Source: Octopus vulgaris (taxonomy: Eukaryota). Taken from it: a stretch of DNA of 64,000 nt. Shown here piece by piece: positions 1 to 64,000 of this stretch. Both the position numbers and the translations under genes were made by a program. The stretch is from assembly GCA_951406725.2 (NCBI GenBank), contig OX597828.1:26784001-26848000 (forward strand), read 5' to 3'. Numbering within the stretch: the stretch's first letter is position 1; every line of letters starts with the position of its first letter. Under the pieces are notes generated by a model. The model saw nothing but the letters and a program-made list of their open reading frames with translations. It ran no database searches and had not been told where the DNA came from.

Positions 1-435
1 TAAGTACTGGGGTTGATTTGTTTGAACATGACCTTTCCAGGCAGTGCCCCAACATGGTCGCAGCCCACTGACTGAGACAAATAAAAGATCAGTTTTCATT
101 TTAAACATGTTGAGTGTGTGTGTGAGTGAGAGAGAGACACAGTGTGTGTGTGTGTACGTGTGTGTGACAAAGCAAGCATTAACAGGTGTGTATTTGTCTC
201 TGACGTGTATGTGTGTAGTCATATATCTATGTGTGTCTATAAATCTATAAATATTTGTGTGTGTGTATGTGTGTGAGAGAGAGTGAGCATGGATGCAAAT
301 TTGAGTGCCTATGTATATGTTTGTATATACGTATGCGTATATCTATATGTAACTGTGTACAGCTACGCATTTCTATGTGCGTTGGTATATATATACCTTC
401 ATAGATACATACATGTATGTGTGTGTGTGTGTTCA

Positions 436-577
436 TCTGTCTATCTATCTGTCCGTCTATTTATCTATCTCTCTACCTGTCTGTCTATCTATCTATATAT
501 CTACCTGTCTGTCTATCTATCTATATATCTACCTGTCTATCTATCTGTCTATCTATCTATATATCTACCTGTCTATA

Positions 578-623
<46 letters not shown>

Positions 624-778
624 CCTGTCTGTCTATCTGTCTACCTGTCTGTATGTCTATCTTAACCTGTCTGTCTATCCACCTGTCTATCTGTCTGTCT
701 GTCTGTCTATCTACCTATCTGTCTGTTTGTGTCTCTTTCTCTACACACATACAATTATACATACACATACATACATGC

Positions 779-837
<59 letters not shown>

Positions 838-840
838 CAT
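436..840. repeat. Compound microsatellite (TCTA/TCTG)n followed by (CA)n
   Basis: Directly visible tetranucleotide and dinucleotide runs; these produce the low-complexity ORFs 283..1159. Confidence 0.95.
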
Positions 841-959
841 CTATACATTGTTCTATGTGTGTGATAAAAATTACTCCAATTTTAGTTTGAAAAATAATTA
901 CAGTTTATGTTTTGGCCATTATGCATTACAAGGAAACAATGGTTTCATGGTACATTGTC

Positions 960-1041
<82 letters not shown>

Positions 1042-1417
1042 TTTTCTTCTCTTTCTAGAACTTTCCATTTGTGTTTCTTCTCATACCTTGTTTATTTTTA
1101 TAATTGTTTTATTTAATTATTATTCTCATTATATTTCTATATTTCTAAACTTATTTTAACCCTTTTTGTTTTCTCTCTTCTCCCTCTTTCCAAAGTGCTT
1201 CTGTCGACGGTGGTGGTCATGGTGGTGGTGGTGCTTGTTTATCCTATCTACATGGAGTATTTCATGAAAAGGCTTTCTACTTGCTCTCTCTTTGTCTCTC
1301 TTTCCTTTCCTCTCTCTCTCTCTCTCTCTCTGTCTTTATATGTCCTTCTCTCTTACTTTCTGCCCCCTCTCTCTCTACCTCTCCTTACCTGCTCACTCTC
1401 TTCTTTCCACTCTCTGT

Positions 1418-1539
1418 CCTTGAATCTCCTTCTCTCTCTTCCACATTCCCTCTCCATCCTTGAATCTCCTTCTCTCTCTTCCACATTCCCTCTCCATCCT
1501 TGAATCTCCTTCTCTCTCTTCCACATTCCCTCTCCATCC
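1418..1539. repeat. 40-bp pyrimidine-rich minisatellite, 3 copies
   Basis: TGAATCTCCTTCTCTCTCTTCCACATTCCCTCTCCATCCT starts at 1421, 1461 and 1501. Confidence 0.95.
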
Positions 1540-1597
1540 CTCCTCTATCTCTCCTGTGTGTCTCTTTCTCTGTATCCCTCCCTCTATATGTACCACC

Positions 1598-1637
<40 letters not shown>

Positions 1638-2716
1638 CAAACATCTACCATGATAAAAATTTGAAATGAAAAAAAATATTACCTTGGTATCATCCCTCCA
1701 TCCCACAAAAAAAAATTGTAAAAACAAAACAAAACATAAGTTGCAAATGTTAACTAAATAATAATAATAATAATAATGATAATAATAATAATGACAATAA
1801 TAATAATAAAATAAATACATATATAATAAGAAACACAAAAGAAAGTAAAAAAAACAAACAATAACAAACAATACAATTGGAAGAGATGGAGAAGAAGAAG
1901 AAGAAGTAGAAAGAAAAACATAACGAAGATGACAACTACAAAAGACAACCACCACAACAACAACAACAACAACAACAACAATAATAATAATAACAATATT
2001 AATAAGCAAACATGAAGCAAAACCAAATTTCATCTTGAAACTTGGAAAATTCATTAAAATTTTCTCTTTATCATCTCGCTAGTATTCTTGATTGCGATAA
2101 CTGCAAGTGTACAGATATTTCAACAAAACAAGTATTATTATTATCATTATCATCATTATTATTATCATTATTATTATTTTTGTTATCATTATTACTATTA
2201 TTATTATTATTTAAAATAATATTATTGTTATTATAATTGTTACTGTTATTATTACAATTATTATTATTATTATTATTATTATTTGTGGTTTTGACTTTTT
2301 TGTATTTTTGTTGTTTTCTGCATTTTGTTTTTTTTTTTCTTTTGTTTTTTGTTTTTTCTAAATTATTTTTACCACTTTTGTTTTTGAGAATTCAATGAGA
2401 AATATGATAAGAAAAAGCTAAAGTGTTTATTTTGTAATTAGTGTGGGAAATTCTATCTGCAGTTGACGTGAGTGGCAATCTATTAACGCTGTTACCATTC
2501 TTCATCATTCCTTCTTCTTCTTCATTGTCGTCACTGTTCCTTTTTTTTTTTTTTTTTCTTTCCTTCTTCTTCATTTTGTTCCTGAATGGCTACTGTGACA
2601 ATTGTGCCATTCTGCCTTCCTCTTTGGGTTTTCTGTTTTTTGATACATTTTATTTATTCATTTTTTTTTGCATTTTGGAGCCCTGTCAAACAAAAGACTC
2701 ATTCCGAAACATACAT

Positions 2717-2719
<3 letters not shown>

Positions 2720-2754
<35 letters not shown>

Positions 2755-2803
2755 GCATACACACACATTCACATATATACATATGTGTGTGTTTCTATAT
2801 TTG

Positions 2804-2836
<33 letters not shown>

Positions 2837-3645
2837 ATATATTATATGTATATATTATATGTATATATGTACGTATATATATGTATATATATGTATAAAT
2901 TTGTATGTTTGTATATATATATATGTATGTATATGTATATATTTATGTATATGTATATATTTATGTATGTATATGTATATATTTATGTATATGTATATAT
3001 TTATGTATGTATATATATATTTATATGTGTATGTATATATTTATACGTGTATGTATATATTTATGTATATGTGTGCATCTATATATATATATATTTATGT
3101 ATATGTGTGCATCTATATATATATATATATATGTATGTATATATATATGTATATATATGTATGTATATATATATGTATATATATGTATGTATATATATAT
3201 GTATATATATGTATGTATATATATATGTATATATATGTATGTATATATATATGTATATATATGTATATATATATATGTATATATATGTATGTATATATAT
3301 ATGTATATATATGTATGTATATATATATGTATATATATGTATGTATATATATATGTATATATACATGTATATGTATACGTATGTATATATATATGTATAT
3401 ATACATGTATACGTATATATATATATTTTTATGTATATATATATGTATACGTATGTATATATATATGTATATATACATGTATACGTATATATATATTTTT
3501 ATGTATATATATATGTATACGTATGTATATATATATGTATATATACATGTATACGTATATATATATATATTTTTATGTATATATATATATATGTATATAT
3601 ATGTGTATATATGTGTGTGTTATATATATATATATATATATATTA
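2720..3645. repeat. Long compound (TA/TG)n microsatellite with higher-order periodicity
   Basis: About 0.9 kb of ATATGT/ATAT variants; it explains the 401-aa and 368-aa YIYM ORFs. Confidence 0.95.
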
Positions 3646-3666
3646 ATGGATATGTATATATATTTA

Positions 3667-4040
3667 CTCTCTTACTTGCTTTAGTCATTTGACTGCGGCC
3701 ATGCTGGAGCACCGCCTTTAGTCGATCAAATCAAACCCGGGACTTATTCTTTGTAAGCCTAGTACTTATACTATCAGTCTCTTTTGCCAAACTGCTAAGT
3801 GACGGGGACATAAACACACCAGCATTGATTGTCAAGCAATGCTGGGGCAACAAACACAGACACACAAACATACACATACACACACATATATATACGTATA
3901 CACAACAGGCTTCTTTCAGTTTCTGTCTACCAAATCCATTCACAAGGCTTTGGTCTGCCCGAAGCTATAGTAGAAGACACTTGCCCAAGATGCCATGTGG
4001 TTGATAAGCAAGCTACTTACCTCACAGCCACTCCTGTGCC
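3667..4040 (-). mobile_element. tRNA-derived SINE family A, with a 25-bp internal deletion removing the B box
   Basis: Reverse complement of the 7382-7795 copy, lacking CGCAGTGGGACTGAACCCGGAACCA. Confidence 0.9.
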
Positions 4041-4557
4041 TGCACACAGCCATTTGCATATATATATATATGTGTGTGTATATATGTATGTGTATATGTG
4101 TATATATGTATGTGTGTGTATATATATATGTGTGTGTGTATATATGTGTGTGTACATATATATGTGTGTGTGTGAGTGTATGTACATATATGTATGTGTA
4201 TATATATATGTATGTGTATATGTATATATATGTATGTGTATATGTATATATATGTATGTGTATATATATATGTATATATATATATGCATGTGTGTGTATA
4301 TATATATGTATGTGTGTGTATATATATGTAAATATATGTATGTATATTTATGTATGTATGTATATTTATGTATGTATGTATATGTACATATATTTATGTA
4401 TGTATGTATATGTACATATATTTATGTATGTATGTATATGTACGTATATTTATGTATGTATGTATATTTATGTATATATGTATATATAAATGTATATATA
4501 ATATGTATGTATGTATGTATATGTATGTATAATTCACATTTTACATATTTATTATGC

Positions 4558-4589
<32 letters not shown>

Positions 4590-4864
4590 TGTTTATATAT
4601 TATCATATTTACATGCTGCATCATATAAAATACACATCACCATTATTTCATCTTTGCATGTTTGCTGGGCGTTTTGAAAGGATCAATGGGTCAGCATTTT
4701 ACATTTCTCTACATTGTCACAGTTTCACCAAGCTCTCTACCGCTGGGTACCCTTGCAGATGCCAATAACTTTCTCAAGTTTACTAAGGTGCTCCTTTCCT
4801 ATTACCCCAACACTAATGTGGTCTTTTTGTGATTTGGGGAACGAAGAGTCCCTTTGGTTCTCAC

Positions 4865-5095
4865 TTTAACCCCTTTCATTATTCAGTTTACTCTGCCCCT
4901 GTAAAGCCTATTTATTCACACTTTCTTTTTTTCTGGTTTATCTTACATTTTCTTGAAGTTATAAGTTCTCAAAGTTGTGGGTGTTTATATTTAGAATGGC
5001 ATTGTAGGGCAGGTGTGAGAAGCCAGGTCTGGCTGGTTTGTACATTAAACAGAATATTTGGATTGGATATGCCTGATTGAAATGCTTGCATTAAG
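4865..5095. mobile_element. Old, degenerate copy of piggyBac-like MITE family P1
   Basis: Starts TTAACCCCTTT; the internal GTAGGGCAGGTGTGAGA..GGTCTGG..GTTTG matches 48223-48449. Confidence 0.6.
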
Positions 5096-5747
5096 GAAGT
5101 TGTTGAAGAGTTGAAGTATAAGGAGATGAGGAGGAGGAATATCTACAGTTTGTGGGGGAGATTCATGGCTGTCTCATATTTGGCAAGGGGGTGGGTGGGT
5201 AGGAGAAGCTTAAGTAGAATTGAGAAGAAGTAAATATAGTGATGAAGTGGTAACAGAACATGGCCTCATGGTATTGCATCCAGGAGATGTATAGAAGGGA
5301 GCATGGATATAGAAAAGTGAGGGAGGGTGGTGATTAAGTTCGTGTGTGGGAGGAGAGAGAGAGAGGGATATGAGCATGGAATGAAGGAGGAGGTTAAATG
5401 TATATGGAAGATAAATGTAGTGAATGGCGAATAAGGGTCAAAGTCGGTATGAATGGGTTATGTTTAGATAGAGAGGAGAGGAAGTGATGACTTGCAGTAC
5501 AAAGATGGTGATGTACAATGGTATATAGTTAACAGGTTCTGCTTTTGTTTCTAACAGAAGCAGAATAATACAGTGTACAGGAGAAGATTGGAAGGATATT
5601 ATATATAAAATTATGTATATTACATATACACATAATATATATAGCATTATATGTGTTGTGTAATATTATCTATATTATAACATACATGATATCATATTTA
5701 TTATATACATTGATGGTATTGTCTGTGATGATATGTATTATACTCTA

Positions 5748-5920
5748 CACGTAAAAAGCACCCACTACACTCACGGAGTGGTTGGCGTTAGGAAGGGCAT
5801 CCAGCCGTAGAAACATTGCCAGATCAGACTGGGCCTGGTGCAACCTTCTGGCTTCACAGACCCCAGTTGAACCGTCCAACCCATGACAGCATGGAAAGCG
5901 GACGCTAAATGATGATGATT
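5748..5920 (+). mobile_element. RTE-like LINE 3' UTR fragment (family C)
   Basis: GTTGGCGTTAGGAAGGGCATCCAG...GGACGCTAAA(TGA)n, same as the 3' end of the LINE at 13070-13628. Confidence 0.85.
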
Positions 5921-6006
5921 GCAATAAGAACCTTGTTCCTCTGTCCAATGCAAATTGTTGCCAGATTAAAATGATTTTCATGTAATTAATACTCTTTTCT
6001 CTTTTA

Positions 6007-6212
6007 CTCTATTATTTGTTTCAGTCATTTGACTGGCCATGCTAGAGCACCGCCTTTAGTCGAGCAAATCGACCCCAGGACTTATTCTTTGTAAGCCTAG
6101 TACTTATTCTATCGGTTTCTTTTGCTGAACCTCTAAGTTACGGGGACGTAAACACACCAGCATTGGTTGTCAAGCGATGTTGGTGGGGACAAACACAGAC
6201 ACACAAGCATAT

Positions 6213-6243
<31 letters not shown>

Positions 6244-6399
6244 CATACATATACATATATACGACAGGCTTCTTTCAGTTTCCGTCTACCAAATCCACTC
6301 ACAAGGCTTTGGTCAGCCCGAGGCTATAGCAGAAGACACTTGCCCAAGGTGCCATGTGGTTTGTAAGCAAGCTACTTACCACACAACCACTCCTATGCC
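6007..6399 (-). mobile_element. SINE family A with the same 25-bp B-box deletion
   Basis: Homologous to 7382-7795; the junction reads GTGCCA|TGTGG. Confidence 0.9.
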
Positions 6400-7381
6400 T
6401 AATGTGGAGAAATGGAATAAAACACATTGAATCTGTTCAGTTTTTTCCTTGAATTTGCACAACATTAGGAAAAGTAAAGTTTGTGTTTTATTATTGGTCA
6501 AGTTTACTTCTTCATGCCATTGAAAAAAAAATTTGGCTGTGAGCACCTCCGGTGCTATACTCACTTCAAGTGATGGTTTTGCCTTGTGAGTTACTTGGTA
6601 ACCTCATCAGTGCCTGTGCAATGTAAACAGCCCTTAGTATGCTCTGTAAAGGGGTTGACATTAGAGAGGGCATCCTACCAGAGAAACCATCCCAGAGTAG
6701 TGCCCCTGCCCTCCGGAGCTAGTTTTCCACCACATTTCTTAAAAATCGTGGTAGAGGCCTTGGACTTGGGACCACTCATGTATATAAACTGAGGCTTGTG
6801 GGTAAGCAAGGGCATGCTCCCCGTAGAAAATCCAGCTCCAAAAGCATCTCATGATAGCAACAGAGAATGGGCACCAGCTAGCCCAAAGATTGTGATGGGC
6901 TGCACCTGCCTACCTCGGTTGCTATCGCAGATCTGGCCAACCTCGTTTATGGGGACGAAACCTGGATTTAAAACATTTGATAATGATAATGATGAAGGTA
7001 GCAGCCTGGCAGAATTGTTAGCATACTGGACGAAATGCTTGGCAGTATTTCGTTTCTCTACATTCTGAGTTCAAATCCCACCAAAGTTGACTTTGCTTTT
7101 TATTCTTACGGGGTTGATGAAATAAAAATCAGTCGTGTACTGGGGTCATTCTAACTGACCAGTTCTTTTCCCTGAAAGTTCAGGCTTTGTTCCTATTGCA
7201 GAAAGAATTATGTGTGTGTGTGTGTGTGTGTGTGATAAGAAGTTTGCTTCCCAACCATATGGTTTCAGGTAGAAATTGTGAGAGTGAGAGGGAGAAAGAG
7301 AGACATTACAATTTATTAATTGAGCACAATTAAACATTTTCTGTCTCCTTATACACATAAAGAGAAATAAGCTCATCCATA

Positions 7382-7795
7382 GGCGCAGGAGTGGCTGTGT
7401 GGTAAGTAGCTTGCTAACCAACCACATGGTTCCGGGTTCAGTCCCACTGCGTGGCATCTTGGGCAAGTGTCTTCTGCTATAGCCCCGGGCCGACCAATGC
7501 CTTGTGAGTGGATTTGGTAGATGGAAACTGAAAGAAGCCTGTCGTATATATGTATATATATATATATATGTGTGTGTATATGTGTTTGTATGTCTGTGTT
7601 TGTCCCCCTAGCATTGCTTGACAACCGATGCTGGTGTGTTTACGTCCCCGTCACTTAGTGGTTCGGCAAAAGAGACCGATAGAATAAGTACTGGGCTTAC
7701 AAAGAATAAGTCCTGGGGTCGATTTGCTCGACTAAAGGCGGTGCTCCAGCATGGCCGCAGTCAAATGACTGAAACAAGTAAAAGAGAGTAAAGAG
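7382..7795 (+). mobile_element. Full-length tRNA-derived SINE family A (~410 bp)
   Basis: A-box-like TGGCTGTGTGG, B-box-like GGTTCAGTCCC, CORE-like CTTGGGCAAGT, internal (TA)/(TG) microsatellite and 3' tail CAGCATGGCCGCAGTCAAATGACTGAAACAAGTAAAAGAG. Many copies occur in the window. Confidence 0.93.
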
Positions 7796-7868
7796 TATAT
7801 AAACAAAGAGTGTGTGTGTGTTTGAGAGAGAGAGAGAAGAGGTGAAGGTGAAATAAAGAAGAGAAACA

Positions 7869-8092
7869 TTAACCCTTTAGTATTTAAACTGGCCATATCT
7901 GGCCAAAATTGCTAATCTGTTTTATGTTCAAACTGACCAGATCCAGGCTCTCACACTTACCCCATGTTATTCTACATTAAGTAATTACACCATCAAGATT
8001 TTGAAGATATGAGATAATGCATGATTAATTAAAATCAATGGAAATTAATAGGCATTATGTTTGATTGAATAATCTGAACGCTAAAGGGTTAA
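7869..8092. mobile_element. piggyBac-like MITE family P1
   Basis: TTAA-CCCTTTAG...CTAAAGGG-TTAA, i.e. terminal inverted repeats with a TTAA target duplication. Sister copies at 46855 and 48223. Confidence 0.88.
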
Positions 8093-8499
8093 AATGGCAA
8101 ATGTCAAATAAGTCAGCATCAAATCATGAACACCAAATAAGCAGTGCCAAAACAGCTGTGCCAGAATGTCTCATAGCCAGGTAGGAGACCTTTCCATACT
8201 ACCTGAATGGTTTCATGAGTGACTCACCTGTGTCCTACTTCACCAGATATTTGAATAACCTCAGGGGATATCCATGATGGACCCACTCTTTTCCCTGACC
8301 TCCCTTAATTGTATTTGCAACCTTATGACTGCTGATTTGAATGGCTTGCCCCATTCTACCCCCTCCCCTCGTTGGATGTTGCTGTTGTTCTTTCATAGCC
8401 TCAGGTCACAATGGTAGGGGTGGGGAGTAATGAAATAGCATTACTGGAAGGTTGTTGTTGTTGTGTAGCCGGAGGTGGGCATGGTTGGGGGCGATATTA

Positions 8500-9105
8500 G
8501 TAGTACTAATGGCCAAAATGATGATGTTGGTGTTGGTGGTGATGGTATAAGTCCAGGTTAATATGGTCATGGCTAGGATTGGTAGTACTTACTGTAGCAG
8601 TGGTAGTGGAACTAGTGTGGTGGTGGTGCTTGCTGATGACAATGGTGATGGGGTTGGTTGTAGTGGTGCTTGTGAGTGTGGTGGTAGTTGTGGTGGTGAA
8701 GTATTTGTTGGTGAGAGTAAAAAGAATGAGAGCAACAATCGCTTTGATGGTTGCAGTGTTGATGATGATGATGATTATGATCATGATGACAATAATGATG
8801 ACAATGGTGATGATAATGTTCACAACACTGAAGCCGATGATGTTGATAATGACAGTGGGGCGATGATGATGATGACAGCAATGATGACAATAATGCACGC
8901 GATGACGATGATGAGGATGATGACAACAACACTGATTATGACAAAATGACGATGATGATAAGGATGATGACGATGATGATGATGATGCTAAGAATGATGA
9001 CGATGATGATGATGATGCTAAGAATGATGACGATGATGATGATGATGCTAAGAATGATGATGATGATGATGCTAAGAATGATGACGATGATGATGATGAT
9101 GATGA
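8500..9105. repeat. Degenerate (GAT/GGT)n trinucleotide tract ending in a ~30-bp GATGATGCTAAGAATGATGAC minisatellite
   Basis: Directly visible; source of the poly-M, poly-S and poly-H ORFs. Confidence 0.9.
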
Positions 9106-9589
9106 CATTGGCAATAGGATGCTGCCAATGATTGGTTCTTTTCTATGCTTTTTTTGTTTTTGTACTTTTTCTTCTTAGTTCTAACAGACATTTCCCTCCC
9201 TCCCTCTCTCACTCTCTCTCTGTCTCTCCTTCTTTCTCTTGTTTTTTTTTTGTTTTTTTCTCTTTTCACAAACCAACCCACCACAATGACAGATTTTAAT
9301 GACTCCAGCTTTAGGTCGGTCTGTATCTTTTATTGATAGAAGCTTTAGGGATTACATGTTGATAGTTTAAATTTCTGTCGCCCTCTTGCAGTTTTCCCAC
9401 ACTGTCGTAATGGCATATGGCCAGGCATCACCACAAAACGACACCACTTACATGATTTTGCTTTTTCCGACATCCAAACTTTTATTGAGAGTTCATTTGG
9501 AGCTCTGACAAACACGGCAATTGCTACAGTCTGTGGCTGTTTCTGTGTGTGTATGTGTGTGTGTGTGTAATTTGGTAGAGGTGTGTATA

Positions 9590-9914
9590 CATACATGTAC
9601 ACACACACACACACACATATATGCATATATATAGGCTTACACACATACATGTATATGTACACTTATATACGCTTACACACACACATATATATAGAGAGAA
9701 ATGTATAGGCTTATATACACACACACTCATGTACACTGACACACACACAAATACATATATGAACACACACACATACATATATAAACACATACACACACAC
9801 ATATATATACACACACATATATACACACATACATATATATAGAGAAATGTATAGGCTTATATACACACACACGCACATATATACGCACAAATACATATAC
9901 GAACACACACCCAC

Positions 9915-9959
<45 letters not shown>

Positions 9960-10185
9960 GAGAGAAATGTATAGGCTTATATACACACTCATGTACACTG
10001 ACACACACGCACACATATATATACACACAAATACATATATGAACACACACACACACATATACACACACACATGCACACACACACACACATATATATACGC
10101 ACACATACATATATATATATATAGAGAGAAATGTATAGGCTTATATACACTTATATACACTGACACAACACATACACACACACAC
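9590..10185. repeat. Microsatellite-embedded higher-order repeat
   Basis: The anchor AGAGAAATGTATAGGCTTATATACAC recurs about four times (near 9694, 9841, 9961, 10125) between variable (CA)/(TA) runs. Confidence 0.85.
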
Positions 10186-10671
10186 AGCATTTCATTGCTT
10201 TGTGCTACAGTCTTTTGAATTAGATATATAATTAATATTTGTACAGCAAACTTTAATGGTTCAGCTCTGTTGTGTACACCATCTGCTCTAATATGCTGAT
10301 TCATTTGAATTTTGTCTTTAAAATATGTATATTCTGTCATTTACAGTAAGTCACACGCGCTTGCATATATATATATATATATATAAACATATATATATAT
10401 ATATATAAATAAACATATATGTGTGTGCTTTTGTTTCTTACTTAGTTTTATGTCTGCTTTTTAATGCTAGCATGGGTTAGATGAAGACTTATTGCAACTA
10501 GATGATGCATTGTTCACAGGGAATGTAAACATGATATCACTGTTTGTTCTACAGGCTGATGCAAAGCAGTGCAAATATCAACATACACACACACGTGTGT
10601 GTGTGTGTATGTGCATGTATGTACATACACACACATGCATACATACACACACACGCACACATACACACACA

Positions 10672-10850
10672 GATCGTTAGCCGCTACAGACATTTTTTTC
10701 TCTCCTTGTTTTTCTTCTGTGTCTCTTCCTGTAGAAGAGCGTAGGCTCGAAACGTAAAAGTCTTTTTCTATTCCTAAGCATTATACTAATACATCTGTTT
10801 GTTTTGTACACCACCTGTCTTTGTCTTTTGTTTTTTTCGTAAACTCTCCC
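10672..10850 (+). mobile_element. Short microsatellite-flanked element H3 carrying a hammerhead-like motif
   Basis: Bounded by (CA)n and (TA)n. Its 3' part recurs inverted at 35818-35905. Confidence 0.65.
10725..10760 (+). ncRNA. Minimal hammerhead ribozyme-like motif (variant core)
   Basis: CUUC-CUGUAGA-A-GAGC-guag-GCUC-GAAACGU-A-AAAG. Core A6 is replaced by U, so it may be inactive. Confidence 0.5.
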
Positions 10851-10940
10851 TATATATATATATGTGTGTGTGTATATATATATGTGTGTGTGTATATATG
10901 TGTGTATATATATATGTGTGTATATATATATATATGTATG

Positions 10941-10972
<32 letters not shown>

Positions 10973-11602
10973 TGTATGTGTATTTTTTTACTTGTTTCAG
11001 TCATTGAATTACTGTGATGCTGGGGCACCACCTTGAAGGGTTTTAGTTGCACAAATCAACTCTGATACTTATTTTCTTAAGTCTTATCTCTTTTGCTGAA
11101 CTTCCAAGTTATGGAGATATAAACAAACCAACACCGGTTGTTGAATGGTGGTGGGGAACAAATACAACCTATACACACACACACATCATCATCATCATCA
11201 TCACCATTCGATATCTGTTTTCCATGCTAGCATGGGTTGGATGATTTGACGGGACCCAGTGAGTACAAGGCTGTGTTGTCAGCTCTGGTGTCAGCTTTAG
11301 CATGGTTTCAGCAGCAGGAGACCCATGCCAAAGGTATTGCATTGTGGAATTGAACCCAAAACCACATGGTTACATAGCAAGTTTCTTAACTAATTTGCAT
11401 ATATTGCACATAAGCACAAGGCCTGAAATTCTACAGATGAGCTATTTAATTAAATGAAACCCAAGAAATGACTGGTACTTCATTGTATTAATTGTGGAGG
11501 GATGAAAGGGAAAGTTGATGTTTGCAATAGATGAACCCAGAGCTCAAAGAACCAAAAGAACTTCCTGGTACTTAGCTCTAATGATTTTGCTAATCTACAA
11601 AC

Positions 11603-11635
<33 letters not shown>

Positions 11636-12284
11636 TTTTGAAATTTTGACACAAGGCCAGTAATTTTAGGGGACAGGTGTGTCAATTACACTTACCTTAG
11701 TGCTTAACTGGTACTTATGTTATTGACCCCAGGGTAAAGTTGATTTTGACAGGATTTGAACTCAGATTGTAAAGAGCTAGAAGAAATGCCATTAAGCATT
11801 TTGTGTGGCTAATGATTTTGCAAGCTCACCATCTTTAATGATAATATAATGATGACGAGGATGTTTCTAATATTTGCTTACATTGACCCCAAGATTTGAC
11901 TGGTACTTAATAAACCTTGAAAGGATAGAAGGCAAAGTCAATCTGGGCAGAATTTGAACACAGAATATAAAGGGCAAGAACAACTACCAAAAGATCATTT
12001 TTAGGGACCAATTCTGCTAATCCACCTCTCTAGTAGTAGTAGCAGTGGTGGTAATGGTTTGTGACTTGAGATATAGGCGCAAGGCCAGCAGTTTTCAGTG
12101 GATGAGGGTTAGTTGATACCCTCAACCTCAGTATATTACTGCTACTTTAATTTATTGACTCACACCAGAATGATGAACGCCCAAGTTGACTTTGATAGGA
12201 TTTTGAACTCAGAATCTTATATGCCGGAACAAATATCACAAAGCATTTTTATCAATTCCCTGATGATTTTGCTAATCTATCACT

Positions 12285-12318
<34 letters not shown>

Positions 12319-13069
12319 CAGCAATAGTAGTAATAAAAAAACTGACAAGAATGAAGTTCGATAGTGTTGGATAAATAATGATTTAGAAAACGTTTGAAAA
12401 CTGGAAGGCTGCCTAGCTTTCTGCAGTTTTACCTTAATTGGTTGGCCAAACCATTCCACCATTACAGTTCAACATTTATGCACCTGTTTATTCTCGGAAT
12501 ACATTGGTGAATTGAATACTATTACTTGGTTAATATGTCACAAACATCTTGTTAGTAACATTCAAACACACACACATTCTCACATAAAATACGTGTTGTT
12601 TAATGTTTCTAAGTAATTTTTTTCCCCCAGAAATAGACATAAACTGAAATTTAATTTGTTTTTCCATTTTGGTTCTTTGTGCTCTTTTATTTATTCTTAT
12701 TTACATATTTTAAATTTAAATAAAATATTTTCATTTAATTTTTTTTTTTTTTAGTAATTTTGCTTAATTTTCACAAATCTTTTCATCATTATTGCCATTA
12801 TTTACAGTCCTGAGGCTAAAATGTTTGCAGCACCATCATATTACATGAAGGAGCTGTTAGCAGATCTTCACATAGAATATCTCTCTACTTCCATGGCTCT
12901 CTGGTAAGAGGTTTGCTTCCCAACCATATACTTCCGAGTTCAATCCCACTGCATGGTACCTTTAGCAAGTGTCTTCTACAAAAGCCTTAGGCAGACCAAA
13001 AGCCTTGTTGGTGGATTTCATAGATGGAAAGTTAAAAGAGCTTATGTGTGTGTATGTATGTATATATAT

Positions 13070-13628
13070 CATCATCATCGTTTAATGTCCGTTTTCTGTG
13101 CTAGCACAGGTTGGATGGTTCGACCGGGGTCTGGGAAGCCAGAAGGCTGGACCAGGCTCCAGTCTGATCTGGCAGTGTTTCTACAGCTTGATGCCCTTCC
13201 TAATGTCAACCACTCTGTGAGTGTAGTGGGTGCATTTTATGTGCCGCTGGCACAGGTATCATAACTGCAATTTCCATTTGATATTTATGTTGATGTACTT
13301 GACTTAATAGGTCTCCTCAAGTACAGTAGGTCACCCTACAATCCAAGGTAAGCACAGCAGGTCGTTCTGCAACCCAAGGTACTTCAGATTGTCTGGGGTT
13401 ATGCGAAACTGGTGCAGGAAGCAGCCATGAACTCACATTATTTGTCGGGTCTTTACAGTCACAGCATATCTCCAGAGACCTCGGCCTTTTGTCATTTCCT
13501 CTGTGAGGCCCAACGTTTGAAGGTCATGCTTGACTACCTCATCCCATGTCTTCCTGGCTCTCCCTCTTCCCCGGATACTTTCAACTGTTTGGGAGTGGCA
13601 CTTCTTCACATATCTCTCCTCATCCATC
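13070..13628 (-). mobile_element. 5'-truncated RTE-like LINE: end of ORF plus complete 3' UTR with (ATG)n tail
   Basis: ORF 13433..13627 (MDEERYVKKC...GRGRARKTWDEVVKHDL...W) is a typical RTE ORF C-terminus. It runs contiguously into the family C 3' UTR. Confidence 0.88.
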
Positions 13629-13649
13629 CATATATATATATATATATAT

Positions 13650-14032
13650 ATCGTGACGCATATTTGCCATTTGAATATGGCTAACCCCTAAGGGTGGATG
13701 CTACTGTAGTTTGTAGCCCCAGAAAGATATCTCCTCCAGCTGGCTATAGACACACTATCTGTGCCCTATCGGTATTTGTGAAGGGAAGTCATCCTTCCCG
13801 TCTTCAACTTATGATACACACGGGCTCGAATTTCAAGGTGTTTACCTATCGTCAGCGTGTGACAATCATAGTTGTCGATGAGAATTCAGTTTCCCTCACA
13901 AATACATATACTTTTTCCAGTGTCGATTGACACTGATATTGAAAAAGTGAAATCAAACAATGATAAATCTCAGAGCTAGTTATAAACAGTAGCGATAACA
14001 CATCGTGACGTATATTTGCCATTTGAATATGG
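13650..14032 (-). mobile_element. Element H4: 352-bp monomer plus 31-bp terminal direct repeat, containing a hammerhead motif (retrozyme / Penelope pLTR-like)
   Basis: ATCGTGACG(C/T)ATATTTGCCATTTGAATATGG occurs at 13650-13680 and 14002-14032. Internal hairpins are present and the element is flanked by (TA)n and (TG)n. Confidence 0.75.
13817..13861 (-). ncRNA. Type-I hammerhead ribozyme motif
   Basis: CACACG-CUGACGA-uAGGUaaacACCUu-GAAA-UUCGAG-CC-CGUGUG. It has a perfect 6-bp stem I and an intact CUGANGA/GAAA core; stem III is a decayed (A)CUCGAG(U) palindrome. Confidence 0.7.
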
Positions 14033-14419
14033 TGTGTGTGTGTGCATGTCTTTGTATGTGTGCCTCCTCTCACCACTGCTTGACAACTTGTGTTCATGTC
14101 CCTGTAACTTAGTACTTCAATAAATGAGACCTATAGAATAAGTTCCAGCTGTAAAAAAAAAATGTTCTGGCATTGATTCATTGAACTAAAATTCTGCAAG
14201 GTAGTGCCCCAGCATGGCCAGTCTAATGACTGCAACAAGTAAATACTAAAAGACATATATACATCATCATCGGCATTGTTGAGTTTTAACTTCAACTTTT
14301 CTATACTTTCATGTGTCAAATGGAATTGTTTGAGGCAAATTTTCTCTGGCCAGATGCTCTACCTGCCACCAAGTCTCACCTGTTTCCACGTAGGGTAATA
14401 TTTCATCTTGGCTGAAGAT

Positions 14420-15430
14420 GTTTTCACTGAAGACTTGGAGAAGGCATTTGACAGAGTGCCACATGCACCAATTTGGTGGTCACTAAGGAAACTAGGCGTA
14501 GATGTATGGTTTGTGATGACCATACAAACTGCATACAAAGATGCCATAAGTAAAGTGAGAGTCAACAAGGATATCATTGATGAGTCTAGCATGAGGCTAG
14601 GAGTCCATCAAAGTTCAGTTCTCTGTTATTCATCATAGTCTTACGGTTCATCACAGAGAAGGTTAACACTGGTTATTCATGTGAACTCCTTTATGCTGAT
14701 CTAGTTCTTGTAGCTGAATCTGTTGAGCAATTAGAGAGGAAATTCTAGGTTTGGAAGTTAAATCTAATACTGAGAGATCTTAAGCTAAACTTAGGAAAGG
14801 TGAAGGTTTTAGTCGATAGAACAGAAGACGGGACCCTGATATCCTTAGGAAAAAAGGAGTAGATATAAACTTCATATGCTGTGCTGATTGTAAACTATGG
14901 ATACCCAAGAAGTGTTGTAGAATCCCAAGCAGACTAACAGAGGATGTAAGATTCATATAGGATAGATGCTCTGGAGTAGTTTGTACTATGATTACACCAC
15001 AAACAGTTTCTCTTAAATGCTTGGAAAGCCCACTGGAAGTAGCTGATATATTTTAATATTTTACCTATGAGGGGTTTGTTCTGAAAGTATAACCACCAGG
15101 ATAAGAATGGATTGCAGAAAGTTCAGGGAGCTATTACTGTTGCTGGCTACAAAGGTCTTAGAGTGAAGGGAAGATTGTATGATGCTTGTGTTAGAACTGT
15201 GATGCTGCAGGGCAGTGAGACTTCGGGCTCGAATGCAGAAGACTTGAGAAGATTGGAAAGAGATGAATTGAGCATGCTGCATTGGATGTGCAGTGTAAAA
15301 ATTCTTGACTGACACAATATCTTTTGAGAGAAAAACTAGGCCTTAAAGGATTCAGAGGTAATGGGCAAGATTGAAAACTGTGCTGGTACAGACATGTGAT
15401 GCATATGGATGAGGACCGCTGTATTAAAAC
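14420..15430 (+). pseudogene. Decayed reverse transcriptase of an RTE-like non-LTR retrotransposon
   Basis: DLEKAFDRVP...IWWSLRKLGV, GVHQSSVL, LLYAD-LVL (one Asp missing) and KGRLYDACVR..ML.GSET, interrupted by stops and frameshifts. Confidence 0.92.
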
Positions 15431-15454
15431 TGGCACTTCATTGCTTATAATGAA

Positions 15455-15750
15455 GAGTTTCCCAGTTGATCCAATCAACAGAATAGTCTGGTCATGAAAT
15501 CAACATACAAGTGGCTGAGCACTCCACAGACACACAAACCCTTAATGCAGTTCTCAGGGAGATTCAGCATGACACAGAAGCTGACAAGGCTGGCCCCTTT
15601 GTGAATTACAGGTACAACTCATTGCTGCCAGCTGAGTGGACTTGAACAAGAAGTAATGAGTCTTGCTCAAGGACACAACACGTTGCCAGCAGTTGAACTC
15701 ATGACCTTACAATTGTGAGCCGAGTACCCTAATCACTAAGCCACATGCAC
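15455..15750 (-). mobile_element. Diverged tRNA/CORE-type SINE sharing its 3' body with family B
   Basis: The minus strand reads tRNA-like head, then TGTGTCCTTGAGCAAG (CORE-like), then GTCTGTGGAGTGCTCAGCCACTT as in 31398-31785. Confidence 0.7.
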
Positions 15751-16404
15751 CCTCTTGGACAGGTGTATAATGAATTGCTGATTACTTAAGGTAGAAACAC
15801 AGGTTTGTGCTTCTTAAGAATACTTACTCAGAATGGTGAAACAGACTGGAAACATTGTATGTTTGTATACATGTGCCCCCCCCCATCCAATTTCCTCTTC
15901 AAGACACTCCCACCCCCACTCATCATCTCTCTAACTACAACTTTTTCTTGGTAGAGCTAATCTTACTCCCCAATTAGAACCATTTTACATGATATACATC
16001 CTTCAATCTTATACTGTCCTCTCCACCCATATTTTACATTGATCATTCCTACCCCTTCTCTCATCAAATTCTCTCTCCTTCTCCACGACTATACGTCTCT
16101 CACCCTCCAAGCATTCTATGTTTACCTCTCCTCCCACACACATAATCTCTTTTATTCCCATCCTTCTCCTCTCTACAGAATCAATATTACTTTTCTGCTG
16201 CTCATATATCATTGGATTCTCCCACTCCTCATTGATTCATTACATCCACCTCTCAGCACTTAGTCTTCATTCATTATATTCACCACCACCTACTCCCTAT
16301 GTCTCGCTCTCTCCTGTACACACTCCTGCTTCCATTTATCCCACTTCCATTCCCCCCATACCTCCTGTAATTTTATCTCTTCCCTAATCAACCATCATTG
16401 CACC

Positions 16405-16760
16405 TCGTGGCTGTATGGCAGGAAGTTTGGTTCCCAACCTCATGCTTCCATGTTCAGGACATGGGGTATTTGTCTCCTTCTGCACTCTCAGGCCAACCAG
16501 AGTCTTGTGAGTGGATTTGGTAGATTGGAAACTCAAAGAAACCAATCGTGTGTGTGTGTGTGTGTGTCTTTGTCCTCCTATCACTCCTTGACAACTGATG
16601 TTGGTGTGTTTACATTTCCAAAACTTAGCAGTTCAGCAAAGGAGATTGATATAAGTACCAGGCTTAAAACGTAAGTCTTGGGGTTGATCTCTTCGACTTA
16701 CAATTTTTCGAGGTGGTGCCCCAGCATGGCCATAGTCTAATGATTGAAGCCAAAGAGAAA
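16405..16760 (+). mobile_element. Diverged full-length SINE A
   Basis: Colinear head, GTGGATTTGGTAGA, (TG)n and CAGCATGGCC tail. Confidence 0.75.
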
Positions 16761-17511
16761 AGGTATAGCAACTCCTCCTCAACTGCCAGAAACCTGTTCT
16801 GCTGTGGCCCCTTTCTCTTGGCATTAACCCTTTGTCTCCTAGCATAAAGCTGCCCCTCTTGGGGTCTTCAGTGTTGCAGGTTGCATGGTGATCCCACCAG
16901 TGCTGGTAACACAGGAAAAGAAAAAGAAACCATTCAGTGCACACTGTAAAGGGGTTGGTGTTAGGAAGGGCATCCAACCGTAGAAACCATGTGAATGTAG
17001 ACACTGAAGTCCACTGCAATTCTTGGACCCATCAAATCTTAGCAAACCATTCCATATTCTTATGGAATTAGTTCTCTCCAATCAGATCTGTTTTCTGCCA
17101 CACTTCTGGTCTCATTTCAGATTCTCCACTCTTCTTGTCTTCTTTCCTTGTCATTGGTCCTTTGCCAAATAGTTTTAGGGAGCCCTGCTGCTCTTGTGCT
17201 CTTATGGAATACAGTTGTTATACAATCACATACACACATATGTCTATATATGTATATATATATATATATCATCTTGTGCATGTGTTCTTTTCCTCATGTG
17301 ACTGTGTATACTGATATAAAAACATCAACGCATAGACATGAATACAATCCCATACATATACTCTCGCATTCAGTTAAGTTTATTTTCACATACATACATA
17401 AATACATATGTACTTTTTTTTTTTTGTAAATTGCAGAATCGCTTGGTGGATGTGGGAGTTTCTGTTCGTATTACTTGTATGTAAATATGTTATATTATTT
17501 CATGTATATAT

Positions 17512-17542
<31 letters not shown>

Positions 17543-17543
17543 C

Positions 17544-17584
<41 letters not shown>

Positions 17585-18282
17585 GTATGTGTGTGTGTAC
17601 ATGTATGTGTATATATATATATATCTGAATATATTTGTGTATGTGTGTGTGTACATGTATGTGTATATATATATCTGAATATATTTGTGTTTGTGTGTGT
17701 GTATATATATATATGTGTGTATATGTCTCTCTCACTCTTTCTTTCTCTCTCTCTCTCTATATATGTATGTATGTGTGTGTGTGTGTATAAATTGGATATA
17801 TGAGAGTTTATGCAGACAGCTATACAGAACCTGTAAAAATGAACAGCTCTGTTAAGAATGCTTAAAATTTCTCCATATTTTCCATTAGATGTTTATAGCC
17901 ATTATGAATATTTATGAAATTTCTTGCTGCTTTGGTCTAAATAATCGGTACAAGAGGTTGGTAAGATAAGAGAAACCCTTTGGCTAATTATAATCTATAT
18001 CCACAGTTCCTAACTCTCTGTCTGTCTCTTAGTCTGTCTGTATGTCTCTCGGTTTTTCTGTATCTATCTCCCGTTCTACAAGTAAATCTCGTCTACTCAA
18101 CTATTCAATTTTCAGAACGCCAAACATTCTACATTGAGGTAGGAAAATAAAGGAGGGGGGTGGGGTGGCAGGGAGAAAAGAACAGAAGTGAATAATGTAA
18201 AAAATAAATTTTACAAATATTTATATGTATATATGCATATGTATATTCATGTGTGTCTGTGAGTATATATATATGTGTATAT

Positions 18283-18397
18283 GTGTATGTCTATATATAT
18301 ATATATATATATATAAGCTTGTATTTGCATACATATATATATCTATATATATATGTATGCAAATACAAGCTTATATATATATATATCGACATACACA
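18283..18397. repeat. Foldback palindrome centred on (TA)n
   Basis: Arms TATAAGCTTGTATTTGCATACATATA and TATATGTATGCAAATACAAGCTTATA. Confidence 0.85.
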
Positions 18398-18748
18398 CAC
18401 ACATACATGTATATATGTGTATTTGTGTGTGTACATAAGTGTGCATGGGTATTTATGTGTGTGTGTGTGTATGTACGTATGTTTATATTTACGTATGCAT
18501 GCATACATGTGTATGCGTGTGTAATATATACGCACATGTATATGTATGTGTATATGTTTACATGAACATGTATATATATATTCATGGAGAGATTATGTGC
18601 CAAAGAAAACTTGTCCAACCCATGTAAGTGTGATAAACTGGATGGAAAATTATACATACACACACACACACACAGACACGTGCATACATACACACATATA
18701 TAGAAGCACACACACATATTTAGAGGCACACACACCTACACAAGCTGA

Positions 18749-18795
<47 letters not shown>

Positions 18796-19120
18796 GGCCA
18801 GAAAAAAAGTCTAAGATGAATAGAACAGGAAAAAAGCCTCTGTATTTAAATGAATTCAAAATGTGATGTTTAAAATTTTGGAAATCTACTTGCAGAATAT
18901 TTATGAATGCATTTTCAACATATATATGTATAGTGAGGCCCGGCTGTGGTGTTGTGGTTCAGAAGCTTGCATTGCAACCATGAGGTCTTGAGTTCATCCT
19001 ACTGCATGGCAACTTGGGCAAGTCTCTTTTACTATAACCTCAGGCTGATCAAATTCTTGTGAATGGATTTGGTAGATGGAAACTGTGTAGAAGCCTGTTG
19101 GATATATATATATATATATA

Positions 19121-19468
19121 CTGGGCGCCACTGCATTGTGCCAAGGACTCCAAATTTGCCATCAAGATGTAGGACAAGATACTGTGATAGCCTGGGCTTC
19201 AGAGGTCCACAGCTCTTCAATATCCTCCCGAAGGACCTGAGAGACCTGCATGGGGTGGATGCAGATGTTTTTACAATAAAACTGGATCTCTTCTTGTCAG
19301 GTGTCCCACATGAACCAACTTCACGGCAGAAGGAGGGCAGCTGCATCAAACTCTCTCATACACCAAATGTCAGTTGCTAAAAAGCATTCGTGAAGTAAAA
19401 TCATGTAGCAACACCGAATGGCGGTGCCCCAGCATGGCCACAGCTCGTGAGCTGAAACTAGATAAAAT
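19121..19468 (+). mobile_element. 3' fragment of a CR1/L2-like LINE with a tail shared with SINE A
   Basis: Encodes GRHCIVP...SLGFRGPQLFNILPKDLRD...FTIKLDLFLSGVP. It ends GGCGGTGCCCCAGCATGGCCACAGCTCGTGAGCTGAAACTAGATAAAA. Confidence 0.78.
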
Positions 19469-19542
19469 TTTTAAAAAATAATAAAATATATATAAAACAA
19501 GGTGTACGTACGCTGCTATATATATATGTATATATATAAAAA

Positions 19543-19883
19543 TACAAAATGGGACAAGAACGCAAAACATTCAAATAGACGATACAAAAAACACGGACGG
19601 GTCATTTGAAGCCTCTAATCTTCAGTCAAGAACCGGATCATCCTTGCACTTTTGGCTGATTAATCTTGAGATTGCTCCAATCTGGCCAACCCCAAGGAAA
19701 AACTAAGCTACGAGCATTAGATTTCTTGGAAAAAGGATCGAATGTATATGAAACAAGGATAGAAAAATGGAGGCTCTTACACGAATATCCGGTTCTTGAC
19801 TGAAGATTTGAGGCTTCGAATGACTCGTCCGTGTTTTTTGTATCGTCTATTTGAATGTTTTGCGTTCTTGTCCCATTTTGTAT
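19543..19883. repeat. (TA)n-flanked element with ~95-bp inverted arms
   Basis: 19543-19638 is the reverse complement of 19787-19883 with few mismatches. Confidence 0.88.
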
Positions 19884-19918
19884 TATATATATATATATAT
19901 ATATATATAATGTATATA

Positions 19919-20303
19919 GGCGCAGGAGTGGCTGTGTGGTAAGTAGCTTGCTAACCAACTACATGGTTCCGGGTTCAGTCCCACTGCGTGGCATCTTGGG
20001 CAAGTGTCTTCTGCTATAGCCCCAGGCCGACCAATGCCTTGTGAGTGAATTTGGTAGACGGAAACTGAAAGAAGCCTGTCGTATATATGTATATATATAT
20101 GTGTTTGTGTGTCTGTGTTTGTCCCCCTAGCATTGCTTGACAATCGATGCTGGTGTGTTTACGTCCCCGTCACTTAGCGGTTCGGCAAAAGAGACTGATA
20201 GAATAAGTACTGGGCTTATAAAGAATAAGTCCCGAGGTCAATTTGCTCGACTAAAGGCGGTGCTCCAGCATGGCCGCAGTCAAATGACTGAAACAAGTAA
20301 GAG
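19919..20303 (+). mobile_element. Full-length SINE A
   Basis: Near-identical to 7382-7795. Confidence 0.93.
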
Positions 20304-20744
20304 AGAGAGAGTATATATATACCTGAGTGTGTGTCTTTGTGTTTGTGCGCCACCAGAAATTGTCGCTTAGTGATTTGTTTACATTCCTGTGTCTTAATGG
20401 TTTGGCAGAAAGACTTGTGGAATAGGTACCAGGTTTCAAAATAATTCCTGAAGCTAATTTATTTCATTAAATATTTCTAGGCAGTGCTCCAGCATGGTTA
20501 TGATCTACTGACTGAAACAAGTGAAAAATAAAAGAAAAAATAGCTATGATATTGATACATATGTCCTGTTTCAGTCATTGGGCCTTGGCCATGCTGGGGC
20601 TCTGTGTTGTATGAATTTAGTCAAATAGTACTTGTTCTATTGGTCACGTTTGCTAAACTGCTAAGTTATGGGAATCTAAGCAAATCAATACCAGTTGTCA
20701 AGATTTGCTGGTGGTTGTGATGGTGGGGAGAGTGGAGACAAATG

Positions 20745-20781
<37 letters not shown>

Positions 20782-21074
20782 TGGCATTCACATAGTTGCC
20801 AGCCACCCAAGACACAAGGTATTGGCTGGCTCTCTGCTAAAGCATTGTCCAGAGTGTCACATGATGCATCAACTGAATTCTAAAGTGTGTTGTTGCAAAC
20901 CAGCAGAGGTAGGAGCTCTCTGAACTTTGCCCAAGTTATTCTTATTCTAGCAGCTATACCTTCAGAGCATCCACCCCTGCTACTGACTTGGTCCCCTAAG
21001 TAACAGAAGCTATTGACTACTTGTAGTTTTTCTTCCTGGAATGACATATATATATATATATATATATTTGTGTG

Positions 21075-21121
<47 letters not shown>

Positions 21122-22183
21122 TCACCCAGGCACAACTTATAGTAATTGTATCTCTGTACGTTTCAACATTAAGTATTCAGATGAGTCTTTGCACAGCTTT
21201 CCTCTCCCAATTTCCTGAGGCATTGATCAATGAAAGGCTTTTCAAAGCAGACACTTACCCACCCTGAAACTACATTTTTCACAAAGTAAACCTCTTGACC
21301 ACACAGCCAGTTCAGTGCCTGTTCCTACATGTATTTTACGTTTGTATTTATGTTGGGTCACTCTTAGGGCTAGTGGTAACATGTAACCCAGTATTACCTG
21401 TTGCATGGTTTGGCCATCAGTGACTAAAATGTCAGTGTCACAAAGTCTGTTTGGTAGAGAGTGTGACTTTTGTTGGACTCTCTGCAGGATGAAAAGCAAA
21501 ACCTGCTGAAGAATTGATATACTCAATAGATCCAATGGCTATTATGCAGCTGGGTATGAGAGACCCATAGTTTTTGTTTTGACATCTCTCTACAAAAATG
21601 AAAACACCTAGTGTAACAACTTTAACTTTCATTTGCATTCATTAATATATTTATTTTCTGTGGGGTTGGGGAGAGAGTAGGGGACATTTGTTGCTCAAAG
21701 CGTGGGATTTGCCCTGAGCAAAGCCTTTCCTCACTTTAAAATGCTTTGGGCCCAGTCATCACTTGATTTTTATTATGATTGCATATTAGCTGCAAAAGGC
21801 AAAACACTTGATGAAATATTCCATGATGAAATGAATGCAGGTGTCAGCATGAATTGTAAACTTTCTGATCACCTGCTGCAAGAGGTGCCCATCATTGCCA
21901 CATCTATGCAAAAGAGTATAGGTCCCAAACAGGAGGGATAAAAAGCCACATCTGTGCTACTTAAAGAAAACAATCACATGATGACGTTGCTTAAAATCAA
22001 GTTGATGCCATCATGTATGTGTTGGCGTGTGTGTACACACACAGATACACACCTTGTGACATTGGTTCTCTTTCTGGCTGGCAGAAACTGTACAGAACCC
22101 TGTCATGTTTATATGTATGTCCGTGTGTGACGGTTTATATTTTGCACTTAGTTTGAAAAGGCAACTAAGGTAGAAATATTTTC

Positions 22184-22570
22184 ATCATCATCATCATCAT
22201 CATCATCGTTTAACGTCCGTTTTCCATGCTAGCATTGGTTGGACGGTTTTGACTGAGGGCTGGCAACCAGATGGCTGCACTAGGCTCCAGTCTTGATCTG
22301 GCAGAGTTTCTACAGCTGGATGCCCTTCCTAATGCCAACCACTCCGAGAGTGTAGTGGGTGCTTTTTACATGCCACCTGCACGGGGGCCAGTCAGGCGGT
22401 ACTGGCAATGACCTCGCTCAAATCTTTTACACATGCCACTGACACAGGTGCCAGTGAAGTGATGAAGGTAACGATCATGCTCGAATGGTGCCCTTTTACG
22501 TGCCACGGGTATGGAAGCCAGTTGGCTGCTCTGGCAACGATCACAACGATCACACTCGGATGGTGTTCTT
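22184..22570 (-). mobile_element. RTE-like 3' UTR (family C) with several hairpin units
   Basis: (CAT)n tail followed by reverse-complement GTGCCGGTGGCAC-type units. Confidence 0.85.
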
Positions 22571-24289
22571 GATTTTCTTTTTGTTTTTTGTTTTGTTTTG
22601 TTTTGTTTTGTTTTGTTTTGTTTGATATTCCTAATCAACAAGTTATTTGTTAGGTTTCATCCTTTCAAAAATGAGTAGAATGAAAAATTTGCTTATTTGA
22701 AAAAAACAGGTAAGGGTGAGTGATATCAAGAGTATCCCACTCTAAAGCAATGACTTAATAATATATATTCATGTATCTGATTCTTGCTAGGAATAATCTG
22801 ATGGGAAGGAAATTGAATGAACTAACGAACACCTGAACAGAAATATGTATCATCATCATCACCATCATTGCTGTTGTCATCTGCATCATCATCTTTGTTG
22901 TTCAACATGTTTTCCTTGCTGGTATGGGTTGGACGGTTTGACAGGATCTGTTGAGCTGCAGGGCTGTGTCAAATTCCTGCATCCATCCATGGTGTCTGTG
23001 GATGGATGCCCTTCCTAATGCTGACCTTTTTACTGTGGTGCTTTTCTCATGCCACCAGAACTTCTGAGTGTCCCCAAATAAATTGCAAAGTTAGAAAAAG
23101 ACTACAGAAGAGTCCCCACCCCACCCCACCCCTAAGGCCCGACCAAGTGTTTGAGAGGAGGGGCGGTTTTATATTGGGTGTTGAGTGGTTAAAATGTGAT
23201 AGCGACAAGCACAAGTGTCTTGCTATAGAGGAGATCCATGGCTACCCCGTGTTATATAAAGGTGGATGGAAGTAGCCGAGAAGGAAAGGTGGTAGTGAAG
23301 GGATGCCATACAGCTTAAATTTCTGAGTGTGTTTGTGTGCGTGAGTGTGTGTGTGTGTGTGTGTGCATACATGCATGCACATATGTGTGTGTGTGTGTGT
23401 ATATATTTTCAGTCTAGTCGTAGATTACTTATTCTGCTGCTGCTGCTGATTGTATAAATTGGCAAAGGTTTGCAAGCAACTGCAATATAGAATTGTATTT
23501 TTGCCAATATTTTAACATTTGCTGTTTATGTTTGTTTTCAAGTGATGTTGTTGCTCCTGTTGTTGATGTTTGTATAGCAAAGAGTTACTCGTGACCTTCA
23601 CCTTGGAAGAATGTGCTTCTCTCTGCAAAATTTCTGCTACATAAGTGAACATAATCTGTGACCAACAAGTTGGATCACACACAAACACACACACTCACAG
23701 GCACACACACATACACACAGGTACACACACACACACAGATATAAGTGTGTATATGTCTATTCTTACATACATTATCATTATTGTTTTAATATCCACTTTA
23801 AAACACACACACACACACATATACATACATATATATATATATACACATACATACAATGAGCTTCTTTCAGTTTCCATCCTCCAAATCAACTCACATGGCT
23901 TTGGTCAGCTCAAGTCTGTAATAGGAGATATTTCGCTAAGGTGCCATGCAGTGGGGCTGAACCTAAAACCATGTGGTTTGGAAGCAAATTTCCTCCTTCA
24001 GAGCCACACCAGCTCTCTATCTATTTGTCTGTCTGTATCTACTATGTCTGTGTGCTTGTATATATTTCATTTGTAAACTTTCATGGGCAGAATTCTGGGT
24101 CCTTTTCAAACTTTGTCTGTAACTCCTAATTATATTAATTTATTGTCATCGTTTAATGTCCATCTTCCATGATATTATATTACATATTATTTCCCTTTTC
24201 TCCTGTTCTAGGATGTAGTTGGGTGTGTCTATTGAGTAAAATATACCAATAATTGGAAAGGAATTTTCAAAGCTATCAAACATCATTAT

Positions 24290-24503
24290 GTTTTACAGTT
24301 CTATATTTAAGAGATAAGGAATTATGTACATTACTTACATTATTTACATTTGACGGATATTTGTCCTCATCTTGTTTGTTGTTTACACAACGTTTCGGCT
24401 GGCATACCCTCCAGCCTTCATCAGGTGTCTTGGGGAAATTTTGAACCTGGGTTCTCATTCCTAAGGTATTTTTTCGATGTTATTATTATTATTATTCAGG
24501 TCA
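24290..24503 (-). mobile_element. Short element H2 carrying a hammerhead motif
   Basis: Segment around the ribozyme, bounded by (ATT)n. The boundaries are approximate. Confidence 0.55.
24385..24428 (-). ncRNA. Minimal type-I hammerhead ribozyme
   Basis: ACAC-CUGAUGA-A-GGCUGG-aggguaug-CCAGCC-GAAACGU-U-GUGU: intact core, 6-bp stem II, 4-bp stem I and palindromic AACGUU stem III. Confidence 0.8.
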
Positions 24504-25004
24504 TTATGTTTACCTAAGCAGATGAAAAAAACTAAATCTTGGCTTTTATTATAACGCTGGATTATATAACATTTGATCCGGTTAATACAACAACGAGTAT
24601 CCTGTTCGTTTGATAAACTGAATGGTACCACCCCTTTAGCTTGACAAACAGCCTCTGCCAAAAAAGGATGACAGTCTTAAGAAATGTAGCTGAAAATATT
24701 TTCAGAGTGTTCTCCAGCGAAAATACATTCCACAAGCTAGATATTATTGTTGTCATTGACTGTCAACATCTGCTTTTCCACGCTTGCTTGGGTCAGGCAT
24801 AATTCATGGAGGCAGATTTTCTACAGTTTGGTGCTCTTATTACTGACCATCACTTGTTTTCCAAGCAAGGGAATGTTTTTTCCATAACAGGAGGTGTTTG
24901 CATGGAAAATGGAAAATGAATGCCACTGCTTCCTTGATGATGGCACTCTTTTGCCTTTATCTTGCAATGTCAAGTAGGTACAAAGAACATGTTTTAGAAT
25001 GCTA

Positions 25005-25335
25005 ATCATCATCAACATCATTGTTTGACCGTGGTCGAGACAATGGAATTTACTAATGCTACACCAGACTTCACGGTCCATCATAGCATTACAGAGGTCC
25101 TGTTGCTGGATGCCTGTATCCTTGGAGATTACATCAGGGTAGGAGAGTGTGCGCCCTCTGGTATTGCGAGTAGATGGCTTCCGGAGGAGAAGAGTAGAAA
25201 TTGCCTCATTTTCAGCTCTACAACAATGTCCAGCAAACTGGACTCTCCTACCTTTCACAAGAGATGATACAGGTGGTAGTTTCCCATATATTTGTACTTT
25301 GGTTGGATGACGCCCCCACGAGAGATTTTGAGCTC
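25005..25335 (-). mobile_element. 3' fragment of a second RTE-like LINE
   Basis: RRVQFAGHCCRAENE...GRTLSYPDVISKDTG...AMMDREVW followed by an (ATG)n-like tail. Confidence 0.75.
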
Positions 25336-26340
25336 ATGAATGCTAAAGTAAACATAATCCGATGGTAGTGTTCAGATGAATCCAAAACTTAAACTCTGAA
25401 TTCTTTGATTGGCAGGTACTGCTGATGTAGGAAGCCAGCCACAAGAATGGCCCTCCTTGAGTGAGAATGGAGGGAGAAAAGACAAACAATAGTTGGCATA
25501 AAGAATGTATTCAAATGCAAATTTCCATATACTAATAAATGAAGTGATCCAGTCTTATCTTTGCAACTGTTTCAGATAATCAATGACTGGTGCTATAAGC
25601 GTGTAGCAGGAATATTTGGCAGTCCCAAAACACTTAGAAATTGAAACCAAATCACTGTATTCACATTTACTGCATAACAATAAACAGGATACCATCAATG
25701 ATTAATATCAATAACATATTCAAGTCTGAAAAGCACATTAAACTGTCTTTTTTTTTTTTTTTCCATCATCAGTTGGGAGCTGACCACTCCAATACAATAG
25801 ATCAACCAGTTGTTCAATTCATCAAATCCAGGTTGTTGTAAACAAGCAGTTTTCTGGGACAAATAACACATGGGATGGTCATTAGGCTACTTAGGCTTTG
25901 TCATGTTTGTTTCAGATGAATTTATTAGCTATATATATATATATATTTAGGGAGGTTTAGCAACTAGGAAGATTGTAGAAGCACACACTTTGAGCCAGTC
26001 AACTGGGAATGAATAGCAATGATAATGTTGATGCAGCCAAACCACCTAGCTGTTATAATTACATGACAACGGCTGCTGTCATACCTGATGCAGTAATATC
26101 TCCTACAACCTTTGAATGTCTAAATTGGTGTAAACATGTCTTTTGTCATCGATAGTATTGACCATACACAGTTGGTCAATGATAAAAAATAAATATTTTG
26201 TATCTAAAATTTCAAAGGAATTTGTGTTATTTTCAGTGACACCAACTCAAGCAAACTGTCACCGTGGAAACGACCCAAAATTCAGAAATAATCTTATCAT
26301 TGCAACCATGTATTATATTATGCTGTAGGTCCAATAATAT

Positions 26341-26576
26341 TTATTTCTTTATAGCCCACAGGGGGGCTAAACATAGAGGGGACAAACGAGGACAGGCAAA
26401 GGGATTAAGTTGATTACATCAACCCCAGTGCGTAACTGGTACTTATTTAATTGACCCCATAAGGATGAAAGGCAAAGTCGACCTAGGTGGAATTTGAACT
26501 CAGAATGAAATACTGGTAGACGAAATACTGCTAAGTATTTGACCCGGCGTGCTAACAATTCTGCCAGCTCACTGCC
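26341..26576 (-). mobile_element. tRNA-derived SINE family D (~235 bp)
   Basis: GAGCTGGCAGAA..GTTAGCAC head, GAGTTCAAATTCC B box and central TTTGCCTTTCATCC..GGGGTC. Approximate target duplication GGTC(C/T)AATAA. Confidence 0.85.
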
Positions 26577-27813
26577 CTGGTCTAATAACATTGTAGGTGT
26601 ATGGACGAGAATGGATTGTGAGAGGTCCACGATGTGAAGACCCTGGCAAATAACTTGTAGCTTCAAGTCATGATACAAAATAATTTGTAATTATTTATCT
26701 TTCTTAATCACTGATTAAGTTTTAAAAAATAATTAACCAGAATGGCTGAGACTTGTTGTCCATTTGCTTCTGAGTTTGGAGAGAGTCTAAACAGGTAAAA
26801 TTGTGCCATAAAAGTAGACAAGTCTTTCTGTACCTTTAGAATATTAGTTCTTAGAAATGAGGTGATTTCTTAAAGGTGCAAGCAAGGCTGAGGCTGTACT
26901 TGCAAGATCACTTTGGTAAAAGATAACGTAAAGACTACGGTAATGGAGATTGATGTAAAATTTGAAGTTGAAGCTATGTATGTTTGTATGTACAAGTTTG
27001 TCTGTGTAATATGCATGTTCATGTATGTATATGTGTATGTTTAAAGGTACGTATGTTGAAGAACCCAGGAAAATTCATTTTGTTTTTATTGAAAGTTGAT
27101 GAAATAGTAAAAGCATGAGTGAAGGAAACTGTTTTCCCTGTTTGTTTTTAAAGAAAATTAAAAGCAACACTACCACCACCACCAACAACAACAACAACAG
27201 TAATGATAAATAAAAATAATAATATGATTTACTCTATTAAAACATATATTGTGAAAAACAAAAAAACAAAAACAGAAAAAAAAGAAGATAAAAATGAGTG
27301 TAATAGATTATAACTTGACAGTACAAACATATTGTATCTTGATTAAAATGTTCTGAGGGGGGGGGGAGGCAGTGGTAATGATGTGGTATTGGTGGTGGCG
27401 GTGGTGGTAGTGGTACGATGGTTGTTGAAAAAAGAAATGAAGAGGAAATAATAAAATTTAATAACATATCAATAAATCAAATTCACCGTTCTTAAAGTAA
27501 ACTACTTATGGCAGGAAGTTCAGAAGATAGATGTGTGTGTATGTGTGTGTGTGTGTGTGTGTAAATCAAAACGATGCAGTGACGAGGAGAATATTTGTGT
27601 TGTCTTAGTCTCCCGTATAATTAAGTAGTTCACATGTCAGTCATGAGATCTGGGTTCCATTTTACTGCAGGATATTTTGGGCAAATGTCTTATCTTTTGC
27701 CATTAACTTGGGTCAGCCTAAGATTTGTGGGTGAAAATGAGGTGAAAGAAACTGTGTGGAAGCCCACTGTGTGTGTACATGTGTGTGTGTTTTATATATA
27801 TATATACACATAT

Positions 27814-28006
27814 ATGTGACTGCGTGTTTACCGTTGGCGGTTTTTGTTTTTCTTCCGTCCTCCCTTCCCTGGATCTTTTCTTTTCCTATGTTTCTGACGA
27901 AGAGCTCCGCTCGAAACGTTAGACCCTCCTTCTTCCCTTCCTTCCTGAGCGTCCAATAATACTATATTTGTTCCACATCCTTGCGTTGTTATGTTTTCAT
28001 GTTTGG

Positions 28007-28014
<8 letters not shown>
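27814..28014 (+). mobile_element. Element H1 (~200 bp, TA-flanked) with hammerhead
   Basis: Five similar copies in the window, at 27814, 29929, 39631, 50341 and 63403. Confidence 0.85.
27890..27924 (+). ncRNA. Minimal hammerhead ribozyme (H1)
   Basis: GUUU-CUGACGA-A-GAGC-ucc-GCUC-GAAACGU-U-AGAC. Confidence 0.72.
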
Positions 28015-28049
<35 letters not shown>

Positions 28050-28589
28050 AATATCATTATATTGTCCAGACTACCTGATGTCGTTATAAAATACACTTCC
28101 TTTCATTGTAGCTTTTGAATGATGTTGCTCCACTGACTCAGCGGTCAGTCATATGTGGACATTTAGCCTGACAGGAGTATCAGGCCATCATGGGGCTGCT
28201 CATTTTACATCCGAAGGGTAACACACTGCTGGTCTAGGAATTGAAATCATAATCTTGCAATCATGAGTGCAACAGACACACACATATTCACATGTGTGTA
28301 TTTTTGTTTGTGTTTGTCTCCTCCACATCGCTTGACAACCGGTGCTGGTTTGTTTATGTCCGCTTAACTAAGCAGTTTAGCAAAATAGATCAACTGATTA
28401 ATTACCAAATTCCAAAAAAAGATAAGTATTGGGTGTTGATTTGTTCAACTAAACACTTCCAGGCAGTGCTACAGCATGGCCATAGTCCAATGACTGGAAC
28501 TAATGGAAGATTAAAAAAATACATACCCCCCACACACACACTTATGCGATTACCTTCCAGAAACATTGAACTTGGAACCCTCATAATGT

Positions 28590-28987
28590 CTCTTTTACTT
28601 GTTTCAGTCATTTGACTGTGGCCATGCTGGAGCACCGCCTTTAATTGAGTAACTCGACCCCGGGACTTATTCTTTTGTGAACCCAGTACTTATTCTATCG
28701 GTCTCTTTTGCCGAACCGCTAAGTAACGGGGACATAAACACACCAGCATCGGTTGTCAAGCAATGCTAGGGGAGCAAACACAGACACGCAAACACACACA
28801 CGCGTATATATATATACATATATACGACGGGCTTCTTTCAGTTTCCATCTACCAAATCCACTCACAAGGCTTTGGTCGGCCCGAGGCTATAGTAGAAGAC
28901 TTTTGCCCAAGGTGCCACGCAGTGGGACTGAACCCGGAACCATGTGGTTGGTTAGCAAGCTACTTACCACACAGCCACTCCTGCTCC
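28590..28987 (-). mobile_element. Full-length SINE A
   Basis: Reverse complement of 7382-7795. Confidence 0.93.
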
Positions 28988-29928
28988 TAATTACACTTCT
29001 TAACCACATAGACCTACTAGTGCTTATGATAGGAACTGTCATTAATTTAACATTCGTTTTTCCATGTTTGCATGGGTTGAGCAGGGTTTAATGCGGCAGA
29101 TTTGTTTTTCATGGTCAGATTCCTGTTGTGCCACCAAATCTTAACTATTTCCAAACAGATTCATATTTCCGAATAGCCAAACATTCGTTTACTACAATCT
29201 CGCAATGTCAAGACAAGGAGAGATAAATACAGACACTATAACACTCACACATGCAATACCTACACACCTGCACACTCACTCACAGACATGCATATCAGGT
29301 TGCTTTGCAGTGCTACTGGTAACATGTAACCCAGTGCAACCTGTCATATTGGTCAGCCTGTCGTATTGGTCATCAGCGACTAAACTGACAAGCCCTCTGA
29401 GCTTTCATGGTGAGGAGGGTGATTCTTTTGGACACCCTACAGGATGAAAGACTAGGCCTGTGAAAGGGTGGAGGAACTCATGAGAGTCACTGACCATACA
29501 ATTTTGGTTTGCTGTTCCTCAGTCTCATGGCATATTTGCACAACTGTTGGTTTTAGCAAACCCCAAAAGAGTAACTGGTCCCACACAAGCCATTACCATT
29601 TCAAAGATGTCACTGTAGATTGTCTGAAGGATTTGCTTAATTCATTCTTTATCAAGATCAACCTCAAAAACATCCTGTTGTGAATATGTGTGTGTGTGTG
29701 TGTGTGTTTAGAAGAAGGGGAGAAAGAAAATGGGCAAAAAGGAGAAAAAAGAAAGGAAAATGAAGAGAAGAAAAGAAGAAAGGAAATAGAAAAGAGGAAA
29801 AGGAATTGAAAAGCAAGAAAAAAGTAAAATTTGTTGGATCTTATGTGTATGTGTGTGTGCATGTATGTATGTATGTATCTTGTTTTTAAAAACATTTTCC
29901 TTCATTTTTACCACTTCCGTCTTTTAGT

Positions 29929-30136
29929 ATGTGACCTCGTGAATACCACCGGCGATTTTTTTTTTTTTCCTGTCCTCCCGTCTCGGGATCTTTCCTTCTC
30001 CTATGTTTCCGACGAAGAGCTCCGCTCGAAACGTCAAACCCTCCTTCTTCCCTTCTTTCCTGAGCGTCCAATAATACTTTATTTGTTCCACATCCTTGCG
30101 TTGTTGTCTTTTTGTTTTCTTGTTTGGATTAACTTT
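29929..30136 (+). mobile_element. Element H1; hammerhead motif at 30005-30039 (CCGACGA variant, GUC triplet)
   Basis: GTTTCCGACGAAGAGCTCCGCTCGAAACGTCAAAC, followed downstream by (TA)n. Confidence 0.85.
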
Positions 30137-30642
30137 TATATATATATATATATATACATACATACACACACATACACATATATATCCACACACTCAAAAC
30201 ATGCAACCATTCACAAGGCTTTAGTTGACCTGTAGATATAGAAGACACTTGCTCGAGGTGCCATGCAGTGGGACTGAACCCCAAACAGTGCGGTTGGGAA
30301 GCAAGCCTCTTTAAGTGAACAACCATACCTGCAGCTACACAGTCACGCCCGTACCTGCATTATATCCATGGTAATTAATACACAACTCTAGGAGTGTATA
30401 TGCTAAAAGACATTGCTTTAGACATAAACCTGAAATTGATGCTCTCACAATGGATCTCTCTATTGTATTCTGAAATTCATTGATAGCGAGAGTGAAAAGA
30501 GCTTTATATATTGTTGTTGCTGGTTATTGTTGTATGATAATGGTGATGATGTGGCTGTTGCTACTATTGTTCAGCTCATTATTATTGTTGTTGTTGATGT
30601 TGTTTCTATCAGTTTATTATATTCCATTTTGGTGTGTGTATG

Positions 30643-30683
<41 letters not shown>

Positions 30684-30755
30684 TACTAAGTCTTTCTCAC
30701 ACATCTCATTCTGTATGTGTTTATCTCTCCCTCAGAATATATACATACATTTATG

Positions 30756-30786
<31 letters not shown>

Positions 30787-31397
30787 GTATGTGTGTATAT
30801 AGCTTGATGGCCCTATAAAAAAAACACCTGGATTTCATTATTATTATTATCATCACCTGCAATTATTTTTCAATTTATTCAGAAACAGAGTGATTTTAAT
30901 CTCTGGTAATTAGCACCGTATATAAGCTTCACTGCTGAAACTGTGTAAGATAAATAGACCCATAAAATTATACAGAAAAATCACATCCATGTATGTTCTT
31001 TCCCTCTCGCTTCTTTTTTCAGTATCATTTTGTTGATTGTATTGTTGTTTAGCCCTGGGTCTGACCTGATTAAGCAAATAAATGTAGGCATGGCTGTGTG
31101 TTTGAGAAGTTTGGTTTGCGACTTCCTAATTCCAGTTTCAATCTGTGTGTGTTCAACTTTGGCTCAGTGTTCTTCTCTTTCATAAGTCTTGGGATCAGTC
31201 TAAGCTTTGCTGGTGAAATTTGGTTGACAGGAAATTATATGAAAGTTGTCAGAGCGACCATTCCTGGAAAGTCTCACGATGGTTGTTTCTGATGGATCCC
31301 TAGGGTGGGAGAACTCTACTGCCACGCCCTTCCCAGGAATGGTGGGCAGAGAAGATTGATGGATTGTTGGTAATGATGTTGCTGTTACTGTTGCACA

Positions 31398-31785
31398 GTG
31401 GAGGCGCAATGGCCCAGTGGTTAGGGCAGCGGACTCACGGTCATAGGATCGCGGTTTCGATTCCCAGACCGGGCGTTGTGAGTGTTTATTGAGCGAAAAC
31501 ACCTAAAGCTCCACGAGGCTCCAGCAGGGGATGGTGGTGTTCCCTGCTGTACTCTTTCACCACAACTTTCTCTCACTCTTACTTCCTGTTTCTCTTGTAC
31601 CTGTATTTCAAAGGGCCGGCCTTGTCACTCTCTGTGTCACACTGAATATCCCCGAGAACTACGTTAATGGTACACGTGTCTGTGGAGTGCTCAGCCACTT
31701 ACACGTTAATTTCACGAGCAGGCTGTTCCATTGATTCGGATCAACCGGAACCCTCGTCATCATAACCGACGGAGTGCTTCCATCC
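31398..31785 (+). mobile_element. Full-length tRNA-derived SINE family B with 11-bp target-site duplication
   Basis: A box TGGCCCAGTGG and B box GTTTCGATTCC. The duplication ACTGTTGCACA lies at 31387-31397 and 31786-31796. Confidence 0.92.
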
Positions 31786-32084
31786 ACTGTTGCACAATTG
31801 GTGGCATTATCAGTGCCCAATTTCTTGCAAGAATTTAGGCCAAGTTATTAGAGGTTTGAGGATGACTGCCTCACTACCTCACACCAGTCATCAGGGGCCA
31901 GAAAGTGGTTTTGTGGCTGTTGCTCTTTTTCACCTGATTATCTCATAAAATTATAAACAAACCTTCTTGATGGAAGAAATTCTAACTAAAATCATACGAG
32001 TTTTGTGTTTACTATTTTCTTCCTCATGCTGTTTAACCTACCATCATATGATCTAATATTTCATTCTTCTTTATTCATGTATAG

Positions 32085-32378
32085 TCAAGGTTTTCCTGGG
32101 TCTACCTCTTCCACGGGTTCCCTCAACAGCTTGGGATTGGCACTTTTTCACGCACCTATCTTCATCCATTCTCGCCACATGACCATACCAGCACAATCGT
32201 CTCTCTTGCACACCACAGCTGATGCTTCTTAGGTCCAACTTTTCTCTCAAGGTACTTACACACTGTCGAGTATGTACACTGACATTACACATCCATTGGA
32301 GCATACTGGCTTCATTCCTTGTGAGCTTACGCATGTCCTCAGCAGTCAAGGCCCATGTTTCACTGCCATGTAACATGG
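32085..32378 (-). pseudogene. RTE-like LINE ORF fragment (post-RT region)
   Basis: MLHGSETWALT...EASMLQWMCNVS...RRLCWYGHVARMDEDRCVKKC...GRGRPRKT. Confidence 0.88.
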
Positions 32379-34040
32379 CTATATATATATATATATATAT
32401 AAACACAATGGGCTTCTTTCAGTTTCCATCTACTGGATCCACTCACAACAATTTAGTCAGCCCAGAGCTAAAGTAAAAGACACTTACCCAAGGTGTTGTA
32501 CAGTGGGACTTGAACCCAAAACCCTATGGTTGGGGAGCAAGATACTCAACCACACAGCTGTACTGATGCCTATTTTTAATTTTCTAAAGGTTAACTCATT
32601 CTATTTGTTCAACCATTTGCAAGATTTACAAAAATAGGCAATTTTACGGTACCCTTGAGTGCCATATAAGGTAAATGTTGTTTGGATATTTGACATTATT
32701 TCACTCATACCAGTTTTCTGGGGCTTTTTTAAAAAATTATTTTGCAATTGTTTTTTTAGATAATTTGTTGTTTTTGGTTGTATACCCAGAAAGGGTTAAG
32801 ACGACATGCCCAGAATGGTGATTGTGATAACATTTATTTAGTGATGTTTTTTTTTTTTTCAACACTGCTACATTTGTGCCAAAGTACCACTCAAACAAAA
32901 GCTAAGCGGAACATCCTACACAACACTACCAACACTACCCCCTTCACTATCAACAACACCACAGCCATTGCTACCACCACTACCACCACCATCATTAACA
33001 ATGATTATCAAGTTCATCATTGACGATTATAAAACAATACCTTTACATCAAGATTTGCTCTGTTGATTGCCAGTAAACAACCAAGCAGTTTTGTTATTGT
33101 TTTATTTGCAGATGGTGGGGGCTGGAGGAATGTTTTAATGTTTTACATAATTTTGCATGTTTTTTTTCTTTCTGTCTTTTGGAATTTTTATAGTTTTTTT
33201 TTTTTAATGGATATATTTACTTATTTTTTTCCCCAAAGTTTTCTTTGTGACAACATGAAGGAAAAAAAAGAGGGAGAAAAAGCAATAATAGCAGGAAAGA
33301 AGTGTATGAAGAGGAAGACAGAAAAACTGAGAGAGAAAGAGAGAGAAATGAGAAAGATGGAATAGGAGAAAGAGAGAGACAGAGTGGAAGATGGAGCGAA
33401 AAAGAAGGAAAAAAAGAGATGAAGTGAAGAATATAAAGACTTGAGATGCATTCTTATATTTTCGTAAATTAATCCCAGACCCATACCCAAAAAAATTTTT
33501 TTTTTTTTAAATCTTTTCCTTTAAAAACAAAAAAAATGAAAACCCCAAAACTACTAAAGAGCACCCCTCCCTTCTCATTATAAAACAAATCCTCCCTTTT
33601 ATCAATCGAACAACAATAAATAGCAACCTTTACTCCAATAAACAGATTCGCACATCCCCCACCACCACCACCACCACCACCGCCACGTTGACAATAAGGA
33701 GGGGAGAGGGGAAAGAGAGAAATATCCTTTTTAACACACTGGATGATATCATTTGTAACAGTTGCTATTGTTTCTAGCATGATTACCGACTTAGCAAACT
33801 AAAAGAGCATTCCAGAACAAAAGACATTCCCCCATCGCTTCTTTCACAACAATCCTATCAAATTGTGCAAATTTCTCTTCCACTGCAAATTCACTGATTT
33901 TTGTTGAGGAAATCCTGATAGGTTTGTTGTGTTTGCTTTTGTTTTTCTTTGTGTTCAAGTTTTTTAAAAATTTATTTTATTGTTAACTGTGCCCTTGTGT
34001 CAATGCATATGTATGTACACTATATATATAATACATGTGC

Positions 34041-34081
<41 letters not shown>

Positions 34082-34686
34082 CATACATACATACACAGAC
34101 ACATGTACACATATACATATATATACACATATACATATATATACACATAAACACAAGCATATACATAAATATATATAAACACTCATGTACACACATCTGT
34201 CCCTCTCTCTCTCTGTCTCCACATACACATATATATATGTCTGCATGCATGTTTATACATTTAAGAACATGCAAGCAGGTGAATGCATGTTCTCATTTTG
34301 CAGGAGAATAGTGAGTTTTTGAATTTACAAACACAGTGTTTTCTCTTCATTTCTTTCTATTGTACTTTTGATACAATGTCAAACATTTACTGGAACTACT
34401 GTAACCCATCAACAAACACACAGATAAATATATATATAGACACATGCATATATACACATCAAGCATACAAGCATAAATATAGGGTCATAAAAGACAAACA
34501 AAAGAAGGCCATAATCTTAATTTCATTGTTTTGTTTTTAAAGAGAAATTCCAATTATTGTTTCTGGAGCAAAAGAAGGGGAAAATTCAGAGAAAGAGAAT
34601 GCATTCAACAAGTTGCTATCTTTATTCCTGCATTTTATGTTCTGAGTTCAAATGCTACCAAACTTGACCATTCCTTTTATCCTTTC

Positions 34687-34940
34687 GAAAAGCTCTATCT
34701 GCGACGATTTCATCTCAATTGAAGGAGAGGTGCTTTCTCCGTTGCTTTCTCCGGGTTACAGATCCGTGGAATAAGCTGCCGGACAAGATAGTGAAGATGC
34801 CGACGACCGCTCGGTTCAAAGTCTCTCTTGACCAGAAATAGCCTGAACTCTTTGCATGAACACCCCTGTACATAACTCCATGTCCCCCTACATGGCCTTG
34901 CTTTTTGCTTTTTGAGCCAAAAAATTAACTTAACTTAACT
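34687..34940 (+). mobile_element. 3' end of a CR1-like LINE with (TAACT)n tail, inserted into a SINE D copy
   Basis: RRFHLN..RRGAFS...DPWNKLPDKIVKMPTTARFKVSLD. SINE D sequence is interrupted at CCTTTC|AGGGTC. Confidence 0.75.
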
Positions 34941-35432
34941 TTCAGGGTCCATAAGATAAATATGATATAAACATTGGGGAGTGTTGTAATCAAGTGACCC
35001 CTTCCCCACAAAATTTCAGGCCTCATCCCTGTAGTTTGAAGAATTAATATAAGCAAGTTGGATTGGCAAAATAATCACAGCAACAGAAAAATTATTTTGC
35101 AGTATTTGTCCCAACTCTTTATGTTCCGAGTTCAAACCCCTTCCCTTCCAAACTACTGTCCCTGTGCCGATTCCAGAAAGGTGGTGAGCTGGCAGAATCC
35201 TCAGTAGGCTGGACCAAATGCTTAGCAACATTTCTTTCAGCTTTTTGATCTGAGTTCAAATACACCAAGATCAACTTTGACTTTCATACTTTTAGGGCTC
35301 ATAAGATAAGGAGCAGTTGAGCATCAGACTTGACGTAACTGACTTGCCTCTTCCTGCAAAATTTCAGGCCTTATGCACAGGGGTGGGGTCAATGCAATTG
35401 ATTTAAAGTGGCTGCCCTTGTGCCAAAATTTG

Positions 35433-35764
35433 AACTGCAGTTGTGATCCCTGTGCCGGTGGCACGTAAAAAGCACCATCTGAACGTGGCCGATGCCAGCG
35501 CCGCCTTACTGGCTTCCATGCCGGTGGCACGTAAAAAGCACCAAACCGATCGTGGCCATTGCCAGCCTCGCCTGGCACCTGTGCCAGTGGTACGTAAAAG
35601 GCACCCACTACACTCACGGAGTGGTTGGCGTTAGGAAGGGCATCCAGCTGTAGAAACTTTCAGATCAGACTGGAGCCTGGTGCAGCCTTCTGTCTTCCCA
35701 GATACCCGGTCGAACCGTCCAACCCATGCTAGCATGTAGAATGGACGTTAAACGATGATGATGA
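35433..35764 (+). mobile_element. RTE-like 3' UTR (family C) with three hairpin units
   Basis: GTGCCGGTGGCACGTAAAAAGCACC-like units near 35452, 35518 and 35581, and a (GAT)n tail. Confidence 0.87.
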
Positions 35765-37776
35765 TATCAATGTGCACTTTTCCATGCTTGCATTATATAT
35801 ACATATATATATATATAGGGAGAGTTTACGAAAAAACAAAAGACGAAGATAAGTGGTGTAGAAAACAAAACAGATGTATTAGTATAACACTCAGGAATAG
35901 AAAAAGTTTTGTGCACATCTATGAAAAATTTCCACACAGTTTCTGTCTACCAAATATATTTGCTAGGCGTTGGTGGCCCAGGGCTATAGTAGATGATGCT
36001 TGCTCAAGGTGCCACACAATGAGACAACAGAAGCTTCTCACCATACAGCCATGCCTGTGCCTACACAGGTGATAAAAGAAGGAAATAAATCCAGAAGGCA
36101 AAATTCTAAATTTCTATTCCTAAAATATGAACCTCACCTGAGAGAGAGATGGGTACAGTGAGAGGACAGGTGCAAGAGGAGGGGAAGGAAACAAGGGTCT
36201 GGACATAGCTGTCAGACACGTTGTCTCAGTGTCACAGAGAGAAAACCAAGCTGCCTATATGTTTTAAATGGTTCAAAACAAAATGAGGCGGCAGAGCAGG
36301 AGTGATGCTGGTGGAGATGGTATTGAAGATGGCAGAAACCACTGCAAGATCTTGACTACACCGAAGTTTGGAGTTCTTCCAAGCTGTTAGCATCTCTTAG
36401 CAAATTGCTTATACAAGAAATTATCTTACTAAAAATGGATGAATGATGGAATGAAGGAAGGATGGAATGAATGAAGGATTGTTTTCTTCACTCTTTCATT
36501 TTCATATGCACTTATGGCTTCCTATCACCTACTTCTTCCTCCCCGCCTCTTGTGATTTTCATTGATTCTTAACTTTGCTTCTTCTCAATTTTCAAACTCT
36601 CCTCTTTGCTCTCACTCCTATCCCTCTACCTCTCTCTTCTCTCACCCTCTAACTTTCTGTCCTTTCTCTTCTCACCCTCTCATCTCTCTTTCTTCTCTCT
36701 CTCTCTCTCTCTCACTCTCACACTCTCTCTCTAGTTCCTTTGCAGTATAACCAGCAATCCAGCACAGCATACATGGTTACATTTGTTAACAGCTCCATTG
36801 CTAACTTTCATATCACAACAGTTAATTCATTATGATGATCATCATCATCATTTAACATCCGTTTTCCAGCTGGTGAGGCTGGAGAGCTGCACCAGGCTCC
36901 AATTGTCTGTTTTGGCATGGTTTCTAGGACTGGATGCTCTCCCTGATGCCAACCACTATACAGAATGTACTGGGTGCTTTTTACGTGACACCGGCACAGG
37001 GGCCTTTTTGTGGCACGAGCATGTGCGCTTTTTATGTGGTACCTGCATCATCATCATCATTATTTAACATCCACTTTTCCACATGAGTCGGAGTTTACTG
37101 AATCAGTTTCTTCAGCCAGATGCCCTTGCTGAAGCTAAACTTCATCTGTTTCCAAGCACTATTTCCCCATGGGCCAGGCAGGTTCTCTCAGAATATTGGA
37201 GACGAATTTCACTGCATGTATGTCACTTATTTACAACCATCATCATGTAATTTCATGGCAAGGAGATGTAATCACACTTGGTCACGCTTAAATGCTCAGC
37301 TTCCTTTCAGTTTCTATATCCCAAATCTACTCACAAGGTTCTGGTTGATGTGGTGCTATAGAAAACACTTGGCCAAAGAACTGCACAGTGGAACTTGAAC
37401 CCAGAACCATTTGGTTGGGAAACAAACTCCCTAACTACAGTCACACATATGACTATAGATATATTATATGTATGTGTGTGAAAGCATGTGACCATAGTGG
37501 TTAGGGGGTCACACTCCTGATTGCCAGATCATGGGTTCAGTTCCAGGATTGGGCAGTGCATTGCATTCTTGAGCAAGACACTTCATTTTACGTTGCTCAA
37601 GATTGGTTCGGCTAAACCCTATCAGGCAGTGATCCAGTGCCGCCACTGTCCAGTCATTGAAACAAGTAAAAGATGTAAAAGACAATACGCCATTTCAATA
37701 TTTGTGTTACACCGATGCTGTTGCAAAAACAGCCACGACAAAGAAAATCTGGTGAAGACCAAATTTAATTCATCAA

Positions 37777-37810
<34 letters not shown>

Positions 37811-37861
37811 TTCTTTTCTATTCTCTTCTGCTTTTGAGTCCTCTTTTGCTGCCCTTGCTTT

Positions 37862-37900
<39 letters not shown>

Positions 37901-38183
37901 CTATATATATATGTATTATATATGCATGCTTTAGAATTTGGAATATGCCCTGAATTACTGAAGACTTTTCTTGGATTCTTTAGCTTTTCCATTCCAAATA
38001 CTAAACTTAAATATTACTTTTTTTTTTATTTAGGTATTTAATATTTTGTTGCTTTTTAAATAATTTTTGTTTAGTTTAGAAAAATATTTCGTTCTGTTTG
38101 GGGATTTCACTGCAAATTCTTTCTAGTTTAATTTTCAAGAATGCATAAAGTTTTTTTCTGAGTATACATATACACAGCATGTT

Positions 38184-38216
<33 letters not shown>

Positions 38217-38298
38217 GTGCATATATATACGCACATACACTTACTCATTATGTACACATTTTACACACACGTTACTTTACATTTATCTAGACATTCAT

Positions 38299-38345
<47 letters not shown>

Positions 38346-39630
38346 GCACACATATAGATAATGTGTATAATATATCACATATACATACATATATGTATAT
38401 ATGCGCACACACATGCACATATGTGTATGTGCGTGAAATGGAAAATAAATGAAAAAGAAAATAGAAAAATAGAAATTAAAAAAAAAAATATGCAGCTTCT
38501 CTAATTCAAAAGTTCTTCATCTGCCAATATAGCAGAGAACCATGGAGGATAATGTCTAAACATGCATGTCATGATAAAGTTTTCAATAATTGTTTTCTGA
38601 CATGCAACAGTCACAACAATGTAAAGTCTAAGGAGCAACATTTTTATTTTATTCAAGTAGAGATACTAAAAAATGTTTCAAGTGCTGTGCAGCAGTCAGG
38701 AGTTTGGTTTGCAATCTGTGTTTGTTTGACTTAGTAGCATATTTTTTTAAAAAATTCTTCTGCTCTACAGAATATTGATATGGAATTGGTGTTACTAACA
38801 GACTGCTGATTCGTTAAGTACCATTGTCATTGTCATCGTTGTTTTAATGTTCGTATTTCCATGCTCGCATTGGTTGGACTGAATTATTTGTAAGGGGGAA
38901 GATTTGTTTTTACTGCTGGATGCTCTTCCTGTTGCCAAACCTCACCGGCTTCCAATATTCCCTCAGGGCCAGACTTATTTCTACAGATTAAAGATGAAGG
39001 ATACTGCTTACATGTTGATGACATTCATTTACATTTGTCACAGATGTCAAGGCAAGGAAACACACAGCATATACACACATTCACACACACACACATTCAT
39101 ATATGGCAGACTTCTTTCAGTATAAGTGGATTTTTCTTTTTTCTTTTCATATAGATTCAGACATGGCTGTGTGGTTAAGATGCTTGCTTTGCAGAACCAC
39201 ACAGTTTCAGTTTCAGTCCCCCTCTGCAGCATCTTAGGCAAGTATTGTCTGCTATAACTTCGGGACAATTAATGCCTTGTGAATTGGAAGGCAGAAACTG
39301 TGTGGAGGTCATACATACATACATACATACATATATATGTGTGTGTGTATATTTAGAGTATATGACATGGATGCAGAAAAGCGTGTGGCTATCACAGAAA
39401 GCATCTCTAATGGACTTGGCTAACAAATCACATAGTAAGGTATCCATGCAGCTGAAATCCAGAAGATATAATCAATGAGATTATTTTATGAGGAGTATAT
39501 AAACCATAAGAAGTCGGGAAGTACTACATTAAGAAGGTGGCGGAATGGCCGTAATCCTAAGGGTGTCAAATGATTTAATATATATATTCACCTCTCATAC
39601 TTCCTCACTTTTCTATGGTATATATATATA

Positions 39631-39833
39631 GTTAATCCAAACAAGAAAGCACAAAAAAACACAACAACGCGAGGACGTGGAACAAATATAGTATTATTGG
39701 GCGCTCAGGAAAGAAGGAGGGTTTAACGTTTCGAGCGGAGCTCCTCGTCAGAAACATAGGTGAAGGAAAGATCCAGAGAAGGGAAGACAGAGGGAAAAAA
39801 ATCGCCAATGGTACACGCGGTCACATTTTGAAA
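39631..39833 (-). mobile_element. Element H1; hammerhead motif at 39721-39755
   Basis: Minus strand GUUU-CUGACGA-G-GAGCuccGCUC-GAAACGUU-AAAC, with (TA)n on both sides. Confidence 0.87.
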
Positions 39834-40008
39834 TATATATATATGTATGTATGTGTGTGTGTGTGTGTGTGTGTGTTAGACTGCAGCTATGCTGGGCCTT
39901 GAAGAATTTTAGTGAAGAAATCGATTCCAGGATTTACTATTTTTTTTGTAAAGCCTGGTACTTATTCGGTTGGTCTCAAGCAATGGTGGGAAACAAACAC
40001 AGACATTG

Positions 40009-40040
<32 letters not shown>

Positions 40041-40823
40041 TTGATGGGCTTCTTTCAGTTTCTGTCTGCCAAATCCACTCACAAGGCTATGGCAAGCCTG
40101 TTATAGCAGAAAACTCTTGCCCAAGGTGCCATGCTGTGGGAGTGAACCCAGAACCATGTGCTTGGGAAGCAAGCTTCTTACCACACAGTTTCCATTTGCA
40201 AAATTCACACACAAGGCATTGGTCAGCCTGGGGTTGTAATAGAAACCCCTTGCCTAAAGTGTTAAGCCCCCAAGCAGTGGGACTGAACCGAAATACTACA
40301 TGGTTGCAAAGTGATCTTCTTAAGCAAACGGCCGTTTATGTCTGCGATATACGAGAGTGAAACAGGAAGTTTTGATGTGTATGCCTTTCCCCACTAGCAA
40401 AATTGCAGTTGTGACATACTCGAATGAAAACGCCTTTAACAGGAAATCAAAATTGCTTTGTGAAGCTCGACTCAATTAGATCCCTTCTGTTACTTAACTG
40501 AAACTTCTTGTTGTTTGTTTTTTTTTTGTTGTTTAATGTAAATTTTATGTAAATAATATTAATCAATATAGATATGTAAACAATACCACTCAAACACGTA
40601 ATGTCTAATAATTCAGTTTTAGTTTTCCACATGACCTCATGCTTTCATTTACTCCCCCGTTTTCTTCTTAGCCATGTTGCCAAGCAACGATGTTAAAATG
40701 GAAAGTTTCTGCAATCAGAATAACCTAAACATGATCTCATTATACTCTGAAGTTGCTAATTTCCTCAAGCTTTTGCTCAACTTATTAACTCTCTCTTGTT
40801 TTCATGGCTTTGCTTCTTTCAGT

Positions 40824-41440
40824 CATAGAGCTGTGGCCATGCTGGGGCACTGCCTTAAAAGATTTAGTTGAACAAATTGACATATTTTTCACATCTAGTA
40901 CTTATTTCATCAGTCTTTTATGTACATCTGCCAAGCCGTTGGGATGCAAACAAACTAACATTGGTTGTTGAGCAATGATGGTGGTGAGGGGCAAACACAA
41001 AAATACACACATACACATAGAGCTGTGACCATGCTGTGGCCATGCTGGGGCACTGCCTTAAAAGATTTAGTTGAACAAATTGACCCCCCCCTATGACATT
41101 TTTCATGTCTAGCACTTATTTCATCAGTCTTTTATGTACATCTGCCAAGCCATTGGGATGCAAACAAACTAACACTGGTTGTTGAGCAATGATGGTGGTG
41201 AGGGACAAACACAAAAATACACACATACACATAGAGCTGTGGCCATGCTGGGGCACTGCCTTAAAAGATTTAGTTGAACAAATTGACCCCCCCCCCATGA
41301 CATATTTTTCATGTCTAGTACTTATTTCATCAGTCTTTTATGTACATCTGCCAAGCCGTTGGGATGCAAACAAACTAACACTGGTTGTTGAGCAATGATG
41401 GTGGTGAGGGGACAAACACAAAAATATACACATACACATA
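40824..41440. repeat. Tandem triplication of a ~200-bp diverged SINE A segment
   Basis: CATAGAGCTGTG... restarts at 40824, 41016 and 41230. Confidence 0.9.
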
Positions 41441-41718
41441 TGTATATACATGCATGCATGTATGCGCGCACACTTGCATGTGTGCAAATTTGTAGACAGT
41501 GTTTGATTGGTATTTGTTTTATCAACCTTGAAAGGATGAAAGGCAAAATTGACTCTGGTTGGATTTGAACCTAAAGAGCCAGCAGAAATACCACATGTCA
41601 TTTTGCCTGACACTGTACCAATCTACAGCACTTGACCAGTAGGAATAGCAACTCCCCTTGTACTGGTACCATAAGAAAATGCACCCAATCACCATCATCT
41701 GGTCAAGCTTGCCTGGAC

Positions 41719-42834
41719 ATTCTTAACGTGCGCATATCATTGCTCTCAGTTATGTATGAGTTGAAGGAGATCTTCCAGGAGGCAGGCAGGCATCCAGTGT
41801 CTCTGATGAGTTGGTTCACATGACTGCTGTAGTATGGCCATGCTTTGCCATCCATAGCAGTAGGTCACCTGCCAGCTCTCATTCACCTTGTCAGCAATGT
41901 CCTGCAAAGCAGAAACACCTTTCCCTTATAATGGTGGAAACAGGCAGGAGATCTCCACACAGTGGCTTCTTGGTGGCTTCTTGAGTTCTGCAAGTATGCA
42001 CCCAGTACTCTCAGTAAATTGGTTGACCCTAGGGCAGGACTCTTGACATAGAAGCCATGCTTCAAATGAAATGTAAACTGGGACGTAGCCCTCCAGCCTG
42101 TGTGGGAGGTCAGTAATTTGGAATTAACTTAGACTATGACAACCTATGTGTCCCATGCCAGGATGCGTGTGTGTGTGTGCATGTGTGTGTGTGTGTGTGT
42201 ATATAATGAATTTTCTGGCCTGGGAAAGATGATGAAGGAGCAAAACTAAAAATAAAATTAATGAGAGGGACAAGATTTATTAAAGGTGTAAAGGTGGTGT
42301 TAATGCTTGAAAGAAAGGAAGAAGGATGTTTAAATGTTTCGGATATTAAACCTTCATCAGAAAATAGAAAAGAATTGAGGAAAAGTGATGGGAAGAAGGA
42401 GAAAAATATTTAAAAAATGAAATAGATCATTTACACACACACACACACACACACATAACAGGCTTCTTTCAGTTTCTGTTCACTAAATCCACTCACAAGG
42501 GTCTGATCAAACTGAAGCTATAGTAGAAGACACTTGCCCAAGGTGGCACACAGTGGGACATAGCCCAGATCCATGTGGTTGGGGAGCAAATTTCTTGCCA
42601 TACAGCCCTGCTTGCAACTTATATATATGTAGATATTCTTAACATGCACATATCATCGCTCTCAGTTGTGTATGAGTTGAAGGAGGTCTTCCAGGAGGCA
42701 GGCAGGCATCCAGTGTTTCTGATGAGTTGGTTCACATGACTGCTCTAGTATGGCCGTGCTTTGCCATCCATAGCAGTAGGTCACCTGCCAGCTCTCATTC
42801 ACCTTGCCAGCAATGTGCTGCAAAGCAGAAACAC
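41719..42834. repeat. ~200-bp direct duplication (41719-41918 and 42635-42834)
   Basis: ATTCTTAAC...GGAGGCAGGCAGGCATCCAG...CAAAGCAGAAACAC is present twice with a few substitutions. Confidence 0.9.
42328..42364 (-). ncRNA. Degenerate hammerhead motif in an old H1-related copy
   Basis: UUUU-CUGAUGA-AGGuuuaauaUCC-GAAACAUUU-AAAC. The flank GAAAGAAAGGAAGAAGGATGTTT resembles H1. Confidence 0.45.
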
Positions 42835-43163
42835 TGGTTGTTGAGCAATGATGGTGGTAATATTAATATGTAGTTAACTCGTCTTCTTGGCCCAAGTAAA
42901 ATGTTTTTGTTTTCTCCTACAGTTTCGTTGATGTGTTAATATTTCTCACTGAGGAAGTTTTGTGTTGCTGGGAAATAATTCCTAACTGGCCTTTCTCTGT
43001 AAATGGCCACTTTCTGTCTTTCTTCATTGTCTTAACCATTTACATAACTACTGTGTTAGGCTTGGAAGATCAATAGATAAACAAATAAATAAATGTGTAT
43101 GTGTCTGCATTCATATATGTTTGTGTGTATGTATATGTTAATGTGTATGTGTATATCATACAT

Positions 43164-43201
<38 letters not shown>

Positions 43202-43240
43202 GTTGATTGGTATATGTGTGTATGTATATATGTGTATATA

Positions 43241-43304
<64 letters not shown>

Positions 43305-43601
43305 AATTGTTATATGTGTGTGTGTATATATGTTGATTGGTATATGTGTGTATGTATATATGTATGTATATATATATATATATATATAGTGTATACACAC
43401 AGACACACAGACATACAACAAAGTGCTCACACTTCCATTGGTTCATTGTGCTTATTTTGTTTAACGAGGTAATTCATTGTTGGTTGTGTTATTAAGTATT
43501 AAATGCTTCAGCTTGATGTGTGTTAGCAGTGTTTTCTTTTGTCTTGTATTGCTGCTCCCTCCCCCCATCCTTGTCTGTCTGTCTGTCTCTCTCTCTCTCT
43601 C

Positions 43602-43635
<34 letters not shown>

Positions 43636-44202
43636 TGATTCAGTTAGCTAAGGAGCAAGAGGGGGGTGGCACCCAGAGCCCTCTTTTGCAGGTCCTCTTG
43701 TCCTGGTGGTAGGAATGGGTGAAGTGAAACTTGGACTAGAGACCTGGCCCAATTGTTTGCAGCAGGGGGAACACTAGTCAACCACCCGAGTACCAGTAAC
43801 AGCATTCAGTTTGGTTAAACTGGGCAGCTGACATACATCAACCACCTCAAAACAGCCATAGCCCTTCACATTTTCTCTGTTTTTCCATTGTATTTATTCT
43901 GTTCCCTCTTTTTGATACCAATTTGCTTGAGACTGTCCCCTAATTCCATAATACAAATATCTCTCAAAATTATGTAAATAAAAATTTAGGTAAAACTTCC
44001 ATTTCTGAATGTTCTGAATCTCTGTTAAGAATGACAAAAGTTATTTTACTAAATTCTTTATTAATTTCAAAATTAATCAAAACAAAGTCAATGTATTTTA
44101 ACAGAAATTTGGTAACAAAGAAACTGAAGAGCAAAGCCTTATTCCTAGCAATATTTCTCTTTGATTTGTTTGATGCAAGATTACCAGAAATAAGGATTGA
44201 CA

Positions 44203-44432
44203 TTAACCCTTTTGATACCAACCCAGCCAAAACCGCCTCTGGCTCTGTAGCACAAATGTCTTACTTTCATAAGTATTGAATTAAAATCTTCCACCAAACC
44301 TTAGTCACAATTTATGTTCTTAACACTAGCTTAATGATAACTAAGTTCTTTTACTAAATTCTTTGTTATATTTAAAATTAATTGAATGAAACACAGAGCA
44401 TCTCAAAATAAATACGGTAACGAAAGGGTTAA
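44203..44432. mobile_element. piggyBac-like MITE family P2
   Basis: TTAA-CCCTTT...AAAGGG-TTAA, near-identical to 46522-46749. Older related pieces lie at about 43905-44120, 44590-44790 and 59737-60012. Confidence 0.88.
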
Positions 44433-46291
44433 GACACATCTATATAACAAAAGCAACATGTCATATATTGACGAAGTTGTTTCATTAGTCTGGAGTCCTC
44501 TTTGATCGAGTGGAACTCTAACCGAAGTTGTTTTTGCCATAAACTTGCCTTTGTTTGCTACAGACATCTAGGGCTGCGTTATTTAGCATTTTCGTTACCA
44601 ATTTTCTGTTGAAATAAATTCACTGCCGTTGTTTTAATTAATTTTGAAAATAATGAAGAATTTAGTAAAATAACCTTGTCGTTATTAAATTAATGTTTGG
44701 AAACTTAAATTAGCATGAAATTTTAACGAGGTTTTAACTTGTACCACTTTAAAAAAGGAAGTTTGTATCATAGGACCAGAGGCAGCCTTTGATGGAATGA
44801 AAAAAGTCAGTGTTCTTCATGCTTCTTTTTGAAGATTCACATTTTTTTTTTGTGTGTGTGAGAAGGATTTGGCTGCATTTTCTAGCATATTTACTGACCA
44901 TATATAGCTCATGAAGGTCATAGATACCTACATGTGGCTGAATTTACTATCAGCACAAATCGTATTGGCCAGTGGATCATTTTCAGGATGGGATAATCAT
45001 GAAGTAAGTCACATTGGAATCTTCTATCTTTTACTTGTTTCAGTCATTTCACTGTGACCATGCTGGAGCACCACCTTCAAGGGATTTTATTCAAACAAAT
45101 TGACACCAGGCCTTCTTTTGTTTCTAAGCTTGGTACTTATTCCATCAGTCTCTTTGCTGAACTGCTAAGTTACAGGGACGTAAACACACCAACCCTGGTT
45201 GTCAAGCTGTGGTGAGGGGGACAAACACTGACACAAAGACACACACACACACACACACATATAAACAAAATTAAACATACATACAGAATGTGTGTGTGCT
45301 GTTAGTTTGTGGCTTGGCTGCGTTTTAGGCATAAAAGAATACATTTTCAATGTGTCTGGTCTTAAAAACACCTGAGAGTAAGCCAGAGGCAAGTGAGGCA
45401 CGCCAGGTCCTTTCCCAGAGTAAGACAGACATCGATGTCTGTCGCTCTGAAAGGGACCTTGTGTGAGATGCTATCATTACACCAATGTTGGTGTAATGGT
45501 AGCACACTTGTTCATGTAAACAAAGAGGTGTGGCTTTGAGTCCCACATATATGGGAAAACCTACTTTTTTCTGTTGAGGGCTTATATGCCCCATTATTAA
45601 ACTATTTTCTTTAGTCAATGCGTGATAATTGCTTATAAGCTTTAAGCATATAAAAATACTATTATTATTATTTACAGGATATACACACACACATATATAT
45701 ATATATATATGCATATATACATATGATGGGCTTCTTTCAGTTTCTGTCTATCAAATCCTTTTACAAGGCTCTGATTGGCCTGAGGCTATAGAAGACACAT
45801 GCCAAAGGTGTCCCACAGTGGGACTGAACCCAAAACCATGTGGTTGGGAAGCAAGCTTCTTACCACACAACCAAACCTGTATATTATGTTTATTTAATTT
45901 ATGGTAGCTAAAAAAAATTGGAAATATAATGAGTCTAATGATGATGAATAATGTCTATTGAAGCAAAGATGTCCATTTCTTTAGCACATTTACTAAATGT
46001 GGCAACAGATTCAGCTATTATAACTGAACTTTTCATCTATTTGGGAATAAAAAAAATTGATTACTTTGGGCCAAGACATAAGGTCAATTGCACACACACA
46101 CATGCACACATAATAGATGATACTTACCCAAGGTGCTGCACTGTAGGGCTGAACCTGAAATGACATGGTTACAAAGCAAGCTGTTGATTGAATCCAAAAT
46201 TGAATATTACAAGTGATTTTTTTTTTTTTTATTAATTTCAGGCTTGACTTTTGCAAAACAATTCTGCGAGATTTGAGTGATGAGTATTGAG

Positions 46292-46837
46292 CAGGGGTTC
46301 TCAACCAGGTTTAACCAATGGACCCCTTTGATTATTATTTCATTCTAGTGGACCCCCATAACCATTCAATGTTTAAAAACTAGTTTTCTAGAAACTTCTT
46401 TCCAAATTCCTGTTTTCTTTTTTTCACACATTAACTTGTAGGTTGAACAAAGTAAAATGTTAAAGAAAAAAACTTGTTTCTAGCAATACATAAATCTAAA
46501 GGAAAATTTCTTCAGAAGCCCTTAACCCTTTCATTACCAACCCAGCCGAAACCGTCTCTGGCTCTGAGTACAAATATCTTGTTTTCTTAAGTTTTGAATT
46601 AAAATCTTCCACCAAAACTTAGTCACAATTTATGTTCCTAACACTAGCTTAATAGTAACTAAGTTATTTTAATAAATTCTTTGTTATATTTAAAATAATT
46701 GAAAGAAACACAGAGCATCTCAAAATAAATACGGTAATGAAAGGGTTAAAATACTGTTGCATATCCCCAGCTTAGCAGATTACTATTTTGTTATATGGAC
46801 CCTCAGGGGCCATGTGAGCCCTGGTTGAGAACTACTG
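46292..46837. mobile_element. hAT-like MITE containing a nested P2 MITE
   Basis: Terminal inverted repeats CAGGGGTTCTCAACCAGG and CCTGGTTGAGAACTACTG. The 8-bp flanks GTATTGAG and GTATAGGG match at 6/8. Confidence 0.82.
46522..46749. mobile_element. piggyBac-like MITE P2 (nested)
   Basis: TTAA-CCCTTT...AAAGGG-TTAA. Confidence 0.88.
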
Positions 46838-46854
46838 GTATAGGGGCTAGCAAT

Positions 46855-47082
46855 TTAACCCTTTAGTGTTTAAACTGGCCATATCCGGCCAAAATATTCT
46901 ACCTATTCTATGTTCAGACTAGTCAGATATGGTCATTCATAGCTACCTTATTGTGTCATTTTAAAAATAAACAATCACATCATTGAAATCTCAAAGCCAT
47001 GAAATGATGCAGGATTAATTTTACATGGTGTGAATACATAAGCTTTACATTTGACAGAATAATCTGAATGCTAAAGGGTTAA
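46855..47082. mobile_element. piggyBac-like MITE P1
   Basis: TTAA-CCCTTTAG...CTAAAGGG-TTAA. Confidence 0.87.
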
Positions 47083-47105
47083 TATATGTTTTTTGTTTGT
47101 CACAG

Positions 47106-47212
47106 TACCCCAAACATCTGCATGGTACCCATTTATTGCTAAATTGTCCAATGCACCTAGAGTTAATATCGTCAGCACCATACTCAGCACAGTTACCAGA
47201 GCTGGGACATGA
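47106..47212 (+). other. Candidate exon in unique sequence (unverified)
   Basis: The acceptor TTTTTTGTTTGTCACAG is followed by non-repetitive sequence. One frame gives PQTSAWYPFIAKLSNAPRVNIVSTILSTVTRAGT*. No homology was recognised. Confidence 0.25.
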
Positions 47213-47427
47213 AGCGCAGACGATTTGCCGTCACTGGAAAACGCACGGTTTACTCGGTCAGCGACAGCATTGCTCTGCTCTTTACTCCATCACATTTCTA
47301 TTTCAAAAACTGCCTTTGTGTTCTGCCTATACATATTTCATTGTGGTTATCATAACAATACTTTTGTGGTTAATTTCCTTTGGGACTTTAACACTTCCAT
47401 TGCTTCAGGAAGCTAAATGCAGAAACA

Positions 47428-47458
<31 letters not shown>

Positions 47459-47663
47459 AAATTCAAAGTATTTGTATGTATATTTTCAATGTGTGTGAGA
47501 GAATATGAATATACATCTGCATGTGGTGTGTGCGTCTGTATTCTCATTGGTCAGCCAAACTAATCTCTGGGGTGTTTCTCAATTCCTTCAGTCTGAATTA
47601 CAGAAACAGAATTCTATATTGTACTCACTCCACTCTATATGTACATACACAAACAAATGCACA

Positions 47664-47697
<34 letters not shown>

Positions 47698-48222
47698 AAT
47701 AAAAAAAACATACACACATCCATTCGTGAATGTATAGAGCAATATACAAAGATGGATGTATGTGTGTGTATTTGTGCAATATTTATTTATTAATATTATT
47801 AATAAACTAGGATTGTTCGAAGTTAAAACTGTATGCTCTATAAGCAATTCAACATGGAAACATGTTTTATGTTTGAAATTCTATAAGATTCCTGGGACAG
47901 AAGGTGTGTACGATATTACATATTGTGTATACACGTATACTATCCACATTGAGATAAAAATATCTACATGTGGACATACATAGAATGAGAAGGGACAGAA
48001 TAATTGACCAGTGACAAAGGTCCTCCCACCTTCTGACTTCTGGTAAGCTCCCCAGACTATGCTAATTTCTGAGTACAATACCATTCCTGTGTTACCTAAT
48101 TGATACCTCGTAACCACTATTTATATCTTCACAGATATCACTGATTCATTTGTTAAATGTGAGTAGCCATGTCACTGCCTTACAACAAGAATATCCTCTG
48201 CCCCTACTCATTTTTGCATACC

Positions 48223-48449
48223 TTAACCCTTTAGTGTTCAGATTATTTTATCAAACATAATGCTTATTGATTCCCATTGATTTGAATTAATCATGCATTA
48301 TCTCATATCTTCAAGATCTTGATGGTGTAATTACTTAATGTAGAATAACATTGTAGGGTAGGTGTGAGAGCCTGGATCTGGTCAGTTTGAACATAAAACA
48401 GATTAAATATTTTGGCCGGATATGGCCGGTTTAAATACTAAAGGGTTAA
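48223..48449. mobile_element. piggyBac-like MITE P1 (opposite orientation to 7869)
   Basis: TTAA-CCCTTTAG...CTAAAGGG-TTAA. Confidence 0.88.
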
Positions 48450-49552
48450 CCCTCATCTGCTGGGATAAAGCCCTTGCTCCTTGGGCTTCAGAGGCTTGTG
48501 AGCTGTGTGGTAACCTCACTAGAGCTAGTAGCACAAGAAAAGCACCCGGTACTCTCTGTAATCTTTAATGATTTGTATGTACATGGTATTTCATTATGCA
48601 AACATAATATACAATAAAGTGGTTGGTGTTAGGAAGGGCATCCAGCTGTAGAAATCATGCCAAACCAATGCTGGAGCATGATGTGGTTCTTGGACATGTT
48701 GGATCCTGTCAAAATATCCAACCCATTTCAACATGGAACATGGATAGTAAATGATAATTTTTTCGACTCTAGGCACAAGGCCTGAAATTTGTGCATACTC
48801 ACCTCTATGTAAATGTCTCAGTATGTAAATGTGTGTATCTCTATGTCTGTGTGTGTTTGTTTGTCTATGTGAATGTGTGTGTGTTCAACTAAATATGGAC
48901 ATATATACTCTTTCTGGTTCCACTCATTGAACTATGGCCATGCTGTAGCACCACCTTCAGGGGGTGAACTCACTTGTATTGTCCTCCACTACTTAACTTC
49001 ATCTGATATTTATTTTACCATTCTTTATTTGTTGAACTGCTAGGTTACTGGACATATAGAATCATTAGCATGTATAATCAGTTTTAAACTGGTAAAAACT
49101 TAAATATATAAAAGCATGTACACACACACATTTACATTCACATAGACACACACACACACACACACACATATCGAGGTACAAACATTTACATACTGAGACA
49201 TTTACATAGAGATGTGTATGCACACACATATACAGACATGTACACACAAATATAATCGTAGAGACACACACATGGATACTCACAGTCTCACATACGCAAA
49301 TGCTCAGACACATACATACACAGGCATTCACACACATATACACATGTACAAGGGCTTCTGCACAGTTTCACTCATAAGGCATTGACAACCTATGATTATA
49401 ATGGAAGATATTTGCCCAAGAGGTTATGAAAGGGAGTCTGAGCCAGTATTACGTCATAACCACATGGGTCCAGGTTCAGTCCTACAGTGCAGCCCATTGG
49501 ATAGTGTCTTTCGCCATAGCCCTGAACGAACCAATGCCTTGGCAGTGAATCT

Positions 49553-50037
49553 CATCATCATCGTTTAACGTCCACTTTCCATGCTGGCATGGGTTGGACA
49601 GTTTGACTGAGGACTGGCAAGCCAGAAGGCTGCACCAGGCTCCAATCTAATCTGGCAATGTTTCTACAGCTGGATGCCCTTCCTTATGTCAACCACTCCG
49701 AGAGTGTAGTAGGTGCTTTTTATGTGTCACTGGCATGAGGGCCAGTCAGGCAGTACTGGCATTGACTACGCTTGAGTGGTGCTTTTCATGTGCCACCGGC
49801 ATGGGAGTGAGTCAGGCGGCGCTGGCAACGACCATGCTTGAATGGTGCATTTTATATGCTACCAGTATGAGAGGCAGTACTGGCAACAGCCATGCTTAAA
49901 TGGTGCCTTTTACATGTTGGTGACACAGGACCAGTCAGGTGCATTGGCATTGATAACGCTCAGACATTTCTTTTTATGTTCCACCAGCATGAGAACCAGT
50001 CGAGCGGCACTGGCATCAACCATGCTTGAATGGTGCC
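49553..50037 (-). mobile_element. RTE-like 3' UTR (family C) with an expanded hairpin-unit array (~5-6 units)
   Basis: Recurrent CCAGTCAGGC..CTGGCA...TGGTGC..TTT units after the (CAT)n tail and the GGATGCCCTTCC motif. Confidence 0.82.
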
Positions 50038-50300
50038 TCATGCAGAAGATCTTTGCATGAGTATAGTGTGTATATGTGTGCCTTTCACTACTTCACAACC
50101 ATAATATTTGGTGAATTTTCAGATTTGAATTTGAAATTAAGGAATAAGAACAAAGATGCATAAAATTCACATATTTATTTATTTATTTTTTTTTTTTGTG
50201 TTGCTTGCTTATTGAGAAGTTATTAAAAATTTGTAATTAGAAGGAATCATGTATAGCACTATTTCATCCTTCTTAGAATTCGTCAGCTTATCATAATCTG

Positions 50301-50340
<40 letters not shown>

Positions 50341-50345
<5 letters not shown>

Positions 50346-50527
50346 ATCCAAACAAGAAAGCACAAAAAAAACACAATGCGAGGACGTGGAACAAATATAG
50401 TATTATTGGATGCTCAGGAAAGAAGGAGGGTTTAACGTTTCGAGCGGAGCTCTTCGTCGGAAACATAGGAGAAGGGAAGACAGAGGGAAAAAAAATTGCC
50501 AACGGTACACACACGGTCACATTTTGA

Positions 50528-50528
<1 letters not shown>
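50341..50528 (-). mobile_element. Element H1; hammerhead motif at 50430-50464 (CCGACGA variant)
   Basis: Embedded between two long (TA)n tracts. Confidence 0.87.
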
Positions 50529-50573
<45 letters not shown>

Positions 50574-50577
<4 letters not shown>

Positions 50578-50735
50578 GGAGTAAACACATAAATGTGAAA
50601 CAAGGTGGATAAAAGTGTACTCAAATACCAGTGGTAGAGTAATATGCTTTATTTAAAACAGCAGAAAATTCAACAAAACCTGTTACTCTGAGTTTCCCGT
50701 TGCCGTCCATCGGACAGTTTTTGCTAGCAAACTTT
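50574..50735 (-). mobile_element. Element H6 with a decayed hammerhead-like motif at 50680-50717
   Basis: Minus strand CUGU-CCGAUGG-aCGgcaaCGg-GAAA-CUCaGAG-UA-ACAG. The stems are intact but the core has two substitutions. Confidence 0.45.
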
Positions 50736-50957
50736 AAATAAAGTATGTATATATATATATATGTATGTACATACATTCATTCATATATATATATCCAACC
50801 CATGGAAAGCGGACGTTAAACGATGATGATGATGATATATATATATATATATATATATATGTAAAAAATATTAAATATAAAAATAGTAATGAATGTCTGC
50901 ACATCCAGAAATGACTAAAGACATCCATACAAGTATAAACACACACACACACACACA

Positions 50958-50998
<41 letters not shown>

Positions 50999-51975
50999 GG
51001 AAGCACTCCTACGTGTCTGATCAAATTCTCATATTTTTAAACATCTTGACAGATTGTGCTCTAATTTTGATATTTATGACAAGTTCTTCTCATTCTTGAG
51101 ACATATCACACCATCTTTATCATGCTGTCTCTTCTTCCTGTTTCCTCCTCTGACTCCTCCTACCACATATTTCTCTCTCTCTCTCTGCTTTTGTTTCTCT
51201 TTCTCTCTTTCAAGTATATAACACAGGCTCTCCCTCTCTTTCTCTCCCTCTCCTTCTCTCCCTCTCCTTCCCTGTCTCTTTTACTCTTTCATGACATTTA
51301 TCCTTCTCCATTCTCATTTCAGTTTCCCCTCTCCTTTCCTCCCTCCCTCCCTCCCTCCCTAACTTTTTTGTTTTCTCTCTTTATTGACGTTCGTCATCAT
51401 CATCATTTCACTTTCTCTCCCAGGTTACCCTTTCATTAGACACCTTCCTTCTTCTTTCTCTCTTTCCATGGCTCATGTTAATCATTTACATGACACTATG
51501 GTTAAGAATCTCACTTTGTAACAATGTGGTTTGGGGTTCAATTCCAAAGAACGGCATCTTTGGTAAATGCCTTCTACTATAACCCTCAGCCAACCAACAT
51601 TTTTTGAGTGAATTTCATTGGCGGAATCCATGTGGAAACTCTTGGCTTAACGACCCTTAAGGTTTGTCTTCGGTGATTGTTTACTCAGTTGTTGTTTGTT
51701 CATTCAAATCCCTAACTCTCCACAAATTTTATATTTCAAAAGTTTCTTGATGCTGCTGTCTTATGAAGTTTTCCTATCTTGTTGTTAAAAGCACGAAACA
51801 GAGTAGTAAAACAGTCAACAACTGAAGAGGAGTTATCATAGTTTGGTATTTTACCCTGTTCTTATCTCTCGTGTGTTCACTTATTTTTCTCTTGTTGGTG
51901 AAGTCCTGTACTTAATGTGTATTTTATATATCTATATATGTATGTATACATACATACATACATACATATATGTAT

Positions 51976-52372
51976 GGCGCATGAGTGGCTGTGTGGTAAG
52001 TAGCTTGCTAACCAACCACATGGTTCCGGGTTCAGTCCCACTGCGTGGCATCTTGGGCAAGTGTCTTCTGCTATGGCCCCAGGCCGACCAAAGCCTTGTG
52101 AGTGGATTTGGTAGACGGAAACTGAAAGAAGCCTGTCGTATATATGTGTATATATATATATATGTGTGTGTTTGTGTGTCTGTGTTTGTCCCCCTAGCAT
52201 TGCTTGACAACCGATGCTGGTGTGTTTACGTCCCCGTCACTTAGTGGTTCGGCAAAAGAGACTGATAGAATAAGTACTGGGCTTACAAAGAATAAGTCCC
52301 GGGGTCAGTTTGCTCGACTAAAGGCGGTGCTCCAGCATGGCTGCAGTCAAATGACTGAAACAAGTAAAAGAG
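51976..52372 (+). mobile_element. Full-length SINE A
   Basis: Near-identical to 7382-7795. Confidence 0.93.
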
Positions 52373-52407
52373 TATGTATGTATACATACATATATACATA
52401 TATATAT

Positions 52408-52640
52408 GTGGAGGCGCAATGGCCCAGTGGTGAGGGCAGCGGACTTGCGGTCGTAGGATTGCGGTTTCAATTCGTTGTGAGTATTTATTGAGTGAAAACA
52501 CCTAAAGCTTCACGAGGCTCCGGCAGGGGGTGGTGATGATCCCTGCTGTACTCTTTCGCCATAACTTTCTCTCACTCTTTCTTCTGTTGGCCTGCCCGCT
52601 TAGCCAGCGGGGTGGCGTCATTTGAAGGCTAAAACAATGT
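52408..52640 (+). mobile_element. SINE family B variant with a different 3' body
   Basis: Matches 31398 up to CTTTCTCTCACTCTT, then diverges (CTTCTGTTGGCCTGCCCGCTTAGCC...). Confidence 0.8.
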
Positions 52641-53518
52641 GCCAACATTACAAAGAGGGTAGATCTATAGACAGAGAAGTTAATTTCATCATTAAGAACA
52701 TGTTGGTAGAATGTCCTTCTCCATCTGTAGATTTTTTATCACTCATGCTAAAATGAAGTAGCATGAAACGATTGTACTACATTACCTTGGATATCCTTGT
52801 TGCTTATTTTGCTTATTTACATACATATAAATAATGATTCACAATCAAAGGTGCCAAAATGGATTTCTCTCTACCATTGGATTACATCACCTTTTAATTG
52901 ATTCAGAGTACACCAAGAATTAGGTTCTCCAAAACAGTCGGAAGGATGTGTGAGCATGCAGTAAATAGTCAATTCAAATAAACAAACAATTAAAAAATAG
53001 AAAAAAGAAAACAAAACACGAATGTGAGGACATGCTTAAGAAATATATTAATTTGATGAATGGTGAAGGGAGAGGGTTGTTAATGTTCCGAGCATAATAT
53101 ACATAATATGTTTGTTCCCTACCACCAATTGACAACCTGTGTTGGTTTGTTTACATTTCCTTAGCATCTCAGCAAAAAAAAAAAAAGACTGATAGAATAA
53201 ACCCCAGACTTAGGGTTGATTTGTTTCACTAAACTGTTTAAGGTGGTGTGCCAGTATGGCTGCCATCCAGTGACTGAAACGAGGAAGAGAAGATTTCCAT
53301 TGCGACTGACTTTGGGATCCTTCCTTAAGCCCTTGATTAATCAAGTACCAGTCATATGTTTGGGGACATTTCGTTCTTGCAAAACTCATGTAAGATATTC
53401 TATGCAATACTGCTCAATGTATCTCTTCCTCTTTTTCTCTGCTCCCCTCCCCCACCCTTTGCTCTCAGATCTCTTCTCGTCTTTCAGTTTCTCTCTTTCT
53501 CTGTCTCGCATACACACG

Positions 53519-53569
<51 letters not shown>

Positions 53570-55536
53570 AGTCTTCTATTCCCTCTTCCTCAATGAATGA
53601 ATGTGTGTGTGTGTGTTGTATGCTTAGGATAATAGAATGGCCAAGTGGTTAAATAGTTTGCTTTGCAATCATGAAATTTCAGGGTTCAAACCCACTGAGT
53701 GACAGTTTGGACAAGCTTTCTCTCCCCTTAAGTCTTGGGTCAACCACCTACTTCCTGCGAGTGGAATTGGCCAAATGTTGGACGTGTCATTATTTGAAAA
53801 GAATCAGCTTTGTCACATGTTATGTCTTACTGGTTCCACCAGAGGATCATCTTAAGCCTAAACATCACTTTGGAATACTCAGCCACTTCCAATCCTGATT
53901 CAGTGTATTAATTGGCTGCCCAGTTTCATATGGTAACTGGAATCTTTGTGGAAATCACCATTGATTAGTGGACGCACAGACATGATTCAGTGGTCAGGAG
54001 GCTTAATTCGCAACCACATGGTTTCAAGTTCAGTCCCCCAGTACAACACCATGGGTAATTGTCTTCTGCTATAGCCCTCATCTAACAAATGCCTCTTGAC
54101 TGAGTTTGGTAGATGGAAACTGTACAGAAGCCCATCATATATATATATATATATATATATGTACATATGCCTTTGAATTTGTCCTGCACTACTTCTTGAT
54201 CACAAGTATTGGTCTGTTTCATTACCTAGCAATTCTGCAAAAGAGACTGATGGAATAAGGACCAGCCTTAAAAGTGGGGAGGGAAAGGGAAATGGAACCC
54301 CAGCTTATTGGGGTTTATCTGTTTGACTAAACTATTCAAGACGATGCCCCAGCAGGGGCCGTAGTCCAATCACTGACGCAGGTAGAAGGCAGAAGATAAG
54401 CCATCGCATATACATACGTTCATACATATACATTACATATATATATATATATATATATATATAAATCTATTTTACACTATCTCTCACTCTTCGTCTCTGT
54501 GTGTGTCTCTCTCTCTCTCACTCACACACACACACACACACACACACACGCATAGGCATTATTTGCTTTGTGTATCAGTGTTTCTCTTCCTTGTCTGTCT
54601 CTTGTTTTCTACCTTTCATATCACTCCTCTCTCTCTCTCTCTCTCATACCTTTCTTATCTAATTTTACTACCTGTCAAATTGGTTACAAACACCTTCAGT
54701 CTCTCTCCTCCTCCCCCCTCTCTCTCTCCTGTCCCTCATTCCTCTCCCCACTACTCTGCTGATGATCTTTGCACTCTGAACGTCCCTCTCTCTTACCCCA
54801 GCCCACACACATCTTAGCCACACCCACTTTCTGTCAAGGACCACCCACATATTACCTTCCCAGCCACCTGTTAAATAACACTGTTCTCACTGCATCCATT
54901 GCACTCAGTAACCATCTCCAACACCCACTTAATGAATCCACCTCCCACAACCTCTCTATCCTCTCCCCCTCTCTTTTCCTTACCCTGCTCCTTTCTCATG
55001 TGCCCCACTTCCTTATAAGTCTCACCATAATATTAGGTCTCCTAGTTCTAGGTTGTTGCCTTTTCCTCTGTACCTCTTTCTACCTTCTTCTCCTTCTTAA
55101 TGGTTTCTAAGTAGTAAATTAATTAAGTGAATTGACTCATTAAAGCAGAAGTGGAGGAGGAGGAGGTAAGAAAAAGAACCATGCAGTATTTAGTTTTGAC
55201 TGTCTCTGCACTCATTGAGTTCAAATCTTGCTGAGGTCAGATTTGTTTTGCTTCCATTCAGGGCCAATAAAACAACATGCAAAGGGGATTAGAAGAATTG
55301 TTGGAACATTGATGCCAGATATCAGGCACATACGTGGCTGTGTTGTAGCAAGTTGGCTTTCCAATCATAGGGTCTCCAGTTCAGTCCCACTGCATGGCAC
55401 CAAGGGCATTTGCCTTCTACTCTAGCCCAGGTTGATCAAAGCCTTGTGAATAAATTCAGTGGATGGAAACTGAAAGAAGCCTATCATATATATGTATGTT
55501 TGTGTGTGTGTGTGTGTGTGCGTGTGTGTGTGTATG

Positions 55537-55575
<39 letters not shown>

Positions 55576-55581
<6 letters not shown>

Positions 55582-55746
55582 CACTAAGAAGGTTTAGAAA
55601 CCACCTGAAGAATGTCTAAGATGTGCTGACACGAAACGATCGTAGTGGTTATTCATTTGTTAAATTTTAATTTATATAAATTATTTTATGTATTGGCTTA
55701 AGTCTTTCTTTCTTTGATTTGCATAATAGTGGTTTTGTCTCTAATT

Positions 55747-55750
<4 letters not shown>
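55576..55750 (+). mobile_element. Element H5 (~175 bp, (TA)n on both sides) with hammerhead
   Basis: Short AT-rich insert between two long (TA)n tracts. Confidence 0.7.
55599..55650 (+). ncRNA. Type-I hammerhead ribozyme with palindromic stem III
   Basis: AACCAC-CUGAAGA-aUGUC..GACAc-GAA-ACGAUCGU-A-GUGGUU: 6-bp stem I, intact core, perfect palindrome ACGAUCGU and a GUA cleavage triplet. Confidence 0.82.
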
Positions 55751-55792
<42 letters not shown>

Positions 55793-55795
<3 letters not shown>

Positions 55796-56285
55796 AGCAC
55801 CATACGAGTGTGATCATTGACAGAGCGGCTAACCGGCTTCCGTGCCAGTGGCACTTAGAAGGCACCATTCGAGTTACCAGCGTCACCTTACTGGCACTCA
55901 AGCCCCACGCTAGTAGGGTATTAAGAGCACCATCCAAGCGTGATCGTTGCCAGAGCGGCTATCTGGCCTCCGTGCCGGTGGCATGTAAAAGACACCATTC
56001 AAGCGTGATCGTTACCAGCCTTGCATTACTGGCACCTGTGCTGGTGGCATGTGTAAAAGATTCGAGCAAGGTCGTTGCCAGTACTGCCTGACTGGCCACG
56101 TGCCGGTGGCACGTAAAAGCACCCATTACACTCTAGGAGTGGTTGGCGTTAGGAAGGGCATCCAGCTATAGAAACTCTGCCAGATCAAGATTGAAGCCTG
56201 GTGCAGCCACCTGGTTTGCCAGCCCTCAGTCATTCGTTCAACCCATTCTAGCATGGAAAGCGGACGTTAAATGATGATGATGATG
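55793..56285 (+). mobile_element. RTE-like 3' UTR (family C) with about 5 hairpin units
   Basis: Repeated GCACCAT..AGCGTGATCGTT.CCAG...CTGGC..CGTGCCGGTGGCAC units, then the GTTGGCGTTAGGAAGGGCATCC motif and (TGA)n. Confidence 0.87.
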
Positions 56286-56315
56286 TATGTATGTGTGTGT
56301 GTGTGTATAATTATA

Positions 56316-56531
56316 TGAGGTGGGGCTGAGAAATTCCTGTCTTTGGGTAAAAGAAATACAAGAGGATCAGTTAATTATGAGTTTATTCAACATATTCCCC
56401 TCTCAGATTCACACACTTATTGCAGCGATCCTTCAGTTTTTCCAATCCCTGTCAAAGAACTCAGAAGGTTGAGCCTCCAGCCAGGCCTTTTGCGATACCC
56501 TTAAAACCAGGAACTTTTCAGCATCCCCTCA
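56316..56531. mobile_element. Tc1/mariner-like MITE
   Basis: Imperfect terminal inverted repeats TGAGGTGGGGCTGAGAAATTCCTG and CAGGAACTTTTCAGCATCCCCTCA, preceded by TA. Confidence 0.7.
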
Positions 56532-56558
56532 TTTATATATATATATCTTTTTTTTTTA

Positions 56559-56899
56559 CTCTTTTACTTGTTTCAGTCATTTGACTGCGGCCATGCTGGA
56601 GCACCGCTTTTAGTCGAGCAAATAGACCCCGGGACTTATTCTTTGTTAGCCCAGTACTTATTCGATTGGTCTGTTTTGCCGAACCGCTAAGTGACAGGGA
56701 CGTAAACATACCAACATCGGTTGTCAAGCAATGCTAGGGGGACAAACACAGACACAAACATACATACACATATATATATATACATATATACGACGGGCTT
56801 CTTTTCAGTTTCCGTCTACCAAATCCACTCACAAGGCTTTGGTCGGCTCGAGGCTATAGTAGAAGACACTTGTCCAAGATGCCACGCAGTGGGACTGAA
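56559..56899 (-). mobile_element. SINE A, 5'-truncated at a (TA)n tract
   Basis: Reverse complement of family A, ending within the B box. Confidence 0.9.
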
Positions 56900-56905
56900 T
56901 ATATA

Positions 56906-56951
<46 letters not shown>

Positions 56952-58319
56952 AAAAAGTAACAACAAAAGCATGTGACCTCAATATTAGATAAATAGAGGA
57001 TTATTTATATATGTTATAATTTAGAACAAACATAAAAAGTTGTCATTATAGTACTCAGAGTTTCAAATGTTGAAGTGAAGAGCTGCGATGATTTTTTACA
57101 GCAATGCCCATCTACACAAGGATAATATCCACATTTTAGTGAAATATGTGCAGTTTTGCACAGTCTAATAACGCCCAGAGCCATATCCTTTGCTATTTTT
57201 CTGAGATTTTGCTAACAGAAATCTGAGGTATTATCTTGCCTTAATTATTTTTGTTAGATGTTAATTAATAGACTTCTTGCTCTGTTTCTATTTCAATGTA
57301 TTAAACTTGTTAAGCAATAATTATTTCTTTCATATACAAGATTGGCTGAATGAGGCAGATTATTACTAGTATATTATACATACTGAAACATTAATAATAA
57401 TAATAATCCTTTATACTTTAGGCACAAGGCCTGAAATTTTTGGCAAGGGAGATAATCGCTTACATCAACTCCATTAGTATACTGGTACTTATTTCATTGA
57501 ACCCTGAAAGGATGAAAAGTAAAATTAATTCTGTGTTTATTGAACTCAGAACGTAAAGACAAGATATCGCTAAACATTTTGTCCAATATGCTAATGATTC
57601 TGACTGACAGTTCAGCGCCTGATAATAAGAAAACATCCATTAAATTAGCCTGGATTTTTAAACAAGCAAGAAATATTTCATTCAGGCACGTACCATCGGT
57701 AATTACTCTGGGTAGGCAATTGGTGACGTTTATGTGGTAAAACACCAAAAAAAAAAAAAGAAAAAAAAAAAGTGAAACACAGGCATGGGACTGAGTTGTA
57801 GGCAGATTTACTTCTGCTTTTATAGCATGTAAAGAAAACGTTGTTGTAGGAATGTATGCAGCATGTGTACTACAGCAGTTCTATGCATAGCTTTAATACT
57901 GAGATTGAAAGATGGGCAAATTATATAAAATATTTTGCCTTTTATGCATAGTAATCAGAGTAACCTTCATAATTTTATTGAATTAGTTGCATATTTTGCA
58001 GTAAAAGGAAAATGTTGCTATCAATCTATTTTATTCAGGGTAGGCACTGCTTACCTTGCCTGCTCAGGTGGCACATCCTTGATTTCATTGTATGCTGTTT
58101 TCACTTTAACCTTATGCTTTTCGGCAAAACTATAATGTGGATATCATCATCATCATTGTCTTCCATGATGGTATGAGTTAGATGCCTCACCATGGTCCTT
58201 GTCAGTTAGAAATAACAGCCAAACCTCACTTCAGTCATATTCTGTCACCTTCAAAAAGAGCAAAGACACTTGGGATGAAGTTTCAAATGTGTCTCTGCTG
58301 TTTATTTGTGACATATTCT

Positions 58320-58539
58320 TATTTGTTTATTGCCCACAAGAGACTAAACATAGAGGGGACAAACAAAGGGATTAAGTTGATTACATCGATACCAGTGCAT
58401 AACTGGTACTTAATTTATCGACCCCAAAAGGATGAAAGGCAAAGTCGACCTCGGCGGAATTTGAACTCACAACGTAATGGCAGATGAAATACCGCAAAGC
58501 ATTTTGCCCGGCGTGCTAACGATTCTGCCAGCTCGCTGC
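58320..58539 (-). mobile_element. SINE family D with 19-bp target-site duplication
   Basis: TTTATTTGTGACATATTCT occurs at 58301-58319 and 58540-58558. Confidence 0.9.
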
Positions 58540-58678
58540 TTTATTTGTGACATATTCTGTACATTGATTCACATTTCCTGGATCTGCTAATCTTCTTTCC
58601 CCAACCCCTCAAGATATTCTGTTAATTCATTGCCTTTGGTTCTCTACTAATTCTATTCATCAGCTGTTCTCCTTAATT

Positions 58679-58999
58679 TCCGTGCCGGTGGCACGTAAAA
58701 TGCACCATCCAATTGTGGCCGTTGCCAGCCTCGTCTGGCCCCGTGCCAGTGGCACGTAAAAAGCACCATCTGATCGTGGCCGTTTGCTGGCCTCGTCTGG
58801 CACCTGTGCAGGTGGCACGTAAAAAGCACCCACTACATTCACAGAGTGGTTGGCGTTAGGAAGGGCATCCAGCTGTAGAAACACTGCCAGATCAGACTGG
58901 GCCTGGCACAGCCTTCTGGTTTCCCAGACCCCAGTTGAACCGTCCAACCCATGCTAGCATGGAAAACGGACGTTAAATGATGATGATGATGATGATGAT
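58679..58999 (+). mobile_element. RTE-like 3' UTR (family C) with three hairpin units
   Basis: GTGCCGGTGGCAC-type units at 58682, 58743 and 58806, and a (TGA)n tail. Confidence 0.88.
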
Positions 59000-60689
59000 T
59001 ATCAAGCATGTGAGCTGGCAGAGTTGTTAGCAACTTGGAGAGAATTCTTACTGGCATTTGTTCCAGCTCCTTATGTTGTGAGTTCAAATTCTACTGAGGT
59101 CGTCTTTGCATTCATCCTTTTGGAGTTGATAAAATAAATTACAATGAAGTTACTGAGGTTGATGCAATTAATGTTACCCCTCCCCTCAAAATTGTTGACC
59201 TTGCTCCAAAATTTGAAAGAATTATTTCTATCATTGTTCAAATCCCACTGGTGTTGATACTAGTCAAGTACTGGGGTCAATGTAACCAATTAACCTTCTC
59301 CCTCTCAAAATATCTGGCCCTGACAAATAAGAAAACATCCATTAAATTAGCCTGGAGTCTTTTGAAGGAAAAGGAACAGTAGATTTGATTCAGGCATGTA
59401 CCGTACTTGGCTGGTACTTTTATTGACCTGGAAGGGTGAAAGGGCACGGTTGACTTTGTAATGTTCTGCTGGTTTATGAGGACACATAGCTTTGGGATTG
59501 GTGCGTTGTACTCACAATTGCAAGGTTGTGGTTGTGGTTCCTCGACCAGGGGGTGCATTGTGTTTATGTTAAGTTTATGTTGCCCCAGAATGCCAGGTCA
59601 TCTGGCATTCTGTTCTAGGGGAATGTTGGGATCTCAGTCACTCAGATGTCATGGAACCTGAGTAACCAACTCTATGAGCCTGAGGACTCAACACAGTATT
59701 TGCTTTGTGTTTCTTGTGATACAGGTACAGCACCAAATTTCTAAATGTTGGTGGTCAGAATCTCTTATCACTGACACTAATCTATGAACAGGAACTTTAA
59801 TCCTTTTGTTACCATATTCCCATTAATTTGCTTCAACTAATCTTGAAAATAATGAAGAATTTGGTAAAATTTTTGTCATTTTCTAAACTGGTCTTTGGAA
59901 CATAAATTAACATAAAGTTGAGAGAATGTTTTAATTTCAGTCAATTTAATCAGTAAGTTTATATCACCAAAAGCAAAGGCAGCCCAAGGAGGAATGGTAT
60001 CCAAAGGATTAAATGACAATGGTCACCAGACTAGTTTACTGGTACATTACACAGTACAGTGCCTTGTGCAGTACAGTATAAAGAAGCTTGTAGTTTTTAT
60101 TCTAATATACAGATACCTGTATTTCATTTAATAATATAAGTAAATTTAAATATTTGGTTAATTCATTATGACCATTCCCTGGTTTAAAAAGAGGGTCTGG
60201 AAGAATTGATATTGGATCTTTGGTGATTGCATCAGCATCAATACTTGACTAGTTTCAGCAGTGCTCCTCCCCCATTTCTGAAGAATGTAAAGCAAAGTTG
60301 ATGGTGGTATTGATGATGACAACAATGATGATGTTGATTACTTCCATTGGCATAAAGACAAACAAAATAAATGAAAAAAAACTATTACAAGAGATGATGA
60401 CTGTAAATTAAATTAAACATAAACGAACCAAATATTTAATTGCATTTTCTCATGTTTTTACTTTATCATTTTTTTAACATAAATGAATTAAGAAATTTTG
60501 TTGGATCAACTTCAACATATTCTTTCAGTCTTTTAGCAGGGGGCGGCGTTTGATGAAGTAAATAGCAGTTGTATACTGGGGGTTGATTTTGTTGACTACA
60601 TATCTCTGTCTCCTATTGAGATTTAGACTTGTACTTAAACAAAAGAAGATCATTATTTTAATTGTAAAAAGCCAAAAAGAAGAAAAATA

Positions 60690-60740
<51 letters not shown>

Positions 60741-62288
60741 AAGATTGAAAGAAATGTTAATGTCTGAATAATTAGAAATAAAAGATGAAGACTGTAGAAT
60801 TCTAGTAAGATAGAAGAAATGGCTATTTATTATTATTAGAAGAGATCCATGCTCCTTCTCAAGTATGTTCAAAGACAAATTTACCATTACTGTGCTGTGT
60901 GACATTTCAGAAAAATGAAGAATTTGTATTTAACAATGACTAAAAAAAGAGAAAGAGAGAATAAAGCATTAGGACTGTGTTTAATGATATTTTCTTTTTT
61001 TTTTTTTTTTTCAATGTGCAAAATTTTAAAAAAATGTAAAAAAATAAAACAAAAACTAAAATTAAAATAAGCAGCAAAAAAAATGAAAATAACATAACTT
61101 TTATAACAAAACTTATAAACTTTGTTTTAATTTCTTACTATTTTTTTTTTTTTTCAATCTCTCTACCTATGCTCCTCCATCCCTCCCTCCACCCTACTCC
61201 ATATTTTTAAAATGCAGTTTGATATCATTTTCTCTACGCTATCCCCTGGATCGGTTGGTTTAGCGTTGCATGGTTGTTCGCCGGCATTCCTTCGTTCTTT
61301 GTACCCGAACATCCAAACTTCATTATTGTTATTGATGCTATTATTATTGTTGTTATTATTAGTTACCTGATTATTATTGTTATTATTATTATTGTTATAT
61401 TATTATTGTTATTATTATTGTTATTGTTATTATTATTGTTATTGTTATTATTATTATTATTATTGTTTTCTTTTGTCATATTATCATTAGGATTAATAAT
61501 ATCATTTATATTTCTCGACTTCTTATACAATGGGATCTCTCTGTAGTTTTTTCAGTCTTACCGCTTGTTTGGGTGATTCGCATTTATAGGGAAAATAATG
61601 GTAAAATAATTCTCCAAGAACAATAACTCTCTCTCTCTCTCTTCTCTCTCTTCATAATTATAATTCTTCAATTTAATAATTTCACTTTTGTTGAAAATAA
61701 TTTTCTTCTAATTTTAATTTTTTAATTTTTGTTTATTTTTTTTTTTCTATTTCGCTTTTTGTCAAGAGAAATATTCTCAAATGCCAAACTTAAAGATAGT
61801 AATCATTTTTTTATTGTTTAGCTTATCATCATTATTATTATTATTATTATCATTGTTATTATTATTAGTCTTAGTACGACAAACACACTCCACACACGCT
61901 TGCCGCTTGCCTACTCTTCCGCTTTTGCAAAACATTAAATATTTCAAATGACTTTAAAGAAAATTAGTATTGTCTTTAAAAACTGAATGACATTTTCATT
62001 ACAAGATATAACAACAACAACAACAACAACCAAAAAATATGAATAAATAAATAAATAAATAAACTTAAGAGGAAAGAAAACAAAAAAATTGCATCATGAA
62101 AAAAAAAATGAAATAAATATGTAAACAAAAAAATTAATATAAATTTTTACTTGGAAATAAAGAGTACTTTAGTTTAAATTTCATCAGAAAAATCCTACCA
62201 GTAGTTAGCAATGAAAGCAGTGCAACAGTGTACTTAAAAAGAAATATATTGCTGCTGCTGCTGCCACTGCTGCTACCACCACCACAAT

Positions 62289-62324
<36 letters not shown>

Positions 62325-62684
62325 ATCTGGCTCTACTATACTTTGGTTAATGTCTTCTGTTAATTTGATTTCAGTCTAACTCTTACAAGCAGAAACTGAT
62401 GCCAAAATGGAATGGGTTTAACCTTTGCACCTGTCGGCGTTGTTTTTCTTTTTTTTTTTCTTTTTTTTTTTTGTCTTCTGAATGAGTAACACGTTTATTC
62501 AAGTATAGAATTATTCCTGCAGATCTCCCACTTTCACTTTGTGTGTGTGTGTGTATTGTGGACAAATGAAAGAAGAGACACTCTATGTAGTGTTAAATAT
62601 TTTAAGGGTCATCACAGGAACCTAGCTTATTGGCCATATATTTGGCCAACTGAGTTGGACAAGCTACATTCCTGTGACACACAC

Positions 62685-62744
62685 CTGTGAAACTTTAAGT
62701 TGCATGGGGCCAAATCAAATTGTTTTTAAATAATAATAATAATC

Positions 62745-62785
<41 letters not shown>

Positions 62786-62844
62786 ATTATTATTATTATT
62801 TAAAAACAATTTGATTTGGCCCCAGGCAACTTAAAGTTTCACAG
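62685..62844. repeat. Near-perfect 160-bp palindrome centred on (TA)n
   Basis: The arms 62685-62747 and 62782-62844 are reverse complements with about 1 mismatch. Confidence 0.93.
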
Positions 62845-62930
62845 AGGATATTTTGTAGATAAGTTTCCTCTATTTGCATAATATTGAGGTTTCTTTATTT
62901 CTTGTCATCTTACCGCTTTTACCAATATAT

Positions 62931-62971
<41 letters not shown>

Positions 62972-62972
<1 letters not shown>

Positions 62973-63295
62973 CGTGGCTGTGTGGTAAGAGGCTTGCTTC
63001 CCAACTACATGGTTCCAGGTTCAGTCCCACTGCGTGACACCTTGGGCAAGTGTCTTCTACTTTAGCTTGAGACTGACCAAAGCCTTGTGAGTGGATTTGG
63101 TAGACTGAAACTGAAAGCCCATAGTGTGTGTGTGTGTTCATGTCTTTGTCCCCTACAACCGCTTGAAACTGGTGTTGGTGTGTTTACATCTCTGTAAAGA
63201 AAACTGATAGAATAAGTACTAGGTTTGACTAAGGAACCTTTCAAGGATGTGCCCCAGCATGGCTACAGTGATGGGAGTGAAATAAATAAAAGATA
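62972..63295 (+). mobile_element. Diverged SINE A
   Basis: Head, CORE-like CTTGGGCAAGT and tail are recognisable. Confidence 0.8.
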
Positions 63296-63352
63296 AATTA
63301 TATATGTCCAACCCATGCTAGCATGGAGAACGGACGTTAAACGATGATGATG

Positions 63353-63399
<47 letters not shown>

Positions 63400-63402
63400 T
63401 AT

Positions 63403-63594
63403 AGTTAATCCAAACATGAAAGCACAAAAAAACACAACAACGCGAGGACGTGGAACAAATATAGTATTATTAGATGCTCAGGAAAGAAGGAGGGTTTAAC
63501 GTTTCGAGCAGAGCTCTTCGTCAGAAACATAGGAGAAGGAAAGATCCAGAGAAGGGAAGACAGAGGAAAGAAATCGCCAACGGTAAACATGCGG

Positions 63595-63598
<4 letters not shown>
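63403..63598 (-). mobile_element. Element H1; hammerhead motif at 63494-63528
   Basis: Minus strand GUUU-CUGACGA-A-GAGCucuGCUC-GAAACGUU-AAAC, with (TA)n on both sides. Confidence 0.87.
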
Positions 63599-63644
<46 letters not shown>

Positions 63645-64000
63645 GTGTGTGTAGTAGAATACTAAGATAAACACACTAGAATAGATATTTCGTTCCTATG
63701 TACTTTTCCATGCTTTCCTGGGTCAGAGGAAGTTTATTGAGACAGATTTTCTACATCTGGATGTCCTACCTGTTTCCAGGTGAGCTAATATTTCCTCACG
63801 GTCTGGAATAGTGGAAATGAATAACATTGATTTATAAGTCGTGCAATGTCAAGAGAAAGACACACACACATACCATCATAATAATATGTTTAGAAAATTA
63901 CTATTTGTGGATCTCAACACAAGTGATATTCAGCAACAGTACTTTGAAGTAAAGATTATTTGCCAACATAACATGGCAGTCCTGGTTTAGGACAAATGTT

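Follow-up and report, generated by a model that had tools for sequence, protein, structure and literature searches.

The window analysed here is a stretch of 64,000 nucleotides from Octopus vulgaris (assembly GCA_951406725.2, contig OX597828.1, positions 26,784,001 to 26,848,000 of the forward strand). Between a (TA)n and a (TG)n run it contains a short insertion without tail and without inverted arm, whose RNA corresponds to the minus strand. Unit positions are numbered from 13650 along the plus strand, hence unit position 1 is the RNA's 3′ end. The following features were assigned:

13630..13649, no strand: (TA)n target, entered by the 3′ end of the insertion
13650..14032, minus: whole insertion, 383 bp or 1.09 units, 5′-truncated
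13650..14001, minus (RNA strand): non-coding unit, 352 nt, 41% GC
13650..13653, minus: fixed 3′ end (site 1), putative reverse transcription start; 59 of 114 arms begin at unit 1-12
13665..13680, minus: predicted hairpin adjoining site 1, with a C-G/U-A change between subfamilies (columns 338/345)
13700..13713, minus: 5′ strands of two predicted helices, with partners at 13986-13993 and 13954-13958
13767..13910, minus: long interrupted stem capped by the hammerhead (outer arms 13767-13787 and 13890-13910)
13817..13861, minus: type I hammerhead; cleavage site of the family between 13823 and 13822
13918..13935, minus: predicted hairpin with a compensatory A-U/U-A change between subfamilies
13956..14001, minus: optional tail sequence of other copies (43-46 nt); 46 of 114 arms begin at unit 295-314
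13956-13960, minus: site 2, second putative reverse transcription start; most site-2 arms begin at unit 307-311
14002..14032, minus: partial second unit (31 nt of the next upstream unit), ending at a random truncation point

A preliminary description of this DNA was built on a 31-nt direct repeat with one mismatch (13650-13680 and 14002-14032, spacing 352), which is indeed present. It had been read as a defined terminal redundancy, with a host target-site duplication named as the refuting case. The repeat proved to be element sequence, and its outer limit at 14032 appears to be the random 5′ stop point of a cDNA, because the 5′ ends of other copies scatter over the whole unit. More than 1,000 dispersed copies and the position of the repeat inside the element rule out that the insert is single-copy with a host duplication or that the motif arose by chance. 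No target-site duplication was found at the window copy. The unit has no credible open reading frame, as had been stated before: the longest ATG frame has 56 codons, and this minus-strand frame was judged to be a chance occurrence.

The preliminary description had supposed a multi-copy, retrozyme-type family with tandem multimers, and a genome-wide search bore this out with both dispersed and tandem copies. One 24-mer near the 3′ end of the 352/353-nt family has 1,090 exact matches in the assembly, and copies 94-97% identical to the 383 bases in the window occur on more than 20 contigs among the best 40 of 3,137 candidates scored. Older subfamilies of the unit stand at 74-85% identity. The youngest subfamily has a 353-nt unit that is 88% identical to the window unit, 465 exact matches of its hammerhead motif and a divergence of 0.53% (198 of 37,457 sites in 54 loci). 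GC content is 41-43% across the 352/353-nt units and thus below 50%. A tree was built from 104 near-full copies (167 loci), with unsettled bootstrap, a midpoint root and the youngest subfamily absent. The copies formed a ladder in it, with end branches that become shorter: 4-9% for the old groups and about 1% for the group of the window copy. Tandem arms reach 1,804 nt (5.1 units), and one array has nine units; no LTR pair was seen in the copy structures of the family. Contigs from four runs guessed to be RNA cover the unit, these being assembled contigs in which strand, level, ends and circularity are unreadable. The youngest subfamily was traced from a variant contig over the hammerhead that is present in two of these four runs. 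Two pairs of loci (L209/L211 and L272/L277) are insertions of identical structure at different places on contig C1, the first pair also with matching flanks. They are probably segmental duplications or assembly duplicates, and one of each pair was left out of the counts.

The minus-strand hammerhead spans exactly 13861-13817, as had been proposed. Its stem I pairs 13861-13856 with 13822-13817, followed by the core CUGACGA (13855-13849), stem II (13847-13836) and GAAA (13834-13831). The window copy carries the changes U16.1C (13824), C15.2U (13830) and U7C (13851), and its stem II has a U.U at the base. The substitutions near the cleavage site are real, with 13824 and 13830 canonical in 42 of 42 other pieces, and an Rfam search of the window copy gave no match at E<=1. 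Changes at 15.1/16.1 are described as costing hammerheads at least tenfold activity (PMC3088659). Given this cost, and since U16.1C is private to the window copy, its ribozyme is probably inactive. An intact hammerhead, expected elsewhere in the family, was found by descriptor matches in young, middle and old subfamilies. It is complete, with CUGAUGA, a stem II of four or five pairs, GAAA and GUC or GUA, and its stem III consists of two pairs inside an 8-nt palindrome; short palindromic stems III have been described as working in dimers (PMC4209133, PMC7229834). The young form, with a G10.1-C11.1 pair, is a canonical type I hammerhead and reached 32.2 bits (E 6e-5) on Rfam RF00163, just below the gathering score of 34; L004 and L142 gave no listed match in the RF00163 search. 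Rfam miRNA matches were rejected as noise from inverted junctions and microsatellites. Among 42 pieces from loci picked regardless of ribozyme, 26 hammerheads were intact, 14 carried U4C and 2 were otherwise broken. With the same degenerate motif, the U4C core has 211 exact matches versus 355 for U4. On the tree U4C marks a middle period, during which a G-C pair of stem II became A-U, and was followed by reversion. U4C is reported to lower activity in vitro, yet to support a viroid in vivo (PMC3088659). It creates a CpG, and CpG decay restores the canonical core.

The window unit has a folding z of -5.3, matched by 0 of 100 shuffles, and the natural monomer from hammerhead to hammerhead folds with its ends together (z -6.8). 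The stem previously noted around the ribozyme has arms of 21 nt that are 81% complementary, and would hold both ends of a cleaved monomer together. Three hairpins had also been named, and all are present (13783-13799, 13861-13876 and 13918-13935). Only the third is supported by the family; the first two are not, because they overlap, and hence exclude, helices with compensatory changes. Two further helices (columns 9-16/308-315 and 44-48/302-306, with a C-G/U-A change in 12 and 9 rows) link the tail region with sequence 50-65 nt upstream of site 1. When the modelled unit is circular or in tandem, they span the junction between units and enclose the two fixed ends. Among 22 copies hand-picked from the subfamilies, pairing holds in 95% of cells and two-sided changes occur at 14 of 89 pairs, a number reached by 3 of 500 shuffles, with slid controls giving 2-6. 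The fold is thus kept across about 20% divergence, a figure to be read with the fold being partly derived from these same sequences and the covariation representing few independent events on a ladder-like tree. G-U intermediates agree with the minus strand as the RNA.

The insertion footprint was counted in two sets. The older set comprised 66 distinct places from the first 100 of the 1,090 24-mer matches, with duplicates dropped, and the young set 54 of 56 places from the first 100 of the 465 motif matches (one duplicate dropped, one not fetched). Circularly permuted start points, which the preliminary description had anticipated for a circular template, were not seen: starts are fixed at two sites. 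Of 114 arms in the older set, 59 start at unit 1-12, 46 at 295-314 and 9 elsewhere (105/114 fixed); the 87 young arms start at site 1 in 47 cases, at site 2 in 29 and elsewhere in 11 (76/87 fixed). The two fixed 3′ ends lie 43-46 nt apart and the 5′ ends are scattered over the unit. Inverted second arms were found in 34 of 66 older and 23 of 54 young loci, and the tail was present at exactly one end in 33/34 and 23/23 of these insertions (56/57 together), a rule with p ~4e-16 against independent choice of sites. In the young subfamily, 64 of 74 fixed ends lie directly against TA repeats. A shift-tolerant script detected 12-14-nt target duplications in 6 of 66 loci, and the others lie mostly in microsatellites. 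In 25 of the 57 inverted insertions (26 before removal of L249, a tolerance artefact) neither arm lies within the other, and both arms were therefore primed separately in these; one arm does in the remaining 32. The features counted here are of the kinds described for insertions of Penelope-like elements (PLEs; PMC8557442, PMC3846280), and a tail "at one of the inverted pLTRs" is already in print in qualitative form (PMC3846280, PMC8557442). For a purified PLE that extends both strands in vitro, the tail has been described as the stretch between two internal start sites (PMC11167929). The link to Penelope made in the preliminary description thus stands, but there the circle and the Penelope pseudo-LTR had been posed as alternatives, and the data fit both at once.

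Rare variants within single insertions give an indication of the template, and the repeats of one insertion look like copies made from a single sequence variant. At 107 loci of the 352-nt sets, rare letters were common to tandem repeats at 10 in 5,280 sites and to inverted arms at 21 in 9,435 sites, and sharing within an insertion was about 40 times that between loci. In the young set 21 rare variants occurred in every repeat, at 15 of 54 loci (19 at 14 loci without L320, which is really two separate pieces and contributes two of the 21); of the remaining ones, 4 were present in some repeats only and 103 in a single repeat. One private variant is confined, across the whole assembly, to the five units of its own insertion, one rare variant of L308 is present in all six units of both arms, and the separately primed arms of L318 have four rare variants in common. 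Diagnostic cells were concordant within loci in 208 of 210 cases (52 loci), where 89 discordant ones were expected. Since a new mutation starts in one unit, filling all units needs a monomer step. A cleaved linear monomer appears not to be the usual template, because 5′ ends show no pile-up at the cleavage site (4/99 at unit 168-178). This is the fair test; the 2/76 ends at 170-180 in the young set are biased, as the motif used to select those loci lies beyond this region. Indels at the cleavage site were seen in 0 of 106 crossing pieces, where background predicts about 0.7, so that this represents only an absence of excess. Linear RNA from the unit boundary combined with strand transfer was rejected, as there is no excess of ends near 353. 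We infer that a ligated circle read more than once is the best-fitting template, and the shared variants together with the one-site-per-end rule suggest one RNA that was primed twice.

Some insertions show a mixed picture. A second variant of L308 occupies ranks 1, 3 and 4 in one arm, where rank 2 is without it, and rank 1 but not rank 2 in the other arm; L283, L314 and L352 have variants common to some repeats only; and L352 and L082 mix alleles of different subfamilies. These patterns suggest that some events involved multimeric templates, template switches or conversion. Three private variants were searched for a parent locus in which variants divide at the cleavage site; none was found, and two of the three recur on other backgrounds. 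The nine-unit array L231 (1900-5050; G000:C2:14086400-14089550) is all U4C and has private alleles found nowhere else, with old terminal segments and near-identical inner units. It looks like a satellite that was born from one insertion and expanded at the DNA level. It was rejected as a master of dispersed copies, given that 9/9 matches of its private motif lie inside the array.

Taken together, we interpret the window insert, with a probability of roughly 0.7, as a dead truncated copy of a non-LTR retrozyme, likely moved in trans by an endonuclease-bearing PLE and likely from a monomeric circular RNA. The window copy is likely a dead member of an older subfamily, and in itself ordinary debris. 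That the family as a whole is a non-LTR retrozyme, and very likely a non-autonomous passenger of a PLE, is the part of this reading held with high confidence; that it is copied from a circle is probable. In such a scheme a locus with two hammerheads would be transcribed and double cleavage would release the 352/353-nt monomer, whose ends the long stem would hold until a host ligase closes it into a circle. The PLE protein might then bind the helices that span the unit junction and nick both strands of an AT-rich target. Reverse transcription would be primed at two internal sites on the same RNA, one per nick, and each cDNA would circle the template until it falls off; the two cDNAs would be joined via short microhomology, or one would be lost. 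The window copy would be a product with one arm, started at site 1 and broken off after 383 nt, and having a single, mutated hammerhead it would itself make no circle. More tentatively, and with the odds somewhat against it, one PLE complex may prime both nicks on one ligated circle, always one per fixed site, from which tails, inverted arms and tandem pseudo-LTRs would follow.

The template could also be a linear read-through multimer, carried by the same non-autonomous PLE partnership and copied with template jumps, in which case the hammerhead would be a passenger or have another job. We consider this unlikely, though hammerhead mutants of a PLE insert normally in vitro and the authors of that study work with a model of multi-copy mRNA (PMC11167929). 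The U4C lineage amplified despite its reported lower activity in vitro, and both the rank-matched variant in L308 and the partial sharing in L283, L314 and L352 are what such a template might leave. From a linear multimer, however, a mutation in one unit should keep its rank, whereas the private variants fill all repeats. A site-2 copy also lacks the 3′ strand of a covarying helix, and linear progeny would likely lose a unit per generation. In addition, the one long array examined (L231) left no dispersed copies of its private motif, and it is the youngest subfamily that has the most canonical hammerhead.

Two other explanations concern multimers and inverted arms. DNA-level events after insertion, such as unequal crossover and gene conversion, might produce both the multimers and the shared variants, and such an origin has been proposed for retrozyme arrays (bioRxiv 10.64898/2026.07.22.740005). 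L231 looks homogenised in this way, and conversion could account for the two-repeat cases and the four partial ones; as a general account it is very improbable, given many independent multimers in a subfamily diverged by only 0.5%, variants common to inverted arms, which crossover cannot produce, and 103 single-repeat variants that stand unconverted beside variants in 5/5 and 6/6 units. An inverted arm might instead be the product of self-priming (fold-back) or of an antisense template, an origin put forward for rotifer Penelope (PMC3846280), and this would explain shared variants without double priming. A few near-palindromic junctions (e.g. L239 and L306) and the insertions with one arm inside the other would fit. 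We regard it as improbable, since the arms of the other 25 do not contain each other and a second arm formed in this way would have no reason to stop at the other fixed site.

A search for GIY-YIG proteins gave 6,136 candidates, and among the 150 matches scored there are two intact PLE families with RT and GIY-YIG, of 775 and 781 amino acids, which we consider candidate movers. The 775-aa element (L131 895-3222 and L355) has a tandem unit of 4,270 bp with upstream reading frames. It is probably active now, because 76/76 scored copies are identical in protein over the query. It shares the layout of tail and inversion with the retrozyme insertions and carries, 139 nt ahead of the element end, a hammerhead-like motif in sense orientation whose core is of the U4C form; its named relatives are mostly from bivalves or bivalve symbiont bins. 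The 781-aa element (L093 2342-4687 and L104) has an upstream frame of 479 codons of no clear Pfam family and, like its relatives, a hammerhead-like motif that lies some 66 nt ahead of the end and has the U3-A8 core variant. In both elements the nuclease is preceded by a C-x4-C-x2-C linker, which has been described as a mark of Neptune and Nematis (PMC8557442); the likeness to these clades noted here is one of the linker. DNA similarity to the unit was found neither in the two intact families nor in 30 GIY-YIG loci of the 6,136 candidates, and among 404 flanks there was no shared flank marking a longer parent. A related copy beside the L107 ORF was rejected as a PLE part, being a separate older insertion, and PLE fragments adjoining some copies were set aside as partners, since they look nested.

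A second, unrelated hammerhead family with a unit of 476-481 nt appears to follow the same rule. It has two fixed ends about 122 nt apart (39 scored of 1,500 candidates), and thus a tail about three times longer, and forms arrays that reach about nine units. At 24 loci, 20 insertions were inverted: each end class is represented once in 15 of them, one end is damaged in 5, and a pair of like ends was seen in none, so that the one-site-per-end rule holds in 15/15 with both ends intact. At L358 (7707-8555; G000:C1:70535700-70537800) this family is fused to an arm of the young subfamily with a 3-nt microhomology, a single hint of machinery common to both families.

The retrozyme class is already known, and the octopus family is, as far as our literature search shows, a previously undescribed member: the search turned up neither an account of the family nor a counted one-site-per-end rule, while Repbase/Dfam or paper supplements may list it. 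Every retrozyme feature tested was found, namely one hammerhead per small, non-coding, self-pairing unit and duplications longer than 4 bp when present. Metazoan non-LTR retrozymes described by Cervera and de la Pena (2020, PMC7229834) likewise have a self-paired non-coding unit of about 350 nt with GC below 50%, tandem copies and one type I hammerhead per unit with a short palindromic stem III. In size the octopus unit resembles the mussel unit of 350-390 nt and the axolotl units of 330/350 nt, one of which has a U.U where stem II begins, in the same study. There, circles and cleavage were demonstrated, whereas the present family is described from genomic sequence; a PLE mover was proposed from co-occurrence, whereas the footprint of the present family points to a PLE directly. 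A recent preprint (bioRxiv 10.64898/2026.07.22.740005) comes to the same conclusion on kind, that retrozymes are non-autonomous PLE derivatives, for 35 species (31 vertebrates, 3 insects and 1 coral), arguing from distribution and pLTR similarity. No such similarity was found here among the PLE loci examined. The preprint also invokes local DNA amplification for tandems, whereas the young multimers described here look as if made during copying.

The PLE features tested were likewise found: partial 5′-truncated tandems, an inverted copy with a tail at one end, and AT-rich or microsatellite targets. The Poseidon PLE of Anolis carolinensis, PAc (Frangieh et al. 2024, PMC11167929), similarly has two internal starts that bound a tail downstream of a hammerhead, inserts into AT-rich targets with both strands extended and needs RNA beyond the start sites; its hammerhead is dispensable for insertion in vitro (PMC11167929). 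PAc differs in being autonomous and assayed on a linear template, with no strand difference in start site in vitro, and the article text reports no pairing rule between the two ends. Neptune, Naiad and Chlamys elements (Craig et al. 2021, PMC8557442) also show partial tandems, an inverted 5′-truncated copy, a (TA)n bias and a 30-40-bp tail, often at one end, and non-autonomous Chlamys elements such as MRC1 form multicopy head-to-tail copies. These generally resemble an autonomous family at the 3′ end, and Naiads are described as being without hammerheads (PMC8557442). The mover enzyme and the circle as template belong to a mechanism that both bioRxiv 10.64898/2026.07.22.740005 and PMC11167929 call unresolved. 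For this question the octopus family offers countable footprints, namely two fixed starts, the one-site-per-end rule and private variants that run round all units. One genome contains both a subfamily diverged by 0.5%, whose ribozyme is canonical, and candidate PLE proteins that are intact, and this makes the questions of mover and circle directly testable. If the double-primed circle is true, the insertions are an in vivo record of steps so far missing from the picture of Penelope transposition, and a pair of retrozyme and PLE that is apparently active to this day would allow reconstitution in a tube.

Other features of the window touch on the same element types. Adjoining the retrozyme insertion, at about 14400-14700 on the plus strand, lies a decayed reverse-transcriptase-like coding fragment that had no match to PLE proteins and that we take, by eye, to resemble an RTE-type LINE. 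A short insert at 55576-55749 (plus strand) sits between two (TA)n runs and has an AT-rich 3′ part; at approximately 55599-55653 (plus strand) it has a hammerhead-like motif with a CUGAAGA core, a palindromic stem III and a 6-pair stem I. It is probably the truncated end of another PLE-type family. Tandem repeats occur at 40878-41440 (period 214), 49712-49878 (period 66) and 58680-58830 (period 61).

What the first reader, a model, noticed from the sequence alone, without database searches (positions are those of the whole stretch)
55576..55750. Best-preserved hammerhead: a dimer-type ribozyme in a 175-bp insert between two (TA)n tracts
Seen: 6-bp stem I, CUGAAGA, 4-bp stem II with an A-C mismatch at the closing pair, GAAA, the perfect palindrome ACGAUCGU and a GUA triplet (predicted cleavage after 55644). 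Inference: if the + strand is transcribed, for example as an intron, it could self-cleave or cleave after dimerising with another copy.
Basis: partly seen in the sequence, partly recalled or inferred. Interest (0 to 1): 0.7.

Follow-up and report, generated by a model that had tools for sequence, protein, structure and literature searches.

The report
Retrotransposon tail with dimer-type hammerhead ribozyme
A short, many-copy repeat inside a TA microsatellite carries a complete hammerhead (self-cutting RNA) core; it is likely the truncated tail of a known kind of jumping gene in a likely octopus-type genome, predicted to cut only in pairs and probably idle at this spot.

Summary
The motif is real and correctly placed. 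It is a type I hammerhead at 55599-55650 (+): 6-bp stem I, intact core, 4-bp stem II under an A·C apposition, 8-nt palindromic helix III. It is the only strict hit in the window; none arose in 40 shuffles; Rfam Hammerhead_1 matches it below the gathering score. Two copies co-fold exactly into the double hammerhead.

It is not a lone, damaged ribozyme. The insert is a many-copy repeat in DNA runs of three organisms. Its depth climbs 30-90-fold towards a 3' end that runs into (TA)n. No variant at A55612 reaches 3%, so A·C is the family's normal state and the proposed 'repair' restores nothing.

The layout (TA)n target, hammerhead about 170 nt from the 3' end, 4-bp helix III and mismatched base of stem II matches published Hydra-clade Penelope-like elements. 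It shares short in-register motifs with Octopus Hydra-1_Obim. No reverse transcriptase gene could be linked, so the clade is inferred. This single copy, with no ORF of its own, is probably inert; its template RNA was not cut at the site. Verdict: a new member of a known kind, low interest.

The parts
55543..55576 (.). Left (TA)17 tract, continuing a (TG)n tract from 55493; likely one half of the target microsatellite
55577..55749 (+). Insert: 3'-terminal piece of a many-copy repeat, likely a 5'-truncated Penelope-like element
   Evidence: no second copy in the window
55577..55590 (+). 5' 14 nt of uncertain status (element sequence or junction filler). Depth at 55577-55583 is 8-60-fold below the hammerhead, partly an edge effect; one 99%-identical contig departs at 55591
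55599..55604 (+). Stem I, 5' strand
55605..55611 (+). Catalytic core C3-U4-G5-A6-N7-G8-A9 (CUGAAGA), intact
55612..55632 (+). Helix II: A10.1·C11.1 apposition (family state), 4-bp stem, 11-nt loop 55617-55627. The loop holds the only listed variants within the hammerhead (about 5-8% of depth)
55633..55636 (+). Core G12-A13-A14-A15.1
55636..55643 (+). 8-nt palindromic helix III; predicted to pair between two molecules (-10.0 kcal/mol duplex)
55644..55644 (+). A17; predicted cleavage 3' of this base
   Evidence: position in the hammerhead consensus
55645..55650 (+). Stem I, 3' strand
55651..55749 (+). AT-rich 3' tail. Its last ~70 nt are far more abundant than the hammerhead and are shared with sibling subfamilies. 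C55712 is private to this copy (G in over 99% of depth)
55750..55793 (.). Right (TA)22 tract; other copies also run into TA repeats at this end
   Evidence: loose ends behind 55736 and 55753

Best explanation
The 173-bp insert is a many-copy repeat with an intact type I hammerhead core about 100 nt from an end that runs into TA repeats; it is likely the 5'-truncated 3' end of a Penelope-like retrotransposon (probably Hydra clade), whose ribozyme is predicted to cut only as a dimer and would be idle in this single copy. Steps. (1, inferred from the literature) A master element, or a non-autonomous derivative, is transcribed from a partial tandem and so carries two hammerheads in one RNA. (2, predicted) The two pair through the 8-nt palindrome into a double hammerhead that could cut after A17; a lone copy folds poorly. 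(3, inferred) The element's GIY-YIG endonuclease nicks (TA)n, and reverse transcription starts about 105 nt 3' of the cleavage site. (4, shown by the sequence) This copy runs straight through the cleavage site, so its template was uncut or re-joined there. (5, inferred from the depth gradient) Reverse transcription usually stops early, leaving many short 3' ends, of which this is one. (6, shown) The A·C apposition is the family's normal state.
For: Repeat status: 23 of 24 listed runs hold the stretch or part of it, in 10 studies and 4 coded organisms; 3 DNA runs of 3 organisms were laid, leaving out the possible source run. Polarity: summed depth averages 38k, 14k and 6k over the hammerhead and peaks 31-, 58- and 91-fold higher at 55724-55730. 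(TA)n target: loose ends of other copies at the 3' end continue as TA repeats (7 contigs each in two runs); 25 of 27 Hydra families are listed with (TA)n preference. Position: from the published table's anchor (20 nt before stem I) to the 3' end is 171 nt here, against 87-425 (median 141) in 24 Hydra rows. Architecture: 14 of those 24 rows have U·U or U·C at the base of stem II, and 21 of 24 have a 4-bp helix III (my reading). Likeness to Hydra-1_Obim, by eye: the same 7-mer before stem I, the same core, the same 7-mer after it, an 8-nt loop ending in GC when stem II is read in that register, a C-G/G-C swap in helix III, and a different but paired stem I. Rough chance of the two non-core 7-mers: 4e-6. 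Host: a repeat-derived ORF of the window hits only an Argonauta hians protein (E=4e-9, 75% over 34% of the query). Dimer fold. No listed variant in the 41 core and stem positions, but several in loop II and the tail.
Against: No reverse transcriptase or endonuclease ORF is linked to the insert: none lies in it, no genome is held, and the letters upstream of longer contigs were not shown. Clade assignment by phylogeny was therefore impossible. It is not Hydra-1_Obim itself: that element has an extra G after the core, an A-U pair at 10.1-11.1 and a much shorter tail after its cleavage site, about 35 nt against 105 here. None of the Hydra rows read shows A·C or a zero-nt loop III, and the Hydra magnipapillata rows are related, not independent. 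Summed contig depth is not a copy number (tool caveat), and part of the 3' rise comes from sibling subfamilies that share only the tail (loose ends before 55666-55669, 55698, 55713). The dimer gain is only partly due to the palindrome: 20 of 200 shuffles of its middle 6 nt do as well. A (TA)n tract as first tract within 220 nt downstream is common here by chance (25% of random positions).
Confidence: 0.8

Rival explanations
1. A truncated monomer of a non-LTR retrozyme or another short non-autonomous hammerhead element, amplified from tandem arrays through circular RNA by a Penelope-like element in trans.
For: A 6-bp helix I, 4-bp helix II and short palindromic helix III are the canonical metazoan type I layout (PMC4209133). 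Axolotl HHR_Amex2 has U·U at the base of stem II and cleaves well as a dimer (PMC7229834 section 15). Dispersed monomers are common (bioRxiv 10.64898/2026.07.22.740005 passages). A circular template would explain reading through the cleavage site. The window holds other short hammerhead elements, one with a terminal direct repeat.
Against: No tandem copy at the locus. No joint leading from the tail back to the head in 4 runs (table 5: none). 3' ends run into (TA)n. Depth is strongly polar rather than flat. A 400-nt contig covering 55591-55740 has 250 further letters for which no second match to the stretch was listed.
Confidence: 0.13
2. A host-domesticated ribozyme that cuts a nascent transcript, for example an intron, at this locus, alone or by pairing with another copy.
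For: The core is intact and the copy is well preserved (1 difference in 150 nt from another copy). The dimer fold is favourable even for the whole insert (palindrome pairs 0.70-0.77).
Against: Good preservation follows from a young, uniform family and needs no selection at this site. The monomer fold is rare (under 0.1%; stem I at most 0.05 in context). No host exon was identified. A PLE hammerhead needed its element's protein to cleave in vitro, and no RNA-seq reads ended at its site (PMC11167929). Minimal PLE hammerheads showed no monomer activity (PMC4209133).
Confidence: 0.04
3. A decayed copy whose ancestor had G10.1-C11.1.
For: G10.1-C11.1 is the most conserved helix II pair (PMC3088659 passage; PMC4209133). 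A G form could have existed before the family amplified.
Against: No G at 55612 reaches 3% of depth in any of three organisms' DNA runs, where depth in that bin is 38,671, 11,034 and 5,080. The same table does show a private change of this copy at 55712.
Confidence: 0.02
4. A chance arrangement in AT-rich DNA.
For: The Rfam score is below the gathering cut-off. The fold is no more stable than shuffles (z=+1.1).
Against: 0 hits in 40 shuffles; expectation about 4e-5; the motif recurs in a repeat family with unchanged core and stems.
Confidence: 0.01

Closest known systems
Hydra-clade Penelope-like elements, especially Hydra-1_Obim of Octopus bimaculoides (Craig et al. 2021, PMC8557442, Files S1, S2, S7)
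   Same: Sense-strand type I hammerhead about 90-210 nt from the 3' end (one row 425); (TA)n target; 4-bp self-complementary helix III; often a mismatch at the base of stem II. Two non-core 7-mers and the core lie in register with Hydra-1_Obim, with a compensatory swap in helix III (by eye).
   Different: A·C rather than U·U, U·C or a standard pair; no extra G after the core; perfect 8-nt palindrome with no loop base; different stem I; tail about 105 nt against about 35 nt; no ORF available for phylogeny.
Minimal hammerheads (min-HHR) of metazoan PLEs (Cervera and De la Pena 2014, PMC4209133)
   Same: Type I, dimer-dependent, scattered as single motifs from truncated PLEs.
   Different: min-HHRs have an extra base after A9, a G10.1-C11.1 pair, a long helix II and a minimal helix III. 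This motif has none of these. Other repeats in the window do fit min-HHR.
Non-LTR retrozymes (Cervera and De la Pena 2020, PMC7229834; bioRxiv 10.64898/2026.07.22.740005)
   Same: 6-bp helix I, 4-bp helix II and palindromic helix III; a stem II base mismatch is known (HHR_Amex2, U·U).
   Different: No tandem units or head-to-tail joints seen; strong 3' polarity and a fixed 3' end in (TA)n.
Rfam Hammerhead_1 (RF00163)
   Same: The whole model aligns at 55599-55650, with every core base matched.
   Different: 22.8 bits against a gathering score of 34; non-standard pair at 10.1-11.1; longer loop II.
Naiad elements of octopuses (Naiad_Obim, Naiad_Ovul, Naiad_Omin; PMC8557442)
   Same: (TA)n target, 5' truncation.
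   Different: They lack canonical hammerheads, and their 3' ends, read by eye, do not resemble the insert.

Membership tests
Type I hammerhead ribozyme | Core CUGANGA, GAAA and NUH at a three-way junction | tested here: met
Type I hammerhead ribozyme | Helices I, II and III, with helix I open-ended | tested here: met
   6, 4 and (as a dimer) 8 bp
Type I hammerhead ribozyme | Standard pair at 10.1-11.1 (typical; natural U·U exceptions are published) | tested here: not met
   A·C, the family state; exceptions
Type I hammerhead ribozyme | Site-specific self-cleavage after H17 | not testable with these tools
   needs an in vitro assay
Type I hammerhead ribozyme | Loop II to helix I tertiary contact | tested here: inconclusive
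   A possible helix I extension (55591-55597 with 55660-55666, 3 of 7 pairs G-U) is unfavourable by energy (-4.8 against -6.4 kcal/mol)
Rfam RF00163 Hammerhead_1 | Score at or above gathering (34 bits) | tested here: not met
   22.8 bits, E=8e-4
Penelope-like elements | ORF with PLE-type reverse transcriptase (and GIY-YIG endonuclease) | not testable with these tools
   the copy is too short; no genome held; collection scans empty
Penelope-like elements | Hammerhead in the pseudo-LTR near the 3' end, sense strand | tested here: met
   cleavage site 105 nt from the 3' end
Penelope-like elements | Many dispersed, 5'-truncated copies | tested here: met
   depth gradient and loose ends; depth is not a true copy count
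Penelope-like elements | Partial-tandem or inverted arrangement forming pseudo-LTRs | tested here: inconclusive
   absent at this locus; longer copies were not visible
Hydra clade | RT phylogeny and C-terminal endonuclease of Hydra type | not testable with these tools
   no protein linked
Hydra clade | Insertion into (TA)n | tested here: met
   also true of Naiad and Neptune, so not diagnostic
Hydra clade | Hammerhead with 3-4 bp helix III and frequent mismatch at the base of stem II | tested here: met
   (my reading of the published table)
PLE min-HHR | Extra H after A9, G10.1-C11.1, minimal helix III | tested here: not met
   against the published consensus
Non-LTR retrozyme | Head-to-tail units of about 170-400 nt, each with a hammerhead | tested here: not met
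   no tandem copy at the locus; no returning joints; arrays elsewhere cannot be excluded
Non-LTR retrozyme | Abundant circular RNA | not testable with these tools
   only contigs were available

The most novel reading that the evidence does not exclude
An octopod Penelope-like family has fixed an A10.1·C11.1 pair as a brake that silences the lone hammerhead. Its many near-identical dispersed copies, read through in host transcripts, then pair in trans through the perfect 8-nt palindrome and cut each other: a genome-wide, concentration-dependent RNA cleavage network.
Probability: 0.05. Interest if true: 0.7.

Novelty: new member of a known kind. Interest (0 to 1): 0.24.

Why it matters
If the best reading holds, this is one more Penelope-like hammerhead family in an octopod: useful for repeat annotation, not surprising. 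Two small points have value. First, a natural, family-wide A·C at helix II position 10.1-11.1 was not in the hammerhead tables I read (U·U, U·C and one C·A were), and standard descriptors and the Rfam cut-off miss it, so such families are under-counted. Second, the role of hammerheads in Penelope-like elements is still called unclear (PMC8557442). A uniform family with a cleanly predicted double hammerhead is a convenient test substrate for whether they cut as dimers, need the element's protein, or merely ride along.

Tried and rejected
Own-genome search: no genome held. Exact-pattern scans: 0 hits in metagenome contigs, viral contigs and prokaryote genome contigs, as expected for an animal repeat. 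Earlier scan notes: nothing by sequence, place or words. Rfam gathering scan of the whole window: 0 matches; the E<=10 scan of 55400-55900 gave 19 weak matches, mostly microsatellite-driven, and no hammerhead. Expression: no RNA holder listed. Run X2 is only guessed to be RNA and no silent control stretch was laid, so its contig counts as another copy, not as transcription. Empty-site alleles: the 10 rows of table 5c join TA-rich ends over a few letters at 80% likeness and may be unrelated microsatellites, so they were rejected as evidence. An ORF end in the first 21 nt (six codons then a stop) is too short to mean anything and lies in the uncertain 5' segment. An excess of copies starting at the cleavage site was not seen: depth falls rather than rises across 55644/55645, and table 6 is empty; 143 loose-end rows were not shown, and one contig does begin at 55644. 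Identity with Naiad_Obim, Naiad_Ovul, Naiad_Omin or Hydra-1_Obim was rejected by eye; two insert motifs gave 0 hits in the PMC8557442 supplement (line breaks can hide a match) and one gave 0 in the PMC4209133 supplement (its file 1 could not be searched). Host gene: 150 of 365 candidate ORFs scanned, 3 weak hits, none at a Pfam cut-off. The repeat finder on the whole window was swamped by microsatellites. No computed alignment to Hydra-1_Obim was made, so that comparison stays by eye.

Full report
1. Observation. The insert is 55577-55749, between (TA)17 and (TA)22. With an exact core, a descriptor scan of both strands found 2 hits, this one and a loose one at 50290-50224; 40 shuffles gave 0. 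The analytic expectation is about 4e-5 per window. Rfam Hammerhead_1 aligns end to end at 55599-55650 with 22.8 bits (gathering 34; E=8e-4 in 91 nt), but was not listed in the wider scans.

2. Folding. As a monomer, the 71-nt region is no more stable than shuffles (z=+1.1). The active fold of the 52-mer has under 0.1% probability. In 174-501 nt of context stem I forms at 0.05 or less. Two 52-mers co-fold with the double hammerhead as minimum-energy structure, -25.8 kcal/mol against -16.2 for two monomers. The intermolecular palindrome pairs have probability 0.90-0.99 for the short pieces and 0.70-0.77 for the whole insert. Control: shuffling the middle 6 nt of the palindrome lowers the mean dimer gain from -9.6 to -7.0, but 20 of 200 shuffles do as well, since swapped stems I give much of the gain. 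The dimer type is predicted, not shown.

3. It is a repeat. No second copy lies in the window and no genome is held. Of 24 listed public runs, 23 hold the stretch or part of it (15 with half its words or more; 10 studies; 4 coded organisms). I laid 55563-55764 on three DNA runs of organisms A, B and C and one run guessed to be RNA, leaving out the best holder as a possible source (1006, 645, 981 and 42 contigs laid). Summed depth averages 38,211, 13,600 and 6,029 over the hammerhead bins and peaks 31, 58 and 91 times higher at 55724-55730. Single listed contigs in those three runs have depths of about 6-235. The tool warns that this is no copy number, but it shows a many-copy family with a steep 3' bias. 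Loose ends at the 3' end continue as TA repeats. Loose ends before 55666-55669, 55698 and 55713 show sibling subfamilies or truncations that share only the tail. Contigs link hammerhead and tail (55618-55715, 55618-55684, and one of 400 nt covering 55591-55740 with 1 difference). The 5' limit is unsettled (55577 or about 55590).

4. The A·C apposition is normal for the family. No other letter at 55612 reaches the 3% listing threshold in any of the 4 runs. None is listed in the 41 core and stem positions. Variants occur in loop II (4.7, 7.4 and 7.9% at 55622, from the same few contigs) and in the tail. The same table detects a private change of this copy at 55712 (G in 99.1-99.7%), so the method can see such changes. 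The lack of variants in core and stems is only suggestive of selection: variant rows are not independent, and the tail draws in more subfamilies. Published context: U·U at this position occurs in natural hammerheads (PMC3088659, passages). Axolotl HHR_Amex2 with U·U cleaves 22% in an hour as a monomer and much better as a dimer (PMC7229834, section 15). I found no activity data for A·C (searches; only PMC3088659 of the papers new to those two listings was opened).

5. What kind of repeat. Penelope-like elements (PLEs) carry hammerheads in their terminal repeats, mostly scattered as single motifs from truncated copies (PMC4209133, main text parts 1-2 of 4). They are heavily 5'-truncated, and several clades target (TA)n (PMC8557442, passages). 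The hammerhead table in the supplement of PMC8557442 has 26 Hydra-clade rows. I used 24, dropping the antisense duplicate of Penelope-13_HM and the 5'-located row of Penelope-18_HMa. By my reading, 14 of 24 have U·U or U·C at the base of stem II and 21 of 24 have a 4-bp helix III. The distance from the row's start to the 3' end is 87-425 nt (median 141), against 171 here. 25 of 27 Hydra families are listed as inserting in (TA)n. By eye, the 3' end of Hydra-1_Obim shares GTTTAGA before stem I, the core and ATGTCTA after it, with a C-G/G-C swap in helix III and a different but paired stem I. The rough chance of the two non-core 7-mers is 4e-6 (allowing 36 rows; the table has 34). It differs in an extra G, an A-U pair at 10.1-11.1 and a much shorter tail, so this is a related family at most. 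The min-HHR consensus does not fit, and the three octopus Naiad 3' ends do not match. One protein search with a repeat-derived ORF (28738-29088) gave 1 hit among 10 candidates, from the octopod Argonauta hians. An octopus-type host is therefore likely, but this rests on one partial hit.

6. Mechanism. Shown: intact core; dispersed family; 3' end in (TA)n; A·C as family state; the copy spans the cleavage site. Predicted: dimer-only folding. Inferred from known PLE biology: tandem precursor RNA, nicking of (TA)n by the GIY-YIG endonuclease, target-primed reverse transcription from the 3' end, early drop-off. That the template was uncut agrees with in vitro work on an anole PLE. There the hammerhead needed the element's protein to cleave, cleavage was not needed for insertion, and no RNA-seq reads ended at the site (PMC11167929, parts 1-2 of 4). 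This copy has one hammerhead, no ORF and no partner in the window, so it is probably idle. Confidence: PLE-derived 3' end 0.8; Hydra clade in particular about 0.6.

7. Rivals. Retrozyme monomer (0.13): the helix sizes fit, but there are no tandem units or returning joints and the depth is polar. Domesticated intronic ribozyme (0.04): no host exon found (0 of 150 ORFs at a Pfam cut-off; 150 of 365 candidates scanned) and poor folding in context. Decayed G-C copy (0.02) and chance (0.01) are contradicted.

8. Novelty. Hammerheads in animal PLEs, in an octopus PLE (Hydra-1_Obim) and in a squid genome (235 Hammerhead_1 loci; PMC6962438, passages) are in print. I did not find this family in searches, or in the supplement searches. 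An O. vulgaris repeat annotation lists 31 recently active Penelope-like families and does not mention ribozymes in its main text (PMC13282606, part 1 of 3 and term search). I did not see its library, nor Repbase or Dfam, nor the supplements of the bioRxiv retrozyme preprint (part 1 of 5 and passages seen), so the family may already be catalogued under a neutral name. Hammerhead numbering and the general steps of target-primed reverse transcription are from my own knowledge.

9. Verdict. Observation confirmed; interpretation partly supported; a new member of a known kind; interest 0.24.

Noticed in passing
window 27810-28010 (+), 29925-30135 (+), 39625-39845 (-), 50335-50545 (-), 63390-63610 (-): Five copies of a ~200-nt element (mean column identity 81%) with a shared 5' end and a minimal hammerhead (extra base after the core, G-C base of stem II, 4-nt palindrome). 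All run into (TA)n 119-128 nt after the core; 2 of 5 have a U4-to-C core change. Looks like a short non-autonomous PLE derivative.
   Followed up: partly
window ~13650-14032 (-): An element of about 350 nt with a ~30-nt direct repeat at both ends (starts at 14032 and 13680), ending in (TA)n, with a decayed type I hammerhead at 13855 that also seems to have a mismatch at the base of stem II. More-than-unit-length insertion, retrozyme- or pseudo-LTR-like.
   Followed up: partly
window ~19540-19890: Inverted pair of copies of one repeat end (cores at 19625 - and 19800 +), each running outward into (TA)n 84-87 nt after a CUGAAGA core with an imperfect second core. This is the inverted arrangement described for PLE insertions.
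   Followed up: partly
window 24424 (-): Well-formed minimal hammerhead: 4-bp stem I, intact core, extra A, 6-bp stem II, 4-nt palindrome; no (TA)n nearby.
   Followed up: no
window ~10675-10850 (+) and 42360 (-): Two further short elements with altered or decayed hammerhead cores; the first runs into (TA)n 122 nt after its core.
   Followed up: no
window 55794-56290 and 55300-55490: Both neighbours of the insert are other dispersed repeats with many 68-97% identical relatives in the window (the right one has 61-66 nt internal repeats); unrelated to the hammerhead element.
   Followed up: partly
window 14399-14635 (+): Weak reverse transcriptase fragment (Pfam RVT_1, E=0.002, 18.4 bits, below the cut-off), probably a decayed LINE.
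   Followed up: no
window 40878-41440: Tandem repeat of a 214-nt unit, 2.7 copies, 92% matches; each unit has a CUGAUGA word on the minus strand but no hammerhead was recognised.
   Followed up: no
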